NCBI GenBank assembly: GCA_047495785.1
Contig: JBLDXI010000024.1
Coordinates: 2,294,001 to 2,358,000, forward strand
Origin: Lepidodermella squamata
Taxonomy: Eukaryota; Animalia; Gastrotricha
Direction: 5' to 3'
DNA length: 64,000 nucleotides
In this document: positions 1-64,000 of the stretch, piece after piece
Position numbering within the stretch: position 1 is the stretch's first letter
How the letters are laid out: each line of letters starts with the position of its first letter
The notes under the pieces: model-generated
The model's database searches: none
What the model was told of the DNA's origin: nothing
The model's input: only the letters and a program-made list of their open reading frames with translations
Translations under genes and position numbers: made by a program

Positions 1-3000
1 AGTCGTGCGGGTCGGGCGCGGCTCGGAAACGCGAGATTTGGTGCCAGACTAACGAGCGGCTGTTCTCGTTCGACCACTGCCCGCCTGATACTATGCCGCA
101 CGAGGTCGAGCCGTGCGCCCTGCCCGACTGCCCGGGTTGGACTGTCTCGGAGTGGTCGCGGTGTTCGAAAACGTGCGGAACGGGCCAGCGGTTCCGAAAT
201 GTCACGTGCCTGCCGATTGAACACCGCGATAAATGCGACGAAACTATCCGGCCTGAGTCGGTTGAGAATTGCGAGGTGAATGACTGCCCGAGTTGGGTGA
301 CGGGTGACTGGTCACCCTGTTCGGCGACCTGCGGCCCGAATGGTGTGCAAAACAGGGCGGTCACGTGCCGGCATAACGGCGTCGCTGTGGACGAAACTTA
401 CTGCTTCAAGGAGGATAAACCCGATGAGGTTAGGTCGTGCCCGAATCTAGGATCCTGCCCTAGTTGGCACATGACGATCTGGGGCCCGTGCTCCGCGACC
501 TGTGGCCCTGGTACCCGGAAGCGGAATGTTGTTTGTAGGAACGAAACAACGCTACATCCGAATGAAGCCTGCGCCCTGCATTTAATGCCGGCTGAAACTA
601 CGGCGTGTTCGAACGGCGAGTGCGCCCAGTGGACGGTGGGTGAGTGGTCACCCTGTTCCGTGACCTGCGCGGCGCCCGGGGCGATCCGCACCCGAGATGT
701 CACGTGCACCCTAGGTCAAAACGGCCAAATCGCCCCGCCTGTTCGATGCCAGGCGCAAAAACGCCCGGTCGATCGGCAGATTTGTAAGAATCTCCCGCCG
801 TGTCTGAAACTAGGTCACACCGACTGGTCACCCTGTTCCGTGACCTGCGGCGACGGGGTGCGCCACCGCAGCCCGGTTTGCCTGAGTGGCGATGAAATTG
901 TTGAAATTTCGAAATGTGAAAATTTGACTGAGACAATATCGGCGCCGTTGAGTGAGCCATGCTCCGTGCCCGGCAACTGCCCGCAGTGGAAACCCGGGCC
1001 CTGGTCGGTTTGTTCCTCATCATGCGGCACTGGCGAGCAGAAACGGGATGTCTGGTGCGAATCAAACGGCCGGTCTGAGAGTGATTACGTTTGCAGTCAC
1101 CTTCCTAAGCCCGAGAATTGGAAGGTCTGCTGGGGTGACCAATGCCCGACTTGGGCGTTTTCGGCCTGGGAACCCTGTAGCCAAAGCTGTGGTACCGGGG
1201 TTCAGGGCCGACAGGTTTGGTGCCAGCTGGGTAATATGACTAAATTCGATAACGGGTCATTCGTCGAACCTAACCCGGCCGATGCGGTTAGTCCTCACCT
1301 GTGCCAGGGTATAGCCCGGCCGCCTAGTTACCAGCCGTGTACCGGGTCTGACTGTCCGGTTTGGTTCGCGACCGATTATTCGGAATGTTCCGTGCGGTGT
1401 GGCGGCGGTCAGCAGTACCGATCGGTATTCTGCGTCCAGAACAGCTCAATCCCACTCAAGCCCGCTTCATCCATGGCCAACACGACGAAAATATTAGCTG
1501 AATCTCTGAATTTACTGCAAATCGAAAAATGCGATCTGGATTCGAAGCCGGAAACTGTGCGGCATTGCAACGCGTTTTCCTGCTCGAATTGGACGGTAAC
1601 CGATTGGGACGGGTGTATACCAGATTTGGATGACCAGTTGAAATCGTCGTCTCGCGAGAATGTTCAGCCGAATTGCGGCGTTTTGACCGGGAAGCGGCGG
1701 CGTGTTGTCGCGTGCCAGGATGTTGTTACGCAACAAAAACTGCCTGATGATTCATGCTCGAGTGAGGCGAAGCCGGTTGAACTCGAGGGCTGTTCGGTTG
1801 AGATAAAATGTTCGCCGCTTGTTATCGACGACGGGCAAAGTTTGGTTGAACGCAGCGCGCCGAAGCGCATCTATCCGACGAGGCGAAAATTGGCGCTGAC
1901 AAATTTTGATATTCAAAATGCGGTTGATTCAGCGCTGAAGACTACGACGAAACCGGTTGCGGCGGGTCAAATGGCTGAAACGAGTACGCTGGTTGCGGCG
2001 ATTCAATCGGTGACAAGTTCGAAACTGGTCAATTCTTACGCTTGGCAGGCGACTGGCTGGTCTAATGTAAGTGGAAGAAAAACTTTCAGTCCCTGGACAA
2101 AATTTAAAATTGATGAAATGTCTTGAAATCAATTTTTCATTCATTCCGGTTTTCAGATTTTCAACTTGAAAATTAAAAAAAATGGAAATTTAAAATTCGG
2201 AAATCAAATTTTTGAAATTTAAAATAAAAAAAATGAGATTTTTAGAAATTAAAATTTTGAATTTTGAAATTTGAATTTTTTTTGAAATTTGAAACTAATT
2301 TGAAAAATGAAAATGTCGACCAATTTTACGAATTTTTTTGTTTGATTTCCGATAATTTGTGGAATAATTTTCCTAGTGCGCTCCGCTAATTTTTCAACTA
2401 ATTTTCGATGTTTTACGGAAGATTTCAATTAAAAAATTTGACATTGAAAAATTCAAAAATTACAATTTCCACTAATTTTCTCAATTTAATTTTGAATATT
2501 TTGAATATTTTTTTCTAGTGCTCGGCTAATTGTGGTTCGAATGCCGTTCGCCAGCGGCTATTTTCCTGTTTCAACCTAGTTTTGGGCCAACTTGTGGATA
2601 ATTTGAACTGCGACCTGACCTCGCTCCCCTCTGAATCTAGCCCTTGTACCGAGCTGCCCCCGTGCCCGATTTGGGTGGCCCGCGAGTGGTCACCCTGTTC
2701 TACAACCTGCGGCCGGGGCGTCCAACAGCGCACTGTTCTATGCGTAGATTCAACCAACGAAGAAAGCGTGCTATCTGAGGCGAAATGCGATCGGAGAAGC
2801 CGCCCGAAAGCGGTTCGATACTGCCTTGGCGCGACAGGGCTATGCATGGGCGCTAACAACACGGTCGATGTCGCGCCGACGATAAGTGATAAATCTATTC
2901 AAGTGTCGGATGGTTCTAAAACGCCCGGTGCTGAGTGGCGCGTTGGAGCTTGGGGACAGGTTGGTCGAATTTTTTAGCCACCTTAAAATTTGTTTCGAAG

Positions 3001-6000
3001 AATTAATCAATCATGATTTTTACTCATATAGCCTAGTTTTGATTTTTTCGACTAAATATAATTAATTAATTAATTAATAATTTTGGAGTGATAAAGGTTA
3101 GTAATATTAGTTAATTAGTAGTAAATTAATTATTATTAAAATTAATTTAATTATTAAATTATTTTTAACAAATTTTGCCTTGAATGCTACTAACCATATC
3201 GTTTTGTTGTCTGCCTTTGTCTTGTTTTGAATGCTTTTTTGTGATGATTTGTTCGATTGATTGGAAAAAATGCTGAAAAAGGTCGAAATTGAAACATGTG
3301 TATGATATGCATATTCAGTGCTCGGCGACATGTGGCACTGGTGTTCAAGTGCGTCGCGTTGTGTGCATCATCCGGCGCCAGGGCCCGGGCAACCCGAGCC
3401 AGGCCGTGCCGCAACGCTGCCCGGCTAATGTTCGGCCGAGTCGAACGCGGCGATGCCAGGCGGCTGAATCGTGCCCGGAATGGGACGCTGGTCCGTGGAG
3501 TGAGGTAAGATTTCATCAAGGATCATCATGAATTTAGCTTGTAGTCAATACCTAGACGTTGAAAGTTTTCGAGAATCTCGACTAAGTTCCACAATGACCG
3601 GTGAAATGCTTCAGGTGAAAAATTTTCCAGGGTAGAAAGAAGTGACTTCCATAAGGTTCTCAATTTAATTTTTCGGTGAGACTTTTTTTCATCCGACCTA
3701 AGTCCAATAATTTTATCAAAAATCCAAAATTGTGACAAAAAATGCATCTGGGAATGAATTTCCACCCATCAAATGCTTTTTATTAAAATCTCCTGAAGCC
3801 CATCGCCAATATTCATCAAGATTTGTACCTTTGCTGAGCTTTTCTGGAGGTTTCCCCTTTATCTCCATCGCTGTTTTTGATGGTTCGCTATGGAAATTGA
3901 AGCTGACTAACACAAATCCAATCTCATTCGAACTTTGGAAAAATTCACGTAGCGAAGTTCGATTTTGGCAAAAACTGTGACAAAATAGAGAGTATAATTT
4001 TCTAGCTGTTGAATGAAATTAGTCACGTGACGAATGGAAAAAGGTTCCCATGGATTTTGATTCGAAGCTATAGACCTGAATGATTCTTCAATCCGCCTTA
4101 AATATCACGCCTAAAAACTCAAATCGGTAAATCGAAAATAAGTAAAATTAAATTAAATAGTCCATATTCAGTGAAGGGGAAATCTTACTGCGATACCAAA
4201 TTTCATTTAATTCAATACCTAACCTAGTTAGGTTCGTTAGGTTAGGGTTATGTTAGGGTTAGAGGCTGGGTCTTAAAATTGGGAAATTGGAACTGATTGG
4301 AATAATTTGGTACTGAATTCCCTTCCCTGAAAAAGGTCGCCGATCTCAGGGGGAAGTGAATAGATATTTGAATAAATTTCGGAAATGCTCAAGGTTCATT
4401 TCAGTTGCAAGAAATTAAAGGATTTTATTGTATCTCAAGCTGTGATTTTTCAATTAAATCAGCAAGCAATCAATGTTTTATTTCATTCTTTAATATTGAA
4501 GTAAATTATAACCATAAATAGGTCATCATTTCCCAATTCTATTTTCCTAATTTTATAGCGGATTGAACCTGTAAAAAAACTGGGACATGACGAAAATGAC
4601 TGAAAATTACCTGAAAATTCGGAAAATGGTCGAAACTGTTGCTATCACGTGTCACCGGTCATTTCATATATTATTTCAATTTTGCGTATAAATCGGTCTT
4701 ATGTTTTGTTGATTATTGCAACCCCAAATATTACAGTGTCTCGACCCGTGCGCTCCCGATGCGAGCCAGTTGCGGACGCGAACAGTCACGTGCCGGCGGC
4801 CTGACGGCTCGCAGACGGTCGGCTGCGCCATTCAAAGCCGGCCGAAAGACTCTGAACCATGCCCTGAGCTATGCGTCGCCCCACTGTCGCAAAAGCAGGC
4901 GGCTGAAAGTGGCGAAGTCGCCGACAACAGCCAAGATGCGAGCGGCATCGTAGAGCGGACATCGTCCTCGTTAATCGGACGGCCGTCACGGTTGAACGCC
5001 TTCGCACCGTCGCCGCCATCCAGCAGCAGCATCAACATCAAGCCGCGGCGGCCTATCAGTCGGAAGGACAGTAGTAGTAGCAAAAATAAGCCGAGGGCGA
5101 AATCGAGGACATGATTGTGTTTTTAGATTAGACGAGATGAAATTGAAAAAAAATATTGAAATTTTTTGCATGTTGAGAAACCGAAACAGTCGAGGTATCG
5201 AGGCACGAGCAACAGGAACTCTCATAACACTCACTCTTCTATGTGCTGCAAAATCCGGTTGTGTGTCATATAAAACATTATTAATATTAATTAATATTAC
5301 ACTTTTTAGCGGTAAAATTTCATTACTAACAGAGATTTTTATCAGATAAAAAATTGAATATTATTGTAATAACTAACCTAATAAATTGCAATATATAACG
5401 AAATTAAAACTACCGCTCTAAAAATTAATTAAAAATTAGTAAAAAATATTTTACACGCTTTTAATGGATCTCAAAGAAAGCTAATAGTCAACTGCCCTTT
5501 AAATTTCAGCAAAACACTGCGCGAATTTTTTTCTTCTGTTATTTGAGAAAATTTTATTTTTTCTAGGCTAGATTATTATTTTTTTTGCATGCATTTTTTT
5601 CTGTGCGCATCGTCGAGTGTCGTAATTTTGTTTGTTGTTTGAAAAATCATTCCCTGACCTGCGCAAAAACAACTCGCAGTATGAAAAAAATACCTGGAAA
5701 TCGGTATAATAATATTTTTCGGCACTTGACGATCGTTAAATTTAGTTTTAGACGGAATGTCCTTCTCCCTCATGCAACCGAGTGTGTATTATTTAATTTC
5801 TAAAATTAATTAAAGCAATTATTTTACTTAGGCTTAGCCCGAAAAAGTTTAAAAAATATGCAACTATTATTTTATAAATGTCATAATAATATTATTATTT
5901 ACCAATTTATTGATGTAAACGAGAAAAAATTTGACGAAGCGAAGGTGATTTCAGGTGTAATAAAATGCGATTGAAATTATTGAAAAGATTTGATGAGTTT

Positions 6001-9000
6001 TTTTTCTATACGATTTTTTCGTATTCAGTGTTCAGTCACGTGCGGGATAGGACATCGCCGGCGAGTTGTCTACTGCGAACCTGGCGCGTCAAATCACAAC
6101 ACGGCGATATGCTTCAACCACCTAAAACCAACCGAAGTTGAAACGTGCGTCGAGCCGTGCTGGTCGGAAATTTCCACCCCGTTACTACCCGTTATCCCGG
6201 CTACGACAACCGAGGCTAACCTCCGATTCGAATGGCTCATCGGCGAATGGCAGCGCTGCTCGGCCTCTTGCGATTTCGGGTATCGGCGGCGGAAAGTTAG
6301 CTGCGTGGGAAAATCGACGCGAAATATCCGCCTTAATAATAATAATTACCCAGTTTCGGACTCGTTGTGCGAGTCGCGTTATGGTGGCAAGCCAGCGACT
6401 CAAAAGGCGTGCTATGAACGGCCGTGTAACTCGACGTGGCTAGCGGGTGAGTGGTCACCCTGCTCGGCGCAGTGCGGCTACGGCTCGCAGCATCGCCTAG
6501 TCACGTGTTACAGCCTATTGAAAAATGCAACCTCGCTAATACCCGTTTACCGTGCGGTTTTCAAGCCGAAATTAGCCGAGGCGTTGTGCGATGTCAACGA
6601 ACGGCCGCATAATTTTCGCCAGTGTCGAGTTGTGACGTCGTGCGTGATGAATACGACTGCTGATAATGAGGGACATATCGGTTGGGCGACTGGGCCGTGG
6701 TCGAAGTGCTCGCGGTCGTGTTCTTTCGGCGTGAAGCAACGCCAGGTGACGTGTGTTGAGTTCTTCCCGGGCGAGAAACGCCGCGTCTTGGCCGATGTCA
6801 TTTGCAACCATTTGAATATCACGCGGCCGGAGAGCAACCTGCGGTGCTTTGAAAAAAATTGTAAGTGACCATTTGTTTTATGAAAATCAATGTAGCTTGA
6901 ATAACGATAAATCACAACTATTTTCTTTTACTTTTAAATGTTAACAAAAATATTTGAATTTTTACTAAACTGATCCAGCAAAAAGCATTTTCTATCGCGA
7001 TATACCCAATAAAAATTGAAATTTACCGGAGGGAATAAAAAAAATCCGAAGATTAATGGCTTGATAATCTCCGAATTTTCACAATTATTGAGAATTTTAT
7101 CTAAATCTATCTAAATGTTGTCCTTATCATATTTTCCTGTATTTTCATTATTTTCGCTACATTTTAGGGACACTGTAATACAGCGTGTCCAAGAAGTTGC
7201 GCAACTAATTTTAAATTTGGCAAATTTTTGTAGGAAATTCAACTAATTTCTAGAAAGTTCTACCGATAGGAAGTTCCAACTTTAATCCGCGATTTAACCG
7301 AAGAAATAAAAAAAATTGCCTGAGAAAGCCAGGAAAACCCCGATGATAACTGGTTGGGTAATTTTCGGTATTTTAGACCACATTTTTCCAGTGACTTGAT
7401 TACTATTCTCGTGAACTTTTGAATTTTTCTAAAACTTTTCTAGCCATGAGATGCTACTCCATCTCTCATTTAGCGTTTCTGAACCCTTTTCCGTGTATCT
7501 TCTTTGCTTGCATTACTTTTGGGACAAGCTGTAGCTCCGAAATCGCTACAAAAAAGGAATTTTTCAAGTATTTATATGGCTCCTTATTAAAAAATAATGT
7601 TATAGTCGAAGTGATAGGTAGATCCACTAAGCGCCGCTAGTGTAACGGTATCATACAAGATTCCCATTCTTGTGACCCGGGTTCGACTCCCGGGCGGCGC
7701 ACTCATTTTTGCAATCAAAAAGGCCCAAGTTAAATACATTTTGGAACACCTGGATTAAGGTGGATTTGAACAGCCCTTGTGGCCTAATGGCAAGGCGTTG
7801 GACTTCTAATTCAAAGATTGTGGGTTCGAGTCCCACCAGGGGCGAAATTCTTTTTGTAGTCACCCTACTTCTATTTTTCTGCTAAAAATCAGTAGTGATT
7901 AAAAAAATTGGCACCCCCGGCGGGACTCGAACCCGCAATCTTCGGCTTAGGAGGCCGACGCCTTGCCATTAGGCCACAGGGGCTGCTGATGTCTAGCCAC
8001 CCTCTTGATCAGAATCTATATAGCTTGAATCGATTACAGCCTGATTGCAAAAACATTTGCTCCTGGCGAGGCTCGAACTCGCGACCTTCGCATTACTCAG
8101 CTTGCATGCATGCACTGCTTATAAGTACGACGCAATAACCGACTATGCTACAGGAGCACACAAGAGAATACTTCCTTAGCAGGCTTAAGGCCAGATTATT
8201 GGAATTTGAAAATTTCGAATTTCTTAGAAAATTTGGAAATTTTCTTAAAATTAATGGTTGTTGATAAAGTAAATTTTAGAGTATTTTCCTCTTTCGTTCA
8301 TTTCATTTTGAAATTTGTGTTTCAGGTGTTGCCAAGTCGTGTCGACACGCGGCTAAAACCTTCAACGCATCAGTTGACGGCTACTACGAGCTGGCGTTAT
8401 CGAAATCTCGATTCACCCGCAACTATCAACAGCTTTACCAGCAAAGCATGGCCAATTTGGTGCCGCAACACGTCGAAGCCTACTGCCGGGGCATGAATAA
8501 ATCGCTGAACAAAACGCCCAAGGAATATCTTGATTTAATCGATTTGCAACATCAAAAAATATCATTCCGGTAAATGTGAAATTTTTGTGAAAAATTGATC
8601 TGAAAATTTTAATTTTTTTTAAAATATTTTAGATGCCTGAATAGCCAAAACTCAACAATCGTCTTTCATCGAATCCGTTTCATACCATCTGCTATGATTT
8701 TATCTTGTGAGTTGATTTTCAAATTTTGTCTCAATTTTCAATTTTCAAAAAATTTGAAAATTTAAATTTAAAATTAAATTTTATTTAAATTTGAAATTTT
8801 TTGATAATTTTTCAGTCAGCGATTGGGCGTACACGAATGACGAAATTAGGCCGAATCAAGTCGAAATTTCAACCCGCCAAGATTTAACTTTCGAACTGTT
8901 ACCTAACGGCCTTCGCCTATTGGATTCCTCACCCTCGCTAAACTCGACTGAAAGTCGAAGAAGAAAACGATCGCTTTCATCGCCCTTCCTTCAATTTTCG

Positions 9001-9198
9001 TGCAGCTTTGTTCACAAGCACTTGAATGCGCCGTGCAAGGGTAGTTGTAATTTACTGCCGGTTTTACAGCAGCCGCTTGATGGCAGTTTAATATCGCTGA
9101 GAAACCAATCGAATGTTGAGCCTTCGTTAGGCTATTTCACGTCTCGAATATCGTCGATCTCACAAATGTTGCGCAAAAAACAGCCGATTATTATCTGA
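1..9198 (+). CDS. ADAMTS9/ADAMTS20/GON-1-like protein, 3' part (many TSP1 repeats + C-terminal GON domain); multi-exon, 5'-truncated by the window edge
   Basis: Many WxxxxWSxCSxTCGxG...RxVxC TSP1 repeats in exons ~1-2066, ~2519-2959, ~3319-3504, ~6029-6860 (and probably ~4738-5100). Exons at ~8326-9198 read SCRH...DGYYEL...YCRGM...PKEYLDL...FHRIR, typical of a GON domain. Introns are GT-AG. Confidence 0.85.
4170..4330. repeat. Short intronic element with TTAGG/TTAGGG-like repeats
   Basis: cctaacctagttaggttcgttaggttagggttatgttagggttag core inside an ADAMTS intron. Confidence 0.4.
7181..7531. mobile_element. Tc1/mariner-type MITE (family A)
   Basis: TA|CAGCGTGTCC...GGGACAAGCTG|TA termini. The same internal sequence occurs at ~10241-10450 and 45929-46673. 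Confidence 0.75.
7631..7701 (+). tRNA. tRNA-Gly(CCC)
   Basis: GCGCCGC/GCGGCGC acceptor stem, CAAGA-TT-CCC-AT-TCTTG anticodon arm, GTTCGA T-loop, followed by a T-run terminator. Confidence 0.95.
7773..7844 (+). tRNA. tRNA-Arg(TCT)
   Basis: GCCCTTG/CAGGGGC acceptor stem, TTGGA-CT-TCT-AA-TTCAA anticodon arm, GTTCGAG T-loop. Confidence 0.93.
7912..7983 (-). tRNA. tRNA-Arg(CCT)
   Basis: Reverse complement reads GCCCCTG...TCGGC-CT-CCT-AA-GCCGA...GTTCGAGTCCCGCCGGGGGTG. Confidence 0.93.
8058..8157 (-). tRNA. tRNA-Ile(TAT), intron-containing
   Basis: GCTCCTG/CAGGAGC acceptor stem; TCGTA-CT-TAT-A, then a ~26-nt intron, then ATGCGA. This is the canonical intron position for eukaryotic Ile(UAU). Confidence 0.92.
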
Positions 9199-9410
9199 TC
9201 AGAAAAATGATTATTTATTTCCGAATGAAATCTCAAAAATTGAATGAAAATTTTATAAAAAAAAAATATTTACAAATCGGAAAATTTGTCATAATTATCG
9301 ATATGTATAAAGTTTATTCAATTATGTAAATAAATACTGATTAATTGATAAAACAGACATCGAAAGTGAAATAAAACGCTGATTTTTGGAAAGTCGATTT
9401 TTTTTAATAT

Positions 9411-9725
9411 TTATGTCGGATAAATCATTCGATTATTGCTTTGATCCTGGTACTCGATAGCGGCCTTCAGTTCCGTCGAATTTCGACGCCAAAGATATCG
9501 ACGATAGACATTTTCTTCATTGCTTGGAACCAGCGACAGGAATAGGTAGATCCATAGTGCCAGGTATATGAAGAAAATAAAAATAAATCCCTTTCTTATT
9601 GAGCAGCACATGAGCAGAATGATATTGACAAGAATATTGCCGCTATTCAGTGGCCTGAAGGTAGGATTGAATAAAGCGAAAGCAATTCTTCGCTGTTTTT
9701 GAGCTTGCCGCATTTTTGTTTTCAT
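9411..9725 (-). CDS. Possible small membrane protein (hypothetical)
   Basis: 104-aa ATG-initiated ORF with hydrophobic stretches; no recognisable motif. Confidence 0.25.
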   Translation of the reverse strand: MKTKMRQAQKQRRIAFALFNPTFRPLNSGNILVNIILLMCCSIRKGFIFIFFIYLALWIYLFLSLVPSNEENVYRRYLWRRNSTELKAAIEYQDQSNNRMIYPT

Positions 9726-9916
9726 TATTTTTGGTCCTCAAAAGCTCTTGTGAAATTTCAAAGATCAGAGGTTCAATTTCTGACTGTGGCTTACATTTTT
9801 TTTATTATTATTATAATTATAATTTTATAATTTTTTTTATAGAATAATGCAATTAATTAGATGGAGTGATTGCTAATCATGTGAGAACGCGCTTTCGAAA
9901 AAAAATATTTTTAGTT

Positions 9917-10110
9917 ATCGCTTCTCGGCCTTTTTGGCTATGATCAAAGTGTAGTATCTGTTCTTTGTAGTTTAATATCTACAACGGCCTCCATGTGGGG
10001 CCTACGATATTAGCCCGATTTTTGGCTAGCCGGGCGGGAGCAGCCAGCTTGCTGGACCCCGTCCACGAGTCGGCCCGGTATTGCAGTACATCCGGGATTC
10101 GGCTCACCCC
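9917..10110 (+). ncRNA. U2: U2 spliceosomal snRNA
   Basis: Starts ATCGCTTCTCGGCC, has the branch-pairing GTGTAGTATCTG, stem IIa TGTAG-TTTAATAT-CTACA, Sm site ATTTTTG and loop IV TATTGCAGTA. Confidence 0.95.
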
Positions 10111-10630
10111 CTAACAAGGGGGAATGAAAGTAAAAATAAAATGTCGAAAGCTCAAGAGAACATTAATAATATGTCCTTTCTAAAAATTTTGAAATGTGCT
10201 TCAATTCATTTTTACACGCTCCCATTTTATATTATCGGCAAGGCGTGTCCCAAAAGTTGCGCAACTATTTTTTAATATGGCAACTTTCAACTAATTTTTT
10301 TAAATTGACCCTACCGAGAGAAAATTCCATCTTTCATCCGCGATTTAACCGAAAATAAAATTTACCGGAGAAAACCCGGAAAATCCCGATGGTAAGTAGT
10401 TCGGTAATTTTCGGTATTTTTCCCAGTTAGACCAAATTTATCCGGATTTTTTTAAAAAACGAAAAAATGCGTGGAATAGCGTGGATAAATGGTACATGCT
10501 CTATGAATACAGCACAACTCTTACGTACGAATCTCACTTCAATCCCTCTTTATTCTATGATATCAGCGCAAAAATTAATCAATAATACTTATTGTCAATT
10601 CCTGAACTCATCAGCTGAATAATCTGTTAA

Positions 10631-13600
10631 CTATTCAATGTAACTCTTGATCCAGTCCATCACCTTGCAAACTTCACCGTATATACCAGGGAAACGCGGT
10701 TCAGCACACCCGATGCCGCCTGATACAACGCCTTGAAGAACGAAATAGCCATTCTTGAAGCAGCCGACAGGTCCGCCAGAGTCACCTTGGCACGTATCAA
10801 CACCGCCTTCGCCGTCATAACCAGCACAGAACGCATTCATCTGCGGCAGTGTTTCATTTGTGAAACCCGCTTTGGCATAACGCTGCGTACATGTCGACGA
10901 ATCAACAATTGGCAATATGGCGTTGAGTTGGCGCTTCGCCGTGCTGCCTCCCTTACTGGTGGTACCATAGCCGGATATCATAACGAATTCATTGGGGGAG
11001 CAAGTTTCAGCACAGCTGTTTGGCAGGCAGATGGGTCGAATCGCCCAGCTGTCGAGTGAGATCGGCTCGTCTAATTCCATAAGGCAAAAGTCATTGAAGA
11101 CGCCTAACCTACTCGATCTATGTATAAGTATAAATTGTGATCAATAAATTAGACAAAAACAAAGAAAGGCCCACTTGTAGAGGGGATGAAGAATAATTTG
11201 TTTTGCTTTTCGCCAAGTGCTGTAAGCTGCTATGGTTTTATTATAACTGCCTTGCCAGCCGTTATTGCCGCCAGCCAGGACATTCATTTCGCTGTAACAA
11301 AATCTCATAATTATCCATTTTTAACGCAAATTGATATGAATCAGTTTTAGCCAATCAACTTAACCCATTCAGCTCATAGAAGCCGACATAATTCAGTGAA
11401 AAATAAGGGAATACTCTATGGCTAGCAATGGAGAAATACAATTTCCCCTCGATCTAGAACCAAGTGAGTTTGGCGCAACCAAATGAATCGAGGTATTCCA
11501 GAGAGTCCTATTCCTAAATGCACACTATCTGGAGCCACTTTTTGGGGTGTTATAGGCTCATTCCCTTGTCAAAAATAAAAAAAGGATCATACTCCTGTAA
11601 CAATAGCATAAAAATTGAAATAATAAGTCCGCCTTAATCATTTTCCATAGAGAAACTTTTGTATCTCCATGGCAAACCTATGGGCATATGGGCATGTGGG
11701 AATAGATGTGTCACAATAGAAAGGTATGCTCACTCGATCGGCTGAGATAATGAACAGCAATGACCCCTGTAAAAGATCGAATAATTCCAATTCAAGGGAA
11801 ATTTAAAGCAAACTTACGCTGTTATGGCCCACGTTTCAGAGATGACAGCCGCGCCGCATGTATAAGAGGAATCATCGACGACAATGATCAACAGAGCCTC
11901 GGGGAGTCAAAAATTAGGTGAAAGTTATTAACCAAAGCATGTGCTTTGATACCTGCCATGGGAATTCATTCTCAGCCGACTCGGTGCCGCCGACAATCGA
12001 AAGACTCGGCAACAAATCTTCGTCGACATTCCAGTACCTGGTGTGGCCACAGGCATCATACGGGCTGGGCAGAGGCAGTGTATCGTTGTAGCGCGGGCGA
12101 GGCGCCGTAGGTGGCGGGATGAGGCCGGCGTTTTGAAGCGCAATCTGCCCAGCGTAATGCGCATTGATTTCACTTGATGTCATCGCAAAATCGCATATCA
12201 GAACATCATCAATGTTGCCGGTGAAATTTCCGGAATCGGGTGTTGAGCCGATGACATACGGGCAATTTGAGACGAAAATGGAGCTATTCGATGTATATTG
12301 AGCAGCCACCCTCTAAAACATGCAATAATAGTTTGTTGTTGTTAGCAAGATCAAGTCGATTTACATTATTATTCCAGATGCGGGCAGTGCCATTTCCAAC
12401 CACTACGCAGATTTGCGTGAACACCTCAGAGGTTCCTGATGAGAAAGATACCGAGGATTTACGATTGACTTGGAAATCTGGGCTGTACAGCTTGAATAAC
12501 ACTTGATACGACATAGTGGACGGAGATGAGGTGCTGTATGACAAATGAGAAATCGAGATCGAATCATTCGGACTTCCATAACACTCGCTGTTAGAAATTA
12601 AGCCACCAGGAATTCGATAAGAAGGGCTGGTAAAACGATCAAGGATTGAGGAGGCTGGTTAAAATATGTTGGGTAAAATGACACTCACTAAACAAAATCG
12701 CTGACCTTGAAGCCTGCGAGGTATTTCAGACAGTCAGCGTAGTTTTGGGTGAAGTCTTTACTTGACGAAAATTGGGTAACCTAGAAATAAAAGATGAGAC
12801 AAAATTGAATACAAATTACTAATTTTACCAATGCCATAGGTGATTCGCACCGTCCTGTACAAAGATACCCAGCTGTTGACTGGCACAATGCTGCTGGCTA
12901 AATTGAAAAAATTGAGATTTTAGCATAATTTATGTTAACAAAACTAACGCCTTTCAAACAACGCCCTCTGTCAACGTAGACACCCGGGCTATATTCCTTG
13001 AAAAATAAAAAATTAATACATATTAATGAAGCCGCTGACGGGGGTCTTACCGAAGTTTGACCAGTACCACATTGGGTTTGGTTTCCTTGGCAACCGATAA
13101 AAGAGCGGTCGTAGACGGAGAAGCAGCGCAAATGAGGCTCGGATTCATTGGTTGGAGCTGAAAAATATTAAAAATAAAATTCACGGGAAACGCTATTGAG
13201 CCGTCTTTATTACCGCCGATATCTTCAAGGCATTTAGCCATGGTGTTGATCGTCTTCACATATTTCTAAACAGAAAATTTATAATTTCGTAATTTCAGTA
13301 TAAAAATGGTTACCCATCTGCCGGATCTACACCCAATGCCAATAGGGAAGCAGGCGACGTTGCCTGATTTATCTTGACACAGGTTTGCCGGACGCCTCTA
13401 TTAAGCAATAATTTCTCATCATTTTAAAAGAAAGGCAAAGGTCAAACCTTAAAAGTCAACGTTGTATTACGACAGGCTTCATATCGATTACCAAATTGCT
13501 TGCCCAAAAATCTGAGGTGCTGTAACATAATAATTAGAATAAAAGGTTCAGTCCATTGAAAAATCGTTAAAATTTGTACCGGCAGCTCATCGGTCGAACA

Positions 13601-13974
13601 ACGATCACCATTGGCTATGCATCTCATAGAAAATTTCTTGAAATTGAAACAGCTTCGCGCAGACTGTAGACAGTACATGAAATTGAATACGGCAAAAATG
13701 GAAAGGGAAAATCCTTACCCCGGAACTACAAGAGGCGAAAGTCGGCCGCTTGCCTCCCAACTGAATCAAAATAAAACAAGAAATTAATAATGTTTTATTT
13801 ATGAATTTATCGTGAAGTCACCTGAATTTCATCTAGAAATGAACACTGGGCTTTGCAACCCATGAACTGATCATTCAATCGTGAGACGCATCGCCTGAAA
13901 TCAGCGTTCGCGAAACAATTCAAGTAGATGTTTGCGACGAAAACTACAGCGATCAAGTTAAAAGCGGAAGCCAT
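10631..13974 (-). pseudogene. Cys-rich/LamG-like/trypsin protease copy 1; internal deletion predicts a premature stop
   Basis: Signal peptide and paralogous exons present; triad AGHCC / NDFCL / GDSGGP intact. The exon CRVYLPFD...CLFYR found in copies 2-4 is missing, and the frame stops at 12598-12600. Confidence 0.65.
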
Positions 13975-14752
13975 TCTTTTTATTTAAAAATTATAGACTG
14001 GAGATGCCGAACGGGTTCGTTGCGGCGAGTTATGTATGCTGCTCATTCAGGGCGCAGCAATCCATTGTCCCGCACCCAGCACGAGTCTAACTCGATTGCT
14101 ATATTTATTAGAAAAGCACTTTTTATGCGCTGGTTTCTAGTTCATCTCGCTTTTCCGTTTTCCGGCCTTTGACCTTAATGTACTACTAAAACATGACCTA
14201 ATTAAATCTGACCACTATACACCTTATTCATCATTCGCATACTGTAATATTTTTTATAGAATGAAAAATATCAAGTTTTCGAGGTTAAACTTTCCTACAA
14301 AACGCCCCGACATTAAAAAATAATCGCTCCTCCTTAAGGAATTCAAGTTATTCAGTTGGCTTAGTAATCACAGCAGTTCACAGTTGTAGTTCTCCCGTAA
14401 TTGTTACGTGGTGCCAATTTCTAAACTAAAAGCGGCTACAGCTACACTTGGGAACAAAATAAAAGAATTGATCGCTTCAAAACTTTTTTCGCCTCCCATT
14501 CTCGCAGCCAACTCAAGATCGAGCGCCGTATGTTATGATAATTTATTTAGGCAATAAACAGCGACAATTAACCATTCGCAGGAATATACAATTTGGTTCC
14601 GCTAAAATTACCTTTAGGATCATCAAAATATAAATCCTTTTCGTTGTTTACAGGAACATCGCAAAACTTGTCACAAGACTTTTCACAACCAAAAACCTTA
14701 AAGATATATCGCACGAATCGATTGAATAAATACAGTCAAATGCAAAGTCCTG

Positions 14753-17700
14753 TCACACGGATACATAGGACTTGATCCAGTCTAGGACTTGGCAAACATC
14801 AGCATAGACGCCGGGATATCGGGGCTCGGCACATCCATAACCGCCTGAGGTAAGACCCTGCAGAACGAAATAGCCATTTTTGAAGCAGCCGATAGGTCCG
14901 CCTGAATCACCATTGCACGCATCCATCCCTCCCTCGCCATCATAGCCAGCACAGAAGGACTTCATATCTGCCAACGTGCCACTTTCGAGACCGTAACGCT
15001 GCTCACATTTCGAACCTTCAACAATTGGTACAAGTGCGTTGAACTGGCGCTTCGCCATTTCGGCGATGTAACTTGTACCGCCATAACCAGATATCAAAAG
15101 CAAATCGCCAACCGAGCAAGCATCAGCGCAGCTGCTTGGAAGACAGATTTGTTTAATAGCCCAGGTATCAAGTGGTATCTGCTCGGAGGCTTCCATGAGA
15201 CAAAAATCGTGAGAAAAGGTTGCATCATTGAACAAAGGATGGATAATTTTCTGAGCAGCTTTTCGCACTGTGCTATAGAGCGCGACGGTCTCATTTAGGC
15301 TACCTTGCCAACCGCTATTGCCACCAAGCAATACCAATGTTTCCCTGTGGAAATTAAAACCAGTTAATTACTCGTCTGATTGATTGATTAGCTTACAGGA
15401 TTGGGTTTGTTGAATAACAGCAGTGGCCTCTATCATACGAAAATACGATTTTCATTTCTTAAAAAAATGATAAACGTTACGCAGTTAGAAGCCATCGATC
15501 ATTCAGGACAACTGCGCCGCACTTGAACGTGACATCTTCGAATACAATAAGCATGAGAGCCTAATAAAGAATTGAGAAGCCTCTTTGGAATCGAGATGGA
15601 AATCGCTTACCTGCCATGGGAATTCATTCTCAGCCGATTCAGTGCCGCCGACGATTCCAAGCAGCGTCGGCCGCAAATCTTCGACAGTCTTCCAATATTT
15701 ACTGTGGCCGCAGGAGTTGTATGGGCTGGGTCGAGGCTGCGTATCGCTGTAGCGCGGGCGTGATGTCAATGGTGGCGGGATGAGGCCGGCGTTTTGAAGC
15801 GCAACAGGTCCAGCGTAATGCGCGTCAACTTCAAAGGCTGTCATAGCGAAATCGCAGATCAGAACTTCGTCGATGTGGCCAACAAAATCGGCCGAACCGA
15901 TCTGGTAGGGGCAATTAGACACGAAAACCGAGCCATTTGACGCATAATCTCGAGAAATCACCTATGATAGACAAGAAGGGGCATACAAAGATTGAGCATG
16001 CGAACAGGCTCACATCGTTTTCATAGATGCTGACAGTCCCATCTGCCACCACAACGCAAATTTGCGCATAAAATTCCCCAGTTAACGAATCGAGAGCAGC
16101 GACAGATGTATGATTGACGCTAAAAGCTGGTTGGAACAATGTAGATAGCACTTGATAGGACAAACTCGAGTCTTCGTTTTTTGACACGTGGGAAATCGAT
16201 AGTGGGACTTCCGAACCCCCATAGCACTTGCTGTTGGAAACCAGATTGGCTGGGAAAGAGCCATCGGGCCTTATACAGGTACAGGTATTAGAAAAAGGGT
16301 ATTGTTCTGAGATTTATACCTGTAAAACAGGCATATCGAGTATTCATTGCCGTAGCTGAGAACGTTCGGAATTTCGATCATGCTTCCATTCAGAAAAAGC
16401 GAGCTCCTCCCACGAGCTGAAGTTGAGTTGTCAATTGAGAAATCGCCGTAGCCAAAAGTTGCCGCCGGAGAAATCGAGTGGTCTTTGATATCGCTGTCGA
16501 ATGGCAAGTACACGCGGCATTGACGGCTACCTTGAGCAGGCTGGATAAAAATTTCATTTCCAATCTGATACATCATCTATTATAGCTGACCTTTAAAGCA
16601 GCGAGGTACGTGAGGCAATCAGCATAATTGGCGCCAAAGTCTTTTTCGGAAGAGAATGCTGTCACCTGTAAACGATATTTGATTACTCGACTTGGAATTA
16701 CAGTAAAAAAATTGTATACCAAAGTCATCGTTGGTTTGCACTGTCCTCTGCATATGTAACCAGCGGATGACTTGCACAACGCTGCAGGCTGGGATGAAAA
16801 AATTAAGGTATAGAAAAGGTGTGAACGAATATGAAACTAACACCAATTGAACAATGGGCTCTATCGACGTAGACACCACAGCTATAATTCTATAAAGATA
16901 TTTTAAAAGCAGAGGATGGGACACAACTTTCTCCAACCTTACCCCTATTTCGCCAGAGCCGCATCCTTTCGAGTTTAGCTTACAGCCGGCAAAAGAACGA
17001 TCGTACTCTGAGAAACAGCGTAGGTGAGGCAAGCGATCTGCTGTTGCAACTAAAATATAAAAAACAGCATTTAACCTGATTTTGAAGACATCAAAGTTAC
17101 CGCCATTATTATTTAAGCATTTTTCCATGGTTTTGGCAGCCGTTGCCCAGCGCTTCAAACAATATAGCTCAAAATATACTAGCAAGAGAGAAATCCTTAC
17201 CATTTCGCGTGGGCAATTAATCGGAAGCGGATAACAAGCTGAATTGCCCAAATAATCCTGGCACAACTTCGCCGAACGGTCCTTCATACAACAAATTAAG
17301 AGTTCGGGGCGTTGAAAGGTTATTCTCGTACAAACCATGAGATTAATCGCCAGTTGTCGGCAGACTTCGTATGGTTGGCTGAATATCTTGCCGATAAAAC
17401 TGTGGTACTGAAATTTCAAAGGCAACAAGCGCAATTACAGTAAAATGAAAGAAAGAAAAATGAACGAAAAAGAAAGGTATTACCGGAACTTCATCAGTGA
17501 AACAGCTTTCACCGTAAGGGGTGCACCTCACGGAAAATGTCTTGAAATTGTAGCAGCTTTGAACAGACTGTTAACAAGGATTCATCATTATTTCAGTATT
17601 TTTTATATCAAAATCCTTACTCCGAATTCGCAAGATGCTAGTGTCGATTGCGGTCGTCCAAACTGAAATCAATTTCGGTAATAAACGGTCATACATTTCA

Positions 17701-17859
17701 ATGGGTTTAAGGAGTAACCTGAGTTTCATTGAAGGGTGAACAAGCTAATTTGCACCCCGCAAATCGAGAATTCAATCGTGATATGCATCGCTTGTAATCA
17801 GCGTCGATCGAATTCGTGAAAACAAACAGCACTATAGCAAAGCTGATACATGAGAACAT
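14753..17859 (-). CDS. Secreted trypsin-like serine protease with N-terminal Cys-rich modules and a LamG/pentraxin-like domain, copy 2
   Basis: Signal peptide, IVGG...FPWQ, LTAGHCC, HDFCL, DACNGDSGGP; LamG-like IGS..F.GHIDEVLI motif; about 15 small exons. Confidence 0.85.
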
Positions 17860-18434
17860 TTTTTCATGTCAAAAAAATTGAAAAAATTTGAACCACAAGT
17901 TGGGTTGTAGTTGAGAAACCCATTCTTACGACGCATTGTCATATATGTGCATTGGCAACACTGTAACGGACAGGAAACTAACGATGTATTTTTTATTTAG
18001 ATGATTCGAGCTGAAAATGTTAAAAGCATATAGCATGCGACCACTTGTTTGACCATCCAACAGCCATTATAAACTGAAATTTTCTTTTAAATCGAAAGCG
18101 AAAATAATAAACCCCTTCCAAAAATGTTGCATATCAACAAGACTTTTAGCTCTCAATTAAATGAGCCCATTAATTGTCTCGATATTCGGATCTCATGAAT
18201 AATTTTATCATTTCTTTTTCAGAAAAGTCCTACTATATTATATGACGATTTTCGGCTGGCTCGCTCCTTCAAACAAATTCAGAAAATCCAGAAAATTTCG
18301 AGAATTTTCAAAATTAAAAGATACCAGGCCAGATTTATTCGTTTCATGTTTATATTCGTTGTCAGTAAATGAGTTCAAAATCAGGGTATGAATCATAATT
18401 TTTTAAAACACCTGGATTAAGGTGAATTCGAACA

Positions 18435-18506
18435 GCCCTTGTGGCCTAATGGCAAGGCGTTGGACTTCTAATTCAAAGATTGTGGGTTCGAGTCCCACCA
18501 GGGGCG
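18435..18506 (+). tRNA. tRNA-Arg(TCT)
   Basis: Matches the copy at 7773-7844. Confidence 0.92.
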
Positions 18507-18578
18507 AAATACTTTTTGTAGTCACCCTACTTCGATTTTCCTTTAAGAAATTGTGAAAAATTCGAATAAAAAATATTG

Positions 18579-18650
18579 CACCCCCGGCGGGACTCGAACC
18601 CGCAATCTTCGGCTTAGGAGGCCGACGCCTTGCCATTAGGCCACAAGGGC
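18579..18650 (-). tRNA. tRNA-Arg(CCT)
   Basis: Matches 7912-7983 except that the 5' acceptor strand is GCCCTTG. Confidence 0.9.
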
Positions 18651-19222
18651 TGCTGATATCTAGTCACCCTCGTGATCAGGATCTAGCTCGAATCGATTAT
18701 AGCCTATAGCCTGATTGCAAAATAGTAGCTCCTGCGGCGATTCTTCGATTCTTCGCGATCCCCACATGTTAATGCTAGTATTTTCAATTTTTACTTTTTA
18801 TTTCATCTTAAGGGAGCCTGATGGTCCCCATTTGCAAATATAAGCATATTCGTGAAGTGCCGAATTCGCGCTTATCGGGGTGTAAGTATAATATTAACAA
18901 CATTCATTACTTTAATTGTGAATATTGATAGTTGAGCTATTGCAATAATTTTTACGATAATTCATTTTTTGTGGACTTCATTCCATGCTGTTTTTATCGA
19001 ATGAGCCGAGGAATTATGATCGTCTTCTCACATGAATAATTTCTCGTTTTTTTCAGAAAATTGTTATTCGGCAACGATTCGACAACTTAAATATTATTCT
19101 GCCTCGATTAGCCTCAACAGAAAAACTGAAAACATGTGAACAAATATCAGGCGAATTTTATCCATTTAATTTTTATTTTCGTTGTCAATAATTGAGTAAA
19201 AATCAGGGGTTTTATAGTCGAT

Positions 19223-22200
19223 TTACATGTAGGCCAGCAGTGCGAAGCAGAAAATGGTCAGTGCAAGGTAAGCCGAGTTGAATAGGCTGCGATGCGAGGC
19301 CTGTTCGTTGCTCGATGCGTTGTAGTCACGTTCGACGTGCGCGAACAAGGCGAGCGGCGCACCTGTGCCCCGTTGCGACCGCAAGTACACGAGTAAGCAC
19401 TGCCCGACCGGGTTCATTGCACGTGGCTGGTGGTTCTTTGGCACGGCGGCTGTTGTAGCACTCTCGGCCGCGCGCCGACCCGTCGCATCAGGGAACCAGT
19501 CGAAGTTGCCAACATTTTCGAGGCCGAGAACGTTGTTGCGAGCGAGAATCACGTGGGTGGCTAAGTCTGACGAATTGCCGCGATCTGTGCTTAGGGTATC
19601 TATGCCAACAGCCGAAACACGCCGATTCTGCAAGAAAACGATAATTTAACCCATTGCGTGAAAGCAATAATCCGAATGTCTGAAATTAGGTCATTTCTCT
19701 CAGTTTAAAAAAATTAAAATCAATTGATCGCGATAAGATCTCGCTTCAAGTTGTAAACTAAAGCAGTATATGTAAGAAGCGCCGCTAGTGTAACGGTATC
19801 ATACAAGATTCCCATTCTTGTGACCCGGGTTCGACTCCCGGGCGGCGCACTCATTTTTACTAGGAAACAGACCCAAGTCAAACAATTTTTTAAAACACCT
19901 AGATTATGGTGAATTCGAACAGCCCTTGTGGCCTAATGGCAAGGCGTTGGACTTCTAATTCAAAGATTGTGGGTTCGAGTCCCACCAGGGGCGAAATACT
20001 TTTTGTAGTCACCCTACCTCGATTTTCCTTCTAAAAATCGAGAAAAATTCGGGAAAAATATTGCACCCCCGGCGGGACTCGAACCCGCAATCTTCGGCTT
20101 AGGAGGCCGACGCCTTGCCATTAGGCCACAGGGGCTGCTGATGTATAGTCACCCTCGTGATCGGAATTTATTGTTTGAATCGATAACAGCCTGATTGCAA
20201 AAACATTTGCTCCTGGCGAGGCTCGAACTCGCGACCTTCGCATTACTCAGCTTGCATGCTTGCACTGCTTATAACAGCGGTTCTCATGAGGGGGTTTGCG
20301 ACCCAAAATTGGGTCGCAGAGGCTTTTCTGATGGGTCGCTAGGTGGACCGCGGGTCGCATGGGTCGAAAGGCAAAAACATGTAAAAAACTAAATAAATGA
20401 TGAGTGATGAGATAAAAGTGGAAAAATTACATATTATCGAATTTTCCAGTGCTATAGAACATGCTTTTTCAACACTTTCAGCTCTGAAACTTAACTTTAG
20501 CCTACTGTTTAGTCAATTTTAACAGGTTTTGGAGCGTTTTTTAATGAAAAATCTTCAAAATGTCCTCGTTTATTGGTTGAAATCAGGGCGTTGACAGAGT
20601 GGGGGGTGGGGGATCGGGAATAAAACACCCCCAAAGAATTCCTGAAAGTGGTCTCCAACTACAATTTTCCTATGAATCCTCCATATTTTACTGCATTTTA
20701 AGCCCATTTTCGGGTTAAAAATGCCAAAAAAGCGTCAGCTAAAGCTCGCTTCGCTCGCGAGCCCGAGGGTGAAAACTTATCACCCCCAAAAAAATATCCT
20801 GGCTACGCCACTGGTTGAAATCACTAGTCATTTTGGGTAATATATAGCACACAATTATTTTCAGCCTGGACGGCTGCAGGATCCATGTTCCAAGCGTTTC
20901 CAAAATTGATGCATATAAATAGTATAAAAAAGAAGAAAAATAAAAAAGGCACCCCCCAAAATTGAAAATTATAAGCGCCAGGGTCGCACAATTTTCTTGA
21001 AAACCACTTTTAGGGTCGGGAACTGCCCAGTCGTGAGAACCGCTGGCTTATAAGTACGACGCAATAACCGACTATGCTACAGGAGCACACAAGAAAATAC
21101 TTCGTTAGCAGGCTTAAGGCCAGAAAATTCGAAATGAAATTACAAAAAAAATTTCAAACATTAAACCATTCGAATATTTCAGAAAATTCAATTTAAATTG
21201 TCGACTTTTTTCACCAATATGGATAAAGAGAAATAGAATTTTTTCGGGTTTCGGTACTCAACTCAGTATCATAAATTTACCTTGATCAGCCATTCAATTG
21301 CATCAGGATCCAAACCCGGAAACGCGACTTTATTAGACAGCTTATCGAACTTGGAATATTTTTCAGGATTTCTCCAAAATCTGTGGTAACCGGTATCGAC
21401 GAGAACCAGGGCTCTTTCCGGAATTCGCCGGCCTGAAGCTCGCTCCCATTCTTCGAAAGCCGATTTCAGCACCAAGTGATTTTCCCTACTAGCGTCGACG
21501 ATTTGCTGAACTTTAATGCAAGGCACAAACGAATTTTCAATCGGTATTTGATCAGTCGACCACTTGTCATCGAATAAATGATAGGGTGAATCAACATGGC
21601 TACCGTAGTGGTCCAAAAACGTCACAGCTCCGGTTGATTTGTCGTATTTCGGCGGTGAATAGCCAGGATAAATCGCGATATCGCCCCAAAAATCGTGCGA
21701 TAGTACCTCGAGATGGCGGCCTTCACGCTTCGTTGAACCGCATAACGTAAATTTCGCCTCGTTCTTCTCGATGAGAATCAAATTCGCCAGCCTCGGCATT
21801 GGGTTTTCAATCACCTCTGTTTGATTTTCGCGATATGGATCGTGGATGAATAAATAACCCCAATAAGGCCTGGTTTGGTCCAAAAATTTCGGTTCAGCAA
21901 GGTTAGATATAACAACAACGCCATTTTCAACAAGAACTCGCTCGAGATTTTCGCTGATTTTCGAACTTTGAAACGACGCGATGACAACTCGATTTAGGCT
22001 GAATTCATCCAAAACCGATTTATCCACCTCTAGCAGCGAATTTCCGTTCGAAACGATGAAAATTGTTGGTTGAAAAGCGTTAAGGTGGGCTTTGTATTGC
22101 GAAATTTCCGCTTCAGTGATTTTGCCATTGTTATGCGTGATAAAAAATGTTGGTAGGCAACCGCGAGCTGTAAACAGAGTTGGCTTATTGCTAGTCGCTA

Positions 22201-22414
22201 CCGTTACACCATTATTCCGGGCTGATCTAAGGTACAGGGTGATGTAACTCGAAACGAGGCGACAACCAGCTGCTTCGTCCAACACCATGGCGGTTTTCGT
22301 ATCGATAAAAGCGCCGTTTGAAGCGTTCTGTAAAACGGATCCGAGCTCGTAAATCTCAATAGCCCTCGAATTTGACGTAAAGAAAATCGCAAAAAACGCA
22401 ATTTGCAGTAACAT
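19223..22414 (-). CDS. Cyclase-family metal hydrolase (kynurenine formamidase/isatin hydrolase-like) with signal peptide and hydrophobic C-terminal tail
   Basis: HYGSHVDSPYH (HxGT/SHxDxPxH), LVDTG, FPGL...AIEWL; second exon VGIDTLSTD, H..L, LENV, GTGAP. Intron 19628-21280 splices K|N in phase 0. Confidence 0.85.
19779..19849 (+). tRNA. tRNA-Gly(CCC)
   Basis: Matches 7631-7701. Confidence 0.95.
19922..19993 (+). tRNA. tRNA-Arg(TCT)
   Basis: Matches 7773-7844. Confidence 0.92.
20064..20135 (-). tRNA. tRNA-Arg(CCT)
   Basis: Matches 7912-7983. Confidence 0.92.
20275..21045. mobile_element. hAT (Buster/Charlie-type) MITE
   Basis: TIRs CAGCGGTTCTCA/TGAGAACCGCTG; 8-bp TSD GCTTATAA (20267-20274 and 21046-21053) with a central TA. 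Confidence 0.92.
20584..20813. mobile_element. Second hAT-like MITE nested in the first
   Basis: 8-bp TSD GTTGAAAT (20576-20583 and 20814-20821); imperfect TIRs CAGGGCGTTGACAG / CTGGCTACGCCACTG. Confidence 0.8.
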
Positions 22415-22769
22415 TACGGATTTTATTGACCCTTAAATCTAAAAAAAATTGAAAAATATTAATTTTACTGAAAATTGAGGAAAAATTAAAAATTGCAAAT
22501 TTTCTCAGAAATGTTCACTGTATAATATTTTCTATGAAAGGGAGCAAGGTCAGAAGTAATAATGATTGCGCATATTGATATTGTTTGTTCGATGTTCTGT
22601 TATAATAGTTACGCTTCAATGATTGCGAAGTGCAACACCAGGGCGCGTTTATTATTATTCATTTTCCTCTGCTCCTGCGATACCATGCAAAGCAAACAAA
22701 GGTAGCAATGAACCAAACAAACATGATGATGATGAAGGAAATGTAATAATAGTGTTCTGAGTAACTCCC

Positions 22770-24536
22770 ATGCAGATAATGAATATTTTAAGGTGGCTGC
22801 AAAACGCTGTTTTATGCCCATCGCGGCGGTTGGGTTTTATTTTCACTGGTCTTATAGCTATATTCAGCGTATTCACTCTCGTCGCTGTTGTAACATTCAG
22901 CCCGGTTTTACGTAAACAAGGCTTTTTATTATGGCCTATCGATAATTCCGACCTTGACCTGATTTTTGCGAATCGAACAAATTTCTTCGAAGGCGATTGC
23001 GATAATAATGGCGGAATTAAACCGAATTATTCGCAAGTTTGGCCAGATATCGATGTTATGGTACCAGTGGCGCCGAGTTGGTCGAGCATCGGCGAATTGA
23101 AACGACTTTTATTGCCATCATACGCGCTGTTCTGGCCAATCGCGCAATCTGGGTCACGGTTATTGGTAATTATCGATGAGGAGGAAGTCACGCAAGCGGC
23201 GAGGGGCAATGCGAGCACGAATGAATTGATCGAGAGTTTAAAAAAAGCACCCTGTTCGGCTACTGGGTTGCGATATTTACCGTTCAGATTTGCTCTGGAT
23301 TACCTGCCTCGAGGCGATATTGGATATTTGTTCATGTCAGGGCATAGCAGGTAATTTTGAGTTTTTCTCGAATTTTTTCGATTTTTGAACAAATCTGCAA
23401 CAATAAATTTGAGGTTCAAGCGCTAGTCTCAGCATCCTAAGCTTTGAAATAAATTTCTTATTTTTTTTCAATGTTGATAGTGATGCCCTTCGCAGATATA
23501 AGGGTTTAGGGTTTAGGGTGCATCCACTTGTATATATTTTTGAATTTATTAAATATTATTAAATTTTTCAATTTTTCAATTTTGAATCAATTATTATTAG
23601 CTTTAAAAATGTACTTAATTTTTTTTTATTAATCAGACAAATAACTCGAATTTTGAATTTTTAGACAACAATGGGTCGAATTTTGGGCCGACAACTTCAC
23701 GCAGGCTGAATTCGTCGGATTTGTGGACACAGACACGGTTTTCGTTACTCAAGTGGCTTATCCTGATCTTTTCGACTCAAACGGCCGCCCTATTGTTCGA
23801 CCTTTGTACGGCAAGCCAAGCAACGACTGGTGGTCTAAAGTGCCACAAGGAACCTACAACGCAATCGGCCGCAAAGGTAAAACAATCAAAATGTCCAAAA
23901 CTGGGTTAAAATTTTCGAATAATTATTTCAGAGCCATTTTCATGCATGACCTACTTCCCGATTATCATAAAAGTCGCTCACCTGGCGTTGATTCGCGAGC
24001 ACGTTCGCAGCCACCTTAAAACTCTCACATTCGACGACGCTTTTCTGAAGATAATTGCCGAGGGCGCATATTTCTCGCAGTTCGACATCATGTGCGCGTA
24101 TTTGTGGTACTACGAACGCGATAGCTACAACTGGGTCATCTCAGAGCGTGACCCTAAGTGGTGGGGCCCGGTGCCGGCCGGTCAGGTTGAAAGCATGGAT
24201 GAGGCCGGGTTCAAGCCACAACACGCACCCCGCCTCGCCGTTCACTGGTCCTACGAAGCTTTCAGCTTCAACTCCGAGGCTGTAAAAACAATTTTCGCAA
24301 CAGGGTTGTGTTATTCGATGCGTGACGAGGAGGCAGCTCGTTACGCGAAATGCGTGGATTTATTCAAAAATAGCTCGCGATACGACTCAGTCAACATATA
24401 TGAGTGGACATTTGAATGGTATAACCTGGCTCATGATCCTGAGGAATCGATCAAAGCGCATCGGGCGCGGCTCAAAACCAACGAAGCGTGGCCGTTTGAA
24501 CCTGAAGAGTATCTTGTTAAAAAGTACCTTGTTTGA
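22770..24536 (+). CDS. Type II membrane DxD (GT-A-like) glycosyltransferase-like protein, paralogue 1 (three exons)
   Basis: N-terminal TM segment; RQQW..FWADNFT, GFVDTD, CMTYFPII, SQFDIMCAYLWYY motifs shared with the ORFs at 39388 and 43589. Exons 22770-23350, 23665-23876, 23932-24536. Confidence 0.8.
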
Positions 24537-24700
24537 ATAAAATCCATGGCATGCTTCTATTATCGATTCTTTTCAATCAAATTATACGACAATAATAAGT
24601 GCAATATTTGATTGCATTTTTTTTGATCAGGTTAAAGTTTGGTGCTTTTAATTACGTTATCACAGGTCATGCTGTGCTTCTACTTTTGGGTTGAATAGCG

Positions 24701-27700
24701 CTATTCGAATTCGTGGAAGTAGTGCACCTTGATGTCTTCGATCGAGTAGAAGTAATTAGTCGCGTTGTGGGCGTCCTCGTCGAACGACCTCAGGTACTGG
24801 TTGTAGACATGCGGCACCGCGACGAATATGACAAAGGGCGATATAACGTTGCTGATGGCGAAGACGTACATGCAAATTTTATCCAGCATCAGGCAAAATC
24901 GCAGCCACTAAAAACAATAATTAGAAATAAAATAAAAAATATATATTCACATTTATCAATAAATTAATTTATAAATTTAATCAATTTATTCATTTCAGTT
25001 GTCGTAATAGAACCTTCTAATAATTTTAAATTTAAAAAATTACAGCGCGATTTTTTGAAAATACGCTTTTGAAAAGAATTGAATATTGAATAATATGACC
25101 CATGTTAGGAGAAAATTCGGGGTAAGCCGAATTTAAAAAAAGTGCAAAAAATTAATTTTAAATTTTAAATTTAATTTTCAGAAATTTTACCTCATTTCAA
25201 AAAATCATTATAACCATTTATTTTTTCGCATTCAATTTCCTATATTTTCAGACAATTAAAATATTGAAATGAAATTTTTTGAAATTTTGAAGATTTTACC
25301 TGGTCTTTGCAGACAATCAATGAAGGGCTCGATGAAGTCGCAGACGTAGAGCCGCGACTTGATCCCCTCGACGAAACCGAAGACAAACCCGGCGATGGGG
25401 TCGATGAAGACAGCGGCCTTAGCAACGACAGCGACGAGTTAGGCGCCGGGGCTGGCGACGTGATATGCGACGAAGTCAGCGTTGAATAATGATGAAACTG
25501 CCCACTACTGCCGCCAGTGTAGCCATCCATCGGGTCGTAGTATCGTTGCGGGTTGAAATTCACGGCCTTTTTAGCCGCCGCCCGCCAGCGCTGGCTGAGG
25601 ACACCACCGGGCGTTGCTATGGCAACATCTGTCAGCGGCGTCTCTGTCGTCACAGGTGTTGTCGCGGCCTCAGTCGATGGGGTCACCTCTTGCATTTCGA
25701 TTGCCATAGTCTCTGAGAGCGTTGTCTGGCGCTGGTGGCGGCGCAGTTCTCGGTAAAATTTACGCATCCTCTCCGCAACTCGGCGCTGCTTAGTCGACCC
25801 GTTGGCTAGTTGTGGCGATATCAACTTCGCCCGGCCGTTGCTCCCAGAACTTTCCGACTTGGCCATCGCCTCGTCATTCTCATCAACGTTAGGCAGGTGA
25901 GGCGAGGCTGCGTGATTGTTGTTGACCGCTATTAATTTTCTCCGACTTGGTGGCGTTCGGCGCGTGCGAACCGGCGAGTGATGCTCGATTGTCTTCTCCA
26001 CGGTCGATTTGATGTCCCAGAAGAAGAACGACTTGATGAGAACGCCGAGGGTGGGAAATGTGCATGATGATAGCAACGGCGAACTCGATACGCGGAACCA
26101 GACATGCTAAAATTTGAAAATAAATGAATTTTCTACTTATCAAATATTTCCCATTATTTTTTCTAAAGAGACGTCACGGGGTATTATTTTCTGATACAGG
26201 AATAGAGCTGATAAGGTAGCACCGATGAGCATTTTATAACTCAAAGCTTACGACAATTTGGTCAACTATACTGAGTTTAGGGGAAAATTGCACCTGCAGT
26301 AATTTCTCACTAAAATATGTGGGCATTGAGGCATATGGCATCATGATAGCGAGACAATAGGCGTGAAGTGCGTGCTTCTGTCGCTTGTCGCAATTTCATC
26401 AAACTACGTGCACACTATTGCATGCAGCCCTCGTGGCCTAATGGCAAGGCGTTGGACTTCTAATTCAAAGATTGCGGGTTCGAGTCCCGCCGGGGGTGTA
26501 ATATTTTTACTTTTACTTTATTTTTTTTATTTTTATTTTTTCATTTTCACATCGTCTCCAGAATTAAAAGTGGAATTAAATTAAGCAATTAAGAATTTTC
26601 ACCCGCTAATAAAACGCTGATTATCAACTAATCTACGTGACGCAAGTAGGGTTGTAATCGACAGAAAAGCACAAACTTCGTCTTGAAATGGGTGATTCTG
26701 GCGTGCCAATTTTTCTATATTACCGGTAGCTCTTGGGTACGGCTAACGACAGGTAAAATTTGGCTTTTATCGGGTCGTTCATTGTTGTGTAACAAAAATT
26801 GCAAATTTACACTTTTCCTTCGATGACAACCCTGAAGATGTGTAAGAGATATGACCGCTTGCCGAGCAAAAAAAGAGAGTTATTTTCGATATTTTTTAAT
26901 GCCAGAATTGAAAAGTAGAGACAATTTTTCTTGCGTATCATTGAGACCAGGAAACAAACTGTTTGCTTATCATTAGGCGTGAAGCGCGCATGAATTTTAG
27001 TGGTCGCTTGATAAAGGACGTACTGTGTGTATTTTATCGTGTGCTCCTGTAGCATAGTCGGTTATTGCGTCGTACTTATAAGCAGTGCATGCATGCAAGC
27101 TGAGTAATGCGAAGGTCGCGAGTTCGAGCCTCGCCAGGAGCAAATGTTTTGAAAAAATTCTTTTTATTTATTTTTATTTTTATTTTTAATAGTTATTTGT
27201 TTGCAAAAATAAATTTATCCAAGTATCTTGTTAGATGTATCAGTTAACGAATCTTTTAAAACTGAAGGTAATATAAAAGCAAAATTTATGAGACATTCGC
27301 TGCAGGGCTTATCACAACATGGCGCGTGAAAAATTGCAGCTGACTTCCTCGTGATTTCTCTAGTCATTCGCTTGGTCATTTACTATTGCTGAATTTTTCA
27401 ATAATCGAGTAGCCCCTGTGGCCTAATGGCAAGGCGTCGGCCTCCTAAGCCGAAGATTGCGGGTTCGAGTCCCGCCGGGGGTGCAATATTTTTTCTGAAT
27501 TTGCACGATTTTTTTAAAGGAAAATCCACATAAGGTGACTACAAAAAGTATTTCGCCCCTGGTGGGACTCGAACCCACAATCTTTGAATTAGAAGTCCAA
27601 CGCCTTGCCATTAGGCCACAAGGGCTGTTCGAATCCACCTTAATCCAGGTGTTTCAAAAATTATTTGACTTGGGCCTTTTTTGTTAGCAAAAATGAGTGC

Positions 27701-29495
27701 GCCGCCCGGGAGTCGAACCCGGGTCACAAGAATGGGAATCTTGTATGATACCGTTACACTAGCGGCGCTTCATACCATTTCATATTTTTTTTAGGATCTA
27801 GTAAGTGAGGCGGCGAGATCTTCCTTCATTTTCAAGTTTCAAAAAATGACTCACCATGTTGACAAATGTGACGATCATTGAGAACAGCATACAAGCCGTA
27901 AAAATTTCAATGTAAAGCTGCGTTAAAGAAATGCCATCTGACGATTTCGGTGTTTGAGACGTTAGCGATGATTGAATGACCGACTAGCAAAAAATTAATC
28001 AGAAATTAATTAAAAATAATAATAATAAATACCTGAGCGACGAAAATACCAGTAAGCAGTGTAATTCGAGCAGGATGCTCAACAGGGAGCGACTAAAAAT
28101 TAAAAAAAAAAATTCGTAAAAATGTAATTAAAAAATTCTAAACTCACATGTGACAAAACTTGCATAATCGAAATAAGGGCGCACGGGAACACGTATAGCG
28201 TGATGTAGTGTAGCGTTCTCCTCCGAACGTGAAAGACAAATCGCATGGTAGAAAATTCGAAGCCGTCATAAAACGCCTTGCCGGAAACAGCGTCTACCCT
28301 ATCAAGATCCCACTGGTGATTTCGATAAAAGTCTTTCACGTCGATAGGGTCGACTGGCCACAGCACGAGTTCGATCCATTCGATGGGGTACGTCCATGAT
28401 TCGAACTGCATTTCACACACCTGCCGGTCGAACGGGAAGAAGGTCAGCGAAATTTTGCATTTCGTCGAAAAACGGCCGGATGGATAAAAGCCGACTGAGC
28501 CGAGATGTGACACTTCAACGAATGAAGTTCGATTTGTAATATAAGGCTCGGCACTATTTATGAGCGCGACATCAGGTAACCTGATCAAATTAAAATTATT
28601 GAAAAATTAAAATTATTAATTTATTAAAAATTATTAAAAATTGAAAAAATAATCAGAAAATTACGAATAAATTACCAAATTTCCGAGCTTGGTAAAACGA
28701 GTGAGGTAAGATTGCCGAACTTCGCGGGATCCCACTGCAAATATTCATCGATCCATTTCAGCTTGACACAACCAGATGTGACCATGGGGTCTTGATTTTC
28801 GAGCTGTTAATCAATTTCAAGTCATAATTATTTTTAAATTTTTTTATAAATTTTTGTTTACAATTTCGTCGACGGACATGATGCAAATTCCAAGAGATAT
28901 AAACAGCCGTTCGTGGTGGTTCATTTTCGGCCTCACCGTTTTTCGATAACGACCGGGCTTAAATAAATATCGGTATCTAAATTATAAAAATTAAGTAGGT
29001 ATAAATCGGAAAAAATTTCGATTTTTCTTACAATCGATGTTCAGCCGATGATGGTTTTTTGTTACTCGTTGATTTGCCGTTCGCCCCACCAGCCCGGCTT
29101 GAGTTCAAATTGCGCCGGCTCTGGCCCCATCCGAATAGGAAAGCATCGTCCGATAGCCGATCGCCCATTTCAGCTAAATAATAAGGAGGATAATTTTCTT
29201 GGTTTTGATTATTTTCTAGCCACTGATTTCGCTCATCACCCGACGGTCCGATTAACAAGAGATGTCCCGCCAAAACAGGTGCGCAATAAAAAAGTTTTGG
29301 CGAGAAGCAAAAAATTACGAAAATCGTAAAATATTTCATTTGCGAGAATTTTCTAGTAAAAGCTATTTTTTAGTACTCACGCGAAACAGAGTCATCGTCG
29401 TCGAAAATTTCCGATTCCCTAATTGGTTGTGATGAGGAGAGGGCGAGCAGGAGGCCGAGTGCGGCGGGCCAAATTAACACCGGCGGTTTTTTCAT
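24701..29495 (-). CDS. Cys-loop ligand-gated ion channel, nAChR-like non-alpha subunit with a PAR motif before M2
   Basis: Signal peptide, WIDEYLQWDP..FG, IWLPDV.L.NSA, Cys-loop CKISLTFFPFDRQVC, FESWTY, M1-M3 exons, long M3-M4 loop, M4 LDKICMYVF. No vicinal Cys pair in loop C. Confidence 0.9.
26427..26498 (+). tRNA. tRNA-Arg(TCT), mosaic variant
   Basis: TCT-type anticodon arm combined with the CCT-type T arm and 3' acceptor strand. Confidence 0.88.
27043..27142 (+). tRNA. tRNA-Ile(TAT), intron-containing
   Basis: Matches the reverse complement of 8058-8157. Confidence 0.92.
27412..27483 (+). tRNA. tRNA-Arg(CCT)
   Basis: TCGGC-CT-CCT-AA-GCCGA anticodon arm and full cloverleaf. Confidence 0.92.
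27554..27625 (-). tRNA. tRNA-Arg(TCT)
   Basis: Reverse complement of 7773-7844. Confidence 0.92.
27698..27768 (-). tRNA. tRNA-Gly(CCC)
   Basis: Reverse complement of 7631-7701. Confidence 0.95.
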
Positions 29496-31310
29496 TGCGG
29501 GCCTGATGGTAGTGGCATGATGTTTCGCGTCAATTTGAAACTAATTTGCGATAAATTTGTCAGCCAGCATTTTTTTGAGAAAATAATCTAAAATTAAATT
29601 ATAAAAAATAATATAAATTATTAATAAACAAAATTCCTTATTTAATGCTGAAATGACGCCTATAAAATTGCCCGAAGGCGTTGATACTGCTGCGTCGAAT
29701 AATCGGATTATCCTGATAATTGGATGAGCTGATTGATAATGATCTAGCAAGCAGGCATACTATATACTTGAATTTGTCTCGGGCCGTCTTTCTAATCGAA
29801 CGTGCTCAGAAAAGTGAGACAACATTATAGCTATACATTCTTTATATATAAGTCTTCGTAAAGCAAGCGTGTGAATGACACACCTGAGTGCTAAAACTTC
29901 CGGGCAAATCAAATCGACATATACTTCATATAATAATGCACGAAGCCATGTGTAAATTTTTATTATTAATTATGTAAACAAAAGGCAATAATGTTGTCGG
30001 CATGGAATTATACTCATGTATAGTAAAACTTGAATTTTACTGGTGGGAATTTTACAGCGCGCGTAAAGAAAAAAATGAAGCGAAAATCAATAGCTATTTG
30101 TCAAAGTGCGACGAGAAGCACCTGCTCGTAATATGCAAATGAGAAATTTATTACACGACACCTTTCAAGTAATTGAATGCGCATTCAATGCACAAAAAGT
30201 CAGATGAATAGCGCCCCCACAAAACATGGAAATCCGAAATTATCTCGCCATATTATATGCCTCAAGGCTGGCCCTATTGATCGAAATATAGACAGTAAAG
30301 GCTAATGTAGACAGGTAGCGTAAAACCAACTCGTGTTGACCACAATGAAGAGGCTCAGCGCGGCAATTAGCGCGGATTGTCCCACGATGTTTACCTTCCT
30401 TAATATTATATCGCGCTACCGTGGCAATATTACCAAACCAGGTAGCTTCGCTTATATGACGGAAATCAAAAGGAACGCGTGGATACAAACATCAAATAAT
30501 AAGCCGTTTCTTGTTGTTGTTCGACGCTATAGCTAGGTCAACAAAGTGCGCGGCATATTTTTTATTGGTGCCTAGACATAAAAAATTATTTCCGTGCGGG
30601 TGGAATCCATTTTTCAATTATAGCATATCTCTGGGTCAAAAAATTTGAAATTTATCACGTGCATCGAGCCATATGCCTATCGATACGTCTAATCTTGCGC
30701 TATCAAGTGATACGGATCCTTTAGAACGTGAAAAAATTCAAAATTTACTTATCAAAGAGCTACTTTATTGTGACAAAAATCAGTGAAAGCTCAACGGACC
30801 ATGTTGTGATGTACTTAACTGTATAAACTTTGCGCGGTTGTAAAAAAATATAAATGTAATATAACAAAGTAGCAAGGAGAGTGTATTATTTTGTAGAGAA
30901 AGCGCGCGGTGCTGCCGCGCGGGATTTGCCCGAGCGTTTCTTAGTCATCGCGGGTATAGTCTATAAAAAGATATTAAAGCATTACTCTCGCCCGATTTGA
31001 GCGCGGCCTTAAGCCGTGCGAAAGGCACTGGGCAATAAAAATAGATACAAGGATCAAATCAGCTGAAAAACAAGCGTTCCAGTTCCCACAAGTCCCTAAA
31101 GCATAATAGTGCTAATTTTGCGGTAATTCAGTTTCACCGGATATGAAGGAATAAACAATAAACCAATAATTTTGCCGATTTATCACAACAAGACTCTTTG
31201 AATTTTAGTTTTATAGATTAAATGCGGCTCAAGATATTTTTTTGAAAAATTCTAAAAATTCATTCTGAAAATTATAAAAATTTCAAGTAAAATGGTTAGT
31301 AATTAATAAC

Positions 31311-31496
31311 CAGTGCTATTGTTCAGCGCCGTACTCGGGCCGCCGGGCTCGTGCCTCTGGAATCCGGCCGTCGGGCTTGGGTTGCTGGGCTTGGGTCATC
31401 CTACAACCAACGCCCAACCCGATAACTGCGCATTAAGTCCCGGCCCAAACCCGGTGGCCCGAGTACGGCGCGCGCGAGTGCCTAACAACAGCACTG
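31311..31496. mobile_element. GC-rich palindromic MITE-like element, with a degenerate second copy following to ~31690
   Basis: Termini CAGTGCTATTGTT / AACAACAGCACTG; internal inverted pair GCCGTACTCGGGCC / GGCCCGAGTACGGC. No TSD recognised. Confidence 0.55.
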
Positions 31497-31825
31497 GTTC
31501 CTATTGTTCTCCGCCGCGCTCGGGCCAACACCTTGGCCGGCCCGTGTGCGGTGAAGCGTGATTCCTTCGAATTTGTTAAATTTACAGTAAATGTCGCATA
31601 CGGGCACGCTATAGACTGGCCCGAGCGCGGAGTGGTAGAGTGCTGTTACCCGGTCGCATACGGGCCGAAATCGGGCTCGGGCCCCAACAAAACGACGCGG
31701 AAAACGTCCTGCCTTATAGCTCACACAATTCCACGCACTCACTCGCGCTTTCCACGGCTTTCGGTCGCGATTTGGTTGTGCAACCGCGCACACAGCACGA
31801 CTTTCCTTTGAAACTTTGACTTTCC

Positions 31826-32283
31826 TTGATTTTCTGCTCACAAATACTAGAAGCGGCCCTCTATCTAAGGATACCAGGCACACATAGTGTTCCCTTATGG
31901 ATAATTTAATAAAATTCGCCAAAAAGTGCTATATTTGTATGATATAACATGAGTAGGAATCTATATTTGAGAGAAGCACGAAATATAGATCGAGTAAAAC
32001 GAATGAAACGAGTGAAATCGAGGCGGAACGAGCCGGCAGGCGAGTGGAGACGAGATTTCACGAGGTGAATGTGTTTTACGAGATCTATACGAGTGCTTCA
32101 CGAAAATATAGGTTTCTACGAATGTTGTATCGTAAAATATTACACGTGTCTATATTTTTCGCACCGCAAAATAATAAATAATAAAAAATCCAACTTAAAA
32201 TTTCATCGAAATTTCATCGCACTATGTGTGCCTGGTATCCTTAGATAGAGGGCCGCTTCTAGTATTTGTGAGCAGAAAATCAA
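31826..32283. repeat. 64-bp perfect inverted repeat flanking a palindromic element
   Basis: 31826-31889 is the reverse complement of 32220-32283. The spacer holds a hairpin element related to 37175-37331. Confidence 0.85.
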
Positions 32284-33771
32284 AAATTTAAAAAGAGGTA
32301 CCTGCCGCTTTTTCAATTTTTGAAATTAATTAAAATTATAATGGGCGGATAGGGCGTTGGGTGGCATAAAAAGTGGTCGCGTGCCGCCCTTTTTGCAATA
32401 ACAGCTCGAATAAATTCACTATGGAAAGATCGTTAGTTTCCTATCTGTTACAGTGTTGTCTATGCCGCGCGGTTTCCATCGTTTTCCACGGCTTTCTACG
32501 ACTACCCACCACCATCCATGGCTTTTCATAAAATCCTTCCGCTTTCCAAAATGACGTTTAATTCGGCCTCATTTCTTGGTCAAAAACTTGCATAGGTAGT
32601 CTCAAATTATTTACTGATCTCAAATGGCGATGTAGTAGTAAGTGGCGAGTTAAAGTGTGTCTGTTTTTATGTTAACCGATTTAAACCGATAGGACAAGCC
32701 GTGAGTCATCGCTGTTTCCGGAAAAGCTACTCAACCGCCGTTTCAACACATTTCAGTCGATTTTCGGGTTAACTGTTTTCGGGGAAAATGTTTCAGCTAA
32801 TCCGTTTTCGGGGAAAGTTTTTCGGGGGCACGGGAATAAATCCTTATCGAGACTCGGGCTGTCTCATGAATTCATCCCCAAAATGAATGAAAATAGATGG
32901 ATTTGCATGAATAAACGAATACAACAACGAGAATTATTAATTCAGGAAATTCCATTTTATGCAGATAAATAACCGACAGTCATGGACATTTTGCCAGTCA
33001 CTCCTGGATCTAAAAAATTAGGCCAATTAGCTGTTGTTTTATATAATAATTATTTGAATGTGGAAAAATCTGTTTAAAATTCGATTTTCCGAAAAGCAAA
33101 CTATAAAATTATGGGACAAAGCCTTCCGCTACAAATCTAAAGCGTTGAAAAAATAACAATAATTTTTACGCTCAAAGCGCGCGATCGTCTCAATCGCTAG
33201 TCGGTATGCTATAGCGAGAAAGAAAAATATTTCCGATTGAAATTTGTCTGAGCTGTACGCAACCTCTTTGTATTAATTTATTTATGGTTTTAGTCACATG
33301 CAATCACATGCATCAACATTCACTTTTTAAGGTTATACCAATATGGCCTACCAATTTCTAAATGGTGGAATAGTCTTTGAGCAAAAATATTGATAACAGG
33401 CGATCAAAACTTAAGGTAGGTATTATTTATAATGCAAGTTTCTCAAACATTTTCATCAAATAAATTAGGATGAGCGGGTCCAAGACTTGGAGTTGAGCAA
33501 AGTTCTGCTTTTTAGCTAAACACCTTGATAGCATTGGTTTGGATCCGAGTATGGCGGCGACTGGCCATCGGAGACCTGAAAAAAGACATTTTTGAAATCT
33601 CAAGGCTTCAGACTTCACCGCGGCAAAAAAACCTCGGATGGCGCGCGGCAGCCGAAATCGGCACGTCGACAATCGGCAAACGGCTTGTTCATAGCATTCC
33701 GATAACAGCGAACGTATTTCTGCGAGGGCAAAACCGTAACTTTATTTATAGTATATAGGCATCTCTGAAAT

Positions 33772-36700
33772 TCAGTAAGTGGCATATACCCAATTAAGGT
33801 CAGCTCGATGGTTGCAGGCGAGGAGATTGCGACCAAAATACGCGAAACCATTGTACAGCGGCGACTAAGAAATTGTTGCAAAGCGATAAAGTTTGATTTT
33901 CAGATAAAAATTCCTTACGATTTTTGTTTCATTTGCCAGGCAGCCTTGGTCGCCAGCAATGCATCGGAAAGTTGAGCCGCTGACGCATTTTCTTACGTTC
34001 TGAAACATGACATTTTAGGTGGGATTTATTAGCAATTGGGAAATCAACTCACGCCTTTATCACAGGTGTCAGTATAACGAGCTTTCCATTCCTTGAATGG
34101 AGTTTCGCCTTCACGGCAGTACGGCCTACAGGCTTCGAATTGGCCACTTTTCGTATTGATGCATCGATAAACCAATTTAGCTAGCGAATAAATAAAATCA
34201 TATCAGCGCAGATGAAAGTAGATTTTCCAAGTTGGAATTTCTTGTGTTGAGAATAGACAAGCCCTCGGTTTCGAACAACAATTGCCTGAAGAAAAATCCC
34301 TGTCATACTTATCGAAATGCGAACTGAACCTCTTGATCAAGCAACTGAAATGATTCGAGCTAGGAACGTTAAGGAAATGCCAGCGGACTTGATTTTGGAT
34401 TTAAAAACAATGGTTAGGCACTGAATTAAATGAAATTTGGTACTGCCGTACGATTTTCCCACAATAATTGTAATAAAATGAAATAGCAAAATTAGAATTT
34501 TATAAAATGTATGGAATAAACACTACGGATTACTTGTAGGGAAAGGATTCCCTTTCTAATTTTGGAAAAGACAACTTTTCTGGCTCAATTTTGATAGAAA
34601 AATTGTTTTTCTGACATTTTAAAACAATTTGCGAATACGGTATAACTCTCGATTCGCTGGTACAAACCCACACGAATTTCTGTAGCACCCCGCGGTAAAA
34701 TAATTACCGCAAAAAGGAGAATTGTACCGAAAATCTAGTGATTATTGAATCATAATATTGCTAGATGAAGCCGATTTGCTGAAAAATGTTGCGTCTGCGT
34801 TGCAGGTATTATTGCAAAAGTTGGAAGAAAGAAATAATGTCCTCAACTTACTACAGCTTTTGACGCTGTCGGCGCCTTGGCATGTGGCAAAAGCGCCATT
34901 AGAATCCAGGCACTGCAAATCAGTGTTCCCCGAACTTCTGCACGCATTTCCGGCCGCATCGAAATCGCCTCTCGGTACCCAAATGTAATTAACTGAATTC
35001 GTGGTATTCCACCGTGAACAAGTTTCGCCCGTAGTGGTTTTCGAAAGCGAGCCTTCGTAGTCGACTAAGTTCTGCGTGATTGCGCATTCCCGGTTCAATT
35101 CGGTCGCTTTTACGCCTGGGCACGTTGCGTAAACTGTGACTGTGGCGCTCCCGCCTGGTTTAGGGAGGTTGAAGAATACCAAGGCTTGATTCTTGTTTGT
35201 CACGAAAACGCGTCCGGAAAATAAGGTGACCTGGCAGAACCTAAATTTGACAATGCAAAGCTTCAACTGCACGTCGCTCTGTCACAGCCAACGTTACCTG
35301 AATCCAGGATAACCCTCGGGTCCTAGATCTCTGATGAGAATAAAGTTCAGACAATCCAAGTAATCTACAAAACATTATGCGTGGTTGTTTCAAGTAAAAA
35401 ACAGGTATAATCCCTTACATAAATATTCCAGTCGTCGTGGCCGTTCTGGGAAACCAAACACTAGTCCACTTGTGTTACCCTAGCAGCTAAAAGTAGAAGT
35501 AAGGTCGACAAGGAAAATATTCCTACTGTTTTAACAATCCATGAACAGCTCGAATTTTTATTGCTAGGGCTAGCAATGTCAAGTGTAGTACAAGGCGGAA
35601 CGTAGATTTCACCGACACAGCCGTTTGCTGGATCCTTCGGGTACGAAATGTCGCAAAAATCGCCGCCGAGGCCAGGCGGACACACGCATTTTGTGCAGTT
35701 GACGCTCGGATTAGGATAGCCCCCATTTTTGCATGAAATTGACGGGTTTTTGCACGGAGCTGAGTCTGCCAAAATAATACACAGAGATATTCATTTTGTG
35801 TATAATACAGCGTGTCCCATAAAAAGTAACGCAAACAAAGAGAACTACCTCCACTTGCGCATTTCCCATGTGTGCATTATATGTTGTTAAATTTTGTATC
35901 ACTAGCGACTAGCGCATTTATATTCAAATTATGAGGTTGGCTCAGTTATTAGCATAGCATAGCATTTTCTTTATTTTACCTTTTCCTTCATTAATCAACA
36001 ATAACATAACAATAACAATTGAGTACGTGTACAGAGACGAATAAAAAATGAGAAGGTAAAAATCACTCCGGTGTACCCAATTCGCCGGTGAAGGAGTAAC
36101 TCCCTACAAAATTGACTCCAGGAGTTCATTTTTGCTAGTAAGTATCAACTCCGAGGAGTTTTTAGCGCCTAGTGAAGGAACACTCCTACCAGGAAATTAT
36201 GATACGGGTCAATTAAATATAGCATCGTGTTCTTACATTTCGCTTTGAGTGAGCGATTCATATTTTTTCATATTTAAAACATCGACATGGATATAACAAT
36301 ATTTTTTTCTGCGATGAAAGCGAATCAGCCGCAGTCTGGCAAGTTCCATCCTCTAGCTCTGGCTCTCGTATCTCTCCTGATTCTTTCGTTGCCGAATGGC
36401 TCGATTTAGGAGACGCGCGTCGCAATTGTTGCTCATCCTCGAATCGGTCAACTGGATCGCATCCGTGTAATATCTGTCAGACGGTGCAAACCCAGGCCGG
36501 TGTTTCTTCAGGCCGAAGTGCTCGCCCCATTTTACGGATCTTTCGAGTAGTTTATCTGGTTCGTGTGAATTTTCCCCCAAAATTCTGCCCGCTTTTAATT
36601 CAGAATTTTTGTTTCTTAATAAATTGCGTTGCGAAAACTGTTTCCCAGTGTTTCGGCCGTTAAATTTACAATTTTAACGAATGTTTGAAGGTAGAACTAG

Positions 36701-38946
36701 GTGTTCTATATTCTAAATATACATTGTGTGACCACTTAAAAGTCCAATCCAATGCGCACGCTGATTGGTCAATCGATCGTTGCTATGACTCCCGGATGAA
36801 ACGTTCTGTCGTGCGATCCATAAGATTTTTCGCAACAAGTGTTTTTTGCCGCAGCAATTTACCACAATTAATATGGAGTTTACGCTCGTGGTCAATGGAA
36901 ACCGGGCAGAGGGTGTGGCAAGGTCATTTTTTTCATAAATAAAAAATAATTTGTTAGTTGATCGCACGACGGAAATGTTTCACTCCGCAGTCATTAGCAA
37001 CGATAAATTGACCAATCAGCGTGCGCGCCAAGGTTCAACTAACCAGTGGTTCCGCAATGTAGACGTTTCGTGTCAAAAATATAGACAAAAATATTGTTAT
37101 ATCCTGTTTTGTCGCTGTTTTAAATATGAAAAAAATATGAATCGCTCACTCAACGTAAACAAAATGAACACAATGCTATATTTGTATGGTATGACATGAG
37201 TAAATCGTTTATATCTGTACGAAGCCGCCCGAGATTTACGAGTCGGAACGAGCCGGAGGCGAGTTGCGATGAGTAAATCGAGTGCGGCGAGTTCAGATAT
37301 GAACGATTTACGAATGTTATACCGTAAAATATCGAATTGTCATAGCGACTCGACCTATATTTTTGGCGACAATTCTATATTTACTGATTCTGAAAATGGT
37401 ATCCAAATCTTGCGGTGACAAAAATGTTGCCGAACCCCACTTTTCACTGTTAACGGTCAAATGGCTGTATAAATTATAGGGGACAAGCTGTAAGTATTGC
37501 AACAATATCGATTTATAATATTGAGGAAATACTTTACTCACCAAAGCACTTGTATAGCGTGTTCAGCTTAATCGTGTCGAACAATGACAGCCAAGCAGAC
37601 TGGCCAACAGAAGCCACGTAGCGACGATCAATCGGGTACATCCTGGGAAGCGTTATCCCATCTATTCCTCCCATCGCCGGGTTGAAGAGCGACTCATGGT
37701 CGAAAGGCGTTGCGTTGTAGTACGTTTGCGCTGGGTTGGTGGGGAAACTGATAAAACAGAAAATTCCTTGTTTTGTTAATAATTTGAGAATTTGAACATG
37801 TCTTCGTAGCCAGGAAAAGGAACGAGGTATTGATCCCGATCTGGCCGTCTGAGCTCATATGTAAGTCCAAGGACATGACCAATCTTTCTGATCGCGTCAG
37901 GGACCTATAATCCAAATGATTTCACTCAAATAATACCACGGTTATAATAAAAGATTGAAACTTGCTGCGTAAATAAAATCCGTACTTTGAGGGATGCTGT
38001 TGATTGCGACAACCCTCAGAGGATAAGAAGTTGAATGATAGCCACTTGATTCTCTAAACGCGTATTTCAAATGGCAGGTAAGATTTTTGAATCGCAGGTT
38101 GGGAAACAAAACTCACCCAAGATTACCTATGAAGAGGATCGAGTTGGGCTCATTCAAACCGATGGATGATCTTTCCACAAAGCGCAAACAGGTAACCGAT
38201 TCAATATAAGCTATGGCCTGCTTGTGAACCTGTCTGTCAAGCGGAGCTAATCAATCATGATGATACAAAACTTCAATTTTTTCATACAAATTAACACAGA
38301 TTAACTTACAGACATCAGAATTGCCGGGCCTATTAATATACCAGGTCCCATTGTTGAATGTATATGGGATAGGCAAGGGCCACGGCGTTGCAGGTGGCTG
38401 ACCCGGTGAAAAGCCATCAAAAGTACCCTCGTACATTGTCAAATTAATCGATGGTACGTTTGGGTCCGCATTTTGGAATAAGAACATTTCTGTAGCCTCG
38501 CGATAGAGGTTAATGCTCCACAGCACGCGGAGCATGCTGAACGTGTAAACAAGCGCAAAATATCGCGACATCGAATTCTTGTAAATCAGCAAAAATAAAT
38601 TTAAGCCGGTAGGATAAATTTGTGAAATAATTGAGATTATTATTGAGATTTTCGGTATCAAAAAATGTGTTGATATTGCAAAGGGCGCGCGATCTTCCTG
38701 GCACGAGCATCCCACGTGATTTAATTTTTTATTCGAACCGCCTCAACTACGCCGCCATTATTTCTCGCGAACCTGTTTTCAATTCAATCTTTTAGAAAAA
38801 ACTTTTCAACATTCTTTTTTTATCATCAAAAAAATCATCTCAAATCAGTCATTGAAAGAGCAATAGTTTAAGAATTGACCGATAATCCAAATCAGCTAAC
38901 CATTACTCGAGAGGGCGGCTGCTGCAATGCAAAAAAGTGACAACAT
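33772..38946 (-). CDS. Astacin-like (catalytically degenerate) - EGF - CUB-like - kringle - Cys-rich mosaic secreted protein
   Basis: W..PIPY, AI..IES.TCLRF, IGHVLGL..E..RPDRD; EGF CKNGGYPNP..C..CVCPPGLGGDFC; CUB-like CSWIV...CLDY; kringle YEG..S.T..G.TC.RW...NACR. The 5' exon structure is uncertain. Confidence 0.75.
35808..37490. mobile_element. Tc1/mariner-type non-autonomous element (family A ends) with nested palindromic inserts, in an astacin intron
   Basis: TA|CAGCGTGTCCCATA ... TAGGGGACAAGCTG|TA. Contains an inverted pair GCGCACGCTGATTGGTCAAT (~36754) / ATTGACCAATCAGCGTGCGC (~37008) and a hairpin element at 37175-37331. Confidence 0.6.
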
Positions 38947-39387
38947 TTGATTTTTCCCGAAAATTAAATCGAATTTTATCGTCCTAATTTCGGCAGAGAG
39001 CCATCTAAAATAATCTATACTTTCAAACTTCGCTGAATAAACACAAATGAAACACCAATTGTTATCGTCCGGTGGTACAAAAATTATCGATACAATAACA
39101 ATGTTATTGTACTGGCTAAAATACAAATAACAGACGTTTAAGGTGGATTTTTTTAATTTTATTTGTCCAATTGCCTAACTCGACCACTCGCCCCCTGACT
39201 GTACTAGCCAAAAGATTTTTCTTATTTCACCATGTTAGTTGAAATGTTTTTTGATTTTTCAGCCCCATCATTCTCAAGTGCGCGATCATTGTTTTCAGCT
39301 TCAATGATGCAGCTGGATCAACAAATAAGCTCGACTATATAGAAATTATAATGAATGAAATGAGAGAAATTTTAGCATTAAAAGATA

Positions 39388-40581
39388 ATGACTCTTCTTA
39401 AAGCTTTCGTCAGCTTGGTTTTTTGTTCCGGCGCTATCCTTGCCCTTCTTCTCATATACTCCCACAATGATCCGAAATTCGATGTCACAATGCAAGATTT
39501 GGAGAGTACCGCTCGATATGAACCGCAAATTAACCTGACTTTTTGGCTGTCAATTGCTCCGAAAAGCTACGCGTTGGATGAATTTTCTAAATATCTTTCC
39601 CGGACCTGGAAAATTTTCTATGACAAGAGCGAATTCGCGAATACGGATTTTGTCGTAGTTACCGACGCTGAAGCAAAAACATTTCAGCCTGACGAAGTTT
39701 TAACCCTGGAATACTGGTCAAAGGACGCGAATTTACCTTTTAAATTACATTATAATTCCTTCCCAAATGAACGATGGGTTCGAGGCTATGATCGGCAACA
39801 ATGGCTAACATTCTGGGCGGATAATTTCACATCATCAAAAACTGGCTACATCGCCTTTGTCGATACAGACACAGCCTTCATCAGTAGAGTCATGAAATCT
39901 GACTTGTTCGACAGCGAGATGAGGCCGATAATCAAGCCAGTCTACGGGGAAAGTCCGCCGATTAAATACTGGAACAGTGTCCCATTGTCTGTATCCACGG
40001 CTATCGGACGGCCTTATCCTTTCACCTGCATGTCCTATTTCCCGATAATTTTCAGAATTGAACACCTTGCGAAAGTTCGAGAACATGTTAGGAACCAGTT
40101 TGGCACCGCAACTTTTGATGATGCTTATTTCGATTTTATTGCTAGGAAGCCGTATTCGCAATTCGATGTGATCTGTACGTATCTATGGTACTACGAACGC
40201 GACAGTTACGACTGGCAAATTTCGCCGAGGAATCCGAATTTTACCGGGCCCTATTTCGAAGGCCAGGCAAAGTCATTGGAAGAGGCTGCAATTACCGAAA
40301 AATACTTGAATCGACTACTGCCAAGTGTTGCTATTCACGTATCATGGAACCCGGAATTTAGGGATGATGCTGAAAATTTCGATCGCGTGGTTAAACTCGG
40401 CGTTTGCTATTCGTTCATGAATGATTCATCTGCGATGAAATTATGTGGCATCAACCGCCGTCGTGACCTCAACGTTAATGAGTGGAAGTTTGAGTTTTGG
40501 AATATGGCGCACAACGTGACCCAGGCGAAAATTGCTCATCTCGACAGAATCAACCGCTTAGACAGCAAGCTAATTCATTGA
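39388..40581 (+). CDS. DxD glycosyltransferase-like type II membrane protein, paralogue 2 (intronless)
   Basis: 397-aa ORF; TM anchor, GYDRQQWLTFWADNFT, FVDTD, CMSYFPII, YSQFDVICTYLWYY. Confidence 0.85.
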   Translation: MTLLKAFVSLVFCSGAILALLLIYSHNDPKFDVTMQDLESTARYEPQINLTFWLSIAPKSYALDEFSKYLSRTWKIFYDKSEFANTDFVVVTDAEAKTFQPDEVLTLEYWSKDANLPFKLHYNSFPNERWVRGYDRQQWLTFWADNFTSSKTGYIAFVDTDTAFISRVMKSDLFDSEMRPIIKPVYGESPPIKYWNSVPLSVSTAIGRPYPFTCMSYFPIIFRIEHLAKVREHVRNQFGTATFDDAYFDFIARKPYSQFDVICTYLWYYERDSYDWQISPRNPNFTGPYFEGQAKSLEEAAITEKYLNRLLPSVAIHVSWNPEFRDDAENFDRVVKLGVCYSFMNDSSAMKLCGINRRRDLNVNEWKFEFWNMAHNVTQAKIAHLDRINRLDSKLIH

Positions 40582-40803
40582 ATGGTTCATGCATTTCCTG
40601 AGCAAATAAAATGATTTTCGAGAGATGAATTAATAATAATGTGCTAGCGACACAAATTGATTAAAAAGTCCCCACGTGACATGCAGTTGCACCAGGTTTA
40701 TACCGGTAATCGATGTAAATGATGTCAGATTTTTGTCCGTCCCTTTATATTGCGTGCACCACACAGCGTTTTTTGTCACTCGATTTTTCCACGTTGCAAA
40801 ATC

Positions 40804-42178
40804 ATGAAAGCATTTTTGTGCAGAGAACATCGGCTGTTCTTACTTCTTACATTATCTGCGCTGATTTTAATATTCGTCGGCCCATTTCTAAGCTTCGAGT
40901 GCAGTTTTACCCCTACTTCAGCATTCGAAATCACGCCGACACCGAAAATTGTCGAAATTGATGACAAATTAGAGGCTGAATTTCAAAAGCGACGCGAGCA
41001 AGTTCGACTCGGTTGTAGTCGATACTTTCGACTCACATATGGCCGCAAATCTGGAAATCAAAACCGGTCGAAAGACTTGTCAATTGAACGATATAGAAAA
41101 GATTTGCCATATCGGCATTTGCTGGTCGATGAAACTCATAAAATTATATTTTGCACGTAAGTCAAAAAATTTAAGCTGGACTTCTTAAATTGTGATTATG
41201 TGAGATTTTCAAAGAATTTTTGACAATTTGACAAATTTTTCCAGTCAGGCAACAAAAATTGCAAAAAATAGCTAAAAATCCTAAACAAATTCAGGAAAAT
41301 CAGGAATTTCCCCGCCCAATTTTTTCATCAAATTCCAGAATTTTTCCAACAAATATGATTTCAACGTTGATTTCGACATTTTTCCCTTGTTACTTGACTC
41401 TACGGATTTTTTTTAAGAATTCCAAAAGTTGCCTCAACAACGTGGCGATTACTTTTCATGCGGCTGAATGACTCAAATTTTGCCGGAACCGTCGATAATT
41501 GGGAGTCAACCGCTCCCGTCCTTACTCCCCTTTACATGCTCGCCCAAAGAATGAACTACAGCCTCATGTGGGACCGCATAAAGGACTACAAACGAGTCAT
41601 TTGGGTGCGCGACCCGCTTGAACGGCTCGTCTCAGCTTGGCGGAGCAAATTCCAACAACGCAATGAGTACTACTGGCGAATTTTCGGGAAACATATCATG
41701 AATAAATACCATGCGAAAGATCCTTTATTCAGCAAAGAAACACGGCAAAACGGCGGTCCTGTACCTTTGAAAGATTTCTTCCAGTATTTAGACACCAGCG
41801 GTGCGATAAAAGATGTTCACTGGGCCAAATTTCACGAGTAAGTCTAATTTTTCAAGATAAATTTTGATAAAAAGGAAACCCTATAGAATTTGCCTGCCGT
41901 GCCATATCGAATACGACTATATTGGCAAATTGGAAAGCGGGCATTACGAAGCTGATTATTTAATAAGAAAATTAACCGGGCGAAGCGATGTAAGCCTATA
42001 CAAAGCCAACGAAATGTCCTCATCGAAAATGCTGGACGATGCGAAAAATCAATTGAAAGACGTGCCAAAGTCGCTGCTTCGATCTTTACTAACGCGCTAC
42101 CATTACGACTACAACATATTTGGCTACGCTATGCCATCTTTCATCGATACCTCAAAGCTATTCTCTAACTCGACATAG
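40804..42178 (+). CDS. Carbohydrate sulfotransferase (CHST8-14 / Sulfotransfer_2 family), copy 1
   Basis: TM anchor; spliced FCT|IPKVASTTW (5'-PSB), VRDPLERLVSAWRSKF (3'-PB), HW...C.PC.I.YDYIGKLE, Y.YDY..FGY. Confidence 0.9.
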
Positions 42179-42207
42179 CAAACATATCGCAACTGCTGCC
42201 TTAAAAA

Positions 42208-43466
42208 ATGTTTTCCAAACATAAAATTACGTGGTTTTTCCGGCGCAATAAGGTTCAAATCTTCGCAATTGGTGCTATTCTAGCCGCATTTGTTTTTTTC
42301 CTCGGCATTTTGAAGTCATCAGCAGCGAAAAACGAGGTCGTCTCAGCCAATAAAACGTCGATTTTGCCGAAGAAATTCGTCATGAAACTTACCGCAAGCG
42401 GCATGGAACAAACGTTTGAATTCCGGCGGAAATTAATCCGCGAAAATTGCCCGCGATTCTTCGTCACTTCCAACGGGAAACCTCTAGAAAAACATAAGGA
42501 CAGCCCGGATTTACCGATAATCGCCTACCGAAAAAGTCCTCAGTTCAATCAAATTTTAATTAACGAAGAATACAAAATTCTTTTCTGCGCGTAAGTAAAT
42601 TTATTAGAAAAAAATTGAAATTTTTTGGAAAAATTATTCTCACAGAATTCCTAAGGTTGCGTCGACGTCATGGCGTTTGTTTTTCATGAGGCTTGGCAGG
42701 CATAATAACGCGTTTAAAACAGATAAATTGAAATATTGGAATGCAACTTTGCCGTATTTAAAGCCGCTGTCTGCCTACAACGATGAAGAATTCGCTGAAC
42801 TCTGGGGCAAGATTAAAGGCTACAACAGGGTCATGTGGGTCCGAGATCCTCTTCAAAGACTGATCGCAACGTGGCGAAGCAAATTTCAACCTGGGACGAG
42901 CCAATATTGGAAGGTAGTAATAAAAATTATCTATTTTAATAATTTCAAATTTTTATTTATTTTACAGGATTTAAGCGAAAAAATTCTAGACAAATCTGGC
43001 CGGATAACGAATAACGAGACGGAGCAAGCACCTATTACAGTTGAGGATTTTATTAAATACGTGACTGATAGTACGGCACCTGATAGCATATTTTGGGAGC
43101 CTTTTTACAGGTAATTTTTTAAATTTTTTTCTGGAAATTTTCAATCAATTTTTTACAGACTTTGCCTGCCTTGCCACATTAATTACGACTATATTGGTAA
43201 TTTATTTATTTTCGTATAATTTTTATTTTTTTATTATATTTTATTTAGGTCATTTGGAGGATGAAATTGATGTTTATAGCCACGTGATTCGGCGTGTGAC
43301 GGGGCAAAACCGAATTTTATTTACCTTACTGCAAGATAATGACTCATTGACCGCAAACGTTAAATTGTCGCATTTAGCGCCTAATATCCGAGAGGCCGTA
43401 ATTAACACATACAAAATTGACTACGAAATGTTTGGCTACTCGCCCAGTGAAGAATTATCCAAATAA
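42208..43466 (+). CDS. Carbohydrate sulfotransferase (Sulfotransfer_2 family), copy 2
   Basis: TM anchor; FCA|IPKVASTSW, VRDPLQRLIATWRSKF, CLPCHINYDYIG|HLE, YKIDYEMFGY. Confidence 0.88.
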
Positions 43467-43588
43467 ATGAGTGTAAAAAAAGGATAAAATCGGCTGACAG
43501 CTGCGAAAACAATTACAACAACGATGCGTAGGCTACTTACGCCTTTTTGTTATAAAAAAAATACGGAATAATTTTTCTTTTCATCTAA

Positions 43589-44797
43589 ATGGCCACCGAG
43601 ATCGGTAGTTTTTTCACCCAACGCCCGGGGACATTCGCCTTAATTTTAGCGATTTTTTTCACGATATTGCTATGCATTTTCAATTCGGATTTGAAGCGAA
43701 CGAATCGCCGGATTGTGGCGCCTCGACTTGACCTATTTCTACCTCTATCTGCCGAGGAGAAGTCAGTTCGCGAGTTTACCAAGATCTTCGCCAGGAGTTA
43801 CATCATGTTCTACCCATGGCGTAAATTGAATACGAAAGTGCTACTCGTTTTCGATGAAGAATCGAAGCAGGAAGAGCCTGAGATTCACCAGAGTTTCGTC
43901 AACGTGACGAAAAATCCGTTAATGTCCTGCGAGATGCGCTACAACACGGTGCCGGATGCTATCGAGCTGTTCGGCGGCTACGACCGCCAGCAGTGGCTCA
44001 TGTTCTGGCCGGACAATTTCACCAGCCCCGATGCTGAATACGTCGGATTTGTTGATTCTGACGCGTTATTCCTAACTCGAGTCTTACATTCGGATTTGTA
44101 CGATGCAACGAACCGGCCGATTATTCGCGCCTATTACGGCCGGCCGATGCCTTGGCAACAGTTCTGGTGGCTGTCGCCGGAGGCTGTTTTCAACACTACG
44201 GGCCATAAGCAACCGTTCACATGCATGTCCTACTTCCCGATTATCATGAAAATATCGCATTTCGCCTCAATGCGGGAGCATATTAGGAAAACGATGGGAG
44301 CGGCGACCTTTGACAAGGCTTTCGAATACACGGCTCGGGGCGGGTCTAGGAATAAGCCCTATTCGCAGTTTGATATCATGTGTGCCTATCTGTGGTACTA
44401 CAAGCGGGATGAATACTACTGGATTATCGAAGAAACGCAGCCGCTTGGCTACAAAGGCCCGTTTCCTTACAAGCAGGTCGAGTCACCGGAGGAGGCTGGC
44501 ATCACGCCGGATCTCTTCCTACGTGGCAAGCCTAGAATTGCGTTTCATACGACGTATGAAAAGCCGACCAGGTCAACGCCGTCGCAAGTTGAGGAGGTGC
44601 TTAAAATGGGTACGTGCTACGCAATGATGAGTGACGCTGAGGCTTGGGCCTACTGCGGCATCAGGCGATATGAGGACTACAACAAGTACGAGTGGATGTT
44701 CCAGAGTGTGTTGAATGATCACAATAAAACGCTAACGCTTATCGCTCATAAAGAGCGGATGAAACTGCTTGACGCAGAACGTAGGGAAAATGTCTGA
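43589..44797 (+). CDS. DxD glycosyltransferase-like type II membrane protein, paralogue 3 (intronless)
   Basis: 402-aa ORF; GYDRQQWLMFWPDNFT, GFVDSD, CMSYFPII, YSQFDIMCAYLWYY. Confidence 0.85.
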   Translation: MATEIGSFFTQRPGTFALILAIFFTILLCIFNSDLKRTNRRIVAPRLDLFLPLSAEEKSVREFTKIFARSYIMFYPWRKLNTKVLLVFDEESKQEEPEIHQSFVNVTKNPLMSCEMRYNTVPDAIELFGGYDRQQWLMFWPDNFTSPDAEYVGFVDSDALFLTRVLHSDLYDATNRPIIRAYYGRPMPWQQFWWLSPEAVFNTTGHKQPFTCMSYFPIIMKISHFASMREHIRKTMGAATFDKAFEYTARGGSRNKPYSQFDIMCAYLWYYKRDEYYWIIEETQPLGYKGPFPYKQVESPEEAGITPDLFLRGKPRIAFHTTYEKPTRSTPSQVEEVLKMGTCYAMMSDAEAWAYCGIRRYEDYNKYEWMFQSVLNDHNKTLTLIAHKERMKLLDAERRENV

Positions 44798-44983
44798 AAT
44801 TAGAAAAATAAAATAGAAATATTCTCATAATATATGGGTTTTATATAATTAGGCTTAATTTCGAGAGTGGAAATAGGAATGGGCACCAATGTGAATGGAT
44901 TATTGCCCCACATCAAGTCTTTTTAGGCGTAATAGCAGGTTCCAAGGTCCGAAATTTCCAACATTTTTACACCATGCTGATAC

Positions 44984-45899
44984 GGTGTTACGACAAGGTA
45001 GCCCAAGACAGAATAGTCCCGACAAGTTATCACCGACTAGATAGCCCCGCGACAACTTATCAATTAAAAAATTAAATTTTTGGGCGACAAGGTAGCCCCT
45101 GCCAAAATAGCAAAAATTCGACGACACTTTAGCCCCGACAAAATAGCCAAGAACATTCGAGCACAAATTGAAGAAAGTTATTTCCATATTTTCCTTGTAT
45201 TTCTAGTTTAAAAACGACAATTCAGCTAGTAGCGTATGTTAGAGAATGGAATGAATGAGTTGTAGCCACCAGAAAGAGAGCACGAGTTCACGACTACATT
45301 TAATTCACTATTTGAGGATATATTCAGCCGCCCTTACCTAACAACAATCGCATTACGGCAAAGAGGACATCGCTTATTAGCCGGAACGTTTAAAGAGTCG
45401 TTGCCAACGAAGGCAGCCTCGTACGCAGCTTTTGCAGAATACGTGTCTACAGCGTAGAGCCCTTGGGTGACGGGCCTTCCTTGCAGATGCTGCATTCGAG
45501 AACTCATGATAACGGATCATCCGGTGAAGGCTTGCCGTTTTCTTGCTACGGCGGGTCAGGTGGTTGCTCAGGTTGGTGGCCGTGTTCGCGATCAGAATCG
45601 ACGGCTTGATTGCTCTCCAAACCGACGAGGCACATCAGAATGACGATGGAGAATTTCATGATTGAAAAAAATGTTTCGCGCTAATGAGTCGTGTGTTAGA
45701 ATGTCGCGTGTTGAATTGTCGCTGGATTAAATAATATTTCGGGCCAAAAAGTCACGAATGAATTGTCGCGGAGAAAAATAATTTTTATTCGGGACGAATT
45801 GTCACGGGCTATTTTGTTTTTGGGATAGCCAGTCCGGTCTATTTTGTCAGGGCTATTTTGTCGGGATTATTTTGTCTTGGGCTCACTTGTCGTATAACC
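44984..45899. mobile_element. Non-autonomous TIR element (MULE/Merlin-like) carrying a degenerate RING-finger fragment
   Basis: 8-bp TSD GCTGATAC (44976-44983 and 45900-45907), GG...CC termini, long imperfect TIRs built from (C)GACAAAATAGCCC-type units. Confidence 0.8.
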
Positions 45900-45928
45900 G
45901 CTGATACTAATTTTAAATAAAATCAATT

Positions 45929-46673
45929 TCCCAGAAGTTGCGCAACTATCTTTTATAATTTGGCAACTTTTTGTTAGAAAAATGAAATTCAAATACATTT
46001 TTTAAATGAAACGTACGCAGAGAATATTCCATTTTTAACCGATGAAATAAAAAATTTACCGAAGAAAACCACGATATGGTAAATGGTTCGGTAATTATCG
46101 GTATTTTACGCGGTTGGGCCAAATTTATACGCATTTTTTAATTCCATTAACAAGTTACATACTTTATTAAATTTTCGTGATTTTTTGAATTTTCTAAAAT
46201 TTTTCTGGCTGTCAGACGTGAGTTCGTCTCTCATTTTAGAGTTTCAGAACAATTTTCCGTGTATTTTCCTTGCTTGCGTTACTTACAGCGTGTCCCAAAA
46301 GTTGCGCAACTATTTTCAATTTGGCAACTTTTTGTTGGAAATTCAAATAATTTTTTTAAATTAACCCTACCGAGAGAAAAGTCCGACTTTTATCTGCGAT
46401 TCAACCGAAGAAATAGAAAATTCACTGGAGAAAACCCGGAAAATCCCGCTGGTAAGTGGTTCGGTAATTTTCGGTATTTTACCCCATTGGACGAAATTTC
46501 TCCGGACTTTTTTAATCCTTTTAACAACTGGCATACTTGATTACCATTGTCGTAGTTTTTTTATTTTTTCTAAATATTTTCTGGCCGTTAGATGTGAACT
46601 GGTCTCTCATTTTAGAGTTTCTGAATCCTTTTCTGTGCATTTTCTTTGCTTGCGTTACTTATGGGACACGCTG
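45929..46673. mobile_element. Two tandem family-A Tc1/mariner-type MITE copies
   Basis: Partial copy at 45929-46285, then TA|CAGCGTGTCCCAAAAGT...ATGGGACACGCTG (46286-46673). Confidence 0.7.
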
Positions 46674-47167
46674 TGTGAAACACGCAAGCAAATTTTCTTC
46701 CCAATATGTAAATCATAAATTTTAGGGTAAAACTTCGCGTTCCTTTTTTTGAGTTTCAATGCACATATTATAGCTCTCGAGGATCCTATGGATTTTCGTG
46801 AAATTTCGAATCGATGAAAGTGGTCATTTTTAGATGCGATGATGCTGATGACACTAATTCGATTGTAGAATTTGGAATCAGCCTAGCCTTGACAACAGAG
46901 CAGGAAGCTTATCGAATATTTCACGTAAATCTTTGTCACTTATAGAGTCACAAATGCTGTAAAGATGACTGTGTCCAGATCAAGCTAAGGATAACCTTGA
47001 AAGCCTGTCCAGTCACGGAAAAGACTATAAGTAGAATTCCGTGATTTTATTTATCTCGGGGAAGGCGCGCGTGAGAGAATGCGTCGTAAAAATGAGTTTG
47101 TCAACGACCTAGCAACTTTCTCAATTTGACAATTTTAAAATTTGTCAAATTAAATACTCACGGTGCC

Positions 47168-50100
47168 ATGTTTTTACACATCAATGTAGTTACAATTCTT
47201 GTAGCTTTGACGAATTCGGTCAACGCTGATTACAAGCGATGCATATCACGATGGAATGATCAATTTATGGGCTGTAAAGTGGCGTGTTCAACCTTCAATG
47301 AAACCCAGGTTACCAGTTAAAAAGCTAATTTTTTTCGGAACATTTTATAGCGAAATTGATGTTAGTTGGGACGGTCGCGATCGACGTATAAATCATGCTG
47401 GTTTGGAGTAAGGATTTACCATTTTTATCGACTTTATTGGAAAAGCTGAACCTTTGTGAACAGTCTGTTCGAAGCTGCTACAACTTCAAAACATTTTCCG
47501 TGCGATGCATTCCTTACAGTGAACGCTGCTCGACCGATGAAGTGCCTGTAATTCCTTTCTGTTTTTTTTTTAATTCCATTGATCAACTCTATATCTAAAA
47601 TTTCAGCACCTCATATTTACCGGCAAGATATTCAGTCAACGATATGAAGTCTGTCGACAAATGGCGATTAATCTCATGGTTTGTAAGGAGGATAAGCTTT
47701 AAAGCCCCGAACTCTTAATTTTTTGTTTGAAGGACCATCCTGCTAATTGGTGCCAGGATAAATTTGGCAAAACAACCTGCTATCCATTTCCAATCAATTG
47801 CCCAGGCAAACGGGTGAGGATTTATTCCTATCCTTTTGATTTATTAAGAGTTATTGCAAGCAGGATAAGGGATCGGCTGTCAAAACCATGACCAGGTGCT
47901 TGAAAAAGAATGGCGGTATCTCTGGTGTCTCGAAAATGGGGTTAAATGCTGTTTTTTTCGATATTTTAGTTACATCAACGGATCACTTGCCTCACTTGCG
48001 CTGTTTCTCGAAGTTCGATCGTTCTTTTGCTGGCTGTAAAGAAGATTCGAAAGGATGCGACTCCGGCGAAACAGAGGTGAGGTTAAACAAGGTTGACTTT
48101 GATTTATTACGCTCCTTACTATGTATTAGGATTATAGCAATGGCATCTACAACGACAAAGACCACTGTTCAATAGGCGTTAGTTTCATGCTCATTCAACC
48201 TTTTATATTGGTTAATATATTTTTGCATCATAGCCTGCGGCGTTGTGCAAGTCATCAGCTGGATACTTATGCCGAGGGCGCTGCAAATCACCGATGACCT
48301 TGGTATTATAATATTTCCCCTTGCAATTCTGAGTTATCTGATGTCATTTATAGGTGGCAGCATTTTCTTCCAAAAACTTATTCGACGCCAATTACGCTGA
48401 TTGCCTCAAGTATCTCGCGGGGTTCAAGGTCAGCGATAATAGATCTATCAGATTGGTAATAAACCGTTTATCCAGCCTTCTCAAGGCAGCCGTCAGTGCC
48501 GAGTGTATTTGCCATTCGACAGCGATATCAAATACCACTCGATTTCTCCGGCTGCAACGTTTGGCTACGGCGATTTCTCGATTGACAACTCAACTTCAGC
48601 TCGTGGACGGGGCTCGCTTTTTCTGAATGGGACCAGAATCGAAATTCCGAACGTTATCAGCTACGGCAGTGAATATTCGATATGCCTGTTTTACAAGTAA
48701 TTCTAAGGAAATGTATTTTTTTAATTCAAATACCTGTATTTAGGACCGATGGCTCTGACCAAGGTGATCTGGTTTCCAACAGCAAGTGCTATGGGGGTTC
48801 GGAAGTCTCCCTGTCGATTTCCCACGTGTCAAAAAACGAAGACTCGAGTTTGTCCTATCGAGTGCTATCCAAATTGTTGCAGCCAGCTTTCAGCGTCAAC
48901 CATACTTCGTCCGCCGCTTTCGACTCGTTAACTGGGGAATATTATGCGCAACTTTGCGTTGTAGTGGCAGATGGGACTGTCAGCATCTATGAAAACGACG
49001 TGAGTCTGTTCGCATGCTCAATCTTGTATGACCATTCTTGTTTATCATAGGTGATGTCTCGAGATTATGAGTCAAATGGCTCGGTTTTCGTGTCTAATTG
49101 CCCCTACCAGATCGGTTCGGCCGATTTTATTGGCCACATCGACGAAGTTCTGATCTGCGATTTCGCTATGACAGCCTTTGAAGTGGACGCGCATTACGCT
49201 GGGCCTGTCTCGCTCCAAAACGCCGGTCTCATCCCGCCGCCATTGACGCCTCGCCGCCGCTACAACGATACACTGCCTAAACCCAGTCCATACAACGCAT
49301 GTGGTCACAGCAAATACTGGAATGTTGACGAAGATTTGTTGCCAAGTGTTGGAATCGTCGGCGGTACGGAATCGGCTGAGAATGAATTCCCATGGCAGGT
49401 AACGAGTTTCATCTCGATTCCAAGGAAGCTTCTCAATTCGTTATTAGGCTCTCATGCTTATAGTATTCGAAGAAGAACCGTTCAAGTGCGGCGCAGCTGT
49501 CCTGAGTGATCGATGGCTTCTAACTGCGTAACGTTTATCATTTGATTTGAAACAATTTGGCATTAAAATCTTCCGTATGATAGAGGCCACTGCTGTTATT
49601 CAACAAACCCAATCCTGTAAGCTAATAATCAAACAGATGAGTAAATGACTGGTTTTTTATTTCCACAGGGAAACATTGGTGTTGCTTGGTGGCAATAGCG
49701 GTTGGCAAGGTAGCCTAAATGAGACCATCGCGCTCTACAACACGGTTCGAAAGACCACTCGGAACATTATTCATCCTTTGTTCAACGATGCCACCCTGTC
49801 CCACGATTTTTGCCTCATGGAGGTCTCCGAGCAGATACCACTTGATAGCTGGGCAATTCAACCTATCTGTCTCCCAACCAATTGCTCTGATTCGTGTTTG
49901 CCCGATGAGCGGGTTTTGATATCCGGCTATGGCTCTACAAGTTATATGGCCGATCTGACGAAGCGCCAGTTCAATGCAATGGTACCAATTGTTGAAAGCT
50001 CGAAATGTGAACAGCGCTACGGTCTAGAAAATGGCACGCTGGCTGATATGGAGTCATTTTGTGCTGGCTATGATGGCGAGGGCGGGATGGATGCGTGCAT

Positions 50101-50260
50101 TGGTGATTCTGGAGGACCTATCGGCTGCTTCAAAAATGGCTATTTCGTTCTTCAGGGTCTTACCTCAGGCGGTTATGGATGTGCCGAGCCCCGGTATCCC
50201 GGCGTCTATGCAGATGTTTGCCAAGTCATAGACTGGATCAGGTCTTATGTGCCACTGTGA
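47168..50260 (+). CDS. Secreted Cys-rich/LamG-like/trypsin protease, copy 3
   Basis: All exons can be spliced in frame; AGHCC / HDFCL / GDSGGP. Closest to copy 2, in inverted orientation. Confidence 0.87.
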
Positions 50261-52994
50261 GAAGAGGACAATAAGACTTCGAATGTTTTCACAATTTGGA
50301 AACAGTGTTTCGGGATATTTTCAAGGATTTTCACCAGAACAGTCTGATTAAAATTTGTATTATTAGGGGTTTACTGCTGGCAGAACCGAATTTATTTGCT
50401 TCGCTGCCTAATACCAAATATGTCGAATAATTTTGCTTAAGATTAATTGTACTTCACCATTTTAGAGGAAATTTCGGTTCGCTGCGGTCAGCTTTGGTTC
50501 TGCGATGAGATGTTCTGTTAATTTGTTCAAGAAACCAGATTTTCTTGTATTTATTCCAAAAATAAAGATGAACGAAGGTGAGAGTCGTAAAGCAACTTTT
50601 TCCAAGTGGAACAAGCGGATTCTTGAGAGATTTTGATCGAAATCTTAGTTGATTTATGTACTGCCTTGTGAACTTTCATAAAATATGTTGCTGCGATCTT
50701 GGCAATATCGATATATTGGCGTTTTCTTTTTTGGAGCCTTACGCATCAACACTGCTGCGCGTGCCTGAAAATTATAATTTGTTAGAATCGTGCTTTTACA
50801 AATTTATCGGCCTAGTTTTCAAATAATAACCTGTAAATTGTCATCCAGCAAGCGAGTATTTCAAACTTTTTATTCGATAGAGTGATTTATCATGGCTGTT
50901 GCCTTGGTTATTCTTGCTGTGCTATTCATATCAATCGGCCATACTTTGGCGGCGCCTGAGTTCAGGCGATGTATCTCACGCATGGATGATAAGTTTACAG
51001 GGTGTAAATCGACGTGTTCCTTCTTCGATGAAGTTCAGGTGATAAAAGGTTTCAAGGTTTCGAATATTTCTAAATTTAATTTATTCGCAGCTGGGGCGGC
51101 CGCGGGCAAGTGAAGTGTCTTGCACAACAGGCGTAAAATTTAAATTATCCGAATTTACTCTATTCTGGTATTAATCTCCATTGAACAGTCAGTGCGAAGC
51201 TGCTACAACCCAGGAAAAGTTACGCTGAGATGCATTGCCAACAGTGAAAATTGCTGGAGCGATGAAATACCGGTTAGTCTTCGGAAATAATTTCTTCAAT
51301 ACGATTTAACCATTCGCCTTTTTTCCAGCATCTCAGATTTATTGGCAAGAAATTTGGTCCGCGTTACGAAGACTGCCGCAAAATATCGGCAAACCTAATA
51401 GTTTTGTGATTACTATAGAGATTCCTTGTAACACTATTGTCTTCCTATAGAACTACCCAGCACATTTTTGCCAAGATAAATCGGGCAGTTCAACCTGTTA
51501 TCCGATCGACATTGCATGTCCTAATGGGACGGTGAGAATTTTTAAGATCTACCTTCTATTTTCGCCTAGAACATTTTTCTTGCAGACGCTGGCTTCATCG
51601 GTCAAAACCATGGCAAGATGTTTGAAAAAGCGAGGCGGTAAAAGTGGAACTTCTCTGAAATTGGGTCAATTTTATAACTTGTTCGATAATGTTTAGTCGC
51701 ATCGACTGATTTTTACCCGCATGTGCGTTGTTTTTCAAAAATCGATCGTTCTTTTGCTGGCTGTAAAAAAAATCCGACAGGCTGCGGTGTTGGTGAAACG
51801 GGGGTGAGGAGTTTTGTGGAATTTGTATAACGTATACTCAATATTTTTGGCTTTCCAGGTGTATAGCCAGGGTACCTACATCGACAAGGCACATTGTTCA
51901 AAGGGCGTTAGTTATTCACGTCATTATTCAAAGCCGTCAATAATTTCTCACCACATATAGCCTGTTGCGTTGTGCAAATCATCTGCTGGGTACTTATGTC
52001 GTGGACGGTGCAAATCGCCGATGACCCTGGTAAGTAAGAGTGCCATTGCGTATCAGGACTGACGAATTGTCTTTACCAGGTCTCCGGATTTTCAAACTAC
52101 ACAGATTTCAATTCGAATTACGCCGAGTGTCTCAAATACCTGGCTACATTCAAGGTGGGATCTTGATAGCTACTAGGAACATTTTGTATTATGTTTTTCA
52201 AGCCACCTCAATCTTCCGCCGGACCCCGGCAATGCCGCGTGTATTTACCGTTCGACAGCGATATATCAATGACCATTCGATTTCTCCAGTATCGACAGTT
52301 GGTTACGGCGATTTCTCTATCGACAACTCAACTTCAGCCCGAGGAAGGAGCTCACTCTACGTCAACGGCGGCAGAGTCGAAATTCCCAACGTTATATCCT
52401 ATGGCAATGAGTTCTCGGTCTGCTTTTTCTACAGGTAAATTAAGATATCGTACGAGCTGTGAAGTAAACGTTTATAAATTTTTAGGGCTGACATGCTGTC
52501 ATCAATGTCATCAGTGCCCATATTGCGGGCCGAAAATCCCCTGCGACTGTCACGTTTATTTTGAATTGTTTATTAAATATTTTATATTAAATAATAATAT
52601 TGTTAATCGGAATAATATAAAAAAAATTAATTAGCGACGTTGATAGCAACGGGGCTGCGGGGCTGCGGGGTTGCTGGTCCTTTCGCGGTTTATCGTCTCC
52701 AGCTGTTCCAAGAGGGTTTAACTCTCACGTCTGCCGTCTACTATTGCTGAGGGTGCATGTGCATTCTTGTTCGAGTCTGTCTTGATCATTCCATTTAAAA
52801 ACAGGGTTGGTTGACAAATAGCGGCTGTCGAATGCTTCAGGATGAGTATAGGACAGCGATCATCGATGACCTATTTCTCCCTTCTCCGATCAAGCCCTAG
52901 CTAAAGCCTGCCAACATCGATCATACGCTGTAGTTTGCTGGTTCTCATTACCTTCGCATGTATTGCTTCTACCCATAGATATTAACTTATTGCG

Positions 52995-53718
52995 ATGATG
53001 AGTTCACTCGAATTGTTCCTACGCGGGCGTGTGTTTCGCAAGTCCATTGCTAAGCAGCCGATCGAGCCTTCCCTGATCGCCAATGTCGACATCAAGGCCC
53101 TCTGTGAATGCGCCGAATCGTTGCCAAATCTTGACTTGCGAACCTCAGGCCAGTTAATTTATTCTCTTAGTGTCACTTACAGCCTGAAAATTGACAGGCT
53201 GTTTCACGATGCTAATGATGCTTCGTGCATTTTACAAGTAGATATGTCTAGACGGAGAGCGGAGCGTCCCGATACGAACACCTATCTGGCGACCGCTCTT
53301 GTTCAGCTTGGTTGTGCGGATATTTCTGACGCTATTGCCTCGCATATGGTAAGCTCGCAGTTATGAATTGTTCACCTAATTCTTTGGTAATTATTTAGCC
53401 GCTTGAAATGCTACCGAGGTACAAACTGAGATTGAGTCTGTTAGCGTACAACCGTATGATGAATCTTTGTTTCCGGCTGGCTCGCACATTTTTCACAGTT
53501 TATTACGACTTGACGATGATAGCGATCGCTTTTTCTATAATCAATTATCTTCCCTTGTTGCCTCGAATAATCTCAGCTTCAATGACGTCGTGAATAATTT
53601 AGATCGTAAAAACGTTTCGAAAGCGTTCTTCGGCTTATTATTAGCTGTGAAAAATGAAAAAATCCTTGTCAATATTGAAGGTTCTGAATTGATTATGTGC
53701 GCCTCTCTTCATGTGTGA
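52995..53718 (+). CDS. Miniature Rad21/Rec8-like alpha-kleisin (N-terminal domain + C-terminal winged helix), transposon cargo; 1-nt frameshift as given
   Basis: Exon 1: VDIKALC...LRTSGQLIYSLSVTYSLKIDRLFHDANDA. Exon 2: LSFNDVVNNLDRKNVSKAFFGLLLAVKNEKILVNIE. Intron 53349-53398. Confidence 0.8.
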
Positions 53719-53908
53719 TTTTGATTTCAAATGCGAGTAATGTTGAAACTTGCCCTCACGAAAAATGTGGATGTGTTGTAATTTTGTTAAATTGTTCAAG
53801 ACTCGCCAGTTTCACCCTAGCTGCAAAATAAATATACGATGGTATTTTCGTTTGATTTTTGTTCTATATTACACGTCTACAACCAGAAGGAAAAAGCACC
53901 AATCTATC

Positions 53909-54337
53909 TCAATTATTGTTTATTTTATTCATTTCACGAGTGTTTTTTGGCCTGACAGCGTTATCACAAGGTTTTAGAGAAATTGTACATCCAGCTAGTT
54001 GAAATCGAGGTAACGGGTCCCAAGTGCTATAATTTACAGCCGGCCGCTGCTCCCAGTCAATAATGTCATCTTCGTCGATATACGTCACAACGGGTTGATC
54101 ACCCAATGCTGAAAATGATAAAAAGAAAATATAATTTGAAACACGTAATTTTTATAACAAACCTCGCTTTGTTGCCGCCGCTCGCTTTTCCGCAGATTCT
54201 ACAGTAGCGGCAGTTAATGCCGCTTTTCGCAGTCTATCGCGTTCTTGATCCGCGGCTATTTTCTCAGCAGAGCGGTTAGCGCGATACACTCGCATTCTAA
54301 TTTTGTGTTCAAGCAATTGCTCAGGCGTTCTTGGCAT
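53909..54337 (-). CDS. Transposon cargo ORF2, small protein with a charged helical (STPR-like) N-terminus
   Basis: MPRTPEQLLEHKIRMRVYRANRSAEKIAADQERDRLRK...; a phase-1 GT-AG intron at ~54110-54161 joins it to ALGDQPVV... Confidence 0.5.
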
Positions 54338-55268
54338 TTTTTCAAAATTGCGATTGAAAGAATAATTTTCCTATTTTCACGTGTACTTCGTTTTTTTCAA
54401 TTCAATTTCGGGACGAGAATAGCAACACATGATTTTATCATCGATTGACACCTGGAACAGCTACGGCGTGAGCGAGTGCTGTTGTGCGCGATCTGTAGAA
54501 TAGCTATTGTATAGCCACACACATCTTCTATTCATTTCAATTCACGCCTTATTGTCAGCGTCAACCAGCTGCATTGTTCTTACTTTTTTCACACCTTTCC
54601 GTGGTTTTCCGTGGTCGAATTTTGGTTTCGAGGCCCGAGCGCACCTGTTCGTGTTCGTGCGTGCATCTACTTGTGTTTGCGTGCGCGCTAGGGATGGATT
54701 GTAACGCGCCTGTTTACTTATCAAACAGCGGTGTTATTTAGCCGAATCAAAAGGTTGACTAGGTGTTTGATCTATAATCACCGCTATCATAGCAGCGGAA
54801 TCATCGCCGCCATTTACACCTGTTAGGCGCCGGCTGTTTTGTAGTAGCAATAATATATTAAAATTATACGCCAATCAGCTTCGACTCATTGTCGAAATCA
54901 TTGCCCTCGTTTTTCGATTGTAGATTAATACATCGCTTCGCGAAGAGTTACTGCTATACGTGCGCGGTCCAAGCAGTATTATTAATTCTCTCGCTTTCCG
55001 CGCCTCAGATCTCGTTTAATTGAATTGCGCTTGCGCGTATTTGTAGGCCCATGCGCCAAAACGCTTGATATTTCCTATCCGCTCGCTAAATGCGCTCATT
55101 TTATCAACCAAATTACCTAAGTTGCGCGCCCAATTTTTTTATAAATTCGTTGTTGCGCTCGCTTCGACTCCTGTTCCGATTTATCTATTGCGTTAATTAG
55201 ACGCCTTAATAAATATTTTTATAAGTATCTTTTTCATCCTTAGTTGTTGTTGATTATCCACCTTAATT

Positions 55269-55859
55269 ATGGCCTATTGTTTGCGGGAGCGCGCAACTTT
55301 GAAGAAGCCTGTGATTTATGGCTCTGCCGTGACTGAATTTCGGCGCGTCGACGATTACTTAAAGAAACAGCAACAAGTGCGGCTCGTTCGCGTCCTTGAA
55401 CTCCAGCTGTTCGATCCTTTCGCTGTTTTTGATCGCCGAAAAGAGATGCTATTCCTGGCCAATCAAGTGGTTTTAGCACTCGAAACCCAGCTCAACCGCG
55501 ATGCAGCTAAGCCAATGCTGAATCAGCTCAAGGTCGTAGCCCGTCATTGCGTTTTTCCCGCAGGTAAGTTGGCTCAGCAGGAAATTTTTAAAAGGTGGGT
55601 AAACGGTGACTAATGCGCGATTACGATTAAAATTTGTGAATTTTGTAGCGAGAAAAAGCGCTACATTCGCATTTCGGCCGAACATCTTGCAGAGATATTC
55701 CGTCGTTTCGATATTGTCGTCTCGCTTTTCGCTCTGAAAAGAAACACTAGAACCAGCCTTGTTAATAATGTATCTTTCTCTATGAAAAAACCCATAATTG
55801 AAAACTCGCCTCAGGCCATTTGCAAGGCTATTATTCGTCTCAATTCAGTTCGAGTCTGA
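55269..55859 (+). CDS. Transposon cargo ORF3, unknown protein
   Basis: ATG ORF; intron 55595-55648 (phase 2) continues the frame EKKRYIRISAEHL... to a stop at 55857-55859. Confidence 0.5.
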
Positions 55860-55919
55860 AATCTGTTTTTTATTTATTTTAGAATCTCCTCATTTTATTT
55901 ACATATCTATATCGACGTT

Positions 55920-56357
55920 ATGTCTTCGGTGTCTAATAAGCGTCCCCGTCGTAAAGTTGACATAATGGAGCGAAAACTGAAGGCGCCTCCCAGTACCCCC
56001 AAGCAACGGCGACAGCCCCGCGTTGTAGCTGATCGCCAAAAGTCGCCATGCAAAAAGGTTGAAGAGGTAATTTCACTCTAAATTCACTCTAAATTTTTTA
56101 ATTGGCTCTGTTATTTTATATTTCAGCATCCCGATCATCGCATCCACCCGAAAACACCTACAACCGACGAGGAGGTGGCGGCCTATTACGATCTCGAGCC
56201 TCGCGTGCTTATGAGCAATCGATACCGCCTTGACCCCGATCACAATCGCAACAGCGGTGCTGCCAAGCAGGAACGCCGTATTTTGTTTCGTCTGTTTTGC
56301 TCGAACATGGGCAAAATACAACCAGCGCCGAAACCTAAGCGACTTTTTAAGAAGTGA
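55920..56357 (+). CDS. Transposon cargo ORF4, small basic protein
   Basis: MSSVSNKRPRRK...STPK...KSPCKKVEE|HPDH...KPKRLFKK; clean phase-0 intron 56067-56126. Confidence 0.55.
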
Positions 56358-57415
56358 TACTTTTGATTTTCTGATTTTCTGATTTTCTCGATGCTTCATG
56401 TTTAATAATGCTCTTCATCGCAATCGTTGCTTCATCGCAATATTGTACTTTCGGATTAATATTCGTAAAATACGAAATAAAAACGCATGATTGGCCTGCT
56501 TTTATTTGTTCCCTTTTTGGAATAAATTGGGAAGTAGTTAATAGCGGTGCCTGATGATTTTGACCTCGAAACATCAAACAAAAGCAGCAATTGGATTCTA
56601 GGCAGGAATTATATTAACAGAAAGGCTGAGAAAGAGCTGAGTTTTGATCGGAGGATTCAATGATATAGAGCTCATAAAATTATTAATATCAATTTTAACG
56701 TGTCGAATAATTTCACAAAAAACGAGGTTGCTTTACGATAGCCGAGCTAAAATGCTAATTCGTAGGAAATCGGAAAGCATTTATCAATGAAACCAGTCGA
56801 TGCGAGAATATGGTGGTTATAACATAATAAAACGCGCAATTTTCTGCTCGAGCACAAGAATTGGTTATCAAAGACGAGCTCATAGAAGGGCATAGGAATT
56901 ATTAAAAAATATCAAGGTGCCTATATACGGCCATAAATTATCGACATATAGGTAGGACGGGTTAGACCCCAAATCATTAAGGCGGCTGGCGGCTGAGAAT
57001 GTCATAAATAAAATCAAAGAAATCAAAGTAATATTGCTAACTTATTTAGGGACAGAATGATTGACCATCTTTCTTGAAAAGCGGCGAAGTAATATACAGT
57101 ATAAATATTATATGAAAGCACAATTAACGTGATTTGCAAGACGTATCCTCAGAGAGAGCAAATCATTAAGGCGGCTTTACATAAATTTATTGCCCAGCAT
57201 CGATTAGCATCGTTTAGTGGGACTAGTTAAGACCACAAATAATTATCATACAGTCGTGGAAACACACGTATAATATCCCAAGATTTGATATCAATATAAT
57301 TGGCGAATCATAATAACAATTACAGCGCCATCGCAGATGAAAGAAAATAATCAGGAAAAAGATGAAATATTAAGACGGCTATATTAAATATATAACAATG
57401 ACAGAAACAAATATA

Positions 57416-60264
57416 TCACATATCACCATCGCAGGTGAAATCAAACGGTTCCACAGAATCGTCTGCAGTGAAGATCACCGCTGCCCTGCCTTCGGCTACG
57501 TCGTCCTCGACTCGAGTCGCCAGAGTAGCCAGCTGGATGTTGTAGAGCCTCATCAGCTGCTGACTTTCGTCGTTGTTGACGCGGCATACCTGGTTCGACA
57601 ACTGGTTTTTGCCGACCTTGTTCGAGAGCTCGACGTTATCGCCCGATATAGCCGACAGATAAGTGCCCTCCTGCCTCAGCCTCGCCAGACGATCGTGCGA
57701 ATGGAACTGGAAGATGTGGAGGTAAGGAGTATAGCATCCACTTAGTCGTCGAAGAATGTTGGCAAAGTCATGGAAATCGGCGGGTGTCTCGGGGATTGGC
57801 TTGGAGCCGTCGCCACAGCGAATGACAGCGAAAAGCTGCTTGAAGAGAGCTTTTGCCTCGCCAAATTGCACCAACTTCGTTTGCATGGAACTAGGTTCCA
57901 GCGAATTTAGCATGCCAGCATCGACGCAGAGCTGAGCCAAGTCCGCCGGGCTGGACTTCTTGTCGAATATAACATTTTTCGAGACTAAGAAATTGATGAG
58001 AGGCTTCTTGGCGCGGCCGAACGAAGCAAGAAGATATTTAGCCTCCCAGCCTCCCCGGCACAGTTGAAGAGGACACCAAGACTCCTCCGAGTCGAAAACC
58101 ACCTTGAAAAGAGTGTGGTGATTCATGTGGTGCACGGCGATGTCCTCTTTCACGAACGCGATTTCAGCCTTTTTATCGAACGATCGCAAAAGGCAGACAA
58201 TTTTCGATTCATAATCTTCGATTTCTTTTTTCATGAAGAGGAATAACTAAAAAATTAGGTAAATGTGAGGTAAATAAGCTGAAAGGACTTCATTTTCTAC
58301 TCACGGCTCGTAAAAAAAGAAACGCGATTCTCAGAGCAGCATGCAGCGTGCATAGATAGATGTCATCGCTGTCGACATCGAGTAGCGAATCAGGCAAGGG
58401 TCGCTTTGGTTTCCGGTCCAGCTCTGTGATGAGGACATCCAGAGGCTTGGCATCATCAACGAAATTGAAGGTGCAGAACGGACAGGCTAGAGCATCGGTA
58501 TAGCTCGTGCCAACGATTTTGCAGATGGCAGGCAGGTCGGCGCATAGAGACCTGTCCGCAAAATTCTCAGATAAATATTGCCATAAAAGCCAAAATTTTT
58601 GCTTACAATTTAACGGTTAACTTAGTGCCATCATCAAGAAGAACACCGTTCACTTTTATGGCGTTGAAATCAGCGAAGACAGGCGAGAGGAGCTCCAAGT
58701 TGTGACGAGTCTCCTTGCCCATCAAAACAGCAGCCAGATATTCGGTTTTTGTAGTAACACGCGTCTTCTGATGATGAAAGGCGAAATTCATTCGATAATG
58801 AGGATCTTTCCCAGTTCGAAAGACGGTACCATCACCTAGAAAAACCGACATATTCAAGATGAGAGACATTTAAGAAAGCTTAAAGGGCTCATCAAAGATT
58901 ATATAGCCAATGAAAAGTCGGCAACTATTGAAATTATGAATAATACCTTGTACTCGGCAGACTACTGTGTTGGTGTTAGGTCGAGGAACAATTCCGTTTC
59001 GGAAGAGATAAGGCATCTGCTTGCTGGGCAGGATGAACGCAGCATTGCTAAAACCTTCGACCTCATCGGTTACATCCCTTTCTGGCGGAACCACCACGCT
59101 AATCGGCAGGATAGAGCCAAGCTTCTTCTTTTCAGCCAAGAACTCTCGCTGAGTAATCTGGCACCAGGAGGTATTGCATTGGCGCAAGGCATCTTTAACC
59201 GAGAGGTAGCGAGAGGAATAATCGCGCATCACACTGAAGTTGACAGGGAAAAGAATATAATAATAGCATTTAAAAAATATCAGCAACTTACTCGCGCAGG
59301 GTATTAGCTTTAGCATCGGCATCGCCAAACCATAACTTCCTCGCTGGTATTCCACCATCGAAATTGACCTAGAAGGAACACATGAGACACATTAATTCTC
59401 TTCAATCTGGCAATGATTTAATTTTAGTCAAACCTGGACAGACAATGATTTCACAGGATAGAAATCGCCGCGGCTTTGTACATCATCGAAGATCGACTGA
59501 ATTGGTCGAATCAATTCACTCCGATGCCTCAGAGACCTCTTCTGCCGAGACAACTGAGCCAAAGGAAGTTGAGCTTTCTCGGCAGTCAAATGGCCAACAT
59601 GCCGCCCATTCGGAGCAAATTTCTTAAGGCGTAGCACTTGCGCCCGAGCAATCTCATACTTCCGCTTTTCAGCAGTGAGTTGAGTTTCTATCAAACAACA
59701 GCTGCAATTAGACATTACTTCCAAAAATGCTAATACTTACTGAGACTATGAATTGCTTTCGCAGCGTCATCTTCTAGTGGCCGTTTCACCGCCACCTTCG
59801 CTGGGGTAGCAACGGCAGGAGGTGCTCGGTTTTCAGAGGTCACTAGATTATAAAGTAAGTCAATGGAATCAAAAGCAATTAATAAGAAGCTAACAATTTC
59901 TAGAGCTAGCCTTTGGCGTGGCATGAACGGAAGGAATCGCTTTCTTAATAGGAACTGGTAATAAATCACATGTGAGAAATGCTAGTAAGAAGCAAAGCAC
60001 TCAGTTTAAAAGTCATACCAGAGCGATTACCGAAAGCAGAAGTAAGCAAGGGCGAACCCGCTAGCATAGGCGATCTTGGTTGTGGCGAAGCACCATTGAG
60101 AACTAGCATGAAACACAGTAAGTTGAGTTGATACCACTATAAAATAATCTGAAAAAAGCCTAACCAGAAACAATGCGAGGTGTGCTGCTACCATCAGTAG
60201 CTGAGGTTGAAGGCGTAGATAGCTGCTTCAGCAAGCCTGCCGAAGAATGGCCCCAAGTAGACAT
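57416..60264 (-). CDS. RAG1/Transib/CMC-like DDE transposase, multi-exon, apparently intact
   Basis: Spliced product has, in order, GDGT, GKET, CADLPA, CPFC, LHAALRI, YTPYLHIFQFH, SGDNVELSNK. All core introns splice in phase with no stops. Confidence 0.85.
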
Positions 60265-62447
60265 GTTATTAACAGGCTAAAACAAATGAGATTCTTCTTA
60301 ATGAAAGTATCATTGCGACTATCATTGGTTAAAACAGTGGAAAGATGGTAAAAGAATGCACATGCAATGTCAGCAATACGAGACGTGAGAGTTGAACCAT
60401 CTTGCTCTTGCAACAGATGGAGGTGATAACCCGCGAAAGAAACAGCTTGCCCGTTGCTATTAACTACGTCGTTATAATTTTTATATTATTCCGATTAACA
60501 ATATTATTATTTAATATAAATTATTTAATAAACAATTTAAAATAAACGTGACAGTCGCAGGGGATTTTCGGCCCGCAATATGGGCACTGATGACATTGAT
60601 GACAGCATGGATGGAAACAATTCTGGCAATTTGATGTCTAACGGCCAATGCAATGGGAATTCTGAAATTCCTCTGTCGATTTCGCATCACTCTATCGAAG
60701 GAGATCAGATTAATTATCAAGTGATTTCCACGTTGTATCAACCAGTCAATCGAATTAATCACACTTCGTCTGCTGATAACTCCGAAACGACTGGGGAGAA
60801 TTACACCCAAATTTGTGTTGTAGTGGGCAATGGGAAGATCTCCGTTCAAGATAACGATGTAAGTTATTGCCATTGGTTTCAGCGATAAATCTTCGAATTC
60901 GAATGTTAAATAGGCTGTAGATCAGGAATACCCATCAAACAGCTCTGTCTTTGTCTCGAATTGTCCCTACGTTATCGGTTCCAATTTCAAGGGCCACATT
61001 GATGAAATTCTCATCTGCGATTTTGCGTTGACTGCCGATGAAGTCGATGCGCATTACGCTGGGCCTGTATCGCTTCAAAACGCCGGCCTCATCCCACCAG
61101 CCTTGACGCCGCGACCTCGCTACAGCGATACACCGGCTCAACCTAGCCCAAACAATTCGTGTGGTCACAACAAATACTGGAATGCCAACGAAGATTTGCT
61201 GCCATCTGTTCAAATTGTCGGTGGCTTTGACTCAGCTGAAAATGAGTTCCCCTGGCAGGTAAAGCTGTTATCTTACTCTCAATTTTGTTGAACTTGAATT
61301 TTCATAGGGTCTTTTGCTGACGCGAGTCGAAGGTCGCACAAGGCCAATTAGATGCGGTGCCGTGGTTATAAGCAACCGATGGGTCTTTTCTGCGTAAATT
61401 TTCGAGTTTCTAGTTGCCGATTTAAGGATAACACTTTATTTTCCAGGGGCCACTGCTGTGTTTCAACCACGCCCATCATGTGAGTTGATTTTTCATTTTG
61501 TACCCACAGCAGTTTATAATTTTGTATGACAGTGAGCGAATTATCTTGGTTGGTGGCAATTATGGCTGGCAGGGCAGTCTCAATAAGACTCTAGCGTTGT
61601 ACAGTACGGTTCGGACAGCCAAACAGGCCATCCTTCATCCCGACTTCAACGAAGATGCCGATCCGCTCATTTTCAGCGACATTTGCCTCCTCGAATTGAA
61701 CGAGACGATCCCACTGGACAGCTGGGCTATACAGCCAATTTGCCTGCCTAGCAGCTGTGCTGACGTTTGCTCGCCTGGTGAGCTGGTTGCGATCTCCGGT
61801 TATGGTGCTACTAGCAACAACGGATTCACGACAAAGCGCCAGCTCAACAACGTCGTTCCAGTCATTGACGATGCGCTTTGCGAGCAGCGATACGCGGCTT
61901 ACGGGTTTAAAGATGGCACCATGGCCGAGTTGAAAGCTTTTTGTGCGAGCTATGACGGCACTGGCGGGGTTGATACCTGCGGCGGTGATTCCGGAGGACC
62001 AGTCGGTTGCTTCAAAAATGGTTATTTTGTCCTTCAGGGGCTGACCTCGACCGGCATAGGATGTGCTGAACCCAGATATCCTGGTATCTATACCAATGTT
62101 TGCAAGCTATTGGACTGGATCAACAGCAACATGGCGAACCCCGGGGGATCGAACTAAGAATATGCTGTTCGCTGTTGCGATTTATTTAAAAAGAATCTTA
62201 TAATCTTGCGACTGGTTATTTTCGCAAAAAATGCTTACTATTTAAATTTAAATTCCAATTTAAATAAAACCACAATACAACCGCCGAATATTTTATTTCG
62301 TGATTCATGGTTTTTGTGAAGTTTAATTCGTAGATTGCTCTCCTCTATAAAAAAATTGGAGATCAATAAATTATAAAATGGCATGAAAATCGAGTTTTGA
62401 GACGTCGGTTTTCGCTGGTTCGCTGTTTCGAAAATGAAAGAAAAAAA

Positions 62448-62680
62448 TGGGTCGAAGGGAGATTCGAACCCTGGACCGCTTGGCAATTACTCAGACGGCG
62501 AGACCACTGCACAACAGAACTAGGTAATGGTAGTCATCCTTTTCCGTCAATTTTATACACCAAACGAACGATACAGATAAGCGTTCTCAACCAATCTCGG
62601 ATAGGAAGGGTCCTGTTGTATAGCGAACTCAACCCAGGTTTCTAACCCTAAAGGTCCAGGGTTCGAATCCTCCATTCACC
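62448..62680. other. Divergent pair of tRNA-like (SINE-head or pseudo-tRNA) sequences
   Basis: GGTCCAGGGTTCGAATC B-box on the minus strand (~62460-62477) and on the plus strand (~62653-62669); poor acceptor stems. Confidence 0.4.
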
Positions 62681-63604
62681 CGATAACTTTCAGTTTTTTG
62701 AGAGATGGCAAAGTGAAGAAACTACGCCACAACGAAACAACCAAAAATGCCGTCAAGAACTAGCTCCGGTTTTTCTCTGCAGCTTCTGTGTTCCACCGTC
62801 CTTAATCGTCAAGACATACATCTCCGCTCTGCGGTAAAAAGCTAATTTCACATAATTTTACAGGTTTGGAGAAATTGCTTTTTAGCAGCGGTTATACTAT
62901 TATTTGGCATCAATTTATTTTCTGCCGCCCCAGGTTTGCGCCAGAGTCCACTAATTTTGTTGGGTCTTAGGCAAATAAATTTATCTTTTAACTTCGCTTG
63001 TCGTTCGATTTGACGGGGATTTTCCTGTTTATTTGATTTGCATTTATCGGTTATTGGTGACCCTCCGGTGTTTATTTGTGCTACAACTCAGCCAAAAAAT
63101 GGTTTTACACTTTCAACTCAATGAATATTCTCAATGCGGCAGGGATAAACTTTTCAATCGATCTCCATATTGAACTCAGACAAAAAAAAAGAAAATCACA
63201 ATCGATTGTGTGACGTGTGGCATCTATTTATAGTATTTGCACTAAAAAATGAGAACCGATGACTTCGCCTTTTTGCTGGGCAAATTGGGCCCGCTATGCC
63301 AAAAGTATTCCACTCTGACAAGGCAAACAATAATGCCTAGTGTAACGTGAAGGTGAAGCTGATTGTAGGGGTCGCCAGCTTCCGAGTATTAAATGTTTAA
63401 CATTTCAGGCTGAAATTTTGACCGTGACTTTTTAGAGCAAGTTCATTGCCTGGAGTGACCCCGGGATCGCGTGAAACCGAATGAAGGCGCGTGACAACGG
63501 TGCGTCGTGAAAAAAATAAAAAATAATCTCATTCATTGCGTTACACTTTTTTAAATTTAGTGTTTTTTGAAAATCGAATTTTCACTACTAATAAAAGAGT
63601 GGCC

Positions 63605-64000
63605 ATGTTTTCACGTGTTAACTGGACCGCCTTGCTTTTCGCATTGGCTAGTCTAATTCATGCTTCACAGCAGGATGGCTTCAAGCGATGTATCTCGCGG
63701 CGGAACGGCGAATTCATGGGCTGCAAACCCGAATGCTCGTTCTTGGATGAAATTCAGGTGATTATCCCAATTGCGCTGAAATTATGTTGAAGTTGAATCA
63801 AATCAAATTTCAGCTTGGACAACCGAGGCCGACTATGGCATCTTGCGTTGCAGGGGTATGGCCTAATCTCCCATTCATATATCAGCAGTGATAATTCTTT
63901 ATTTTGACAGTCGGCGCGAAGCTGTTACAACTTCAAAACGTTTACGCTGAGATGCATGGCCAACGCTGATAAATGTTCGAGCGATGAAGTGCCGGTAACT
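63605..64000 (+). CDS. Cys-rich/LamG-like/trypsin protease copy 5, 5' part (runs off the window)
   Basis: Signal peptide, then FKRCISRRNGEFMGCKPECSFLDEIQ|LGQPR..|SARSCYNFK...RC...C..DEVP, paralogous to copies 1-4. Confidence 0.85.

Follow-up and report, generated by a model that had tools for sequence, protein, structure and literature searches.

The segment at positions 52995-53718 of the window (the whole stretch of 64,000 nt of Lepidodermella squamata DNA that was analysed) encodes, in two pieces, apparent counterparts of the two conserved ends of a Rad21/Rec8-type kleisin, and it does so inside a DNA transposon. The question raised by this locus is whether a mobile element carries a purpose-built miniature kleisin, as the initial annotation had proposed, or whether the small size of the gene has another origin. 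Both peptide strings on which that proposal was built are present where it had placed them. The answer given here, with high confidence, is that the segment is an internally deleted, frameshifted copy of a ~515-aa kleisin-like gene belonging to a cut-and-paste transposon family. The proposal thus divides in two: a Rad21/Rec8-type gene does stand between terminal repeats, whereas its "miniature" form is a deletion scar.

The kleisin identity of the two pieces was assessed with Pfam, whose curated cut-offs are 23.1 bits for Rad21_Rec8_N and 22.7 bits for Rad21_Rec8. In alpha-kleisins the helices of the former contact the SMC3 neck, and the winged helix of the latter contacts the SMC1 head. The exon-1 product, read from an ORF (52995-53366) with an ATG start and an in-frame stop before it, matches Rad21_Rec8_N (PF04825) with 25.7 bits (E=1.4e-5); the matched residues correspond to profile positions 30-91 of 110 and include the LRTSG..L motif region, while the ~29 first profile positions (the first helix) are unmatched. 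The C-terminal piece (53413-53715) matches Rad21_Rec8 (PF04824) with 16.1 bits, below the cut-off, and E=0.0067. The profile comparison that had been put forward as a check on the kleisin assignment supports it above the cut-off at the N-terminal end, with a weak match, below the cut-off, at the other. Among language-model (Atlas) clusters, those nearest to the N piece are all Rad21_Rec8_N, at 0.83, which is a lead only, and those nearest to the C piece are Cnd2, CNDH2_C and Rad21_Rec8, all kleisin C-terminal winged helices, at 0.94 with 190 shared features. The AF2 single-sequence models of the two pieces are too poor for use (pLDDT 47 for the N piece and 55 for the C piece, the latter with a helix-helix-helix-strand-strand order), and Foldseek with the low-confidence C-piece model returned no significant match, the ScpA C-WHD (4i99_D) appearing at rank 30 with E=2.6. 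That both ends of the gene have a match specific to kleisins, each on its proper side, goes far beyond chance.

The search for relatives of this gene gave little. When 1.84 billion representative proteins were searched by phmmer with the exon-1 product, the sole match was a repetitive junk protein with Ric8-like repeats (P0001), and no Rad21/Rec8 protein was retrieved from these representatives or from the PDB. Comparison of the two kleisin pieces, and of two transposase exons, with the sequences of the PDB yielded chance matches only (a nicking enzyme with E=0.25; ULK1 with E=0.2), and exact-sequence look-up of the 123-aa exon-1 ORF and of a 272-aa transposase ORF found no record. The initial annotation had also considered that the segment might be a fragment nearly identical to the host RAD21/REC8; this does not apply, since the phmmer search of exon 1 retrieved no real relative. 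A recent capture of the host RAD21/REC8 gene is likewise ruled out, the sequence being far too divergent.

The element around the gene extends from 52492 to 60609 (8118 nt, 8.1 kb) and possesses both the terminal inverted repeats (TIRs) and the flanking target-site duplication of a cut-and-paste DNA transposon (Table 1). The TIRs are 98% complementary over their first 132 nt, with weaker similarity onward to ~290 nt (to ~52780 in the left arm), and their 40-nt termini, CATGCTGTCATC..., are identical and occur in the window solely at 52492 (+) and 60609 (-). The kleisin remnant begins ~500 nt inside the left end of this TIR-bounded element. Insertion took place 6 nt into a host coding exon (flanks at 52040-52491 and 60612-62157): the upstream host exon ends at 52434 (..TAC AG, then gtaaat), a 51-nt intron comes next, and the following exon starts from 52486. 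Excising the element together with one GA restores the host exon reading, ..FFYR joined to ADGNNSGNLMSNGQCNG.., in the phase of the upstream exon; this supports the 2-bp target duplication and entails that everything between the termini, the kleisin remnant included, came by transposition. The insertion should inactivate this copy of the host gene.

With regard to the host locus, the exons neighbouring the insertion appear by eye to encode a lectin/LamG-type domain (..GHIDEILICDFALTADEVDAHYAG..), and a Pfam Trypsin domain is found downstream in the same gene (61498-62157, E=6e-31). The window genome is that of an animal with introns of ~50 nt, and among the genes of the window are TSP1-repeat genes, one for a cyclase and one with a trypsin domain; long open exons at 93-2126 and 5990-6868 encode thrombospondin type-1 repeats of the ADAMTS type (Pfam E=2e-75 and 7e-41), which point to a metazoan genome. 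Two inverted tRNA-like 3' halves with a GGTTCGAATCC T-arm motif lie 175 nt apart at 62449-62477 and 62653-62681; ARAGORN and Rfam called no tRNA at either place, and these halves may be tRNA pseudogenes or tRNA-derived repeats.

Table 1. Features of the transposon and of the kleisin gene remnant (positions in the window; X1, X2 and X3 are public sequencing runs described in the text)
Feature	Position	Strand	Remarks
Target-site duplication GA, 2 bp	52490..52491 (left), 60610-60611 (right)	.	excision restores host frame
Left terminal inverted repeat	52492..52780	+	begins CATGCTGTCATC
Kleisin exon 1	52995..53348	+	118 codons, ATG; Rad21_Rec8_N match aa 26-86
Intron 1	53349..53398	+	50 nt, GTAAGC...TTATTTAG; absent from RNA-like contig of run X2
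Surviving exon 2 start	53399..53415	+	17 nt, CCGCTTGAAATGCTACC
Frame read after canonical splicing	53399..53593	+	64 residues, off-frame from junction; stop 53591-53593
Deletion junction	53413..53415	+	3-nt microhomology ACC common to both sides; X1, X2 and X3 contig breaks
Kleisin 3' part	53413..53718	+	last 101 codons and stop; winged-helix region, Rad21_Rec8 match aa 50-84
Spacer between kleisin and transposase genes	53719..57415	.	3.7 kb, no recognisable coding domain
Transposase gene (model)	57416..59715	-	six exons, 650 aa, convergent with kleisin gene
Transposase exons	59715-59434, 59368-59292, 59233-58947, 58835-58607, 58551-58305, 58246-57416	-	
Right terminal inverted repeat	60330..60609	-	element end 60609

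Evidence on the complete form of the gene comes from contigs of four public runs aligned to window positions 52300-58299, among them a source-like DNA run (X1), a run labelled "RNA?" (X2) and a run labelled as a third organism (X3). A 1450-nt contig of X2 (contig 10) covers 53024-53348 and 53413-53649 with zero differences; the two matched parts are separated by 888 letters in the contig and by 64 in the window. Since its first match stops precisely at the GT donor of exon 1 and the 50-nt intron is missing, the contig is taken to be spliced RNA. In a second contig from X2, the match stops at 58246 and is followed by the reverse complement of 58334-58305, so that the last transposase intron is missing, which lends support to the RNA nature of the run; with two introns missing, X2 is most simply regarded as RNA. 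The 888 letters amount to 296 codons and position 53413 opens a codon of the C-terminal frame, so that the family transcript is open throughout and encodes 118 + 296 + 101 = 515 aa. Exon 1 of the window is identical to that of the family transcript, and its splice signals are in place, namely the GTAAGC donor at 53349 and a strong ttatttAG acceptor with its AG at 53397-98.

The DNA contigs break at the same place. One X1 contig (contig 2) is perfect over 52594-53415 and then runs into 524 nt of other sequence starting TCGGTTGACC..., whereas another (contig 3) has 279 unlike letters ending ...GTTGAGGCC and is then perfect over 53413-55004; in X3, which is ~95-97% alike, the match of contig 19 begins at 53413 and 126 further letters are not on the window. 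Translation of the loose ends indicates that full-length copies remain in frame, reading PLEMLPRLTPDMTSV past the acceptor and NSATADAVEA ahead of TEVQTEIE. The deleted segment is thus known from its length (888 letters in RNA) and from 30 letters at each edge. These 30-mers from the edges in other copies have no further occurrence in the window, and the lost middle part was thus not relocated locally. Splicing, or passage through a cDNA, is ruled out as the cause of the loss too, the deleted block lacking GT..AG bounds.

By the coding count taken from the RNA, the loss is 888 - 14 = ~874 nt, one over a multiple of three (874 mod 3 = 1), which accounts for the frameshift of the window copy; the 3' part therefore lies in a different frame from exon 1, and normal splicing gives 118 native plus 64 nonsense residues, 182 aa in total. 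Both kleisin domains and the long linker are in one frame in the family transcript and are not in the window copy. With 14 letters in place of the 888 of the RNA, and with co-linearity and near-identity otherwise, the window copy has the features of an internal-deletion derivative. Nucleotide 17 of exon 2 was thereby fused, at the ACC of 53413-53415, with the final 101 codons, and the product of the window copy would comprise the N-terminal kleisin domain only, followed by nonsense, the linker and the SMC-ring-closing winged helix being gone. Internal-deletion derivatives of DNA transposons usually originate by abortive gap repair or by slippage at microhomology, and short microhomology at the junction is a signature of the former; either route may have produced the present deletion.

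The element is young, as suggested by zero differences from the X1 majority contigs over 822 nt (52594-53415) and 1592 nt (53413-55004). X1 holds the full-length form too, so at least two forms coexist in that run. The X1 contig depth over the element is 266-328, ~3x that of the flank (110), a figure that is indicative only. To judge from the near-perfect termini and the open 650-aa transposase model, the rest of the element looks functional.

Several observations concern variation within the element and its family. In the spacer, X1 depth rises to 565-1127 at 55300-55700 and 56100-56500, against ~300 elsewhere, with several variant contigs, which suggests that these stretches are shared with commoner repeats; an ORF of 114 aa (55269-55613) within the spacer is without a Pfam match, and RNA-like contigs over 56620-57415 probably represent the 3' UTR of the transposase gene. 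Scans of the element for Rfam families, tRNAs and tandem repeats gave no relevant result. A piece of 111 nt within 52623-52735, subterminal to the left TIR (the GGGGCTGCGGGGCTGCGGGG stretch), is absent from one X1 contig, and the two arms of the window copy also differ at that region, which therefore varies in length among copies. Another X1 contig (56802-58092) skips 56802>56959, 57014>57208 and 57255>58092, the last being 836 nt in the last exon of the transposase; it may stem from a further copy at another genomic site, either related or likewise shortened by internal deletion. Fragments of X3 are 93-98% alike to the TIR (52492-52627), to the 3' part of the kleisin gene (53413-53741) and to the transposase (57537-57680), indicating that a diverged family, kleisin part included, exists in a related strain or species.

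A real mini-kleisin of ~217-224 aa (~224 aa in the initial annotation) would be made from the window copy if the assembly had missed one A in the AAA run 53406-53408, where that annotation had placed the frame offset; use of the acceptor AG at 53417-18, with the exon starting from 53419, would serve the same end. Splicing of 53348 to 53419 does leave open a frame of 217 aa that includes the two kleisin ends, and short kleisins can work, as bacterial ScpA demonstrates. However, three runs show that what lies to the left of 53413 is the edge of a deletion and no point error; the acceptor at 53417-18 is not preceded by a pyrimidine tract, whereas the strong ttatttAG 20 nt upstream is intact; and the joint 53348>53419 does not occur in the RNA-like run, where the sole joint is that of the full-length form. 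The two halves are indeed offset after the canonical acceptor, as had been noticed, yet not because of the AAA run, since the breaks lie at 53413-53415; a 1-nt sequencing error in those three A's is excluded on the same ground. The repaired reading "PLENATEVQTEIE" is coincidental, other copies reading PLEMLPRLTPDMTSV... and then NSATADAVEA before TEVQTEIE, and the two-exon product of ~224 aa does not correspond to any natural gene model, given the 888 letters in the transcript against 64 in the window. What had been taken as design, that is, the lack of a STAG/PDS5/NIPBL region and of a separase site in a miniature, linker-less, possibly uncleavable protein, is a lesion: the size results from the ~874-nt internal deletion, which broke the frame as well, and the family transcript has a 296-codon middle. 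A genuine mini-kleisin is, in this light, scarcely credible.

The collapse by the assembler of a locus copy that is truly full-length is very unlikely. Among the X1 contigs listed, none spans the junction in the form of the window, so that the junction rests on the window assembly, and the depth in the bin 53300-53499 is explained by two abutting contigs alone. On the other hand, a collapse rarely yields a clean junction with a 3-nt microhomology inside a segment of unique order, and the absence of the window form is expected from Logan contigs, which drop rare variants, short low-depth paths or bulges being usually removed. The deletion may also be accepted as real and its truncated product considered functional, namely as a dominant-negative protein that would sit on the SMC3 neck and leave the ring open. 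The KP derivative of the P element, itself the product of an internal deletion, encodes a repressor and provides a precedent; moreover, the N-terminal domain, start codon, donor and upstream region of the window copy are intact and identical to those of transcribed copies. Against this, there is no read evidence for transcription of the window copy, a lone young copy in which no sign of selection is seen, and the early stop at 53591-53593, behind which no intron is annotated, would neither promote nor block decay of the messenger. Such a function is pure inference and highly improbable. The internally deleted, frameshifted copy of a full-length kleisin gene is accordingly retained as the best explanation of the segment.

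The second gene of the element is modelled as a transposase with a 1953-nt open reading, zero internal stops and GT..AG bounds at every intron, the last of which is removed in the RNA-like run X2. Its classification was approached by comparison with ProtoRAG, Transib and CMC (CACTA-Mirage-Chapaev) transposons. Pfam searches with all transposase exons and the ORFs of the spacer returned no meaningful match even with E allowed up to 10; a search for homologous proteins with the 272-aa transposase ORF found none, and no RAG1/Transib sequence match was obtained in Pfam or the PDB. The closest named Atlas clusters of the last exon are RAG1_ZnH2/RAG1_C, at 0.92, and CxxC and H-x4-H motifs with RAG1-like spacing can be recognised by eye. 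The RAG1/Transib label is accordingly no more than a lead.

The architecture of the element recalls ProtoRAG, in which a TIR-bounded cut-and-paste element likewise has a second gene (RAG2L) convergent beside the transposase. Unlike ProtoRAG, where the partner is RAG2-like, here the partner gene is a kleisin; and unlike Transib and ProtoRAG, with their 5-bp target duplication and CAC heptamer, the window element has a 2-bp duplication and CATG termini. Considered as a derivative, the window copy is akin to maize Ds from Ac, to KP and other deleted P elements and to deleted mariner and hobo elements, all of which keep the same termini and near-identity and have an internal block gone. It differs from these classical cases, in which the transposase is lost, in that the accessory kleisin has been lost and the open transposase model kept.

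As to the protein itself, the family product follows the eukaryotic alpha-kleisins (Rad21/Scc1, Rec8, Rad21L, Drosophila C(2)M and nematode COH-3/4) in having an N domain, a linker and, to judge from the weak match at its extreme C-terminus, a winged helix, and the full-length transcript (~515 aa with a ~300-residue middle) has their overall layout. It departs from them in its extreme divergence and in being encoded inside a mobile element, not at a host locus; in addition, the window copy has its linker deleted and its frame broken. Both kleisin ends and a ~300-residue linker being found together in the full-length protein, the simplest reading is that it would bridge an SMC pair as Rad21/Rec8 does. 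A kleisin gene as transposon cargo is real and unusual, and its full-length form is transcribed and spliced. The claim of novelty made for it stands, in so far as full-text literature searches returned no paper on a kleisin as transposon cargo.

It is tentatively suggested, as a possibility that is rather less than even, that the full-length kleisin is an accessory protein recruiting host SMC rings on behalf of a RAG1-like transposon, of which the window copy would be a natural kleisin-null allele. Rings so recruited might hold the sister or donor for gap repair, pair the transposon ends, or feed DNA to the transposase via loop extrusion. In Paramecium, a developmental condensin I is required for PiggyMac and binds PiggyMac (10.1101/2025.10.03.680307), and RAG scanning in V(D)J recombination is driven by cohesin loop extrusion (PMC13291235, PMC13190342). 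In both of these systems the SMC subunits are encoded by the host, whereas here the element itself encodes the kleisin.

To sum up, the claim of a purpose-built miniature, uncleavable kleisin is not to be carried forward, because the small size of the gene is a deletion scar. The window copy nevertheless adds independent support for a transposon-borne kleisin and, its transposase being apparently intact, constitutes a natural knock-out of the cargo gene alone. SMC complexes are known helpers of transposase-derived nucleases, as condensin I is of PiggyMac and cohesin of RAG, and an element with its own kleisin would thus make the link between chromosome-holding rings and transposition testable. 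If the accessory-protein reading is true, the mobility of the window copy, either by itself or when kleisin is provided in trans, would be a direct test of the role of the kleisin; and if the deletion preceded the insertion, the kleisin would be dispensable in cis.
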